Part shown: in pieces, positions 1 through 64,000 of the stretch | How positions within the stretch are numbered: the stretch's first letter is position 1 | Layout of the letters: the number at the start of each line of letters is the position of its first letter | Source: Podarcis gaigeae | Lineage: Eukaryota | Reading direction: 5' to 3' (one strand) | Assembly: GCA_964106915.2 (NCBI GenBank) | Contig: OZ066916.1 | Length of the DNA stretch: 64,000 nt | The notes under the pieces: model-generated | Database searches by the model: none | Seen by the model: the letters and a program-made list of their open reading frames with translations, nothing else | What the model was told of the DNA's origin: nothing | Translations under genes and position numbers: made by a program

Positions 1-294
1 ACAAATTTCAGAATGTCGTCACAGCAATACAAGGGAAACATTTCATTTGTTCACTTAACTGTAGCTGTATTTTTCAATTCTCTGACACTATGAAGAGCAA
101 GATGAACTTCATATAATGGTGTGTAGTATGCCTACATTTTATATGCCTGTCTAAAAGTCATTCCTTACTTGCATAGATGTGGGTTTGTTTGTTTTTACTT
201 TTTTATTGATTGTGTTTATTGTCATTAGTGCTTGTATTTCTACTGTGTCTGAAAGTCACTTTAGGTCATTTCCATGAGTAAGGTGGCTGATAAA

Positions 295-303
295 TAATAG
301 TAA

Positions 304-344
<41 letters not shown>

Positions 345-350
345 ATAGTA
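295..350. repeat. (TAG)n microsatellite
   Basis: Direct reading of the sequence. Confidence 0.95.
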
Positions 351-1436
351 ATTATATTCTTACCATGGACAGAAACTGTTTTTACAAAGCTGGTAACTCT
401 AGAGAGTTTCAGGTAGTGTTTGTGGGACAAACATACTTGGACATATGGGCTTGAAGAAGAAGTGTTAGCTATGTGAGGGGGGCAACTTATTTTGTTGATC
501 ATCAAAACACAGTCATACGCCTCTGTATCTCCTTTGATGTCAGATATTTCAGAGAATTCAAGAGAAACAAAACTTGAATTACCAGGGTTTTCTCAGTAAT
601 CTTTTGCAAATAGTAAAAGAAAGCAAAGAGACTTGGCCTACTACGTACTTTCTATCATCCTGCCAATAGCTCTTTGGGGTATAGTTACTGGTTTTTCTTA
701 GGTGACTTTTCAAATATTCTTTTGCTGCTGTATATGACATTTTGAGGTGAGTTCTCGGTCAGCGGGGAACACAAAGGCAGGGAAAGATGACCAGTTGCTA
801 GGGTTGCCAGCTTTTCTGTGGCACAGCTCCTGTGCCTTTACCAGTTGCATCTCATGCGGAAATTGAGCAGGTGATGCTTTTTCTGACGTGCAAGTGAAAT
901 TATAGGAAAAATAATACCGGCTCAATTTCTGCCTCTGATCCAGCTTTTAAAGATGTGAGCACCTTGTTGGGAGGAAAAAAGGTTGGCAGCCTCTGAGTGG
1001 TTGGTTGCTTATATAAAGCTTAATGCTACTTCAGCCATGCTGTAATCATATTCAGAGCGCTCACCCGAAAAAGCTCCAGAATTGGCCCTGACTGTTTAGT
1101 TTTACAAATCAGATTGGTATCATAAAGTTTAGGAGCGTAGAATGTGCAGATCTGTGAAATGGTGAATTAAGATACATAGAATTACAGTCCATGTTGCCTA
1201 GTGATAATGATATTAAGGGAATTCAGTTTCCAGACTTCTCAGTCTCTCTGTCCCCAACATATAGCAGCAGTTCATGAGCAGCAACAGGTTCTGTCTTACC
1301 AATCAAATAGAACAGGTAAGCACCAGGCTTCTCCACAAGGGAAGATAGCATTCCCTACGTACAGGAATCTACACATATCAGCTTGGCTTTACTGCCCAAG
1401 CCTCTGCCTTTGTGCCTATTCCTATCTATCTATTTG

Positions 1437-1630
1437 AGGAAGGGTCATAGCTCAATGGTAGAGCACCTGCTTGGTATGCAGAAGCCCCAAATTCAATCCT
1501 CAGCATCTCAAGATAGGCTAGAAAGACTGAAATCCTATTTGAAATCTGTAAGCCACTTCCAGTCAGTGTAGACTGTAGTGTACTAGATACAACCATGGTG
1601 TCACTCAACATGAGGCAGCTTCCTATGTTG
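1437..1630 (+). mobile_element. tRNA-derived SINE (squamate Squam3-like)
   Basis: A-box TAGCTCAATGGTAGAGC, degenerate B-box (ATTCAATCC), body CAGTCAGTGTAGAC...GGCAGCTTCCTATGT. Confidence 0.7.
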
Positions 1631-4600
1631 CCCTCTCACCCCTTGGGCAAGCCCATGGAGTCTGGTCTTACTTTCACCAGCAGTGTGGAGAAGGTAAAAA
1701 GTGGCAGATATGTCCAGTATTTCGTTTCTTTTTTTGAACCATTTCTCTTCCAAGCCCCCTATGTTTGCTAGAAGCCAGAAAGGAATGGTGGGGTCTTCTC
1801 TCCTTTGCAGAGGTGCTAGCAAATGGAAAGTTGCAGCGCGTGTCTCTCTCATTTTCTGCCATTCTCCAAGGCAGGGGAGATTCTGGTGGAATCTACACAC
1901 ATATAAAAAAACGCTGTGAAAATGCTTTTTTAAAAAAACATTCTGAAAAATACATTGAATTTTGCATAGCTCAGTTTTGCCATCTAGTGTCACATTTGTA
2001 TACTGCATTTTGCAACACATTTAAAACGGTTTATTTGCAGCTGTGTAGATGAATCTTCTGTCTTCTCCTTGTGGGCCTCTAGGAAGCACAATAGGTTTCA
2101 AAGGGGGACAGGGTCTTGTCCTACTTGCAGGAAGATTTGAAGGGCTGGTACTTGTCTCTGTTGCCAACACTTCCTGCTCATTAAGTACTTTTCTGCCTTT
2201 CCCTTTAACCTTCCATGCTTGCTAAAGAGAAAGGCAGAGCTTTCCCCACCTGCAGAAAGCTTTGGAGGGGGAAAGAAACAGGTATTTCTCAAGCTGATTC
2301 TATCTTTCTCCAAAGCAGAAATGATTAGGTTGTTGGACTCCAGCATCCCTGGCCACTGGCCATGCCAGCTGGGAACTATGGGACCTGGAGTCCAACAACA
2401 GGTTTCCCACCCCTGTTCTAAAGCTTCCTGCAAATTAGACAAGAACCCGCCTCTTCCTCCACCCATCTAGCAAGCAAAGGTGGGCCCTTGCCTTACTTGT
2501 GGACACTTGGCTAAAAACAGAAACTGTTGATTAAATACCAGTTGTTTCTTTTCATAGCCAAACTATTGCACGAGCCTATCTGAGACTGCTATGAGTCTTT
2601 CTTGTCCAGTTATTTACGTCCAGCAGGGAGGCAGGTAGATTTGTCAGTGCCTGCCTGTGAAGCAGACTGTTCTTCATTTCATTCCAGTTTTAATTTGCAT
2701 ACCTCTTTTCTACATTACTGTACACAAGGCAGTTTACAAGCTGAAGAAAGAACAAAATAGACAGCAAAGATCACACACATAATAACAATCTGATCCAATA
2801 CAAAAAAGTCACAATAACTTTAAAATAAACAACTTATATCAAATAAAGCAATCTACAATATTCTTCATTCATTGCGATCCTTGGTAGATTTACTGTGATA
2901 GTGAGCAACACAATTGTTTTTTTCTGGTTTGGAAGAAATTTTAGCTTCGAAGAAACGATAAATCCACCAGATTATAGATGTTAATTGGGTCCCAATCCTG
3001 AACACCTTTAATGATAAGTAATTTTTGCTGAATTCTATAGTTGCAATCCTGCAAAGTAATGAGCTGCTCAGTAGGACTTCAGCAACATAATTCAATGCAA
3101 GATAACAGCCAAAGGACTTACTTCACATAAGGTATTAGCACCATGAGGATAATTCCTATTCCCTCTTTTTCAGAGCTTTTAATTTCTTATGTTACAATTA
3201 AGTAACTTAAACCTTTAAGTCATAGGTTACCCATGAATAAATGTGTTGCACTAATTTAAACTACCACAAATAATCAAATCATTAAAACCATGTTAAAATA
3301 ATTAAACTATGTTTAATATGTGTCTAAAACTATAGAAATTTCCTTGTATTAGAGGAGACTATGACAAATAATTACAGTATTTCCGCCCTTGTTAGTTGTA
3401 AAAGTGTTGTTTACCTGCAACATCTGTTGCTTAATTCACTTTGCCAGTTAGAACTTTCTTTTAATTTGTAAATGTTTAAAATCTGGTCCTTTATTGAAGT
3501 AATACTTTTTATCCCATCATTCATCCACAGTTGCCACGTTCATGAAAAATACTGTATTTTTGATTATTGCATTATGAAAATATGAGTTTTATACATGTCT
3601 AGTTTATGGTCTTACAGATGAAACAATTTACATTCTCCTCTTTCCATTTCATGTGTTCTCATCATAAAATATTGATGTGAACGCATCATAAATGGAAAGG
3701 TATCTTTTTTTCCTCCATCAGATGTTTCAATATTAAGAAATGATGGATGCATTTACAGGGCAATTCAGTTAGTCTGCTCCCGCTTTGTCAACTAATTTTT
3801 GTTGTTATTGGCTGCAGGGCTTTATTTCTTGGTAAACTTCTTATAAATCGAACTGTGGCTGATGTTTATTTTCTGAGCTGCTGTAGACTGTCACCACTTC
3901 TATATAGATTAGGGACCCTGCAGAGCCCTGTCTTCCCTACTGTCCTCTGACGCAAACGCATGGAGCAGAAGTAACTTTTAAGGTATACACAAATCTTCTA
4001 TTCCCTACTGTCATTGGCATGAAATAGAGGAAACATAGTTCTGTGGAACTTGCAAGTGTAGTTGCTGGACTGACACTTCAACAGTTTCTTTATATATTGT
4101 CACTGCCACTTCTGTGAGAGTGTAAGAACTATGAGAATTGTGTAGTCTATCCAAGGAAGACAGTGTCTATTCATGGAAGACATAACTGTCAACCACTGTA
4201 CCTGGACAAAGTCACTGAAAAAGAAAAGTATTTGCAGGGGGCGTTTATGAGCTGCTCCTATTATCTTCTATGGCAGAGCTACAATTTTGGAAATTAATTC
4301 AAAACCAGAATTATTATTTACTAATTTATTAATTTCCTTTTTCAAATTACAATTTCCACAATTAGTTATATTTGTAAAGATGAGAAGTGCTTAAAAAATT
4401 ATTTAGAGGTCATTGATAATGGTGTTTCTAAGGATGTATTCAAATAATAACAAACTATCCTTGTGGATTTACCCCCCTTATCCCCAGATAGTGGTGGACT
4501 CAAATTATTGAGATGTGTTGATTGATTACAGCCGTTAAGTTTCTTAGTAATCAGTTTCATCGCTTATTCTCAATTCACACTTGTACCTTTGATTTCTCTT

Positions 4601-5024
4601 CCACAACAGGGTGATGTAGGTTGTCGTTGACTAATGAAGAACAGAATTGGTTTCGGCATGAGACAAACGGAATGCCGACACCAATCCTGAAATGCATTAA
4701 TCTTTAATAACCCACATCTGCATGTTTATAAATGATATAACCAGGAGTTATTAATGCTGTTACTCCCCCTTGCAAACAGAAACTGACATAAGAGCTGGAT
4801 ATTTCCAAACCACATTAAAGGCATGTGGCTAAGTGTCGTGTGTGACCTTGTGGAGGATTCTGTTGATAAAGGGTTCATGTGGATTAAAGATGCATGGAGA
4901 ATTGCAACACTCAAATACTAGAGCTAGCATTCTAGATTTAGCATTCTTTATGTTCAGAGTTGTCAGGAGAGGCTTTGTCTCCTCTGTTACTTAACTTTCT
5001 ACGGTACTTGAAAATGAATGGATG

Positions 5025-5620
5025 ACTCTTTACTTGCGTCAACCATCGGCCATAGCAATAAAACAACAATACAATATACAAAAAAAAAAAGAAGTCAATT
5101 ATATAAAATACATTTTAGGCTTTGAATCAATAGTCAAATAGTGGAACTTATTCTAATTGCCCCAGCTAAAAACCTTTCAACCGTTGCTGTCACCTGCTCA
5201 TCTTGGTCTGCCAAGAGAAAGGACACTGTGGCAGTGGCTGGGCGACCTGGAATGGACAATAAAAAGGGGGTGATAACCCCATTCCTCAAGTCTTTATAAA
5301 GAGTGCAAGCCAGAAGGACATGCACCACCGATTCGGTACTGCCATCTCCACAGGGTCATAAGCGTTTTTCGTGTGGAATCTGTTGGAATCGTCCCTCAAG
5401 TATAGCCGAGGGCAATACATTCAATCTTACGAGAGTAAAACTTTCTATGGTTCTTGTGATGTTCCAGCCTGCGGGTTTCTCCTCTCTCCATTCAGATTCA
5501 CTTGTTTCTTGGTTTGAGCTAAACTGGCAAACCATGTTTTGGCTTGCCCTCTCAATTTCAGCTTGGAGGGTATGCACAACCCTATTTCCCAGTTCAGATG
5601 TAGCAACAGACTGTGGATCA
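5025..5620 (-). mobile_element. Non-LTR retrotransposon 3' end (C-terminal CCHC zinc-knuckle region)
   Basis: Minus strand reads FTLVRLNVLPSAILEGRFQQIPHEKRL*PCG...ESVVHVLLAC-LYKDLR...FLL-D, the conserved C-terminus of some LINE clades. Clade not determined. Confidence 0.7.
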
Positions 5621-6669
5621 CCTTAAAACAGGAAGTAAGTGAATTAAAAGTAAATGAATCCCCCAAGTGAGGATGATGGAAGGGAAGGACAGGAATCTGA
5701 GGCTCACTCATGTAACATCAAGCTTCTGCTAGTTTACTAGGAGTAAATATTTACTGTGATTTTCTCAGATCCATTTTCCATGTCATACAACAGTCAAGTT
5801 ATATCTGTTTCTACAGTGCTAACATACGTGTCTCCAAGCACACAATGGAAATCTGCCACAAACTGTGGCCAGTCATGATTCTCCAGCATGTGGCTAGTGC
5901 ACAAAGGGTGTAAATCTCCCTTTCATACCTTATGCAACAGAAGGAAAACATAAAAGCTGCCAGACAATGGCAGCAAACAGGAATGTGCGTACATTTGTGG
6001 AAAGGTGAAAAGAAACAAGTACACAGGGTGGACAGACAGGTCGCACAAATCGTTTTAACACTAAAAATTGATGTAATAATAAAAGTAAACATAAGAGCAT
6101 AGTAAGGATCCTGCTGGATCAGACCAAAGGCCTATGCAGTTTCCCACTGTGTCCAATCAGATGCTTCCTGGAAATCCCACCCCCACCTCCGCTCTTAAGC
6201 TATTGTCTCTGAGCAGGCAACAATATTCAACAAAACAGCTAGTGCAAAATAAAACAATTAGTGTTTTGGTCTGGTCTGATGCTGGACACCACAGAGAATG
6301 AGGCAAGGCTGGACTGGAGAAAAGGCAAGGCTACCATACCCTGGAGAACTGCAACTTCTTCTTAGGCATTGCAAGGCCAAGGCAGTTACCACCACCTACC
6401 CGCAACAGCATTATCACACTTCACTCAAAGCTAACAAGGGTTGGGAACAGACAGGCCTTTTGAGCCTCTTGTCTCCAGACTCCATCCCTGTCTAGAGAAT
6501 GCCAGACCTTTAAAGGGCCAACCCTCTGGCCTGAAGACAGGGACTCCTCCATTCCATAGAACTCTTTCCCAGTGCACTCCCTGCAGTGCCAGACCGATGA
6601 TGTGTGATGGGAGGCATTTAGTTCTTCAGGCTCAGGGTACAGGGCCTATGAGAGTCCAGGCTCTGGCCC

Positions 6670-7317
6670 AGGGGGGCCGCTAGGGGGCGCATCGGAAGAT
6701 GGCCAACAATACCATCTCTCCGGCTCACACAAGGTAATTAAGAGGCTGTTATGGGAGTATGCAGCCTCCCTCGTTACCCCAAAGGAATGGTGAACGCTGC
6801 CTTGCCTGCTGTGCCCATAATTCACCCCCAGATTCGAAAGGGGGTGAGGGCACTAGGCACAAAAGCCCTCGTGTGGGTTGGCTCTCCTGGACGCTGTCTC
6901 TGATCTGCGCAGCTAGTTGTGGGAGCTCAAAATAAACAATCAGAACAGAAGCAAACGCACATACTTCAAGCGATGATCGGGAGTAAGGACTGCTAACTGA
7001 AGGGATCTCTGGGAAGAGGAGCGACAGGCTGGACTTAACAATAAATCAAGAAGGAGAATAAATCAAGAAGAAGATTCATCAAAGGATCGGTATGTCGGAG
7101 CGGACTGAAAAGGAGGGGGGAGAAAAACTTTTATTTTTTTGTCTTATGTGAGTACCCAATAATCCTCCCCCCCCCCCCAAAAAAAAAGAATCGTTGCAAT
7201 TACAAATTTTAAAAATTTGGCTGTGTAATTTGGAATTATTGTTATTTGGAATTAATGTGATGTGATTGGCCTGTTAATAAAAATTATTTTAAAGAGAGAG
7301 AGAGAGAGAGAGAGAGT
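6670..7317 (+). mobile_element. Non-LTR (L1-like) non-autonomous insertion with both 5' and 3' ends and a 16-bp TSD
   Basis: TSD GTCCAGGCTCTGGCCC at 6654-6669 and 7318-7333. GC/CpG-rich 5' end GGGGGGCCGC...AAGATGGCC resembles an L1 5' UTR. AT-rich 3' end with AATAAA followed by an A/(GA)n tail. Confidence 0.75.
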
Positions 7318-7379
7318 GTCCAGGCTCTGGCCCTATATGTCCTGATGCTCTGGGATGTTTCTCTGGGTGTTCCTAATTT

Positions 7380-8080
7380 CTGAACCTGAGAACCAACAAG
7401 CTACAGCATCTGCATCTTATCAGGATGAGCCCTGATCCAATCCATACCAGTGTGACCAGTGTTCAGTTCAGAACTTGCTCAACCTCCCCTGACGGATGAC
7501 CTGGAGAAACAAAGCTGTCATCTGCATACTGATGGCACCCAGCTTCAAATTTCCTGATATCCAGCAGCTTAATGTAGATGTTGTAGAGCAGAAGGGACAG
7601 GATATAATTCTGTGGGACCCCATGGGCCAGTTGTCACAGAACCAAGCTGTAGCAATCAAGCACCACCCTCAGCAACCAGCCCTCTAGATTAGTAGAACAG
7701 CACCATAACCCTGTGGCTCCATGCCAAACCCATGGAGCCAGTCCAGTCACTGTATTAAAAGCCAGTGAGAGATCCAATACAACAAGGTCACAGTCCCATG
7801 TTTCCCCCAGAAGGTCATCCTTCAGAGCAACCAGTGTCATTTCCACCCTCAACTGGGACCTTAAACCAGACTGAAATGGATCTAGATCAGGCTTCCTCAA
7901 CCTCGGCCCTCCAGATGTTTTTGGCCTACAACTCCTATGATCCCTAGCTAGCAGGACCAATGGTCAGGGATGATGGGAATTGTAGTCTCAAAACTTCTGG
8001 AGGGCCGAGGTTGAGGAAGCCTGGTATAGATTATAGAATGTCTGGAACAACCTGGCCCCCACTCTCTTGAGCACCTTACC
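7380..8080 (-). mobile_element. Degenerate L2/CR1-clade LINE reverse-transcriptase fragment, interrupted by a MITE
   Basis: Minus-strand motifs GKVLKRV, LDPFQSG-R, VLDLSLAFNTV, VPQ--ILS-LLYNIY and HQYADD (about 7515-7535). Confidence 0.8.
7888..8023. mobile_element. hAT-type MITE, 136 bp (copy 1)
   Basis: TIR CAGGCTTCCTCAACCTCGGCCCTCCAGA. Flanks ATCTAGAT/GTATAGAT form a degenerate 8-bp TSD. Near-identical copy at 62077-62212. Confidence 0.9.
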
Positions 8081-11000
8081 CATAGCCACCATGATTAAGT
8101 TGTAAAAGATGCTATGAGTATTAAAGACTACATCCCAACTATGGATAAGTTTCAGTTATGTATAATAGTAGTCCTAAATTTGATTTTTGATTTTGTAATT
8201 TGTATTGTATGATGCATTGTGTTCAGTGCTGCTAATTTGAGAATAATGGGGGAAATAAAATAAAAAAGAAATAAAAAGTAATGTGACATACTGATTTGTC
8301 ATGGCAGGGACATTTAGAGGCAACATCTAGCCCTCTCCATTATATTCAAGAAATAGACCGAGAAGGTTTTATGTATGTGTGTGAGCATGCATAACCATAC
8401 ACCTGCATGGGCAGAGATACGGCTTGATTCTTTGGGCCATCTTGAGCTGTAGCAGAACAAGCAGTGTTCCTATATCCGGAATGTGAGACTGAGACAGCTG
8501 CCTCTGGCATATTTTCCGGGAAGCCTCCTTCTTACTGGTACTTTTACATTTGCTGTGCAGGTTTTCTCTGGCAGCTTGTTGGTCTGACCTCTGTTCCCTT
8601 TGTAAAAATAGTGAGAAGAAGGGGGGTTGTCATTATTGTGAGCCCTTTATATGGCTTAGTGCCTCCCTTGATAGCCTGTGAATTTCCAGCCATCCACTGG
8701 AAAATAGGATTATAAGAAAAACAACAAGGGTCTTGAATCACCTCTGGGTTCTTTGCATCTTCTGTGGTGTCATTTGGGTTTGAAGACAGCCATTAATTTA
8801 CTGGAAAACAAGAGAAATGCAAAACAACAAAAGTGTAAAGTGATAAACAAATCTATTTAGGGTATAAATGGCATGCTTCTTAGGATCTTCTTCAGTAAAT
8901 TTTATTTGCAGGTTTAGTACTTGAAATTACTTTCAGGCCAGAATAGATGGCAATAAAACATCTCCTTCCCTTATAGTTACCTTCAAAATGCAAACCACGT
9001 AGCTGAGAGGCATACATTGCAAGACAGGGGTTGTAGAGGCGATTGCGTTGGCAGATGCCCATCCCTTAATCTCATAACCTGTGCCGCTATGGAGTTGATG
9101 TCCATCAAGTTAACTGTGTGTGTATGTTTACACTGCGAGGTAGAAAGGAAGAGGTGGTTGTAAGAGGAAAAGATAAAATGCCCCTTCCCTGGCAGTCATT
9201 CCCACAACCTGCAGCAAACATTTCCAACAGTTTATTAGGCATCTTCTTACTGTTTGTACACTAACTGTGTTTCTCTGAAGTTAACATTAATCTAAAAATA
9301 TAAGATTTCTTCCTCTTCTCTTTTAGGTATGTATGTTGGTTTTTTCCAATTATTTTATGGCATTGTTGCATTTTGTATTGGACATCTCAGTACGTACCCA
9401 GCATAACTGCCAACAAGGACAGCCATACTTCTGTCCAGGGTTGGTGGCTTTCTAACTAACTTGGCAGCCCTTCAGTGAACCACATGCTCCTTCTCCCCCC
9501 CCCTTTTCTTTTTTAGTCATGAGGAGTTTAAAACAATTGGGCAACTTGTGAGGCGAGAGTTGAAAAGACAACAAAAACACCAGGTGCACACCAGAGTCTC
9601 TCAGTCACAAATGTTGTGAATTTTTATGTAGTAAAAGGATGACAGTAAATTATAAATCACTGTAGAAATACAATGGAATTTGTGGAACATCATACATTGC
9701 CTGCCTGCCCGCCACTCTAGTTTTCCCATTTTAAATGCTGCACGATTCTGTGCGTTATTCCCAGGGACACTGGGGAAATTGAAGGAAAGCTTTTTTGAGG
9801 TGGTCAAATTAGACCTTTAAAAATGCAATACCTCAGTTCTGAAAATGCCTAAGTATAGAGCAGAGATGAAGTGGGTAATAAAAGAGCAAGCTTTCATCTA
9901 ATCTTTCTCCTAGAGACCCAGGTGGACAAATTGGCAACCCTGTTCACAGCCTTTCTCTCCCCCCTCCTCTTTGTACCATAAGAACTACTAATCGGATCCA
10001 TGCTGCTCTAACTGTGGTTAGTTATTAGCAGAATAAAAGCAGATTTCTTCGAAAGAACAGGTTGGGGTGGGGTGGGGGAAACGACTATACAAAATTGCAG
10101 GGTTGTTAGAATCTTAAATGCACAGCAGTTGATTCTCCCCCCCCATTCTGAATTATATGATGAATAAAGTCTTTCATCTGTCACTATGCCCATTTCCTTC
10201 AAAAGGCAGCTAAATATTAAGCTTTTCAAACAAACAAAAAATCACTAAAGGAATAAATAATGGGGAGGAGGAATAATAGGCAAGCAGATAGCGGAAAGCC
10301 AGGCTTGTTTTTATTAATTTGCTGTAGAAATGTAGAATCATAGAATTTTAGAGTTGGAAATAACCTCTGCTCTAAGGTAGCATACTTCCATACCAAATGC
10401 ATTCCTGTCCATGCTTCTCTGCTGTAAGGGGACTTCACAATCTCTCAAACAATATGCTCTGTTGGTGAACCCTTAGCCTAAATCTGCTTTATAAGCACTC
10501 AGGACCTCACTACTAGTTCAGTCTCTGATGAATCTGATGATCAGTCCCTTTTTTATATAGATTTTGTTTGAGTATTGGCAAAAATAACAAAACTCATGAA
10601 GTTTCTTTCAGAGGACATTAATAATTCAGCCATAGATACATCTTGCCCAGTTAGTTACACAGATTCCATCTGCTGTGATGGGTCAATTTCTCCCACACTT
10701 CCTCTTGTTTCAGCCTACCTTTAACTTTTAAAATTTGAAAACTTCATCATGCTTCCCTTGAGTCTTTGTAATATGGCTTGCCCCCTGGAAAGTGGCATTC
10801 ATATTGGTAAGCTCCTTTTGGTTCGATTCTGAAACGAGCAGTTTCTGCCAGTGTTCATATTGTGGAGCGTTTTATGAGTCTGTTGTTCAGCCTTAGAAGT
10901 TAAGATGGAGTGCCCTCGTGGATTGTTTTTAGTGGGGCAGTTTTCTGAGCTGTCAGCAGGCGAGCTTGGCAATATGCACAGCAAACAGAAGGTGAGGGGG

Positions 11001-11385
11001 AGAATATCTGAACATCCCCTCTAACAACTGCTCCTCTTTTTTCTTTTCTTTTTTGCAAGTGCTTGTGTCATTTGAGTGCCCAGTGAAGCTGTTTCATCTT
11101 ATGATTCGGTCTGGTTTTAGGCAGAGTCACATATATGTTATTTTTCCATTCTGCAAGGCTCCAGCCCCCACAGCATCCTCCTCCAGAGAGGAGGCATGGG
11201 AAGAGGCAGAAGGTCAGGCACTAGAGAACTGTGAGGAGCCAGAGTGTCTTTCTTCATTACTGAGTGAACATTAAGCATTGGCAAGAGGCAAAAGGTGGCG
11301 GAAGAGGAACTGGGCCAGGGGAAGGTTTCTCCCTGTGAAGATTCATTGGCTGTCTTCAGTTCCTTCCATTCTATATTCCTCCTGC

Positions 11386-11412
11386 CTTCCTTCCTTCCTT
11401 CCTTCCTTCCTT
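11386..11412. repeat. (CCTT)n microsatellite
   Basis: Direct reading of the sequence. Confidence 0.9.
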
Positions 11413-11638
11413 CTCCAAAGTGCTGTAGTGGCACTTGTAATGACAACTCAAAGATATTTTATCCAATCTGAATATATTCAGGACCTTCAGCTCTATATAC
11501 AGCATGCCTTCTGGACATTTCATCATCCTTCTCAATGTTGTTCTTGAAATTATAACATAATAATGACAATTGCAGGCCTGTGTTGAATTGTATTTTCCCA
11601 GGTTTTAAAAATCATGCTTCTTTTGATATGAACTAAAA

Positions 11639-11760
11639 CGGGCAGGCAATGTGGTACCCTCTAGATGTTTTTGGACTTCCATAGGCCACAACCAGCATAG
11701 CCAGGATGTGGGGAGTTATAGTCCAAAAACATCGTGAAGGCACTACATTGGCCATGCCTG
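11639..11760. mobile_element. Older hAT-type MITE
   Basis: Degenerate TIRs, palindromic GATGTTTTTGGACT / AGTCCAAAAACATC, TSD AACTAAAA/TACTAAAA. Confidence 0.75.
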
Positions 11761-13607
11761 TACTAAAACAACATGGATATTTTGTGCCAAGCTTGCAACT
11801 GTTGACATACTTTTCTCGATACTCAGCCTTAACTCATAAATCCGTCTCCTCAGTGTTCAACCTAGACATTTATCCCCCTTCCTATAAGTAATGCTCTTGG
11901 TTTTTATTCTCGTGTGTGACATCTTACATTTGTCCTTGCTGGATTTCACATTACTTCTACCAGCCAAGGCTAAACAACCTGTAAACATTTTAGATTTTTA
12001 GTCAATGTGCTCTTTTAAATAGCCTGATGTTATTTCTGTGCCTTTTCCTACTTCAGTTTCTTGAAATATTCATTTATAAAGCAGAATTTTTTGCCCTGGT
12101 CTGTCACCATTTCTGGCATGAAATTCGAGGACTTCATTCAAGCATCCTGAGGGCAAGAAAAAATGAAGCTTGTTTTTTGCTTCTCCTAATGAAAATAGGG
12201 GTGTGACTAGAGTGCACAGATGTTATAGCAGGCACGAGATCTACTTCCTGCTCTAAAAATACTAATCTAAGAGATGGTGGATTAATATTTGAAACTCTTA
12301 AGAATGTGCTTTCTTTTGGTGCTATTTTGATAACACCAAGCAGTCAAAATGTGAATGAGGTTTCACTGTGCTAGATACTGCACAAACAATGGAGGGAACT
12401 TGCTCAGGCATTATGTTTTTTTATATAGCAATTGCTTTTACACAGCAAATGTGGCAATTCTATTCCAGATCTATCAGCACACAAAGCAACCATAAACACA
12501 GCTTAAATGGCCAATTTCACAGGGTTTATGACTGCATTGTATTGTCGCTATGACACCAATCAGCCAAGGTGTAATCTGGCCCTTAGAAGGCTGTTTAGTC
12601 TGTGTGTAATGCATTGCAATTATCAAGGTCCCAGGCTTAGTTCCAGGTGAGCAGTAAAACACTGTCGAGGGAAAATCTATCCATTTGGCTCTGCAGTAGA
12701 ATTAAAGGAAGGGCAAAAGATTGGCTTCATGGATTAATGTTGGTAACACAGTTCACTGTGCAGATTAGGGTGTCTCCAGGCCAGCATTCTTATGATATTT
12801 TGTTTTGTATTTTCCCTCACTGTACTGTACTAATTTTTGCATGCCTTCTGTATGCACACACGTCATCCTCCCATAATTGATTTTTGTAAAGCGATGCTTG
12901 ATTTCCCTGGTTGCACATGCAAATACACACAGGGACACATTGACATTATAACAACCGATGCAATGTGCTAGGGAGACAGAAGGTGAGGCTGGAGAGGGGA
13001 ACCTCATGATGGAATCTGGAAGTAGCTATTTTAGTTTGTGTGAAAAATCAGTAACCAGAATAAATGACCAAAGGCTTGAATCCCAAATTACACCTCCAGG
13101 AATGGAAAAAGCTCCTCCCGTTTACAGAACAGCCTTTGATCCTGCAGAATCTCCCATGGATGAAGGAGTGAGGCAGTTTTTGTCTTTTCCCCCTTTCCCA
13201 TGCAGCTACCTGTGCACAGTATTCCAGAGGATCCCCCCAACCCTCAATAGCAGATTTTGGGAGAGCCCAGGGGAATTACAGAGAATTGGATAACTGGTTA
13301 ACACTGCCTCTCCCTTTTCACTCGCAAGATCCCAGGATCCAGGATAAAGTGATTATGTTGGCGTGGTACATGGGTGCTACAGTGAAAATGGAACATTCCT
13401 TTTAAATAGATAGAATGAAAATGTTCTTGACATCAGTAATATAGTAGGAAGCAGGGTACAAAGACTGGGAAGAGGGACGCTAATGGATTTTATGTCTAGA
13501 TCAGTCATGGAAAGATTCCTTTCATTGATGTACAGCCTTTCATATAAAAAATAAGTAGTAAAACTATTGTTACTCCTCATCATGTATCAGTAGCAGATAA
13601 TGTAAAG

Positions 13608-13747
13608 CAGGTGTAGGAAAAACCTTTGGCCATCCAGATGTTGCTGGACTACAACTCCCATCATCCCTGACCTTTGGCGATGTCAGCTGGGGCTGATGGG
13701 AGTTGGAGTCCAACAATATCTGAAGGGCCAAAGGTTCCCCATCCCTG
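13608..13747. mobile_element. hAT-type MITE, related family (about 140 bp)
   Basis: CAGG...CCTG termini, palindromic body (GGACTACAACTCCCATC / GATGGGAGTTGGAGTCC), TSD ATGTAAAG/ATATAAAG. Confidence 0.85.
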
Positions 13748-16700
13748 ATATAAAGGGATTCCTTTTTGGACTTATCTTCAGAGTTTGTACCAGAGAAAAT
13801 TTGGCTGTTTAGTTGGTAAAAGCATAGTATTGAAGGAAAGATAAGCCATAGCATTGCCATGGACCTTTTTAGCCATGGTACAATGTTGTTGTTATCATGG
13901 TTACTACTATTATACAGTGCCAAAGAGAGCAATTCATTGCCATGGCCAGACGTGTTGGGGCAGAACGGAGCAGCAGACACCTCAGGCCATGCTGCTGGTG
14001 CTGGCCAGGGCAAAAGGAAGGATATGTATTGGGCCCCTCCCTGGAAAATGGGTCATTTTTAATCCAGCACCAGTCCTTGTCCCTCGCCTCCCTTGTAACA
14101 CCCTGCTTCAGAAGCTTATGCTGACTATTGCTTGTGGGACTGCCACTAGTAGTAGAGTGCAGTGTGCTGCATTTTCAGCATGGCCACTGAGACCCTCTGT
14201 AGCAACTGAGCCCCTGCCCCTTCCGGCAGCACAGTCCAGTGGTGAGACCCCTCCATTTCATCTTAACCTTCTCCAGCAGTGCAGATTGGGGGTTAGGATT
14301 GTTCAATAAAATGGTTAGACCCTGTACAAAAATTAGAAATAGCACAGATGCTACCCTCAAGCTTCACCCAAAGGTAAAAATGTGACACATTTGTGAAGGA
14401 AAGGAAAGGAGACTAAAGAGGAAGGAAAATCAATCTGGGAAAACCAAGGTTATAGCTGTCAAAATAGGCCATTGATGAGACCTTTTCCTTCGGCCTCTTG
14501 GAACAGTGGCTGATCATTGATGGGAGTTAAGGAGGAAAGTAATGGGCAAGGTAGGCTAATGGAAAGTATCAGTTAAAACTTAGCCCTTTTTAAAACAATG
14601 TATGTTTTAATCATTATTTTCCTCATCCTAAGCTTCACAAGTCAGGGACTTGGTTTTTGTTTTGCTGCATTTTTCTGGAAAGTACTATGAACACTGGTGA
14701 CAGTCCACAAAATAATAATTGTTGTTGTTGTTGCAGTAGTAGTAGTTGCTGCTGTTGTTATGCCTTTATTGTGGGTGCAGAGATTCCAGCTTTTAAAATA
14801 TTAAAACTTGAAAAATTAGTGAGACAAGAATCAGAAATGTTCTGATTTACTTGGCCACGCTCTGCTGCCTGAAGTACTAAAGTAAAATGTAGCCTTTTAA
14901 AATAAATTCCGCAGGGAACAGTTCCTACATTGCCCTGTAGCCAACAGTTATTTGTTCACTTATATAGCAGCTCTAGCAGCATGATATGGAGCTAAATTCT
15001 TTGGGTTGTTTCCAGTCCCATTATGATCAACAACAATCTTGCCCTTAAATTCAGTGGCAAGTAGATTGGGACCTTTCTCTACTGAACTCAGAATGGCTTA
15101 ACAGCACCACCAGTTGACTAAACATCCAAAATTATTTGCTGGCTCAGTTACAAAATTCCTCTTGGTTTCTAAATCAAAAGTGACTTCTCCCGTAAGGTAA
15201 AATAGCAAAAATTGATTTTAGTGGAGCTCCTTGAAAAAGAAAAAGAAAAACCAAGATAGCTCAGGAACAGCATACCTTCATGGTGATTTGATGCAGTCAG
15301 TTCATGGATTGGATTTACATCAAAGTCCAAAGTAAAAGACTTTCTGAAGGTCTAATCAAACCAGACTCTTTCTTTTCAACATGGCATCCATTCCTGTTAT
15401 GTGCAGATTGATTGGGTCTGAGTGCCACACCACCTGAGAAATATTAAATAATTTGATTGTATTGATCTGTTATGTGCTTTCTTTTTTGTAGTCTATTTGA
15501 AATCTCTAGATTCCACTCTTTATGTTTAGAGTTTAGTCATTATATTTAAAAAACTATTACTGAATTTTAATTCATATTGGCCACCCTTTGGTGTCTGCCG
15601 ATGGTATAGTGTGTTAGTGGATAAAGTGATGTTGTCTACATCACTAAGTGATGTCATGTTGGATTAGAACCAGAGTCCCAGTACTGTGGGTTGGATCTCA
15701 CATTTCTGTTGCATTCCCTGAAGGGAAGTTCGCTTACACAATGGGGTCTTCCATTGGTGGAAGAGATTATTTCATAAATTCTGCTTACGGATGTTTTTGT
15801 GAAAAAGAGGAGTATTGGCCAAATCAAGTCCAACTCTCCCGGAAAAAAGCTCCTAATTAACTTGAGAACTATATTTAAAAGGGAAATATTGAAAGAACCA
15901 AGAAAACCTGTCAATAAAAGAAATTTTGCAGTCTTTTTCACAAGTGCAAGTATGTTTCTGAACACTTTATAAACCCTTTTCAGTCTCTCTTCACTTTTAC
16001 CCAAACATTACTTGGGATATAATTAAGGCATAATATTGAGTCCTCCTTTTAGGCATTATCCCAACAAATATGAAGAGATAGTTAAATTTAAAGAGCTACT
16101 ATTGTATAAGCACCAGTAGCTGCTTTTCATAAAGATTTTTATGGGCATTCTGTTTCAGATAACGTATTATTTAATAAGGACTTTATAGCCAGTACACAAT
16201 GCAGTCGATTTGACTGGCACCCGTTTTACCAAGATCTATACCTTACTCTGCTAAAATATCTTGAATTGTTGTTTGATATTTTATTCCTCATGTATTTTCC
16301 ATTCCTAAAAATGTACGGTAGTGGTTAGCTTGTGTAGCAGATATAATAACTCACCATTGTACAACCATGGTTAAACAAAAGTGGCAGAGCAATATTAGTA
16401 TTGTGAAAAGTTCTCTTTTATTGCATTGGTCTATAAACACTGCCAGCAGCTTTCCTCTTATGTATAACGATAGTAATAATGATGATGAATATGTGTTTGC
16501 TGGTTGAAACTGTCCTCGATACATCACTATTGCAATTTGTCACCTAGGCACTCGCTTATACATTTATGCTATGGAAAGGCTTGTGATACCACATAAAAAC
16601 CAAATAAAAAGGCAAATCATCTTTCTCCCTATTCCTTTAGAAGTAAATGTAATATTTATTGCTACCCACAGGTGATTCTGTGTAGCACAATATAGTGCAT

Positions 16701-16869
16701 GGTTCCTGTACCTTGCATACAATTCAGGATACATGGCGAGTTTTCACTTTCTTTGGCCTCTTTTACTCAAATTAAAAATGCAAATGCTACATATTGTTAC
16801 CTATCTGGAGCACTCCTCTTTCTGCGCGCAGCCGCTGCTTCCCTTACATTGCCTCCCCACAACACTTGA

Positions 16870-17050
16870 AACCTATGGGCAGCTTTCAAGAGTGTTCATA
16901 AGGACTCGGGAAGATGCTTTGTGGCAAATCAGACCAACAGTGCGTCTAACTCAGTATTCTCTACACTGACGGACAGCAGCCCTTCAGGGTTTAAGGCAAG
17001 AGTCTTTCCCTGCTTTACATAGAGGTTCCAGGAACTGAACCTGGGACCAT
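16870..17050 (-). mobile_element. tRNA-derived SINE fragment (same family)
   Basis: The reverse complement carries GGTCCCAGGTTCAGTTCC (B-box) and CAGTGTAGA body motifs. Confidence 0.6.
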
Positions 17051-20000
17051 TTTTGTTCTCAGGAAAGAAGGATATGCATAGGAAGCTTTCCAGTATAGAC
17101 AATTAACTCCCCAGTGTACATGTGCAAGTCTTGGTGACACAACCATAATTTTCTACAAGTTTTGTTAATTACTGAATTTTTTTGTTCTGTTTTGAAAACA
17201 TATATCTCACCTACTTTCTGTGGAGCTCAAGGTAGCAATCCCTGAGTTAAACCCCATCATAAAACTACACAAAAATACAGCAATAATTTCAACAAAGCTA
17301 AGCACCAGAAAGAAAAAATAAGTAACTTTTTTTTTTAAAGCTGTAACTTACCAGGCACAGCAAATCATATAGTGAGAAAACCTGAAATACCTCATTAGGG
17401 GAGATGTTCCACATAACATTATAGATATTTAGAATATTGTTTATTTAAAGAAAAACAACAACACAAAACATTCCTTTCTCTTCTACCAGGTCTTTGGCTG
17501 ATTAACATTCTGTCCCCTTTTAAATGTGTTTGTGGGAAGAGGGAGGGGATTATTGGTTGTGTGGGCAGGTTGTTATTGCTTTTTGTTAGGAATTTTGTGT
17601 TTCTATCTTGTATTTTTATATTGTGAGCTGCCCTGAGATCCACGGATGGAAGGACAGTATACTAATATAATAAATAATACTAACATTTTCAGAGTAAATA
17701 ATTTATCCCCAAATAGCCAGTAAGTACTTTAAGCAATTGTACAATTATGGTGTATATTTCTTTATACTGCATATCACTCTAGCATCTTTCCTCAAAAATC
17801 AGCTGTGGAAACAGTTGGCTAATTACTTTAAAATGATGCAATGGATGGAGCAGGAGAAACATATAGTTCTTTGCAGAGATTTACAGTTTGCCCCAGAACT
17901 CAACAATGACAGTTCAGAGTAGCTTTGAAGAAAGACACATCATCATGCTCTGGCTTCGACAGACAGAATACTCTTGCAAAAAAGTTAACATGGGTTTCAC
18001 TTTGATCAACTATGCAGAGAAGGGAGCATTTTTAATAGCTTAAACAAATCATATATTTTATGTGCTTCCAGCTGTTGAAAAAAGAAAAACGATTGCAAAG
18101 CGAGAAATGTGTGTTTGTCTTTGAAAATACTTGGGTTTAATTTGATGTGTCTACCATTTATACCATGTTCGCTAACATAGCTAATAAACACCTATATTGA
18201 TAATACAGTATATATTTGTTGCCTAACCTGAGGTGGTACCAGCTGTTCTTGGTAACCAGACCAGCCATTTCTCAAATTAACAATGAATGAAAGCCTCAGG
18301 AGTTACTCTCCTTCCTCCTGTGGCAACTTGATTGCTTGGCATAAGGCAGTCACCACAATATAACAAAAAGAGAGGTGTTCCTGTGCTGTGTGTTCCGTTG
18401 TTTGTCACAGAGAAGGGCTTTGTGTGTGTGATTTTTTAAAATACAGCATTGCTGAAGGAGAAACTCTGTGCCCCATGTCTAATGAGTTTGAAAATAGACT
18501 GTTAGTAGTCACAAAAGGAAAATTAGACACGTATGATTTGTGTGTTCATTTTCTCATAGTAAATATAGTGTGATTTGTGCATGTGGACTGTACAAAGGTC
18601 TTTGGAATAAGAACCTAAACTAGCTTATCCATTCTTTGTATTCATGAAAAATTGTGTCCTTTGATTATTTGTCCTTTGATTATTTGTTTGGATTTCTACC
18701 CTGCTCAGTGTTGTGGGCTCAGTGTGGGTTAAAACATTTTGAAGCTAAAATATTAAAAATACACAATGGGAAGTACGTAGTTCTTTCAGTATGGAAATAC
18801 AATTAATAATAATAGAAAATTCTCCTTGGTCACAAGTAAATAAAACTAATACTATACCCAAGACCATTTTTCTTCCATCCTTAAAAAAACCAAAAAACCA
18901 GTCCAAACAATAAACCCCTTAAAAGATTCAGAGGATACTTCATATTTCAAGTTTTAAAAGCAGGCGTTTGTGCTGGTGTTGGTGATTAGATTCAAGTCTC
19001 TCTCAGCATTTTTCAGTGTTTATCAGTTTTTGGCTGACTACCACTTTTGAAATGAATAAATTTTTAAGCCTGAGAAAACCTGATCACTATCAGTATATAC
19101 AGGCGCAGCACAAGGAATTGTGCTTCCCGTACTCTATGCTTCATGCCACCACCGCTCTTCCCCCATTCTCCTTTTTAGGGTGACCACAGAGCTGCCGCCA
19201 TCCTCCTCCCAGGTTGTGCTGGTGGCAATAGTGCTGGTGGCTTCTCTGCCATTTCCTCCTCCCTGCATTACCCTATTCTGAGAAGGGGCCAAGGGGATCG
19301 CTCTTCAGAGCCCAGCATTCTAGAAATGCTTTTCAAACCTAGACATTTTCCAGGAAAATGCATGGAGCCAGAAAGCCAACTCAATTTTTTAAAAAGCTTA
19401 AAAAGTCATTATAGCCACCACCTGTGAACCATGGCAGTAGCACAGCAATTCTGCTGTCCACCTCACCCCAAATGAAGAGATCTGAAGAGGACCCTTTGAG
19501 CTTTTCTCAGAGTAAGGTGAAGTACGGCAGAGAAAGTGGTGGCAGAGAGCCTTGCCTCACTAACTGCATCGTAATGAGGAGGGGGGAGTTTGGCCTTGCC
19601 TCCCTACACACACACTTGCACCTAAGACCATTGTCTCATTTCACCTCTGTAATGCACTAGCCCCGAGTACCTATTTTATTAAAATAATACGGCCCTTTGT
19701 TACTCACGAGCACCTTTGTTTTTAAAGTTCGTTTTTAAAACATGAATTTCTCGACCCAGTTGCAGAAAAACCCTTGAAAAGTGCAGTGTGTGTTACAATG
19801 TATACCCATATTAGCATTTGCTTATAGCTGTCATGAACTGCACTGCTAAAAATGCACATTTACTAGGTCAGCGCATGATAAGTAAACAAGGGCAACTGCA
19901 AACTTCCTACTTGTGAGGCTACTGTTAACATAAGACTTTGGAAGCTTCACAAATATAATATGCTGTAAAAGGCTAAGTTATTGCTGACAGTTCATTTCTG

Positions 20001-20204
20001 CTATCAGTACTATTTGTGCAAGGTTTTTCGGGGGAAGAAAGTGCTAGAGATTAAACTCTACGAGAATGTTGTAGCAGAGCAGACACACAGGGCTGGAGCA
20101 GAAAGGGAGTTGAGTTGGACATCACCTTAATAACTTTTTGGCTTGTTGCAACTGGCATTATCAACACAATTTTATGGGAATTATGTAACAAGTCATATTG
20201 TGAG

Positions 20205-20390
20205 CATAGGAGCCAAGTCCTATGGGCCAAGGTCCCTTTGCCCCTCCCAATAAAATATTTGAGGGAGCCGCCCCCCAAGCTGATGGATATTGCCATTCAA
20301 ATATTGTGTGCATGCTTCAACTTGTGATTAATTATGTGGAGTCGGGCTTACCTGCCCCTCCCCCATATTTTTATTCAAGTTAGCACCTCT
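20205..20390. mobile_element. Second copy of the 35319-35513 element
   Basis: Shares CATAGGAGCCA, CCAAGGTCCCTT, AAAATATTTGAGGG, TGCCATTCAAAT, GGGCTTACCTGCC and ATTTTATTCAAG blocks in the same order. Confidence 0.75.
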
Positions 20391-21589
20391 TTCGCAGTTC
20401 ACATTACAGCTATTTATTTATCATAGGAATATCCTACCTTTTCTCCCATGAGCTCAAGGTGGATGTTTGGTCATCCCTCTTTTTATCCTCACAGCAGCCC
20501 TGTGAGGCAGGTTAGGCTGAATCTTTGCCAAATAGAAGTTTTAACCTAGTAATACTGTTTCATGTTTTCTGTATTATTGATTATGAAAAAGTCAACAATA
20601 GTCCCCTGCTGCCAAAAAAACCTCCTCCCCCTCATACTATTCTGGATCCCGACATCCTCCCTGCAGCTGTTAATAGTGGGAATAAAGAGAAAGAGAATCC
20701 TTATCATGGGATTCCAATATACATTTAGTGTAGTTTGATCCTCACAGAGGTGATGCAAGCAATTCTGTTTGCACTGTTGCCCAGAACTATGCAAGTCTCT
20801 GGGTCAAGATGGCATTCTGCTGCACTGTGTGTGATGCCATTTATGAGTCTCCTTCTCCCTTTCTTTCTCTTTTGTTAAACATTAACTTGGATTCCTTCCC
20901 ATGCCAATTTATATGTTAGCTCTGTATTTTTACCAGGTGCAAATTATGAATTAAGCTCTTGTTTGAATAACAAAGTGCACAACACAGGCTTTACAGAAAT
21001 ACCAGTTTTATTGCTGTGTTACACTTAGAGGACACCAATATATCATTAAAACCTCAGATTCTTTACAATATTCTTCTTCCCAAAAAGCATAAATGGAATT
21101 TATCTTTAGTTGCTGTTGTTGGCAGCTGTCAATGTGTTCCTGGCTGGCAGCCAGTCCACGCTCAACAGGATGAGTCCCACTGTTCAGCAGACTTGGATTT
21201 TGTTAGAACGCCCTCATAGAAATATATGTCAGGAGATTTCCAGCTATAAATTGGATCATGTCAGTAAGGATGGGAACAGGCTCGGTACGAAATTGAACAA
21301 TTCGGCATGCCTGATGTTAAATATGTTATTGCATGCTTTCTCTTTGGGTTACGAAAACAGAAAACATTGTGAAATAAACCTGTTGCAGTATCTCTGATGT
21401 TCACACCACATTTTTAGTCATTTGCAGTGTGCTGGAGTTCACACTTTCTAGGAGTATGCCCCGCTGGATACAATGGGACTTATGTCTGAGGGAAAGTGCA
21501 TAGGATTGTGCTGTAGGAATAGGTTTTATTTGCATATGTTACTTCACTAAGAACTAATTATTTATTTCCCTTCCCCATTTGTGTTGCAG

Positions 21590-21679
21590 GTAGCCAGATG
21601 CCATCCCAGACTCCAGGTAGCCAATCGGAATCCAGCTCCCATCCTGCCTTGAGTCAGTCCCCAATGCCACAAGATCGAG
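21590..21679 (+). CDS. ARID1B: ARID1B internal coding exon (90 nt, phase 1-1): (G)[29 protein letters not shown](G)
   Basis: Pyrimidine tract + CAG acceptor (AG 21588-89) and GTTTGT donor at 21680. The translation closely matches the recalled human ARID1[32 protein letters not shown]. Too short for the ORF track. Confidence 0.95.
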
Positions 21680-23014
21680 GTTTGTGCTGGAGGATGAAAT
21701 AGCCACAGAGCATAAAAGCCTGAAAGGGGCAAAATATTTTCCTATGTCCTCTGTTTCTTGCAGCAAGGAAATTCCACTTGTAATTGTCTCTCAGCAAAAT
21801 ACTGTAAGAAACATATTTCCTGAGGGAGAAGTAAATAAAAAAGGAGTATCTACAAGAACTTGGTTAAAAACAAAGAGCTTAATGTTCCAAAAACATTCTT
21901 TATCAGAAGATCTTGCTAGATTCTTAATGGTCTTTAAAAATCTGGATACAGGAAACATTATTTATAAATATCTGACATAGCATTTGGTCTCTGTAGGATA
22001 GAAATGCTAGCTGCTTTACAGTCAACAATTTTCCCACAGTTATTAAAATGTTGATGAATTCCTGTGCTTTGGGGTATAGGCCATAACATATATCTTCCTA
22101 TAGAAGCAGGATTGGGGTCAGCAGGCTGGAAATGGCCACATTCCCAATCCTCTTGTCTCAAAAAGTATCATGATCTTATCACAACATGGCCTGAATGTGC
22201 TTGTAGTGCTGCTCTTTAAGTAGAGTTTTTAAACCCACAGGAAGAACTGAGATTTCATGACTTGATGTGTAAGAGTGCACGGCTAGTCTGTATATCAGCA
22301 TTAGCAGCTATTAAAGCATTACAGAAGTGAGAAGCTATGTGAGCTTTCCCCTTCCTTTCCCGGCTCTTCAGAGGACACTTTCAGCGAAGGGCATGCATTG
22401 CTGTGGGCCAACTTTGGAAATGCTCACAGGAAGATGTGCACCTTCCCAGCACACCTGCTTGATAGCTAGAGAGTAGTGTAATGTTGGAGGGGTAGGGGGG
22501 AAAGATTCACAGGCACTTAAAACGACAAGTACCAGGGAGTTACAGGCTTCAGTGTATCTATTAAGCAGGATTCCAGTAAAGTGGGTGAACCATCATCACA
22601 GCATGTTATGCATTTTCTTTTCTTGCTGGAAACTTCCTTTTGTAAATTCTGCAAGATATTTTGAAAGCTGTTGATCAGCAACTTGGCCATAGACCCAGCA
22701 TCTACTGAACTTCCATTTTATCTGACCCTGCACCCCTGGAGTGCCAGGTGGCTGGATCTAGCCACCCTTTTAATTTTATTTAGTGCCCCCAACCTTGTGT
22801 CACTCACAAGCACCTGAGGAAATTGAAAGAGTTGCTAGGCATAGCTGCCCAGTGCTGCTTGGAATGCTGCCACTATCATCAGGTAAGTGTGCCAGGACTC
22901 ACTGACCAGAGGGAGCTCACCAGAGGACACTTTGCCCAAGGCCCTCTCAAATCTGGAGATAGCCCTAACAGCACTAGTTGGAATACCCCCTCTGATACTA
23001 ACTGGAGTCATTTC

Positions 23015-23085
23015 CACCAGAAGATATTTAGGAGAGGCATTCAACATAACACATGTTGAATGCCTCTCCTAAATATCTTCTGGTG
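23015..23085. repeat. Perfect inverted repeat, 33-bp arms and 5-nt loop
   Basis: CACCAGAAGATATTTAGGAGAGGCATTCAACAT-aacac-ATGTTGAATGCCTCTCCTAAATATCTTCTGGTG. Confidence 0.97.
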
Positions 23086-24801
23086 CACTGTCAACTGGTT
23101 CCAGAATTATTTTATGTCTTAGAGACATAGTAAAGCTTTCTCTTTATCCACAAATAATAGTGGCATGAGTTTCTTGGAGTTTTCCCATTGTACTGTGGTG
23201 GTTTATAGTGTGTGGGAGGAGCCGTTCATCTCAATGCAGCATTGAGGTTGGGACTATGCAGATGCACCTATTAGCTCCAACAGCACATCTACACAACCTT
23301 GGTCTCACCACCACCCTGCCCTTCCCTGTAAGTGGCAGTTACATCACCGCCAGGAGGCTATTGCTGTGGCTCCGTCCCATCAGACAAGAGGCTCCTGATA
23401 CATGGACTATCCATTCCTCATTCCATCCTTGGAATCTGACTTGTTCGATTCTAAAGGATGTGTGGTTTAAGAATTTCACAGGAGTTGACTCATCTGGTAC
23501 TTCCTATGAACTTAAGTTGCAAGCATTCCTTATCACATCCTACAAAACCAGAGTTGCTGTGCATGAGGTCCACTTCCAGTCAATTAGCTTTCAGTTCAGC
23601 TGGGGCATTGGCCACCCCGACTTGTGACAGAGCTGTAGTGCTTAAAGTGTTTTGTGCTGAGTGGTGGAGCCCATGCTGTTGATGAGTTCCAAGTCCTAGG
23701 ACTTAAATCTCTTTCTGCTGTCCATTTCTCCACCCTTGGGAATGCTTCCAGCTGAGTCATTGATTGGAGCCAAACATCAGTGTCTTCAGTGCCTGACGTG
23801 GAATCTGATGAAGTGTGGTAAAGAGAGGCATCCAACTCTGAATCACGAGGCCAAATAAAAATGGTCTGTTTTTTTAAAAAATGAATAATTTATTGTAACC
23901 TGCAGTTTGAGAATTTAGAATCTAATCTTCAAATTGCTCTGCTGGCACTAGTCTCGGTGCCATTTTGTTTCTAAAAAATCCTTCTGATGTTTGCCTTCAA
24001 CAGACCTGGCTTTTTATTTAGAGTATTTATTGAAGCTCCTGTCATGCTACGGCTAATCTTTGTGACCTAGCTTGTTTAAAATGTACATTTGTTTCATGCA
24101 GCAGATACAAAATTTGTAACCAGTGAGGCCATATTGATTTTGCAGAACATGTTTCCCCAAAGCTTCTGTAAGGTCTGAACAGTGCGCGGATAAACATGCG
24201 TGCATTCCCTTTTGTGCCCTGTCATTGATTAGAGACTTCTTTGAAATGGAAAACTTCACCTTTTAAAAAGGGTGTTACATTAGTTGATTCTTTTGCTTGC
24301 TTGAACTGCTTTTCCACTGAAGTTAGAGAGGGGAGGGGAGAGCACAAGGGCTCAAAGGGGAGGTGCTTGTCATTTACTGATAAAAACCCAAGCAGAAAAT
24401 CGTTCCTGCCAAAGACACCTGATCCACAGGCATCTGATACAGTAATTTAAACACTTGGCTTACTGATATAAACGTTTCCAAGTGACCCTCCACTTTCAGA
24501 GTGTTTTTGTTCCTTCTAGCACTTTGTGAAACATTTTTCTCCTTCAAAGAAATGAATGAATGCATGAACAAAAGACCACTAATATGTTTATTGCTCCTCA
24601 ACATATCGTTAGTCAGACTTTCTGTGGAATTTGCTTGGCTAGGTAACATCTAAGTTTCGCCGTTCTTAAATGAAAGCCACACAAACAAATCATTAAGTTT
24701 ACACATAATATCATTCTGAAAGTGTGTACGTTTATTTTACTTTGTTATCAGTGGTGGTTCAGCACCCAGTTGGGATTTTTCATTTTTTCAAGCCTAAGGG
24801 G

Positions 24802-24842
24802 GTGTGTGTGTGTGTGTGTGGGTGTGTGGGTGTGTGTGTGTG

Positions 24843-24879
<37 letters not shown>
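24802..24879. repeat. Compound (GT)n(TA)n microsatellite
   Basis: Direct reading of the sequence. Confidence 0.95.
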
Positions 24880-24881
<2 letters not shown>

Positions 24882-25434
24882 TATAATAGAATAGAACTTT
24901 CAAACAAACAGATTTTTCCTTTGTGCAGTTTGCATGTGTGTGGCACAAATGCATGTATATAATATAGTTCAGAATTTTTTTTGGAGATTTGGACATTCTG
25001 GTCCCTTCAAGTTTTTCTTTGCTGGCAGTAAGAGTGATAGATTGATGGCTTTTAAAGAAGTTCAAAGTATAGGTGGGATAGTCATGCTTCTTTTCTCCCT
25101 TTGTACTACATTGGAACAATTTCTAGAGCTTTATTCTGGGTTCATCTGCTTGATAGAGTTGGTGCCTGAGCCACATCTTACCTTCTCATTGGGTGGTCAG
25201 GTCAAACAGGAAATATGAGACATGCCTTACAAGAAAGAGGTAGACACTCAGGGTCATCTCTGATTTCAGTAGGTACCATGAGTTGCTGTTGCTTACTGGG
25301 AGGGGCAAGGTGGTGGGGATGCACCAGTGGAGCCAATCTGACACTCCTGCCATGTGCTTCACATCACCCTTTTCCACCTAGTAAACAGTGACACCCGCCC
25401 CCATGCTGGGAAGCTAGCCCCACCCAGCAAGTTA

Positions 25435-25677
25435 CTGTGTTGGCCTGAATATAAGCCTCACTTTTTTCCTAAATTTCAACCGTGAAAAGTTAAAATGCGG
25501 CTTAAATTCACAACCTTACAAAAATTGGCTTTTATGATATCGCTGCTGAAACAGAAATACGATAAAACAGAATGCCTGCAGAATTTTAAGGGAACAGCTT
25601 ATATTCGGGTATTGTCTTTTTTTCTCCCCCCCCCCCCTTGACTTTTAAAGATGCAGCTTATATTTGGGCCAATACGG
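25435..25677. mobile_element. Tc1/mariner-pogo MITE, 243 bp
   Basis: TIRs CTGTGTTGGCCTGAATATAAGC / CCGTATTGGCCCAAATATAAGC; TA TSD. Confidence 0.85.
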
Positions 25678-28600
25678 TACTTCTGCTATATCCTTTATCA
25701 TGTCTTGCTATACCTGGATATATTCAAGGCAGCACCTAAGTTACAACAAAATTAATTAAAATGCAGTGCATGATATATTTTCTCTATATGCTAAAACATT
25801 CTCATTTGGCATCCTCAGTGCTCTTTTTGGTTTGAAATAAGTACACCCTGGTTCATCATATTCAGATTAAAATAGTAGATAGGGAACTGCTAAAAACACA
25901 GACTCTAATGGAAGCATTAAATGGTCTCATGCTGTTACTCTGGCACACACTATCATGAAGGGGATGCTTAAAAAGCCTTTATTTATTAAGGCAAATGTAT
26001 ATGGGTCAGAATTAATTAAAAAAAACTTTTAATTGTTCTCCCATTATAATTTTCACAGCAGTGTATAGTTAAATATTCATGATAATGCTGATGATATGCT
26101 AAAGGTCTGGAATAGGTCTGGAGTTTCAAAATCAACACAGGTTATTTAACCCTTTTCATCTGATATACCATCAGAGACTCGCTCAGTAAAATCCCAGAGC
26201 TCTGGAATAATTAGAAGAAAGTAATGAGGATTTAATTAGTCCTTGAGATGTGCTGAAACAGGACCATTGAGAACTTTTTTTCTGTTTGGACATGGATTGC
26301 AAGTAGAATTGATGCTATTGCAGTTGCTGTGATGTGCTGGAAAATGTATTCTATTGCTAGAGGCAGTTTCATGGCACCATTCTGTGCCTGTCAGATCTGC
26401 ATGGAAGGTACCCATCACGAGAGCTTCCGAAAACCCCTTGTCTTTGCCACCCTTTGCCAATATCCTGCTTTTCATCATTTCTCCTCTAGGGTCTTTTTTT
26501 CCTTCCCGTCATTTACATGTTGCATCTTGTGATAGCGTTTCATCTTGCTTTGTTTCTTGGTTTTTAAATGGAGGGGGAGAAGGGGGGTACAAGTAGTGTG
26601 TTCTGGGGGGAAAATGTATTGCAAAGAATCACAGTGGGTAACAAATTGCAGCCTTATAGAATCCAGGTGTTGAGCTGAGCGAAACCTTGATCTATTTGAC
26701 ACAGCTGCATGTAAGCATTATCTCAAAATCAAGTTCTTATTTAGTATTAGATCTTCACAGAAGTGATATTTATCAGTAGCTACAATGTAGTAAATTTAAA
26801 TGGCTTTTTGGCAGTGGAGATTGTTATCCAGTAAGAAGCAGAAACAGATGGGATGTGAACAGGCATTTTGATGTTCTCTTTGTGCTTTCCTGCACACACA
26901 TACTAAACAGCAAACTGAATTTATGTAACTACAAGCTCTTGCTTTCCTTATTCCTTTTAATGTTATTTACTTCCATCATCTATATCCTGTCACTTCATCA
27001 TCCATTTATTTTCATTTAATGAAACACAAAACATATTTATCTCTTTAGAAGTCATACGCACCATTTAGGGAATTTCCCTTCATATTTCCTATTCAGATAC
27101 AATTATGACTTAATACTGACATTTGATAAAGAGTATCTTTTCTCTGACATCTATTTGCCGTCTTTAAAGAAGAGACAGAGAAAGAAAAATCCTAATCAAA
27201 TTGCAACCAAAAAGCACTGTGAATAGTTTTTAAATCTTAAAAGGATGTCCTTCCTCCATTTTTATTGCATTTTAGGATTTAGCATCTGACCCACAGAAAA
27301 AGAGAATAACACTGCTCTTGTTATTATTTATAATTTTCCTTATACATTTATTTTGTATATCTATCTCACCTTTTCTGCCACCCAAAGCAGCAAATAGAAG
27401 AAGTACAATAATATAGCATTCATTTAAAAAAAACACAAGTTAAACCTAATAAAATACTGGATCATTTGTTTAAAAGAAAAAAGTGGGATGGCTCACAACA
27501 GACAAATAAAGTATGGTCAGAGATTAATGTTTTTCCACATCTGACACACAGAGAGAGGGAGAGAGAGAAACATATATAAAGCCTCTTTCTGGTAGTGTTA
27601 GCATGTTCATCCACAAGGTACCAAAGCCAATTTTATACTTTCAGTGTGTACTTCATGATTACTCAACACTTGAATGGTATCAGTGCATTCCTAGAGCAGT
27701 GTGGAAGCCACCTCCCGCTTGTCCAATCCCATTCTGCTCCAGGAAAGTCCATAGAGAAGAACTGTGAGTGTCTGCCGAGTGATTTGAACCGTCCCACAGC
27801 AGTGTTGTCCCTCTCCTGGCATTTAATTGGAACCATTTTCCTTTCTACATATATTACCAGAACAGTGTAGCACTAGACTACTGGGAAGAAGGTTCTATGT
27901 TGTTCCAGTAGCAAATAAACCTATAGTGAAACCATGCATTACTGTTAAGAAGTCCTAGCTCACCAAAAGGGATGCCTGTTTTTAAACATGCAGGAATAAT
28001 TTACAGCAGCTTTCTGGAGGTAAATGACATGCAGCATTGATGCAACAACAAAGGAGGCCCTGCTCTGTTTCCCAGCTGTTCATCCCTTGTACAGAATGAT
28101 GCAGCTCAATTCAAGGAAATATTTGTGTCCTTCCTGAGTCTGGGTTACACTGATTGAAGCAAGTTGGAGATTGGGGTTTTATATAACTGCGCTTATTTTT
28201 GTAGGTGCTGAATTTGCAATACCAAAAGATACGTGGAAGGTCACCTTTATTAAAGTAATCCCATAAAGCAGTTGTATCTTTATGTTTGAACTGGTTTAAA
28301 CGTATTTCAGCTCCTAGCCTGTGAAAAGTTGGGAGTGATGTGGTACTTCTTTTCCTACTGGGAATAGTATCTGGTTTGAGGATTGCCCAAATAATGTTTG
28401 GTCCAGTTGCAGAGTACATATCAAGGGCTGGGAGTTTCTTCCCTTGTTCTGCAACCTTTAAAATTGGTGTAAGAGTGCCAAACCAGCTCTATTCTTGGAG
28501 AATCTGAGTGCCAATTTCAGCACCTGATGGATGTCAGTTTCAGATTGAATGTTGAATATCAGGCATATTATCTTCCCCAGCCAACTTCATATTTAGACTG

Positions 28601-31600
28601 AGTTGATTAGTTTTGGCATATGCTAAATATACAGCAGCTATGCCTTATTTCAAGAAGACATGAAATCGGCAGTGTCTACCTACAGAGAGAAGGAGCCACC
28701 CTCAAAAACTGCTCTGTGGCAGGAGACAACTAAATAATCACGTCAGCAGAATCAAAACCTAAAATCAAGTCTCTAGACAAATATTATCGTCTAGCAGCTG
28801 GTTACTGGGGTTTTTTCCCCCTTTGATAAATGCAGTTATATTCTTGAAGATGAATTTTTATTTACTTTAGCTAAATTGGTTTTTTTGTTGTTGTTGCTGA
28901 GACTGGGGAAAGGATTAGATTATATTTCTGCCTGTATACAATTGCTAACAATAAGATACCTCAGTAGAAACATTTTTACACTTTTTTTTAGTGTCTGAAA
29001 TCTCAGCCCCTAGGCTAGTACAGAAATAGGTCAGAACCATTCATTGGTAAAGGGCTTAACAAAGTGACAGTGAATGTTCCTATCACCAGGCTTCCAATAA
29101 AGTTTACTGAATCTGGTCGTTGTCCCTGGCACAGGTTTCCCTCATGAGCTGTGAAATTCATGCTTTCTCTATTTTAACTTAAATAGGTAATACCTTGGAT
29201 GATCTTTGTTAGGAAAGCTTTCTTAAAACTATTGAACTGTTTATTGAGGATCTACAGCAATGGATGTCATTTGTAGGTCAACATATAGAATATAAGCCTA
29301 AAACAAGCTGTTTTTAAAAGAATACCAACGGATTGCAAACTGTGCTGTAATACATTTTTTTTAGTGGGGGTTGGAAAACCACTGAAGTATGCAGGTGTCT
29401 CAAGGGGCCAAGCAAGGGCCTTTCTTCTCGGTTCTTTTCTGACTACCACCTGAGCAGCATAAATGTCTAAATTTGAGCTCCTCTTTGAATTTGAGGCCCC
29501 CAGCCAAATGAGGCCCCCATTGACCCTGCTCCTGTCTGAACCCCTAGACAGCCACTGCCTGTTAATATATTGAATTAGATGAGTCAATGATATGAATCAG
29601 CTTCCTGAGTTCCCAAAAAGTAAGTTTTCTATTCTGTCTCTTCTGTCCAGCTTTGATGGTGGAAAACATTTATTGGGAAGGTGGTCTCCAGTCTTGTTAT
29701 ACATCGTCACAGGACACACTTATTATCCAAGAACCTTTGGTTTTGTCAGAGTTGTAGAGCTTTCTTCTCTGAGCATTTCAGTGTGCACATACATATTCCG
29801 CAAAATGGGACTGCTCAGTAGATAGCTGGATAATAGTGGTGAAAGGGAAATAGCTCGATATTCAAAAGGATGTTCCTGTTAGATCACTTTACATGGCATG
29901 GCAATCCATTGCACATGAGATAGCAGGCTAATGGCTTCAGGTCTGTCATTTCTTTGCTGCTTTCATTGTATTGACAAATGTCACTCATGTCTTTGTGTCT
30001 GTGCCCTTTGTGCATCACGTTACAATGTCTATCCGACAGCATTGGGCAAGATTTGCATAAGGAAAGGTTTCCAGGCTACCATCTGGGTGATCTGTCTAAT
30101 CCTTCCCCCAATTCCAATTTATCAATGATAGATGATATTAATTTCAAGACTAGACAGGAAGAGGGTAAAGAAGGGGGAGGGGATATATTTAAACATCATT
30201 GCCTGCCTTACATAGTTGAGGTTTTTGTCATATCAGAGAAAGAATTGGGAGAGCGATTCAGCCACTTAGCTTAATAGCACAGCTGGTGGAACAGTAGGGA
30301 GTCTGGGTTAAAGCTTTAGCTAGGTCATTATTTTCTGCCTTCACCAAAGCAATTCAGTTTGTGAAAAGAAATTGGCAAACAAACACTAAACATAGTATAC
30401 AGAATTTAAGCATGTAGGATCTTATAAGAAATGAAGTATACTTCTCAAGTCCCTAGAAACTTGGCACCTTGGAGAGGAAGTGAATTGGTATTACCAGCCT
30501 TTATAGTGGGAGACAAATTTGCTAAGGTGACAGGTTGTGTGACTATTATTTCACCCAAGCAACAGAGAAACATCTTTTGTTGAACTGGTGTGAAGAAACA
30601 TGTCAATCATTCTGCACACAACAGCAGATGCAAACATGAAAATAAGCGGTTGCAATGCCAAGTAGAAAGGGTATTGTGTGTTATTGCTGTCCAGTGAACC
30701 TTCACTACTTTCATATCGCCCAGTAGTGGCCACTGAAGTGCTTGAGTTTATATTAGCTAATGGAACTGCTCACCAAAAACACGCTTCGTTTCTGTAGCTG
30801 CTGTAGCATCAAAATAAAACAACAGCAAGCAGTGGGATTGTTTATAAAAATTAATGTGACAAGTCAGGTTTGCATTAGCTGGTTTTCTTCCCGTAGACAT
30901 TTATAGGGCCCCCCCTATAAATGTAGTATTTGACATTTTGTGAAGTGGAAGATGATGTGTTATTAGGGGTAGTTAAGAGAGCGCCCTGCCTTCACTTTCC
31001 ACTGCTTCTTTGATTTGGTTCCAATTGATTTTGTAATGCTACTTCCCATCTGCTGAGATGAGTGCATTGGTAATGCAAATGTTTAAAGATGGTGTTTTGT
31101 TAATGGTCCATTCCATCTACTATAAATATCATTCCCTGCACCCCTTGCATCCCGAGAAGATAAACTCCTGAAAATTTGAACCTCTCTTACTTACAACCGG
31201 CCTATCCATCTCCTCTTACATTTAAATTTACTTTTTGTTCTTTGACAGCAAGTTAAACAATCAGCTTGGCTTTCAGCTTACATATCAGTCCAATAGATCC
31301 TTTGCATGAAAGTTCATTGCATTTGTCATTTCATTACTGTTGGAGTGAAAAGTGTCTTATTACCAATATCATCTCAGTCTTCACGTTGTTCTGATTTGAA
31401 CAGATTACTCTTAATATACTTCATGTATCCACACACCAAATAACACTGCACTCACTAGAATATCTTTATCAGCCTCGTGTTTGATTCTGCTCATCCTGGA
31501 AATACAGTCATAGTCTGTTGATACGATCAGTAAGAAAAAGCAAATTGTCACTGAATACTGTTTGCTAAACATTGTCAGATTTGTTAGAGACTGTGACTGT

Positions 31601-33024
31601 ACTTGACAGCCAGACCACTTATTTATGTCCAAGTACATTGTAGCATTGGGGAAATGTTTGTATATTGAGGCAGTAATTTCTTCTAACTTCTGTCCTTTTG
31701 CTTATTCCATTTCTTTCCTGATTTCATAGCCTGTCTGTTTCTTCTTCCCTTTACATTTCCTTCCAAATCTCTATCTCCCATTTGTAATATTCAGTCCCTA
31801 GAGAGATTAATGCTAGGAAAGTGAAATTGCACCTCCCCTCTGGGAAAGTTGTACAAATTCAGCGTTTATTGGCACAATCCTTGGAGAAGAAAATATGAGT
31901 TCTGGTCTGAGCGCATCCTTCATTTGAACAATTCTCCTTTTGGACTTATACTTCCAGTGACTCTTGTCACTTCTGTTTCTACAGAAGCTATATACCTTCA
32001 CTTAATGTTTAAAGTACTAGTTTCCTGTTTGTTAAGACTTGTCTAAAGAACAGTTTTACTCATGGCAGGCTTGGTATTGCAGTTCTAAATAAGGTCAGAG
32101 GCGACAGAGTGGTGGTGGGGAGGTACCAGGTAATCAGGTTTGAGCAACAGTTGTTCTGTCAAACTGTGCCACCTGTGCTAATCCTAATAGTCCTCTTTCA
32201 GTTTCTTGGAGTAGCAAAGAACAGACTAGTGCAGTTATCCTGAGGATTGCAAATTGCATCTGGGCTCCTGCCAGGCACTTATATAAACCCTTCCTCTAGA
32301 AGCACTCTCCTCAGCATCAAGGTGAACCCATTAAACATGAGCACCCAAACTACTATTTAAAAATTGATTGGATTCACTGAAGGTCACAAGATATTTGCCT
32401 TAGTTCTCCTCCACAAAACAAAATAATAAATTGCTGCATCTAAAATACCGTACCTTTACTGTTAATTAAGTACTCTTGAGTGGTGTAGGCTGGTTGGTGT
32501 CTTAAATATGACCTTTGTGATCAGCTGCTACAACCCCAAACTCTTGGGATGACCGTCTAGAGAGCAGTAAAATGGCTAGGATAGGTAAAACAGGTATTGG
32601 TATTTGATTGAATATTCATAATCTGTGTCCATGTCCATTAGCAGCAATCGTCAAAGATATTTGAATGCTTCTTCCACCACTTTCACAAAGCTTACAAGAA
32701 GTACCCTTGTGCAATCTGTCTTAATGTCAATCTGCCTAGAATACTTAGTCCATATAACATTGATTGTTCTGTCTTCAAGGTAATTGCCAATTCCTTGTTT
32801 TCTCAGCTTGTTTTATTTTAATATTAATCCATTATCTTACTATTGAATTTTGCACAGCTTTTACATGTGGAGTAAATTCCAAACCGCATAATTAGTATTG
32901 TGTTCACAAATGATGCCCTTAAGTAATGTCATGTGTTATCTGTGATTTGGAATTCTGCCGTGGCTTTCGTGCATCAGCTCTCCATATATAATGATATGTG
33001 ATACAAATAACCATTGCCTTAAAA

Positions 33025-33148
33025 CAATCTTCCCTAAGCTGGTGTCCTTGAGATGTTTTGAGCTACAACTCCCCTCAACCCAAGCCAGCAAGGGATGGGA
33101 GTTTTAGTCCAAACATCTGGATGGAGAGCACTAGGTTGGTGAAGGCTA
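33025..33148. mobile_element. Degenerate hAT-type MITE just upstream of an ARID1B exon
   Basis: Same palindromic core (GATGTTTTG-GCTACAACTCCC ... GGGAGTTTTAGTCCAAACATC). Ends are approximate. Confidence 0.6.
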
Positions 33149-33261
33149 TCTCAAACCAAAGTTTTAATGTTCGGGGGGGGGGGGGTTGGTAAAGAAATTT
33201 TTTGAGTTTTCCATGTGGAAGTATTTAATTTGTTCCTGTGTTGTGTTTATTTCTCTTTTAG

Positions 33262-33441
33262 GTTTCCTGGCAGGCATTCAGAGAAACCCTCAATTGTCTC
33301 AGTACACGCCTCAGCAAACTGGACCATCTATGTCACCCCATCCTTCACCCGGAGGCCAAATACATTCTGGAATTGGTAGCTTTCCACAGAGCAATTCAAG
33401 TGGTACTTATGGAACTCAGATGAACCAGTATGGGCCACAAG
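33262..33441 (+). CDS. ARID1B: ARID1B internal coding exon (180 nt, phase 1-1): (G)[59 protein letters not shown](G)
   Basis: TTTCTCTTTTAG acceptor and GTAAAA donor at 33442. In frame with the flanking exons; matches the ARID1B motif [16 protein letters not shown]...[14 protein letters not shown]. Lies within ORF 33186..33461. Confidence 0.96.
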
Positions 33442-35318
33442 GTAAAACAGATAACACATAAAATAACCAGCTCTTAATCAGTCTTTAATCAATGCTATAG
33501 AACATTTCTAATCCTGCAGAAATTTATGTGTTTTTCTTTTTATATTTTTATAAAAAGACTACACACACACACGCACACTCCTTTTATCTTTATTATTCCT
33601 TTGTGGATGTCTTGAAAAAGAGTTATTATGAGAAATATTCTTAATTTTAAAAATACTAGCTGAACATAATTGAAATACAAGCGTCTACCCCCCATTTTTA
33701 TTCTAAACAGATAGCAAGAATTCATAAGTTCACAGCCTGCACAAAACAGCACCTAATATGTACCTCCGGTCACAAGTGTGCTTTCTGTTGCTTGTAAGAA
33801 GTTGGTTTAAGCCTGTTTCAAAATATCACATGGATTAATCTTCATCTCAGAGTCTTCCTTGGAAAGTGAACTCAGTTCTGAGTGCCTGCCTTACATGAAA
33901 CTCTATTCCCCTGGAAATACCCCTCTCCCATGTGGACATTGGGGGCAGGGTGGAGGACAAACTCCCACGTTCTACCTCTACAACTTTTTGGAATTATTTT
34001 CTAGGAATTAAGATGAAGGGGTGGTTCCAGACAGAGCCAGCCTTAACTTTCTTGGGCACCTTCCAAGATCCAGGAGACCCAGCATTGATTCCATTCCTGC
34101 CCCACCTACATTGTACTTGACAACTGGGTGTTCGTGCTGCACATTATTTTAAATACCCACAATGTCCTGGAGTGAAGCTGCAATGGCAGGCACCTAGCAA
34201 CTGCTCAGCAAATATCACAGCAGTTCTGCTGCTGCTGCTGCCCACCACAATCAGTGGATAAAATCCTATGATCCTGCTGATTTAGGACAGGACCCACTAG
34301 AGGACACTTTTTCAGGGAACCCCATCAGAAAAATAATAATAATATCAATCAGTCTTTATTGTGGTCAAAGACCAGACAGCAAAGTTAACAACAACAACAA
34401 CAACATAAGCCACAACAAATAATATCAGAATCAAACATCCATGTGAATATTTAATTCCAATACAGTTCTTCCTCCAGAAGGATTTTTATAAAACATTGTT
34501 GTACAATAAAATTTAACATTGGGCTAATATATAGAAGACGTCATGTAGTTTTCTGGTCAGTTTTTATAGACCTTTGCAGTCACCAACAACATTCACATGT
34601 CATCAGGTTTTCAGAATTATTTTATTTAAAATAAAGGCCATATCTTTTAGGGCAGGGTGAGTGGAAAAGTAGAAACTCATAATTTTTGTGATGAACTGTC
34701 CCACAGTTGTTAGGATCATAGAAGAACAGATTATGCAAATCTTCATCTGCACCTCCCAGCACTTTTCACTCCTGCTATTATTCTAGCCACGGGTCAGCAC
34801 CACTCAGTTCAAAGAAATATTGCCTTGATATATTTGATCCTAAAGTATGCTCAATCATTTGTGAGGGGAAGCTAGCTAGCTGGCAGCTAGCTGGTGTTGT
34901 TATTTTTAGCCGACAAGAAGCCTGCTTGCATTCAGGAGCTTGTGGGTGAAACATGTTCGTTAGCTCAGATCTTAATATCTGAACATCAGTAATTGGCAAT
35001 AGTACAGCTGAAACTTCCAAAATGTAGCAGATTTTTCTTGTAGAGTAATAGCCACTACTAATGCACTTAAGAGATAGGCCTGGCTTATATCCAGGTGGCT
35101 ATAAAACGATAGCAAACTGAAAGAGGAAGTGTCTATTGAAGGAGGTTGTCTCTTTTGACTAGCCCAGATGGTTCAGTTTACTCTTAGTAAATTAATTCTG
35201 AAAAGGTATACTGCTTCTGTGATTATTCATGTACTTCTGCTTCATACATAAGTTCATCCTTCTTATATGGGTTGTGGTGGTGCCAACTTATTTTGAGTAG
35301 CTACCGGTTTGTCCAAAG

Positions 35319-35513
35319 CATAGGAGCCAGTTCTTTGGAACCAAGGTCCCTTCAACCCTGCCCCCTAGTAAAATATTTGAGGGGACTACCCCAAAAAAAG
35401 GTTGATGGGCACTGCCATTCAAATGATGCATGTGTGCCACATCTTGTAAACGATTATGTGGGGTAGGGCTTACCTGCCTCACCCCCAATATTTTATTCAA
35501 GCTGGCACCCCTG
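35319..35513. mobile_element. hAT (Tip100-like) non-autonomous element, about 195 bp
   Basis: Perfect 8-bp TSD GTCCAAAG; imperfect TIRs CATAGGAGCCA / TGGCACCCCTG; second copy at 20205-20390. Confidence 0.8.
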
Positions 35514-36361
35514 GTCCAAAGTGAGCAGCTATCTGTAGTTAATGCTTGTAATGTAAGTGAGGCGAAGTAACTCAGTTCACAGAATAAATATAGTAATGTT
35601 GGTGTGCATGTCTGTAGCTCAGTCCGTGTTAAGTAGACCAGGAATTGATTTCTCAAAAGTCTTGACAGAATGCAAAAAGATCACACTTGTGGATCATAAA
35701 CTTTGGGTTGCCATGGGCAAGATAAAGTTACTAACAAATTTAATACATGATAATTTTTTTTTTAAAAAAAAAGAAACTTCATTCATTGGTAAAGTTAATT
35801 TAGAGATGTGTGAAGTTAGTCAGTTTGAAAGTGTCAGTCACAACTGTCAAACAATTTGCAAGTTAAAGTTGCCTGTTGTGACATTTCCAGGATATGCTGC
35901 AGACTAAAGATTTTCAAGTTGTGGCCAGCTTTTTGAATAATGCAGACAATTTCAGCTGAGTGCTAGAAGACAGTAGCTGATATCCAATTGTTACAGCCAG
36001 CTTGTGCAACAGCCATTCTGCTGCCAGGAGGCCCTAGTTTACCGCAACAGCCAAATTCAATTGACGTCTTGTACTTGTGAAATATGTTGTGCAACCCCTA
36101 GCACAACTTCTGTAGTTTTTATTATTATACTTGGTGACAGTTAAGCCTATGTGCATAGTTAAGCCTATACAGGACAGGGGAAAGGGAGTGAGGAATGTCA
36201 GGAGTTCAGCCTACACTCGAGTAGGAGTGTAGGCTCTAACAAAGAAGTCCCATTGCACAAGCAGAGGTTGTTCCACTCACACTTAGTTAAATATGCTCCT
36301 CAGACTTTAAATTGAGGAGCATGGACGAAATCAAAAGGTACCAATGTGAAAGGAGCAATAA

Positions 36362-37915
36362 CACTGGGCAACAATTTTTTACTTTTTGAATGTTGTCTAG
36401 ATTTCTACAAATGATTTAGGGTATTTTTGCACTGCTGAATCAGGAAATGGCATCTGTTTCTCTCCATTAGGTCAGGTTTTTGTGCTATGTTGATTTGAAA
36501 AAAAATCAGATCTTGTGACAAAATCAATTACATTTTTATGGCATTATCAGCTGCTTTTTGTCAACACATATCATCCTAGATATGTTTTTAAGAGAAAAAA
36601 ATGTTTTTCCAACAACATATATTGATTACCTGATCGAAACATCAATTACTGTAAACTGAATGGTGGCCATTGATAAAGGTAAGTACACGTAAATTTTCAA
36701 ACTTCAGGGCTTGAACTTCCGTTTCTTGGAACTCCTGGAATGCTCACCAGCAGGGAGGTCTCTGTCTTCAGAGTCCAACAGTAGTCAGCCATCATGACTG
36801 CGTCCCAGTGACCCTGATACCTGATCTCCATCTCTTTCATGTCCTGATGGAATCTCTCCCCCTGATTGTCACTCATTGAACCCAGGTTCTCAGGAAACCG
36901 GTCCATATGTGAAAATAGGTAGTACATCTTGACGCTCATGTTGCAGCCCAGGTTTCTGAAAGCAGTCAGCATGTTGTTGACAAGTTCTGCGTAGTTTCTG
37001 GCCTTATTGTTGCCAAGAAAGTTCTTCACTACCGGAACAAATGCCTTCCACGCTTCCAGTTCCACTTCGTTCATTGAGTTTCCGAACTCTGGATCTCTGA
37101 TGAGCTGACGGATCTGAGGACCGTCAAAGATGCCAGCTTTCAACTTCTCCATGGTCAATCCTGGAAAAGCCTGGCACAAGTAAGTGAAGCAGTCACCATC
37201 CTTGTCCAGAGCCTTGGTGAACTGCTTGATTAAGCCGAACTTGATGTGCAGCGGTGGGAAGAGTATTCTGTCTCTGCCACCAGAGGGTCGTTGATGACGT
37301 TCCTTTTTCTGCAAGGCACCAATTTCTCCCGCACAGGCCAGTCCTTCTTCATGTAATGCTGAGCACGATCCCTACTCTCCCACATGCACAGAAAACATGG
37401 GTTGGTGAAGCCAGACTGTTGTCCCAACAAAAAGTTCACCATCTTCAGGTCAACACAAATAAACCACTTATGCTGATCATAACCAATTTTCTCCAGCACA
37501 TACTTCACCGCTTCATAGTTCTCCTTCAGTGTACTTGAGTGAGCCAGGGGTTTTGATCCCCCAACTGTATGCTTTGCCGCACCAATTTATGGAAGATTTC
37601 GAGGTTTTATGACTTCAAACTGATCCCTTTTCGACATAATCACCCAGAACTATCGAACCTGAATACTTCTTGTCATTAAAATAATCATTTCCAATCAAAA
37701 CAATTATTCGACATGGCATTTTACCCCCACCAACTTCTTCTAAAATGCTCCACACAAGCGTACATATGAACAAAATATTTAAAAAATGACATGTGGCCAT
37801 AACTCAAAAACTTGACTTGATTGAGCAAAACCAATGTGATTTTTGGATTCAGCACATCAGATTCGTCCTAAATCAGCTGAAAAAACGCAGACAACAAATT
37901 TGTTGTTGACCAGTG
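36362..37915 (-). mobile_element. Internally deleted Chapaev(3)-type DNA transposon, 1554 bp
   Basis: TIRs CACTGGGCAACAA / CACTGGTCAACAA (12/13 match). TAA on both flanks (36359-61 and 37916-18) is consistent with a 3-bp TWA TSD. About 120 bp of subterminal inverted homology. Carries the C-terminal half of a transposase on the - strand. Confidence 0.9.
36697..37550 (-). pseudogene. Chapaev/Transib/RAG1-like DDE transposase remnant (C-terminal part only, frameshifted)
   Basis: Motifs PLAHSSTLKENYE, WFICVDLK, GQQSGFT-PCFLCMW-SR, ILFPPLHIKFGL-KQF-KAL, KLKAGIFDGPQIR, MS-K--YLFSH-D-FPENLG--SD-QGERFHQD and WDAVMMADYCW. An apparent 1-bp deletion near 37277 splits ORFs 37230..37508 and 36697..37314. 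The N-terminal part is missing. Confidence 0.88.
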
Positions 37916-40900
37916 TAATGAATTCTGCATTACACTAGATTTTATATTTCACAGTAGGAAGCAGATTAAAGATGCAATCATAACTGCTTATCTGGGAGTG
38001 AGCCCCATTGAATTCAATGGGACATTGGAGTAAATATGGTTAGGATTGCAGCCTTAGCACCTATAAGTTGCCCCTAGAAACAAAGTCAACTCTCAATCAA
38101 CACTGCTGAAGAAAGAAAAGCAATGGAGCTCCTTATGGGACAGCAGGAATTATATATGATTGAATATGTAAACAGTAAAGCAATTTACATCTCTATTTGC
38201 ATATAATGTCCACTTGTTTAGAAAAGCATTTATATAAGAATCCATGTCAGCTCAATGGTCCATTTTCATCAGATTCCTCCAACATTCTTAATCTCATCCA
38301 GTGGCATGGCTACAATATATTTGTTTGGGCCAATTAAATGGGTAAGTGGTTTTTATGGGGTGGTGGTCCTGTAGACCATTCTGTGCTGCTTGGAAGAAAG
38401 TCAGGATAAAAAATAAATAAGTGTTGAATTCTTTCTAGCAGACTTCACATGAAAGTTGTAATGTTTAAATTGGCCCTCAGAGGCATTGTTGAAGAACTAT
38501 AGCCAGTCATATGAAACCTTTGTTTTTGCAGTGTTTCATATTGCAACTTTATTGGCTCACCCTCTGTGGGTTTGCACGCTTTTCAGGTTTGTCCAAAACG
38601 TTAGATATGAACGAACACAGATTCCAGTAAAAGTGCATGTTACTTGCCAAAACTCACCTAGCTTCACTGTAAAACCTCCGAAGAGGTTGCCATAATTACT
38701 ATATCCCTTATCTTCCTGGCATATACTGAGACCCACTGATCTTTTCCCAACAACTTCTTTGGAGGAGAGTTTTTTTTTTAATGGTGTGGTTTTCTGAACA
38801 TAATATACAGTACTTTATGGTTTATTATTCTCAACCAAAATGTCATTTTTGTCATAAAGCTGTTCTTCATCTTAAAGTTTTTTCCGTCCAGGCAACATAG
38901 ATCATAATTATTTACTGGAATATTTCATCTTAAAATATTCTTCCTTTAGTGTGAACAATAGGTATAAAAATAGACTTCATTGTAGATTAATTTTACTGGT
39001 ACATAAAGCCTTTGGTGAATGACATTAAACTGATACTAATTCTAGGCTAGTTTCTATGTGGATTTTGATGCTCCTAAACTATTGGTCCAGTTCAGACATC
39101 ATGGCCTCTGACTCACATGGCCTCTGACTTTGGTCTCCTGTTCCCTCCTACAGTTGCTTGTTTACAATAGCTATAGTTAATTTTACTTACAAGTCAGGGC
39201 TGAGAAGCTAAGATCAAGCACAGTGAGGCATGGTCTAGTAGCAGGGTCTTGAGGTCAAACACAGCAGAGTGGTTCGAGGGTAGACAGGATTCCAAAAGCA
39301 AGGTATTAGCAAGGGTTGGTGGTAGCAGGTCAGTCAGGATAGGAGCAATAAGCTGGCTTGCCCAAAACTAAGGACTAGTGTTCTTCAAGAAACTAAGAGT
39401 TTATGTATCTGGTCACCCAAATCGGCTGCAACTGATTAGCCTAGCCTTCCAAGTTCCCTGCTCCCATATAGGCCCTTATTCCTGAGAAGTCCCATTCTTA
39501 CAAACCTAGAGTGGGGGTTGAATGAACCTGGGAAGAAGCTAAGTTCATTCAAATAGTGCCTGAATATATCACTGATAGTTTGTGCAGTTTGCACTTCATC
39601 CTGTGACCATTCAAACTAGGGAACTACTTTTTTTTTTAAAAAAAGGATGAAAATCAACATACAGTTTTTGTATGTTATGGTTTTTTGGACAAAAAATCCC
39701 TACATTGTTCCTGATCCCAGTAGTTGTACAGCTCCTTCTCTTCCATTATAATCACCTGGTGTGCCCCCCACCCATGAACATAATGTTTTAGTTGTGGCAT
39801 AAGTATTCCATCTTTTGACTTCTTGATCTGTATATAGACATGACAGAAAGGACCTCCATTCACTTTTAATGGAGCAAGATGGTTTTAAAGCAAGATGTAA
39901 TACAACAGACCTTTGCCTCAAATACAGCTTTTGTAATGAGTGCTTTGAGTTCTGCCGAACAAAGATTTTGTATCCATTTATTTCTTTGCTTCACATAAAG
40001 ACTTTCCTTCATTGATGGAGGAGCGGGAAAGCCTGTGAGGATTCAACATTGTTGAGTGTGTATTGTAATATATTTACTGTAGAGAGGAAACATAACATTT
40101 GTGCTGTTTAAAGAAGCCTTCAGTTTCTGTGAGCTCCCTTATTACATGTTTTAGAATTTTGAGGGAATATTTTAAAGAGCTTTAAAACTCTTGTTGACTC
40201 CAGTTGAAGAGATGATGCCAAAGACTGCTTTGACTGCTTTGTTTTCCATGAGCTAAGTTTAAAGTTAATAGGTTAAATCCAGTTGTGTCTCTCTACTGGC
40301 AGAAGGCTATTTGATGCAGTAGAAACGTCCTTGAGTAGAAAGGTAGAAGAGACTGTTTTTAGAAATTTCACCTTTCTTCTACAGACCCCTCTGTGACACC
40401 TCTCACACTGTTCGAATCTAAGGGGTCCCACCTTATAGGGGTGCAGAGAGCAGCAGATGTAAGGGGGAATCAGCAAAAATAATCTCTTCCCATTTTCTCC
40501 TCATGGAAACCTCCAGTAGATCAAAGAGCCTTCCACCAACCATTGGATGCAACCATATTTCATTAAGTGTTTCAACTTGCCAACCATTTTAGCAAATTCT
40601 TCAGCTGCTTGCAAGGATTTTTGGACACAAGTGTTGACAATAGTTCTGTTCTGTTGTGAAATTGCTTAATTGGGATAGTAATTTTAGTCCACTAGATGGA
40701 TGATTTCATCTGCTTGTTTTAGAAGCTATTTGATTGCCTCTAATTCCACATTAGTTACTTCGCATGGTTGCTTTTGGTGCCTGCATGTAATGATGCCACT
40801 TGGAAACAACAATGGTTGAATCCTCTATAGGCAGATTCATCCATTTCTCTAGTTTTCTAAACTGAACTGTGAATTGGGTACATTGCTGAATGGCAGCAGT

Positions 40901-42841
40901 TTTGAGAATTAGCTTTCCAGCTGGTGGAAACCTTTTGGTTTGTAAAATATTATGCAATTATAAGGTCCCAAATTGTATGAACTGTGCAATAATTAGCTAC
41001 TAGCTTATGTTGTAAAGAAGAAGAAAAAAACCCAGATTTATAATTTACCATAATGACCTAGCCATATTGAAATTATTGAGATTCTTGTCTGAAAATGGTA
41101 GCTTTCTTCTTAGTAAAACATTAGCCATTCAAACTGACTGAATGGAATTGATTTTAATGCCAAAGCAATGCTCTCAGATAACATGCCAAATACTGTGTCC
41201 ATTTTCCTGTTAAGTTCTGCAGTTCCCTGTTCCCCCACTTTCTTTATACTGCAAATGAATTTCTGGGTTTTAGTCAAGAATTGGAACTATGAAAGCATTG
41301 GTGTATCAGAGATGTAGCCGCCTGCCAAATCACACAGAGGTTTGTTGATTCCATGCTTTGGTGATCATACAGTATCCTAAAAGTTAGGCTGAATAAGTGA
41401 CAACCTTCATTTTATTCAGTGGCATGTTTGACATGTATCTAAAATGGTAGACACATGCACTGGAATTGATACATTTACAACTAGAGTTTAGTTTTTCTGT
41501 TCATTAAGTATAGCATGACATACACACATAAGCAATATAAAATGGCTGGATATGTGTGATTTATTTTATAGGAAGAAACACTTCATGAGCAAATGGTTAG
41601 TGTCTTCAGTTAGCCGTGTTAGAATTGATTCGGAACAAGCTTGTTACCAAAAATCTGTATAGAAGCACCCAGTAGAATTAAAATTCTGTTTTAAGTAGTT
41701 TATTTAAAATATTTATTTGTTGAGTATCTAAAGAAGAACTACACACTGTACAGAACATGTAAATAAGAAGATAGGCTTTGTCAAAATAGGTTTATTGTTC
41801 AGTCTTAAATGTGTTTGTATTTCTTGCCAGATCATCTTTAGGACTGTGAGTTTTCCCAATGACACTGACACTGAGACAGTTTGAACTTAAACCAGAGTAC
41901 AAGTGCTTCTCTGGATTTGGTGCATGTCACACAATCTGCTACAATCTAGGCATGAGCTTGAGGATCTTGAAATATTTCTGTTTTCAAACTTAAAAGCTGA
42001 AGTCTATGTCTCCATTCCTCTATTTTAAATTTGGTTTAATAGGGCCGCTGCTTTCTCCTCTATATAAGACTCCAGAGCTCCTGCAATTAGTGATAATTCA
42101 CTGAAATGGGCTGGAATCTGAAATCCATTGGCTGAAAGGAGAATGGGCTGCTTGTTAATGTTCCAAGGCTGCCACGCCAACCGGTACCCACTTGAAAAGT
42201 GTGGCTCTTGCACTTGGCTGCTTGACATGTCCAGCTGATGGAGGCTGGCTCAGCATCTGCTGCATTCATTGTATCTAATGGTGTATCCATCTGTTGGCTG
42301 TCAAAGCCATTGCCAGCAAATTACTAATATATTAGAGAAACATGGAAATAAGTTTGTAATTCTCATTCCTGGCTTTCTGTCTCGTTTGTTGCTATTTATT
42401 TATTTATTGAGGTGTTGAGGGAGGAAATCTACATTTCCCCCCCTAAAAGGTTATCGTGTTCTTGTCAACCTAGCCCATTCTGACTCAACCACTTTGATAA
42501 AGAAGATTCCTCTGTGTTTGTGGGTGATGTCTATTCTACTGCTGCCCTGCACGTAGCCCCAATAAGGAAAATTCAGAACAAATGTTTGTTTTTTTAATAC
42601 CAGAAGATTACAAGGCGTTAGAGATCTATACTCATGCTTCTCTGTTGCAAATTAATTTTACAGTATCATATGAGAGGCTTCAGACAGGTCAATGTGTCTC
42701 TGAGACAAACACACACACATGGATATACATACACACTTGCAAGTGTGTGAGTTGAAGTTCACCAACATTTGGATGGCCACAGGTTCCCCCTCCCAGCTTT
42801 AGATGAGACTTCAGTGTCATCCCATGGAGACACTCTTTCTT

Positions 42842-43077
42842 TCTTTAAGATAAATGATTTACATTGGGATGGTATTATTTGGACATTAAATAAGAATGGA
42901 AGCAGGTAAAGGAACAACATCATCATCTCCCCAAAATCAGAACATGGGAAGTCACCCAAAAATGTTTAATTTGGAATGGAATAATTTGGCTTCTTAAATT
43001 GTATTATGATTTGGTATTGTATCAATGTGGCTTATATTGGATTATTATTAATGAAAAATTAATTAATTTTTTTTAAA
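42842..43077 (+). mobile_element. 5'-truncated L1-like 3' end with 15-bp TSD
   Basis: GAGACACTCTTTCTT (42827-41) and GAGACATTCTTTCTT (43078-92) flank an AT-rich 3' UTR-like segment similar in style to 7200-7290. Confidence 0.6.
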
Positions 43078-43789
43078 GAGACATTCTTTCTTACCTGAAG
43101 CCATAAGACATTTGAGAGATCAAAAGAAAATGGGTTTTTTATCTTCTGTGACTCATCTTGTCTATGAATAGTAATATAGTACCTTTAACAGCTAGGATAG
43201 ATCCTCCTCCTTGTATAAAGAAACTGGGAGACGCTTCTCATGCTGTTTCAAAGATTCAGTTACAATCTCAAGAAGTGCAGTTATATCTGATAAAGTTCCA
43301 GTCTTGACCAGAGATTCCTAATATAGCATATATGGGTCAGATCTATGCTGACGATTGGAATTATATACATTATATTATATATATTAGAAAGATTACTATG
43401 TAAAGCAGAAGTAGATAATGTTAGATTTCTGAGGGCTATTCAACCTGCAAGGTTTTTTCTCCTGACCACAAAGTCCTCACTGCTGCCATGTGATTACTAG
43501 GCAGGTGTGAAGAAGTTTTTCCAGGACAAAAGACCCAGCAGGTATTGATGTCACGTAAAGATTTTCCTGTTTCTCGTAGAATATGAATGGGAATGTCTGG
43601 TTTGTGTTCGCAAACACAGCTGCATAATAAAAATAGATATGTGTAGAACAAACAGTGGATATACCAGTGAATTTATATCTGAGTGGAAGTAAAATGTCAG
43701 CAATAAAGGCTGTTGGTGAATTGTTTATCAATTATATTAGAAAGGTTGATTACCTATGGCTGTGCTGGGGTGGGGATTAAAAAGTTGTA

Positions 43790-44015
43790 CAGTGGTACCT
43801 TGGGTTACATACACTTCAGGTTACAGACTCCGCTAACTCAGAAATATTACCTCTGGTTAAGAACTTTGCTTCAGGATGAGAACAGAAATCGGGCTCCAGC
43901 AGCGCGGCAGCAGCAGGAGGCCCCATTAGCTAAAGTGGTGCTTCAGGTTAAGAACAGTTTCAGGTTAAGAACAGACCTCTGGAACGAATTAAGTACTTAA
44001 CCCGAGGTACCACTG
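43790..44015. mobile_element. Tc1/mariner-pogo (Tigger-like) MITE, 226 bp
   Basis: TIR CAGTGGTACCT(T/C)GGGTTA, TA TSD on both sides, internal TTCAGGTTA repeats. Confidence 0.9.
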
Positions 44016-44809
44016 TATTTAAAATAGCAGCTAAAACTGGAGGCTGGCATTTCATTTTAAGCACATAGTGGGAGTGCTTGTTGTCAGTTCTTAAAGCGAA
44101 TGCTCAATGTTATTTAATTTCCTTTAAAATCACAAGATAGAACTTGTAAGGCATGACTGAGTTAAAAGTTTACGGAAGAAGGAAAAAGAAATAGACATAA
44201 TGTAACCGGGCTTGCATATGAACCTATTATGAAGATACTATGACAATACCAATCTAGATCTTTATTTGTTAATGTACAAAGGGCACGGGGAAGGAATTAT
44301 ATATGTTCTGTGTTTCTTATTCTAGAATGTGAAGAATGAGAGGAAAGGGATCTAATGTTTCCATTTCAGTGAAAAGTCTGCTTAATTGGGAACACTTTTT
44401 CAAAGTATAGGAGCAACAAGGAAGACATGCCACCACAGCCTGCAATGCACAGTACTCACCCTAGCTATATTTTCTTAAGGTCCTTCCTTGTTTCACCCCT
44501 ATGTTTCTACTTCCCCACTCTTTTCAACCCTGCTTCTGGTGTTGCAGGATGATTATGCAGCTGCAGTCCCCACCCCCACCTCCCAAAATATCCTGCCTTC
44601 TCCTGTCCACCACATATCCTCAGTGAAGCAAGTCCACCACTTTCAGAAATCCTTATCTGCAGAAAACCAGTATTGAATAATAGATAGGGAATCCTCCATT
44701 TGTGTCTTGCACTGTTTGGGTTATTTCATTTAATGAGATTTTCCAGCAAGCTGTTTCTCTGAATCCAAGGTTGTAACTTTATTTTCCTCTGTTACATTGT
44801 TTTGTCTAG

Positions 44810-45137
44810 GAAACTACTCCAGACAGCCAACGTACTCTGGGGTGACCAACACGAGTTACAGTGGCCCAGGACCTGGTATGGGTATAAATGCCAGCAGCCA
44901 GATGCATGGACAAGGGCCAGGCCAGCCTTGTGGTACCATACCCCTGGGACGAATGCCATCAGCTGGGATGCAGAGCAGACCGTTTCCTGGAAATATGAGC
45001 AGTATGACCCCCAATTCTCCAGGCATGTCTCAGCAGGGAGGCCCAGGGATGGGACCACCCATGCCGACTGTGAACCGTAAGGCACAGGAGGCGGCTGCAG
45101 CAGTGATGCAGGCTGCCGCAAACTCCGCCCAGAGCAG
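44810..45137 (+). CDS. ARID1B: ARID1B internal coding exon (328 nt, phase 1-2): (G)[10 protein letters not shown]...[29 protein letters not shown](R)
   Basis: TTTTGTCTAG acceptor and GTATGA donor at 45138. Contains the ARID1B signature [52 protein letters not shown]. Lies within ORF 44797..45195. Confidence 0.97.
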
Positions 45138-46843
45138 GTATGAGTCCAAAGGAAAGGTTCCAAAACCATTTAAAATGTACTTGCTTATAAAGTAAAGGAG
45201 GTTTGTGCAAAGGACAAAATGGTATAATTGTTAAAAGAAACCCAAATGACAGTGGCAGGTGTTTACCATTTCAAGACATGTTTTATATCTATGAATATAA
45301 GTATTTATAGTTCCACAGTTTTAATATGACGTAAAAAGTAAAATCCCTACAATTAACCCCTGCAATTCTGAAAGGGTAAATTTTGTACACACAGGTGTGG
45401 CATGAATTGTTGGGGAAAGGAGGGTGGAAAGAAGCACCATTGCTGGGATCGTTGTTGTCTCTTGGGCATTTGAAGTCTCCAGAACATTTTCAAAATTCAT
45501 TCGCCAATGGATATGAGCAGTTGTGGGCAGGGGCCACCCTTTTTAAAGCTAACCAGAATATCTAATTTATAACTGCTGTTCTGAGGTGGAGACTGAAATA
45601 TGGATTATTAATCTCTAGTCTTGTGGTTTTTGCAGTACAGGAAGCATCTTCCTCAGGTCTTGAGTTAGCACCATAAATTTACACTCCATAGCTAATATGT
45701 GCAGCCAACTATCCCTGGGATGATATCTCCAAGACCCTTAAGGGAGAATACCTGGTCACTGGATTGCAGTATGTGCCTGCAGTTCTAAAAACCTGTGGAA
45801 ACGCAAATAGCATCTTTCCTTGTGCTGCCTATGGCAGCCATGGGGAACACATGCTCTCACGTTTCTTGAGATCATGTTGTGTTTCTCTGTTTCATAGTGT
45901 TGAAATAGACAGACTTTTCCTCAGCAGAAAAATGAATTTTATTGTTTTGCAAGATGGATCTATATGCATGTGTATATTAAGTGCATGCATATATAAAATA
46001 CATATTTATACACATTTCTACAGACATATACATTGCATTTGGTTATATAATATACCATTGATGACCTTACGCACTAATTACTCCAGATATTTTTATGTCT
46101 ATTATGCATATAAAGGAAAAGGTATACACAACTTGTTTGTACTATGGAGGATTAGGTAGACCTAAAACATCTTTTAAAACCCCCAAAATACTACTATTTT
46201 AATAGGATAAAATCACATTACCTTTCTAAATTACTGACCTGGGCTCCTGTGAAATTCAGTAGATCAACAGGTTTTATGCATTTTTTTGTTTTGGTTTGAG
46301 CAATTGGTATTTTACAAACATAAAAGCAATATAATTAATTTTAAACATTAATAATTGCCAGTAAAATAGAGTGCATGGTTGCAATTCACATTATGAATTT
46401 GGATAAAGAATTTCATATTTGATTTAAACACACAAACATAATACCCGTAGGTTGCTTTCCCACTTGAAGCCTAACTCTCAAATCTATTTTGTAGACTTAC
46501 TTTTCAGTTGCTGTATCTCCATAATCAAAACACAACATTTCAAAACCTCTTCATCACATTGTGCGCCCCAGGTAATCTAACACCTGTAGGAAGATTATGA
46601 AGTCATTAGACCTTAATTGCAAAAGGAACATTAGGAAGCAACTTGTGGGATGAATCCCTTTTTATCCAAGAGGTTTGGAAGCACAGCATTTTTCTCCTTG
46701 GTTCCTAATGGAAAGCTATATGGCTATTTGCCCAACAGTAAGAATCCTACATGCTTCAGTATGGAAGGATTGTAGCTGACGAGGTGGTTCATGCTTGTGA
46801 TCCAATACAAATCCAAAGAAGCTGTTCTTTTGTTCTGCTTTAG

Positions 46844-46972
46844 GCCACCATACATTAGGTCGCCTGCTTATCCCAGCCAGTCTGGGGCTGGCGGACGCCC
46901 CATGTTTTCTTCACAGCACCCCAACTATGGCAGCACTCAGGCTCCCATGATGCATCAGCCTGACCAGTACGG
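46844..46972 (+). CDS. ARID1B: Probable additional/cassette ARID1B exon (129 nt, phase 2-2): (R)PPYIRSPAYPSQSGAGGRPMFSSQHPNYGSTQAPMMHQPDQY(G)
   Basis: TTCTTTTGTTCTGCTTTAG acceptor and GG|GTAGGT donor. Length is 43 codons, open in the frame set by the previous exon (AG|G = Arg). P/Y/S/G/Q/M-rich composition like the neighbouring exons, with a local rise in GC and CpG. Confidence 0.8.
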
Positions 46973-48982
46973 GTAGGTAGCCATGTAAACTGGACTTGCT
47001 GTGGGATCTTGACAGGGTTCTTTCTCCTAAATGTTATATGCCATTTGGCTATTGAAGGCACTCCAGATCAAGTATAATGCTTGCATCTGAAAAGGAATTT
47101 GCTTTTTTGTTTTTACTAACTATGTCAGATATGATTTTTAAAAAGACAAACAAAAAACTGCATGTCACCCACACTGCATGGCTTGTGGCATGGCTCTGTT
47201 TCCTTCATGCCTGAGAGGGAAATGAAGATCTCCATTGGCTGCAAATAAATTAAATCTTGTGTTTTTCTGCACCATTACTTGTCCCTTCCTCCATTTTTTT
47301 GTCGTTGTTGTCTAGGAGCAGAATCATGAGACACTGAAATTACCATGGCTGTCTTGTTGTTATCATCACATTAAGCTTCTCCCCAAAAATACGCTATGTA
47401 TTTATGAAACTGATTGCAGAAGCAATGGCAGTAGTTAGTAATGGGGCTTATAAAAGGTTTCATGGTATCATAATTTAAACAATTTATGAAAGGGTGACAG
47501 CCTGCTAACACTTCTGCCAAGGGGTGTAAAACTTGAGGTGTCTAGTATGAAATTACCTGAACTACGGGGGATTTTGTTCCAGTTAATTGTGTTTTCATCA
47601 GTATTTCCCTACTCTTTTTTTAAAAGATTACGTCACTGTGAAAGTGCTCCCACCATTCAGTTTCAAAATTTTCAGAAGTAATACACACCCAGTCAAATTA
47701 CTGCTATCACTGGCCAACTGAAAATCCCCAAAGTTGCAGTATTCTTCTCTGGATGCAGGGAGACCAATGAGTCCTGATTTTGCTAACATGAAATATTTAA
47801 AAGAATTGTGTGGCACCCCTGAAAAATATGAAGCAAACTATTAGGACTCTAACACTGTGGAAGTTTATAGTTCCTTTTACTTAAGATTTTTGATAGTCAA
47901 GTTAACATTTTGGTCAGTGTCTACATGCATTTGAACGTAACAGTAAGCAGTGGTTTGGCACTCCAAGCATGAACTGGAACAAGCCCAAGCAAAGCCTTAG
48001 GCACATTTGCCCCCCTCGTCTCCTTCCATGTGACCACTAGTGTCTACTTCTGGTTTCACAGAATTTTGGCTTGTTATATAGGAATCAGAGATGGTGGTTT
48101 GAAACAAATTCTGGGGTGTTAAAACATGCCAGCTACATAACCCGTAATTTGAAGTTGGCTTGTTTTGAAACCGATCAGAGTTCGTTTAAAACTGTGATGT
48201 TTAGTTTGTACACAACAACAAACCAGGATTCTCTGTAACCAAAAATAAACACATATTTTCCCCAGCTGCATAGAAGGAGGAGGAGGAAAGGCGAAGTTTA
48301 TGAGCCCAATAATTTGCTTGGGCTTGTTCCAGCTCAAGTACATAGTACATGTGAACTGGGCCATGATAGGTAGTTGTTTTTAAAAACAAAAACAAAAACC
48401 CCTAGAACAACACACTTATAAAAGTCACAGAGAGTGAACGCGCGCAGTGTTTTTCTACCACATCATTAGTTTTGAAGGGGAAGCCTGTAGTTTTCGAATG
48501 TCATTGGCAATTGTAACAAAATACCGATCTTTGGTGCCTGGATTAAAATAAAATAAGAGAGTGCAATCCTCCTCCCCCAAAGTTCCTTGGAATGAATGAA
48601 GTTTTGAACTTGCTTAAGTGAGTTGGGTGGGAAGTAGTTTTATGAAACGCTTTTGATGGCTTCCAAGTCATATACTAAACTGTAACATGATCCCAGTGTT
48701 GAAAGCACGGATTTCTTTTTTTCTAAACCACAAGAAATGCTCTTAGAAATTTAGGAATCTTATTTAGACACAGAAAGCTAGTTTGGCTTTGCTGTGCCAA
48801 GTCACATTAAGCAACTGTGTAAAATGAATTTAAATGGCATGCATCAGAGCGAGCTCACTTCTGCTGAGGCAGAAAATCAATGCCTGCTAAGCAGAACTTG
48901 AACAATCAAGATCAGGGATTCAATCGGTTATATTATCCTGGTGCAGAATTCTACCCTTCTAATTAAAAAGAAAGGTTAATAG

Positions 48983-49064
48983 TGCAATCCTAACAATGTC
49001 TACTCAGAGGTACTCTTACTGAATTTAGTAGGCCTTACTCCCTGGTAAGGAGGGTTAGGATTGC
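48983..49064. mobile_element. Short palindromic MITE (about 80 bp); relatives at about 37974-38050 and 21440-21512
   Basis: TGCAATCCTAAC ... GTTAGGATTGCA termini, repeated in the window. Confidence 0.65.
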
Positions 49065-51805
49065 AACCTAAGACTTTTAGAAGCAACATCATTCCGACAT
49101 CTCTACAGAAGTAGTAGTTACCCTCTTGAATGGTAACTATTTTTTGTTATAATAATCCAGATGGTATATTATGTAGGAACACTATATTCACTACTAAGCA
49201 GACAAGCCTTTCTCTAGTGTGGTTTGGACTTGGTGCCAAAGAGTAATACCATTCTTGGAGATCAGCAAATAACCCTGAAAAAGCAGGAAGCCATAAAGAG
49301 TTAAATCACTTTCCTTTTCCTTTTTCTTGTTTTTGTCCTGGCCAAGACTTTCAGAAGCTGTATATTATGGATAAGGAGAGTATGCTCACATGTGACAAAT
49401 CTCTGCAATTACCATGGAAGGATACAGTGAGTGCACTATAAAAATGAAGGATGGCAACAACAACTGAGCTTTAGACTTCCTCAACGGGTTGGATATGAAG
49501 AAGTAATAAAGGCAACAAATAAACTTGGGATTAAATTTTAAGGGGTTTCCAATTTTGAATGTCTCTTGATGGGTGCCCAAGTTGAGACACATGGTCTCTG
49601 ATAGACGCTGCTGAGCACACACATTGTAGCTTCGAAAAAGGAGTGTATTTGATGGTGTGTATTTAATAAAGGCCTTCAAGCAGTGGGAGGCTTACATCTT
49701 TTTGGGGTCTGTTTGCTGAAATGGAAGGGGGATACAATCTGCCGGCACAAAATGCTATAGCCTTCTCCGTAGCAAATCAGTGAGCACAAAGGGGGACACA
49801 CAGCTTTAGTTCACTTCCTTTGTGTTTATCTTGAAACTGCTAGAGAAGTAAAGGAGGGGGAGAGTTAAAGCAGTATGCATTCCTGTGTTAGTTCTTGTTT
49901 CCCTGTTTTGTTTTTGAATACAAAGAGACCTAAGAAGAGATTCACAGATTCAGGTATTTATTATTTGTGGTTCTAGCTCACCCTTCACTGAGTGGTCCCA
50001 GGGCAGGTTACAAAAAGGTACCATAGACACAAATTTTATTTATTTATAATTAGCACTGCCTTCCTGCCATCAAGCATAAAGATACATGTCCAAATGTGTC
50101 ATTGTAGGTAATTTCTGGTAATACGTTAAGTGATTCCACTCCACCAGAAAGCTGCCGGCTATGTTGGATGTCAGGTTATTGCCAAGTGTCTTATGTGAAA
50201 TGACTAATGCCTTCCGACACTTGCCTGTATATATAGTAAAATATGCTACATATACAAAAATTTCAGGAATTGGTATGGTATTCAAATATGCAAACCCAGT
50301 TTTAAGTGTGAGGAAAACAGATATTCATCACAGTCCAGACTGGACAAATGTAGTATTGCAGAGTTGCACTGTGTGAATACTATATTTTTTCATATGTCAA
50401 TTATAGTTCAGACAATAGGTACAAAAATGTTTTAATGTGTTTGCTCAGAATGTTGTTTGTTCCTTCTCTTAAAAAGGGGGGGGTTTAGGCACTTCATTTT
50501 AAAGTTTGGAAGTACTAGTTACTAGTTGAAACATATCAGCAATTAGTGGTCAGGTCACCATGTGAAAACTCATAAGCATCTGAATATTGCAAATTTTTAT
50601 TCAGATGCTGAGTGAGGGCTTCTTTTCTCTTTATCTAGAACTTTTAAAAATATGTTTTAATTTTGTGTGCTGCCCTGAGACCTTGGTATATAAATCAATC
50701 AAACAAACTTACTAAATGCATGTCAGAAGGGCCCCCTAAGGGCACAGTCAAAAACAGCTTCCATGAGAAACCATCCTTGCATATTACATGGCCAACACTT
50801 ATATTGGCTGTCTCGACTTGCAGAGGCTCAGCATGAGCTGAAGCTCCCTGGACATAAGGGCTGGAATTTCCCATGCTAGACCCTATATTAGAGCTGTCAA
50901 TTAATACTGTAATTTTGTCAAAAGGAAATGCACAGTTGCAAAGAGAATTTATTTGGCCTTTGGATTCCTTGATACTCTACCACCTAAGACACTAAGCCTT
51001 GGATAGAGAGGAGTCTAAGCTTGCACTAAAGTGTTCCTCTTTGTACACAGAGGTCATGGCTCCTTTTGATGTCTGTTGAACATGCAGAACGTTAATCCTT
51101 CAGATAGAGCAGGGATTGCCACTAGAAGGTAGATTAAAACATCTCATATTTGAGCAAATGGAACCTCGCACTTATCTGGATCTAAGGCTCAGTCTTTCAT
51201 AGTATCATGAACTGCAATACACAATAATAATTTTAATTGCATTATGTTTCAGTTTACTTCATTCTTCGTAAACCCGCTGCATTCTCAGCCTGTACTGCAC
51301 TATCTGGGTTCAGTAGTGTGTGCACTTATTTGCAATTGAGGTGCATTGAAATAATTGGTCTGGTTTGCATAACTTGCTAAATAAGACTTTGATTTAGTGA
51401 AACCCACAGCTACTTGGCTTTTCCCTGGTCCTTTTTGTTGCCCGCCACATTCTGAAGTCCAAGTTTGGTTTAGTGTGTAATCTGAAATAGGGCTCGCTCA
51501 TGTTTAATCTCTCTCCACACTAACCACAAACTGTAGCCAAGAACAAACTTTGGTTACATCTCATGGTTAGGGAGGAGAGAGATTAACCATGAATCTTGGT
51601 TTTGATGATATGCTAAGCCAAAGTTTGGCTTGGTGCAGGGGAGGAGTCGTGGGGCTGCAAGTTCCTTTCAGAGCTTGCATCTTCATGTGGTCTTGTTAAG
51701 GCAAGGATTGGCTTGGTATGTCATGCATATCAGTGACACTTACTTTTGAGTAAAGCTGACTCTTTATCATGTCAGGTCGTCAGTCTACTTAATGCACCTG
51801 ATGAA

Positions 51806-52158
51806 AATCTCTTTATTTGGCAATCACTCGTAGCTGAGTAAGATTGTCTTCCATAAACATGGTTTTAACAGTGGATCCATAAGTGACTGTGGAGGCCAGT
51901 TCTGGATCCACACATCTTTCCACAATGGGGACATAGGTTTCTGGGTGGGAGTTGATCATGGTGAGGGTTTGCCAAGCGTGCCTTCCTCGTAGCACGTTTC
52001 TCCCTTTCATCCTGAGTTCAAGCGTATTCAAAGCTGGTAAAGGCTGTTCTCCAGTTGGAGCGTTCGCAGGCCAGTGTTTCCCAGTTGCCGGTGTTTATAC
52101 TACATTTTTAAAGATTTGCCTTGAGAGAGTCTTAAAACCTCTTTTGTTGACCACCGGC
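51806..52158 (-). mobile_element. RTE-clade LINE 3' end
   Basis: The minus strand encodes, with frameshifts, GGQQKRF-DSLKANL-KCSINTGNWETLACERSNWRTAF, typical of the RTE ORF C-terminus, followed by a 3' UTR. Confidence 0.75.
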
Positions 52159-52307
52159 TATACTCATATATGACCATCATGTGAATATTACATTTCTGTG
52201 AAGCATTGAGAGAACCTAGGGTGGGTTCCCTTTTGCTGCCTGTGTTACACAGGCCAGTGACCAAAATGGTTGTTAGTTAACATGGCAGAGTCAATGAAGT
52301 GCGGGAT

Positions 52308-52643
52308 TGTCGCGTATTTCACGCGGCGCTTTCAGCAGAGACGCTAAGAGTTCCAGGTTTTTCCAGTGCAGTCTTTTTTAATGTGAGCTATATACAGGCA
52401 TATACAAAAGAAACAGTCCATACAGAGTACTTACAAACGAAGACTCTCCACTACAGCACAACCACCACACTACAGCACAACCACCACACCAACCACACCC
52501 ACTGTTAAACAGGCTTTCCTTTTTAAAACAGGTGATAGCCAATCACATTAATCACACTCCTGCTGAGTCACTCTGACTCAGCAGAGTATTGCATCATCCT
52601 GTTGAAGCCTGCAGACTTATCCAGGATCCTGCGAATCCCAACA
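52308..52643 (-). mobile_element. Solo LTR, 336 bp, with 5-bp TSD
   Basis: TGT...ACA termini flanked by GGGAT on both sides (52303-07 and 52644-48). CpG-rich left part. Minus-strand ATTAAA near 52377-82 is a possible poly(A) signal, and there is a CCAAT box; orientation is inferred from these. Confidence 0.8.
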
Positions 52644-55600
52644 GGGATATGGTTGTTTCTGCTTTGGTGAAGTTCAGTTCAGGCATTAAAGGGGGACCAA
52701 GTAGCATATTCTTTTTGGATTTGTACTACTGTAAATCCAGAATAACTGTGTTGTTCTTCGTATGGATGGGTTCAGAATATAGATTCTCTTAGCAATGTAA
52801 ACTGCATGAGTCTGAATACATATAATCTTTTACATGCAGCTGAGTCCTCCATCAGCATTTTCCAGTGCTATCTCTGTATTTGTAATTCATTTTTCATATT
52901 GCTAGTGCTAGCAAAGCATTTTCTCCATATTTCCTCCAGAGCCTTGAGCATGCAAGACTGCTGATGGACTAGGAGCCACTGGCAAGGAAATACAGTTAAC
53001 AGGCATGATGCATTAAAGTGTCAAGCAGGGGAAAACAGGGCAAAAGATTTCAGAAGTCGAAATGCTTAAGTAAAAAATAATAATTCTTGGTAGGGCTGGA
53101 TTTCCCCGTAGCAAATTTAAATATTCACACAGAGCATGCTGAACTGCTACTGCATTGTCTGTATGTTTAACCCATTTGATCTTGAAAGCTTGATTTAAAA
53201 TTATAATAATGTTTAAAAGCACACTCGTGGCATTCACATCTTATACAGCAGAAGGGGTTGAAGCAGCACCATAAATCCTCTTTTTAATTTTATCTCTTCC
53301 TGCGTTTTGAAGTCTGGGGTTGGTCTTTGTTTTTAGCCTTCCCTCTGAGCTGAGATATGATGATTTCTCTACTTGCAGCTGCTGTGCATAACAAGAAGGC
53401 TAATATTCCCATCCACGTTTGTATATGTATGCAAGCCAGGACATTTGTAGATATAAGACTGCCAGTTGTGAATTCCCCACAATAAACTAAACTAAGGTAG
53501 TGATTTATTTATTTTTCAGCCTCATTTGGTGGAGGAATTGGAAGTGTTATCTTTAGAACAAATCCGACTCACAGTATCGAATTTAGTGTCCTGTGGAACA
53601 TTGGTGTAAAACTTTACCTGCTGGTAATGAAAGAAGCAAGATTTGTGGAGGGTGTTTCATGTTAGGTGCAGTAGCATCCTAATTTCTATAATTAATTACT
53701 GTTTTTGTTTTTGTTATGTCCCTACCAGAGCAGCTAGCAACAATATCATAGCACAGTAAAATATCACAAAACAATAATTCAGTAACAAATCAGAGATAAT
53801 ACAAAGGACTGTTAGTCATTCCTATTAAAGTGTGCAGCTAGGTACCAGGTCTTACAGTAGTTCTTCCTTTACACTGAATCCTCATCCTAGTATTTTCATA
53901 TTTAGTGATCCAAGGGATCTTAGTAAATAAAACTGAAACACATCCATTAGTATTGCTTGGATACCCAAGCAATAACTTCCAATCAGAGCAGCTATGTTTC
54001 AGCTTCCAAAAACAAATCCCCTTGTAGACTCAGTTGGATGAAATGGAGTTTGCTTCTTGGCCTAAGTGATTGCATAGTGTTACTATGAACTGTTAAACAG
54101 CTGCTCCTCTTTGCCTCAAAGCTGGCTTCAATTCATTAATGGGTGGATTGATTCCTGTAGTTGTAAGTGACTTTCGAATTAAAGATAAAATATATATCCT
54201 AGTTGCTATTTTGTTTTTCAGCTGAACAGCAAGCAAAATTCATGGGATATTTTTTTTTTAATATAACCCACGCCTTTCCCTTACCAAAAATACCAAACTA
54301 TTTTCTTGCAGCTGGAACTTTTCTTTCTGTTTCTGGAACATACCTTTTGTTCTTTTTCTTTTTTTTACAGAATACATTACGAAGTTCAAGAAAATGCCAT
54401 AAGGTAGTTTTAGCACCTAAAAATACATGGAGTTTTAGATATAGCAGCATGATAGCTTATTTTGATTTGTTTTCTATTCTAACAATGTTTTTAAAACATC
54501 TTGTTTCAGATTTGTATGCTAGGTAGGAAGGTAATAGTTTTATTTTATTTTTAGCTATAAGCCATAACAAAACAGAAATAACATTCAGAGTTGAGCCACA
54601 AATTTAGCTCTTAATTTCCTGGCCACTAGCTTAGGCAACTTTATATGAGGTAAGGCAACATGAGGGGCTGGGGTGTATGTCAAATTTTGGGCTCTCCCCC
54701 GCCCCCCCGCTCTCCAGTGCAGTGTGTGACCCGCAGGTTCCGTGTCAAAGTACTGTACTCTTGCAGCCCATTTGACATGAAAGGTTAGACTGCCCTGATC
54801 TAGAGGAACCCTCCACTTTGTTTTGTGTGTCTTATAACTAAGGGGGGGGGGGAATAAGTCTGCTCTCTGTTTATGTATTACTGTTGTAGTAGTTGTAGCC
54901 GCCGAAGTATACTGCTAGAACACTGGGTCTGATTGCAGGAAACCCGGGATAAAACCCTTCTTTGTCCATAAAGCTCGTTTGTATGTTCTGTTTTTGAGAG
55001 ATGGCCTCAGGAGTGCATAGTAGAGGCTTCAGTTGAACCCTGAACAGCTAAATGCAGGGCTTCAGCTGGAGTCTCCATAAGAACAGGGCTCAGACTTTGT
55101 TATTACAGAAGCAGTCATCCTTAGTCTTAGCCTTAAATGGGAGTTGCAACCCTGTCTTACTAGCTAGCTACTCCTTCTGTGAGATGAGCAGAGAAGACTG
55201 TGGTTCTCTTAGCACTTCTGAGCTGGAGTCCTTCATTCCCTGAAGAAGGGGAATTTGACTCCAGAGTTATTTATGATTTATGATTTATAGCCTCAATCTT
55301 ACCTGCTTGACGGGATTATTGTGATGCTACCCCTTGCATAGCTGTACAGCAGACCAAACAGCCTGCATTACTAACTACCAAACAAGTGAAAGAATACACA
55401 GCTGGGCTGTGTTTCTGCAACTTTTAGGTATTTAGAGTAGCATTTTCCTTTCCATGTCACTGCATCAATTCTATTGTGTTTGCTGTGTTGGCAGCCAACT
55501 AAAATTTACTCTGAAAATATTTGAGTCTTTGACATGCTGGCATGAACAGATCCCAAGTGTTTGTATAGTTTTTTCCAGTGTGCTGACATCACAGTGGCCA

Positions 55601-56707
55601 ACCACAAACAATGCAATGAATCCATTTGAAATTGTATGACTGCTGATATGAGAAATAGGACAATGGTAAAAACTCACCAAAAATGTGCATTTCCTTAATG
55701 AAAACACTTTTTTAATTCCTTGGGAATTGAATAATAAAAATATGTGCCTGTGAGCTTAGCTTCACATTTCCCTGACTGAACTCACCCCTTGCCTAAACTA
55801 AACTAATTTTTATATAAAAAATGATCAAATAGAAATTTTATTTATTTATTTACACTTGAGATGTGCGTTTTCAGAACACACCCTGTTGCTTTTACTATAG
55901 GCCAATTGAAATGGTTTCTAAATTCTGAATTTTAAATTGTTGTGACCTGCTCAGGGACCTGCTGGTGGAGGGTATATAATAACAACAATAATAATCTCCT
56001 ATTATTGTTGTTATCATTATTACTATTACTTTGTGTGGTGCTGGTGATCCATAAATGAACATTCTTGACATTAGATTTGCGACAGTGTTTTACCAAATTT
56101 GAGCTAGCTTGGTCTGGTTCACCCATCCTATGAGCCAGGAAACACTGGGTGCTTTGGGAGCGGGGGTAATATCTGGCGGATTCATTACTGTCTGCATTGA
56201 AGAGCACATCCCCGTATGCACAATGCTTAGTTCATGCTGCACAGGCAAAGGGAAGGTATTGTTTTGTAGTTTTTGTTTTAAAACTTGTTATTTTAATCCT
56301 GTATTTTATTCTGCCCTGGGAGCTTGCGACGAAGGGCGGTATATAAATTTAATAAATAAAAATAATAAATATATTTGGATTCTCAGAAGTAGTCTGAGAG
56401 AAGCTGCTGTACCTTATTTATTTTCATTATAACCACAAATTAGTGCACATTTCTTTGGTGCATGGTCACTAAGCCACCTGCTCCAGGTTAATTCTGTTTA
56501 CATGCTGTCAAGCGTAGCTCTAACTTGAATGTCATAGTAGCGTCTACATCTATCACATCTATCAGGCAAACCAGCTACTGTACGCTCTAATGCTTTGATC
56601 CTCTTGCAGGCGCAGGAGTTCCCAAAGTGCATACACAGGGCTTCATTTCAGTGTAGTGGGCAGCTTTTCCATGTCCAAAGGGATGTGCACATGGTGCTGT
56701 TTCCTCT

Positions 56708-56900
56708 CTAGCTCAATGGAAGTATGCATGCTTTATCTGCATAAGACCAGTGTCAGCCCCCAGCATCTTCAGTTAAAGCATCTCAGGTAGCAGGTATGAG
56801 AAAATAACTCTGCATGCAGCCCAAAAGAACTGCTGTGTTAGACAATATTCATTTGATAGATGGCCCAACGGTCTGAGTCTCCATGAGGCAGCTGCATATA
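56708..56900 (+). mobile_element. Degenerate tRNA-derived SINE (same family)
   Basis: TAGCTCAATGG A-box, CAGCATCT and a GATGG-CCAA-GGTCTGA-TC...AGGCAGCT tail. Confidence 0.55.
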
Positions 56901-58319
56901 CATCTGTATCATGAGGAAATCTACACACCCATACAGGGGCTTCATGAGCGCATTAGAGGGCGCATGTAGCTCTGGCTTCATTGCTTGCTTGCATGCCTGT
57001 TCTGATATCTTTTAAACTAGCATTCTGTTCTTAAGAAAATCAGTTCTTACAATTCATATTTACGTTCTGACAGCATTATAGTTAACAGAGTGAGAGCTCG
57101 TCCTCTTCTCCTTCTCCATCCTCTCTCTCTCTTGCACTCCACTGCTTTCTTTGATAGCAATATCTTCCTTGGAAGCTTCATGTTGTGGCAAGCAAGTAAA
57201 GCCATAGCAAAATTATACGTGCGAGTGTAAGAGAATCCCAGGAGGAAAATATGTTTGCAGATCTCACCCCCTGAATTGCTCTCATTATAATAGCCCATTT
57301 GATGTCAGGGTATGACAGATTATACGCTTTTTATGGCGAGACCCAGCTCAAGAAAGATTTAAATAAAGTACTTCTGGTTATTGTGCAGGTCAGTGTGTTT
57401 AAATAACAACCCATCAAATCATCCTTTGACATTTAAAAGAGAGAGGAAATATTGTCATGTGGCGGACCTGGTGCAGATAAAGCACAGGGCAATTTGGTCA
57501 GTACACTGATTTGTGAGTGCATCCTAACAGTCATTTTCATGGTTTGTAATCAAGTGGGGCGCCCTTGCAGTGTGTCAGTGTTTTTCAAAAACACCCCTGC
57601 TTAAAATGTTAACACAAATTACCCTCTTGAGATGCTACGATCCAATTCCTTGGTGAAGCTGGCACAAGCTAAACGTTTCAAGCAGTAGGACAAGAAAGAG
57701 ACAGAGCAAATACTATCCTGATAGGCTACAGAGAATAACGAAAGTTATGGCACACATGCAGGCACCAAAAGGTTAGCCTCTGATACTGTGCTTCCTTTCA
57801 GGAAGTATGTTTTTTAGTTATTATTTTTGACCTTCTGAGTAGCTTAGCTGCTTGATGTGAATTAACTGTGGTCCGACTGTTATAGCTGTCCCAGGATGTA
57901 GGTCATGCTGATTTCCTGGCAGCAGTACTACGTGTGGCAATAGGCATGTGCAGGGCAATAGCATCTTCAGAACTCTGTGTACTGTAGGCCCCTATCTTAT
58001 GTCATCCTAGGATTGCGGTACTTTAGCACATTTCCTCCTTGTACCACTCAAATAATGCAAGGAGTCCTGGGCAATGCTGCAGCTACTCCGCATTCTCAGG
58101 TTAACCCAGTTTCCAAGAGAGGGTAGCACTAGTGTTTGGGGAAAAACTGAAGCATAGCTTCTTTACATGTCAGCTAGGTCTTCTCATATTACCTCAGCTG
58201 TGTGAATAGGAGCTGGGTGGGCGCAACCCCCACACTGTCAATGTAATGTACAAAGGGGACTGCTAACTTGTAATGCAGTGCTGGGGGTGTGCTTGCCAAA
58301 GACTCTAGGATGGCACTGG

Positions 58320-58755
58320 TGACTGGAAATTGGGTTTCTCATAAACAAATCATGCCAGACAAATCTTGTTTTTGTGTTTTTTTATAGAGTTACAAGGTTG
58401 GAGGAGCAGGGGAATGTACCCAGGAGTAACGTACCTTGATTTCACTAAGGGTTTTGATAGAGTCCCCCATGATATTCTTGGGGAGAAGCTGGTCAAATGT
58501 GGGCAGGATGAGGTAACTGTTAGGTGGATTGGTAGCTGGTTGACTGACCTAACTCAAAAGAGTGCTCACTAATGGTTCCTCATCACCCTGGGGGAAAGTG
58601 GCAAGTGGGGTATTGCAAGGTTCTGTCCTGGACCCGTTGTTGTTAAATGTCTTTATAAACGACTTGGGTGAAGGACTTGAGGGGATGATAAGATGATTTG
58701 CAGATGACACTAAATTGGGATTGGTAGCTAATGCTACAGAATCAGGATTCAATAG
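58320..58755 (+). mobile_element. CR1 LINE reverse-transcriptase fragment
   Basis: Motifs SCQTNL, YLDFTKGFDRVPHDIL, VRWI-SWL, SGVLQGSVL-PLLLNVFINDL and FADDTKLG, with stops and frameshifts. Confidence 0.9.
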
Positions 58756-59422
58756 GCCTCAGTGTTAACATCTTTCAAGTATTATAATTGAATTTGTTTC
58801 CCAGGTGAATGGTTAGGCTTTCATCTGTAAATGCCACAGTTGGTTTAGAAACTGGTTTTTGAAATCTCAACAACTAATATTAATTTAACTTCACATACCA
58901 ATGGAGTTTAGGGTGCAGAGGAGAGACTAAAGGCATATTATCAAGTTCTTTTCAAGCTTTCAGAAAGAGTGGAGCAAATAGCCCTTCAGTTGAAACAGCT
59001 GTGACAGAAACATTCCTCCCTTTCTCCCCTTAACTCCAGTGACCAACAAATAATGCCATGACCTTAAGCATATATAAATATATTTAGCACTTGCTGTGCA
59101 ACATATTTATTGGTGTTTGGTGGCCTGGAGGTTAATCAAAATGAGTCTGGTGATCTCAGCTTCTTTCTTAATGGACTCTACTTCATACTGTAGAATGGAT
59201 GTAACACAGTTTGTCACATTCAGTTATCGTTCTACTCAAAGCAAGAGTACCAGTGAGTCAGAAAGAAAAGATAAATTTCCTTCATGCCCTCAGTCCTGGA
59301 AGCTGCCTGTCACAGGCTATACCATAGGACACTTTAGTCCTCTAGATCTCTATTGTATCCGAAATCAGATTTTTGCATAAAACACATTGTAGGACTCTTA
59401 CCATTTCATGTAAAGGTCCTTC

Positions 59423-59558
59423 CAGTGCTATTTTTCTAGAAGAAGAGGTGCCAGAACTCACCACAAATGCCTCCCTTGTTCTCTTTTAATGGCAGTGGTG
59501 CCCACCTGACAGGTGCCGGAATGGAGTTCTGGCGAGTTCCAGCTGAAAAAAAGCCCTG
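59423..59558. mobile_element. hAT MITE, 136 bp
   Basis: TIRs CAGTGCTATTTTT / CAGGGCTTTTTTT; perfect 8-bp TSD GGTCCTTC. Confidence 0.85.
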
Positions 59559-62076
59559 GGTCCTTCTACTATATTGTAAGCAGAGTGTGGTATGTGCAGT
59601 GTATATATAATAGGCAGGCAAAAAAATACATTAGTACCAAAATTTATATCCAAACTGTTGGGCAGGTAAGATTTGGAATTTTACATTGTCAGATGAGGTA
59701 GATATGTTGAGAGCAGGATTGTAGGTGCCTCATGCCTGGATATTTCTGGTCTTAAGAAGGCCCTAAGTATTTTAACTCTTTTGACTAAATACTAACATGG
59801 AAAAGCTCTTCTACCACTTCCTCCTGTATTTTGCCTATGGGAATTGGTGATCTTTCCTCAGCTATTGTGTCTCCTTCATACTCTCACCTGCTGCCAGGCA
59901 CTCCCAGCTAGGATTTTTGTCACTTCCATGCCCATCTTTGAGCTCTGCTACCCAATTGGCCATCATCCACTCACATCTGGCATGTAGCCCAAGGCCTTTT
60001 TTGTCTAATCTTGTCAGACTCTCAATTTTATCTTATCAGAATAATCAGACATGTCCCTGTACCACTAGAATCTCTTCCTCTGTGACCTAGTCTTTCCTTC
60101 ATAGTTGTAATGGAGCCCCTGTTCCTCCTTTTGCCTCCATCTTTGCTAGCACCAGAGGATTGCACGTCAAGGTAATACCCGTTGCTGCTACAACAAAAGT
60201 AATACCCCTCTTCAAAGTACTGTCCCATACATCTACCTAGGAACTTCCAGATAAGAGATTGGCTTTGTTCTATAGTAAACTTTGCCAACCTGGTGCCATC
60301 CAGAAGACTTTGCCTTCACAAGTCATCATCTAAAATATCTGGAAGTCCAGGTTGGTGAAGACTGTTCTATACTCACAGGAACCTAACCATAATGTGAATA
60401 TAGTTGGGAGAGTAGGTCCTCCGGGACAGGGGTCTGATTTACAGCTTCTAAATTGTATGGGTGACCAATGTGGTTGGAGTTGGCTCAGGGAGAAGTGTGG
60501 CCATGCCCCGCTAAGCCATTAAGCTCAGTCCATTTTCTTGGACCATTCACTATCAAAAAGGACATTTCATTACTGTGTGTTCAGCACATACCGCATTCAT
60601 GCTTTTAATCTATGCCCCAAAATGTAAAAGTTAGGCACCTATCCTTAAAAAAATTAAAAATAATTTTATTTCCCTGTGTGTTACATGACTGATGTATGGC
60701 AAGCAGATGTATGGCAAGCAGAAAAGCAGTTAGTGGGGAAACTTTAGCACTGGTAGAGATATGAAGTGAATAAGCTATGCTAATCAAAGTTTGGTAATCT
60801 GTAACCGATTGAAGCTCCTGAACCTTTTAAGAGGCAGCCCTACTTTTAATATACTGTATTGTAGTTATCCAGCTGGCAGTTTACCAGGACATGGGTAGGA
60901 GATACTGTGTGCAGTCAGATGTCACACTAAACCATAGTTTAGGGTGACAAGAATAAGCCACAGTGAGCCTCAGGGTTGTGCAGTCTCCCCTTTCTTCTGG
61001 TACAGCTGCAAGGAGGACTTTGGGAGCTTTCACTTCAGATTTCTCTTATCTGTTAATGCAGTATCCAAATTGTGTAAGTAGGTCGTGTTAAACTTGTTCT
61101 ACCCTTGTACAAATCAGTAGTATTGCTGTTAATATCATGTCCCATATTTTCTGCTTGTGGTGCACTGTAATTTAGGTTGTATTTTTCAAATATTCTTTCT
61201 GTGTGTATGTCTGCCTTCTTGGTTTGAACTGGTGAACCCTCCAAACAGAGTACAGAAGATAAAATTGCCTTTATGATGGTCTATTTCAGAATTGTAGTTT
61301 CATAATATTATTACACATTGAGTAAAGCTTTGCTTCTCTAATTCTTTCTTTAAATGTGGCTGTGAAATATTGTCCTTTTATATAGATATCCTACCTCCAT
61401 ATCCTGTTTCTTTGGCAGGCAGTCTTAGCTGGAATAAAAAAGTAGGATCACCAGATGAATAAACTTTTCTGCCTTACATGGCGACCCATTGTTAAAGAAG
61501 CTGTCTGGGGGGAGAGAGATTCACATAACGTATCAATAGTATCGGTATATTCATACTGGAGTAAGCAGGGGCAGCACATCCCATTTCACCTCTCAAAGTG
61601 AAACAGGAAGTACCGCCTTGCCCCGCTGCTGCTTTTTCTGCACACACTACCACATTTACTGCTGGTGAAGAAACAGTGCCAAGACGATGGGGCAAGCAGT
61701 ATACTTGCAGGCATGAAACTTGGGGGACTTCTGCCACCTGAGGCAGTGGCCTCACCCTGCCTAACAGCCAGGCCAGCTCTGGGAATAAGATAATGCCTGT
61801 TTATTTCTCTTTAAAAGGCTTTTCTGCTATCATGGAGCCTTCTAAGAAGTTCATATTAATCCATGCAAAGCTTTATATACCCGAAAAGCTATTTGCATAA
61901 GGGCTGTACAAATGTAACAATAATGTCACATGCTGCTATTGGTAGCTTCCCAACCTGGTTTTCAGCAAATCATAGCTTGCCATTTTATCCAAACAGTCAA
62001 ATTGTGTGTTGCTCCTGCTTACAAACCATGATTGCAAACTATTGTGTTATTTCCAAAGAGCTACATTGAGTTAACT

Positions 62077-62212
62077 CAGGCTTCCTCAACCTCAGCCCTT
62101 CAGATGTTTTTGGCTTACAACTCCCATGATTCCTAGCTAGCAGGACCAGTGGTCAGGGATGATGGGAATTGTAGTCTCAAAACATCTGGAGGGCCGAGGT
62201 TGAGGAAGCCTG
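62077..62212. mobile_element. hAT-type MITE, 136 bp (copy 2)
   Basis: Same TIRs as 7888-8023; 8-bp TSD AGTTAACT/AGTTAACC. Confidence 0.92.
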
Positions 62213-63039
62213 AGTTAACCAGATCTGAGTTTACATGAGGATCACTCACCTTTTGATAACTAGCATTTTCAGATACTGTAATGTGTTTTCTGTTTGTGTT
62301 TTTGTATGTAAGGTTTGCCTTGACCACACAATTTATTTCAAGTATATAACTATATAGCATTTGTTAATGCAGAACAGGCCTCTTGTTACAGGGCAAGGAG
62401 ATTGTGTCAACCTAGACTCATGCTGCATAACAGTTTTGCCTGTGTTTTTAGGACAATTTAAAAGATACAAGATTTACATAAGAAAAGCTTGATTTCACGA
62501 CAGTCTTTCAAAGTTATGCCAAATGGTCCTTTTCTTTTTCCCCTCCCTTTCTCATTATCCTTTGGAGAATTGCACAACTGTGCATTTTTAATATTTTTCC
62601 CTACAAGTCATCACAAGCTTCGTCAGGGGAATGGCATTGTATGTCAGTTGTCTCCTTCATATCAAAGGAAATCCTTTGCCTCTTTACAGAAAATGAGGAA
62701 AGTTTGCCTTCCACAGAGCAAAGAACAAAACTGACTTGGAAAGAATTCTCTTTGCTTATGCCACATGTTCTTTACATCTTGGGAGGTTCCCAGGGTATCA
62801 AGAACAAATTTAACCTAGTGTTAACTAGAACACATTTTTACCTACTCCAACATTAAAAAAACACACAAAAACATAGTTTCCTGTTTATCTCTGAATGTTC
62901 AGTTGCAATATTCACATTGGTACAAGTATTTGGGGGGGTGGGTGGGATTCATGTTGCACATGTTGACTGCATTTACAGAGTAGAAAGAAAAATTGCATAT
63001 TTATTTTCTCAATCCTACATGCAGTCCTATACCCCAGAG

Positions 63040-63460
63040 GGATATATGGGAATCCTGTGGAACCACATTGTAAACTATTAATCTCCTGCATAATCTTCTG
63101 AATTTGGCTATCCAGATAGGAGCAGAACCACTGCAAAGTTTCCCCAATTTAAAAAGGATTCAATATTTGAGGATACTGAAAAGGGAAATAAACAACATCA
63201 CCCACCCACTGTCTCTCTCCTAACAAAGGTGATCATACAGGGTGATCCAAGGCAGTCTCAGTGCCAAATCCAGGCCTAAACCTCAACTGAAATGAACCAG
63301 AGAATCATCCTAACCCAAAAGAGCCTGGACCTGGAGCTCTTGCCCAGGAAGGGGGCTTTTGCGGTTGGTTTATGATTATTTAGATTTTCCAGGTGCAAAT
63401 AAGGATTTTTCAGAAGTGTCTGCACCACAACCTTTTTTAGGCAGCCTGGGACCATCTCTT
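63040..63460 (-). mobile_element. Degenerate L2/CR1-clade LINE fragment
   Basis: Minus-strand FRPGFGTETAL--LYD-L (about 63230-63290) and LQWFCSYL-----K motifs. Ends are approximate. Confidence 0.6.
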
Positions 63461-64000
63461 CTCATAATAAGGCATTAATCACCTTGGCCCAATCAGTCAT
63501 CCTGCCCATACAAGATTTCATAAGCTAGGAAAGGCAAGGATCAAACATGCAAGTGGCTTCACAGATCTGCTCAAAGATCTTGTTCACATCCTCAAGCTGC
63601 ATCAATTGGAACTAATCCAACAATACTGGACCAGATAGCACATTGGACACCTCAAGTCGACCTACCAAAACTCTGGAGTCCAGATCATAGTGGATGCAAG
63701 CAAAGTTATCATGTTTTGCAAACAAAATGCAGGAGGCATTTGGTTATTCCAAAATCTTATTAGGGCTAGAATGCTATAGACCACCCAGAGAAGCTTTGCT
63801 AAACAGAAGTGAAAGTATGTAATGGAGGCAGTGAGAAAACATGTATTCATCTTTGCCGCCACAGAGTACCATTGAGAATGAGCACATACTAGTGATCAGT
63901 TTCATGTGTCAGCTTGTGTTCAAGTAATCTCTCAGCTTTCTTCATCACCCTCAACTCCAGGGTATTCCATGAAGCTACCCAAGCTTTTCTAAGTGAGGGA

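Follow-up and report, generated by a model that had tools for sequence, protein, structure and literature searches.

We analyzed a window of 64,000 nucleotides from Podarcis gaigeae and found that positions 36362 to 37915 represent a copy of a young Chapaev3 DNA transposon with an internal deletion; its two ends carry the same array of sequence blocks at distances from the terminus that differ by 10 bp. This offset is not a private indel of the copy, the refuting explanation named beforehand in the initial annotation of this DNA, but the norm of its family throughout the genome and of the wider group across families. Judging from the sequences of these ends, we hold, at moderate odds, that the transposase pairs and cuts one long with one short end, which would follow the same principle as the 12/23 rule, with neither nonamer nor RAG2 involved.

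The element starts with CAC at 36362, ends with GTG at 37915, and is flanked on both sides by TAA, in the context A-TAA at the left and TAA-T at the right (Table 1). The initial annotation had described CAC tips followed by four blocks with equal gaps at both ends, and base positions confirm this: the blocks start at bases 30, 51, 72, and 110 from the left terminus and at bases 20, 41, 62, and 100 from the right one, with gaps of 13, 12, and 29 bp at either end and a left-right offset of 10 bp. At this offset, the inner regions of the two ends are 67% identical without gaps, compared to a mean of 35% and a maximum of 45.5% in a random control (2,973 window pairs). Each end is composed of a 12-bp terminal repeat, an A/T linker, and an array of ∼100 bp with a period of 21 bp (autocorrelation z of 5.4 at lag 21, the top of 62 lags), which begins at base 20 at the short end and at base 30 at the long end; the linkers of the window copy are 7 and 17 bp long, respectively. 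The spacers had earlier been given as 22 and 12 bp; the 10-bp difference between them is real, while the figures themselves arise from counting the heptamer alone. The 21-bp units of the array are likely binding sites of the transposase. Given that the transposase fragments of the window copy lie on the minus strand, its right (short) end is the 5' end of the element. Bases 1 to 337 and 365 to 1554 of the window element align to bases 1 to 337 and 1040 to 2246 of a full-length copy (L072; 2,246 bp, mostly transposase open reading frame [ORF]), showing that it has lost ∼700 bp, including protein residues 1 to 272 and, with them, the first putative catalytic Asp; it is also frameshifted. An open frame at window positions 44737 to 45195 (plus strand) resembles what we take to be an exon of ARID1B, and the transposon probably lies in an intron of this gene.

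Table 1. Features of the Chapaev3 copy and its flanks (positions in the window)
Feature	Position	Strand	Remark
Left target-site duplication TAA, preceded by A	36359..36361	.	TWA between A and T is a Chapaev3 signature (PMC4079192)
12-bp terminal repeat, 3' (long) end	36362..36373	+	Conserved across families
17-bp A/T-rich linker, long end	36374..36390	+	10 bp more than at the other end
Inner array, long end	36391..36490	+	21-bp units from 36391, 36412, 36433, 36454, 36475
Transposase gene remnant	36697..37559	-	Frameshifted; matches full-length relative P0002 over residues 273-540 in two frames
Junction of the ∼700-bp internal deletion	37551..37579	.	Putative N-terminal Chapa domain and core start gone
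Inner array, 5' (short) end	37797..37896	-	21-bp units from base 20 off the terminus
7-bp linker, short end	37897..37903	-
12-bp terminal repeat, 5' (short) end	37904..37915	-
Right target-site duplication TAA, followed by T	37916..37918	.

Chapaev3 elements are defined by CAC/GTG ends, a TWA target duplication between A and T, and the transposase motifs C(2)C, LH, and H(4)H (PMC4079192, PMC3014272). Both the CAC...GTG termini and the 3-bp TWA duplication between A and T are present in our family, and regular expressions for the three motifs matched 95, 100, and 83 of 101 homologues, respectively. The homologues also share invariant D255, D309, and E505 (P0002 numbering), which we infer from their conservation to be the catalytic DDE residues. 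In its ends and duplication the family is like Merrow, Garfield, and Conan (PMC4079192) and Chapaev3-1_AC and -2_AC (PMC3014272), with which it also shares a transposase of ∼556 amino acids containing these motifs, a length of 2.1 to 3.1 kb, and a patchy spread consistent with horizontal transfer. By their printed termini, it looks separate from Merrow, Garfield, Conan, and the anole families; elsewhere in our tree, L100 and L101 have termini that by eye resemble those of Conan in Fig. S6 of PMC4079192. The label of the class differs among authors, from Transib superfamily (PMC4411706) to CMC (PMC4079192) and a joint CMCT clade (PMC12730594).

The claim of the initial annotation that the transposase is related to RAG1 was borne out at the level of the predicted fold. 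A structure model of the relative P0002 (pLDDT 84) comprises an N-terminal zinc domain, a disordered acidic linker (residues 144 to 162), and a core (residues 166 to 552). This core is predicted to be closest to Transib and RAG1, with a Z score of 17.4 to HzTransib (root mean square deviation [rmsd] 3.8, 350 aligned residues) and of 16.6 to RAG1 460-1008 (rmsd 3.7 to 3.9, 364 to 368 aligned residues) versus 10.6 to the P element and 8.7 to Hermes; the Foldseek E value is 2.7e-7, at 10 to 14% sequence identity. In a sequence search of PDB chains, a profile of the 101 proteins found nothing below an E value of 0.5, and Pfam gave no real match on the window fragments. The N-terminal Cys/His domain is predicted as a separate unit (pLDDT 92), for which Pfam reported a weak zf-AD match in 25 of 53 proteins and RAG1_imp_bd in 2 of 53. 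In a fold search, its top six matches were ZADs, the likeness being weak (best Z 5.5, rmsd 1.6, 61 aligned residues); none of the matches listed was a RAG1 NBD or NZD chain, which does not imply their exclusion. ZADs dimerize, and a complex prediction for two N-terminal domains with zinc, in which no alignment was used, scored 0.00 and weighs neither way. The ZAD-like character predicted for this domain fits the description of the Chapa domain, which a preprint ties together with the RAG1 N-terminal zinc domain and the ZAD (bioRxiv 2026.01.24.700457). Unlike RAG, RAGL, and Transib elements, the family shows neither the nonamer-binding motif GRP[RK] nor the CCGHC tail motif (0 of 101 proteins each), no RAG2-like gene was found within the full-length 2,246-bp copy, and in place of the 5-bp target duplication that is canonical for Transib and RAGL, with exceptions among Transibs (bioRxiv 2026.08.26.747230), we saw the 3-bp TWA.

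In the 1.51-Gb assembly of P. gaigeae, exact 21-base end patterns matched 153 long and 215 short ends, and exact patterns with the linkers swapped, one joining a short-type tip to a long linker and one a long-type tip to a short linker, had 0 matches each. On the six contigs covered in full by both end searches, which carry 75 long and 92 short ends, each of the 52 inward-facing pairs no more than 10 kb apart joined a long to a short end, which is weak evidence for a pairing rule, since simple descent predicts the same; 22 of these 52 paired copies belong to a size class of 1.88 to 1.94 kb. End lengths were read in 30 loci picked by their ORF alone and not by their ends, whose median divergence from the majority line was 1.7%; several genomic copies retain frames of more than 500 codons. 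Among 28 long ends, 19 have the array starting at base 30, and among 24 short ends, 22 have it starting at base 20; the difference in spacing, which the initial annotation had asked to be checked, is fixed among the copies. The remaining long ends were found at 31, 31, 32, 32, 23, and 35 (a terminal duplication), with one misplaced and two unplaced. Length changes in these dead copies amount, across 28 long ends, to five indels in linkers or runs plus one terminal duplication at ∼1.7% divergence, and part of the run-length changes may be assembly errors. A matching target duplication flanks 14 of the 20 ORF-picked copies with two ends. When the genome was searched with a homologue of 59% identity, the matchable places belonged to the same family as the window element. 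A subfamily comprising 19 of the 30 loci (including L063, L064, and L066; range L061 to L090) lacks element bases 119 to 284 from the long end, of which it keeps only the first 118 bp. Given that this subfamily spread well, the required long end is no longer than 118 bp.

Spacing in related Chapaev3-like families, a check that had been suggested at the outset, yielded the same offset. A protein search retrieved 2,411 relatives, the named ones including firefly, shrimp, and leech at 74 to 79% identity as well as Helobdella matches at 65 to 74%. A metagenome scan added 462 relatives, of which the best 80 were taken further. End pairs were obtained for 26 of these, including one (L148) that was dropped as false because it had neither a target duplication nor an array; the 54 loci that gave no end pair were mostly short contigs or had decayed ends. 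In 20 of the remaining 25 loci, the best ungapped offset is exactly 10 bp, with the 3' end being the long one in 16 (+10) and the 5' end in 4 (-10). The offsets of the others are +7 in L102, +8 in L152, +14 in L125, and -2 in L163; L134 has +10 at its first blocks and a further 5-bp indel deeper in the array. Together with our own family, the 25 loci form 24 clusters at 80% protein identity and are 39 to 85% identical in pairwise comparisons (median, 50%); since these families share ancestry, 20 of 25 does not equal 20 independent events. A profile built from 20 elements was then applied to 122 held-out ends and placed 36 of them, 28 at bases 19 to 21 or 29 to 31 and none at 22 to 26; the other ends were at 14, 14, 17, 27, 28, 28, 32, and 32. 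Leave-one-out placement put 20 of 20 elements at 20/30, but as these had been picked beforehand for their 10-bp offset, all that this demonstrates is a shared absolute register. One metagenome contig (L091) is 86% identical in DNA to L072 over 1.87 kb, and this likeness, together with the invertebrate relatives, suggests a recent horizontal transfer, a process known for the group; a search of viral contigs found no relatives.

The composition of the ends indicates which of their properties are kept. The 12-bp terminal repeat is conserved across families, and the first array unit is family specific yet common to both ends (78% identity within versus 38% between elements), indicating that the two ends of an element coevolve but seldom equalize. 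The long linker has an A/T content of 71 to 100% in all 20 elements listed, and its sequence identity between families is 53%; nonetheless, its length is kept, while the neighboring noncoding lengths from terminus to ORF range widely, from 363 to 1,233 and from 185 to 484 bp. Selection very probably acts on the length of the linker.

In 9 loci, the long end is the 5' one; in all others, it is the 3' one. In a quick tree of 42 of 52 rows (rows shorter than 300 amino acids and two near-duplicates were left out), the 5'-long elements appear as a grade nested among the 3'-long ones, with two changes of polarity by parsimony, one of which is forced by starred branches. All four flipped elements with two ends still carry one end of each type. 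The best natural test case against strict pairing is L163 (L163:2483-4739), both of whose ends are long type and which is flanked by a matching TTA duplication. Its ends are 84% alike over 231 bp, reaching the ORF tail, and ∼215 bp of the 3' arm are copied in the 5' arm. The element may have moved in this form, or one arm may have been converted after insertion. Contigs of four runs aligned to L163 show a multicopy family, whose 5' linker is unreadable from these contigs because the two arms are alike. In Fig. S6 of PMC4079192, read by eye, Merrow_PM and Merrow_LC have consensus ends that are short type at both sides (20-21 and 20), Merrow_TO and Merrow_LF have 30/20 and 29/20, and in Garfield and Conan the A/T-rich 5' end is the longer one. 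Since the lamprey Merrow consensus sequences were built after gap removal (PMC4079192), the equal ends of Merrow_PM and Merrow_LC may be an artifact. L163 and the lamprey consensus sequences are the reason why we place the pairing rule at no more than moderate odds.

If long and short ends are indeed paired, the core would hold the 12-bp terminal repeats, while the 21-bp-phased array would be bound by additional subunits or by the N-terminal Chapa (ZAD-like) domains on their tethers. That the Chapa domain itself is the array reader is a tentative assignment that we consider possible. Shifted by 10 bp, the array would face almost the same side of the helix at a greater distance, altering the reach, and a complex that is asymmetric and has its A/T linker bent would accommodate only a long end together with a short one. 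RAG uses its NBD dimer to read 12 and 23 in a like manner (PMC10462144), and a comparable asymmetric reading has been proposed for the P element (PMC7776569). Activity was lost when the ends of Hermes (bioRxiv 2022.09.16.508221) or piggyBat (PMC11707139) were made symmetric. The switches of polarity likely stem from recombination between the two inverted arrays, which would invert the interior.

Alternatively, each end type could be selected for its own length, e.g., if one of them nucleates the complex, with same-type pairs transposing as well and the asymmetry tuning efficiency. The long+long L163 with its target duplication, the short+short consensus ends of Merrow_PM and Merrow_LC, and the activity of engineered piggyBac on symmetrized ends (PMC11707139) speak for this explanation, which we nevertheless find rather doubtful: just 1 of 25 two-ended loci is symmetric despite coevolving ends, the ∼215-bp arm copy of L163 extends into the ORF tail as expected of a conversion after insertion, and the same Fig. 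S6 contains the unequal Merrow_TO and Merrow_LF. A role of the long A/T linker in transcription or as the target of a host factor (HMG-type bending, a promoter, or 3'-end formation) instead of pairing is improbable, as the occurrence of the long end on either side of the element disallows a promoter or poly(A) role; the consistently high A/T content of the linker and the use of HMG proteins by RAG (PMC8355894) would fit such a function, and a role of the linker in DNA bending is compatible with long+short pairing.

A functionless 10-bp indel, acquired once and inherited by all families, would agree with their common ancestry and with the conservation of the gaps within the array. This frozen accident is largely refuted and very improbable, considering that the linker consists of slippage-prone runs whose length shifts in dead copies within ∼2% divergence, that its sequence but not its length has turned over between families, and that flanking noncoding lengths drift freely. 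The chance that the ends are true homologues of recombination signal sequences (RSSs), with heptamer, 12/22 spacer, and nonamer, as the initial annotation had hinted, is slighter still. In favor of such homology, the ends have CAC tips and differ by 10 bp, the core is predicted to be RAG1-like, and PflRAGL-A has a 10-bp asymmetry (PMC10462144); at the sequence level, however, the homology is refuted, given that the repeat is 12 bp long with a heptamer of CACTGG.., block 1 varies by family, no nonamer stands at the end of the spacer, GRP[RK] is absent from the 101 proteins, and the duplication is 3 bp. Whether the asymmetry has a deep common origin is a question apart from RSS homology. The inverted nonamer complement at 36475, already suspected of being a coincidence, was rejected as a chance match: the 9-mer occurs four times on both strands of the 64-kb window, and it is cut off in the 19 of 30 ORF-picked copies that still spread.

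Asymmetry of about one helical turn is in print for the P element, whose spacers of 9 and 21 bp have already been compared to 12/23 (PMC7776569), for some Transibs (12/23; PMC8355894), and for PflRAGL-A (10 bp; PMC10462144). With the 12/23 RSSs of RAG1/2, with PflRAGL-A, and with Transib5 and the Anopheles Transibs (PMC8355894), our family has in common the predicted core fold, the CAC tips, and ends about one turn apart, but its distal element is a ∼100-bp phased array, in contrast to the 9-mer of the RAG RSS. Like the P element (PMC7776569), it combines a terminal repeat with a likely internal binding site and is predicted to carry an N-terminal zinc domain on a mobile tether; the P element differs by its remoter fold (Z 10.6), its dependence on GTP, its single 10-bp site, a difference of 12 bp, and an 8-bp duplication. 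Hermes (bioRxiv 2022.09.16.508221) and piggyBat (PMC11707139) likewise require a left end together with a right end in cells, and their accessory zinc domains bind subterminal sites asymmetrically, but their ends are unlike in site sequence and arrangement, without a clean one-turn shift of a shared array. For Chapaev3, the ∼100-bp array and the 20/30 offset are undescribed in the published accounts as far as accessible, even though Fig. S6 of PMC4079192 shows Merrow_TO at 30/20. The terms "asymmetr" and "subterminal" have no match in the main text of PMC4079192, the accessible parts of PMC3630058, PMC6004678, and bioRxiv 2026.08.26.747230 contain nothing on end asymmetry in Chapaev3, and no account of it was found in the literature searched, a scope that ended short of Repbase Reports.

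Asymmetric ends were previously available from scattered Transib and RAGL elements, whereas here a large and widespread group with a RAG1-like core has an offset of exactly 10 bp over about two dozen divergent families. Since Chapaev3 has this offset without nonamer, NBD motif, or RAG2, the design may either predate RAG-like elements or have arisen again on the same fold. The origin of the 12/23 rule is debated between a RAGL-A transposon (PMC10462144) and a Transib seed (PMC8355894). We consider it unlikely, but worth stating, that the whole Chapaev/Transib/RAG lineage inherited one-turn asymmetry and obligatory long+short pairing from its common ancestor and that Chapaev3 enforces this pairing with a single protein, via the Chapa domain on a phased array; as part of this same unlikely scenario, that domain and the N-terminal zinc domain of RAG1 would be homologues, and the Chapa domain on its array would stand in for NBD, nonamer, and RAG2. 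If true, the 12/23 rule would go back to a property of transposons, with the domains that read it being exchangeable. Given that the family is young and retains frames of more than 500 codons, a single-protein system for reading one helical turn is within reach, and the end architecture needed would be informative for building Chapaev3 vectors.

Several individual loci have features of their own. Small terminal duplications are present at the tips of L062 and L081, and L085 has a 7-bp linker deletion with an intact target duplication. A lone 223-bp short-end fragment (L006:1246-1467) is followed, 37 bp further on, by a complete long+short copy whose long end has the same orientation, and is perhaps the product of a local hop or an aborted transposition. 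The 5' ends of L107 and L134 share a deletion of ∼5 bp (half a turn) in the short-end array relative to L120; if this subfamily was amplified, the inner phasing would be less strict than it appears. In L094 and L101, one tip departs from the CACTGG pattern (CACAAAG and CACAGCC, respectively) while the other is normal; the odd tip of L094 is the heptamer called the commonest in Ig loci (PMC8355894), probably by chance.
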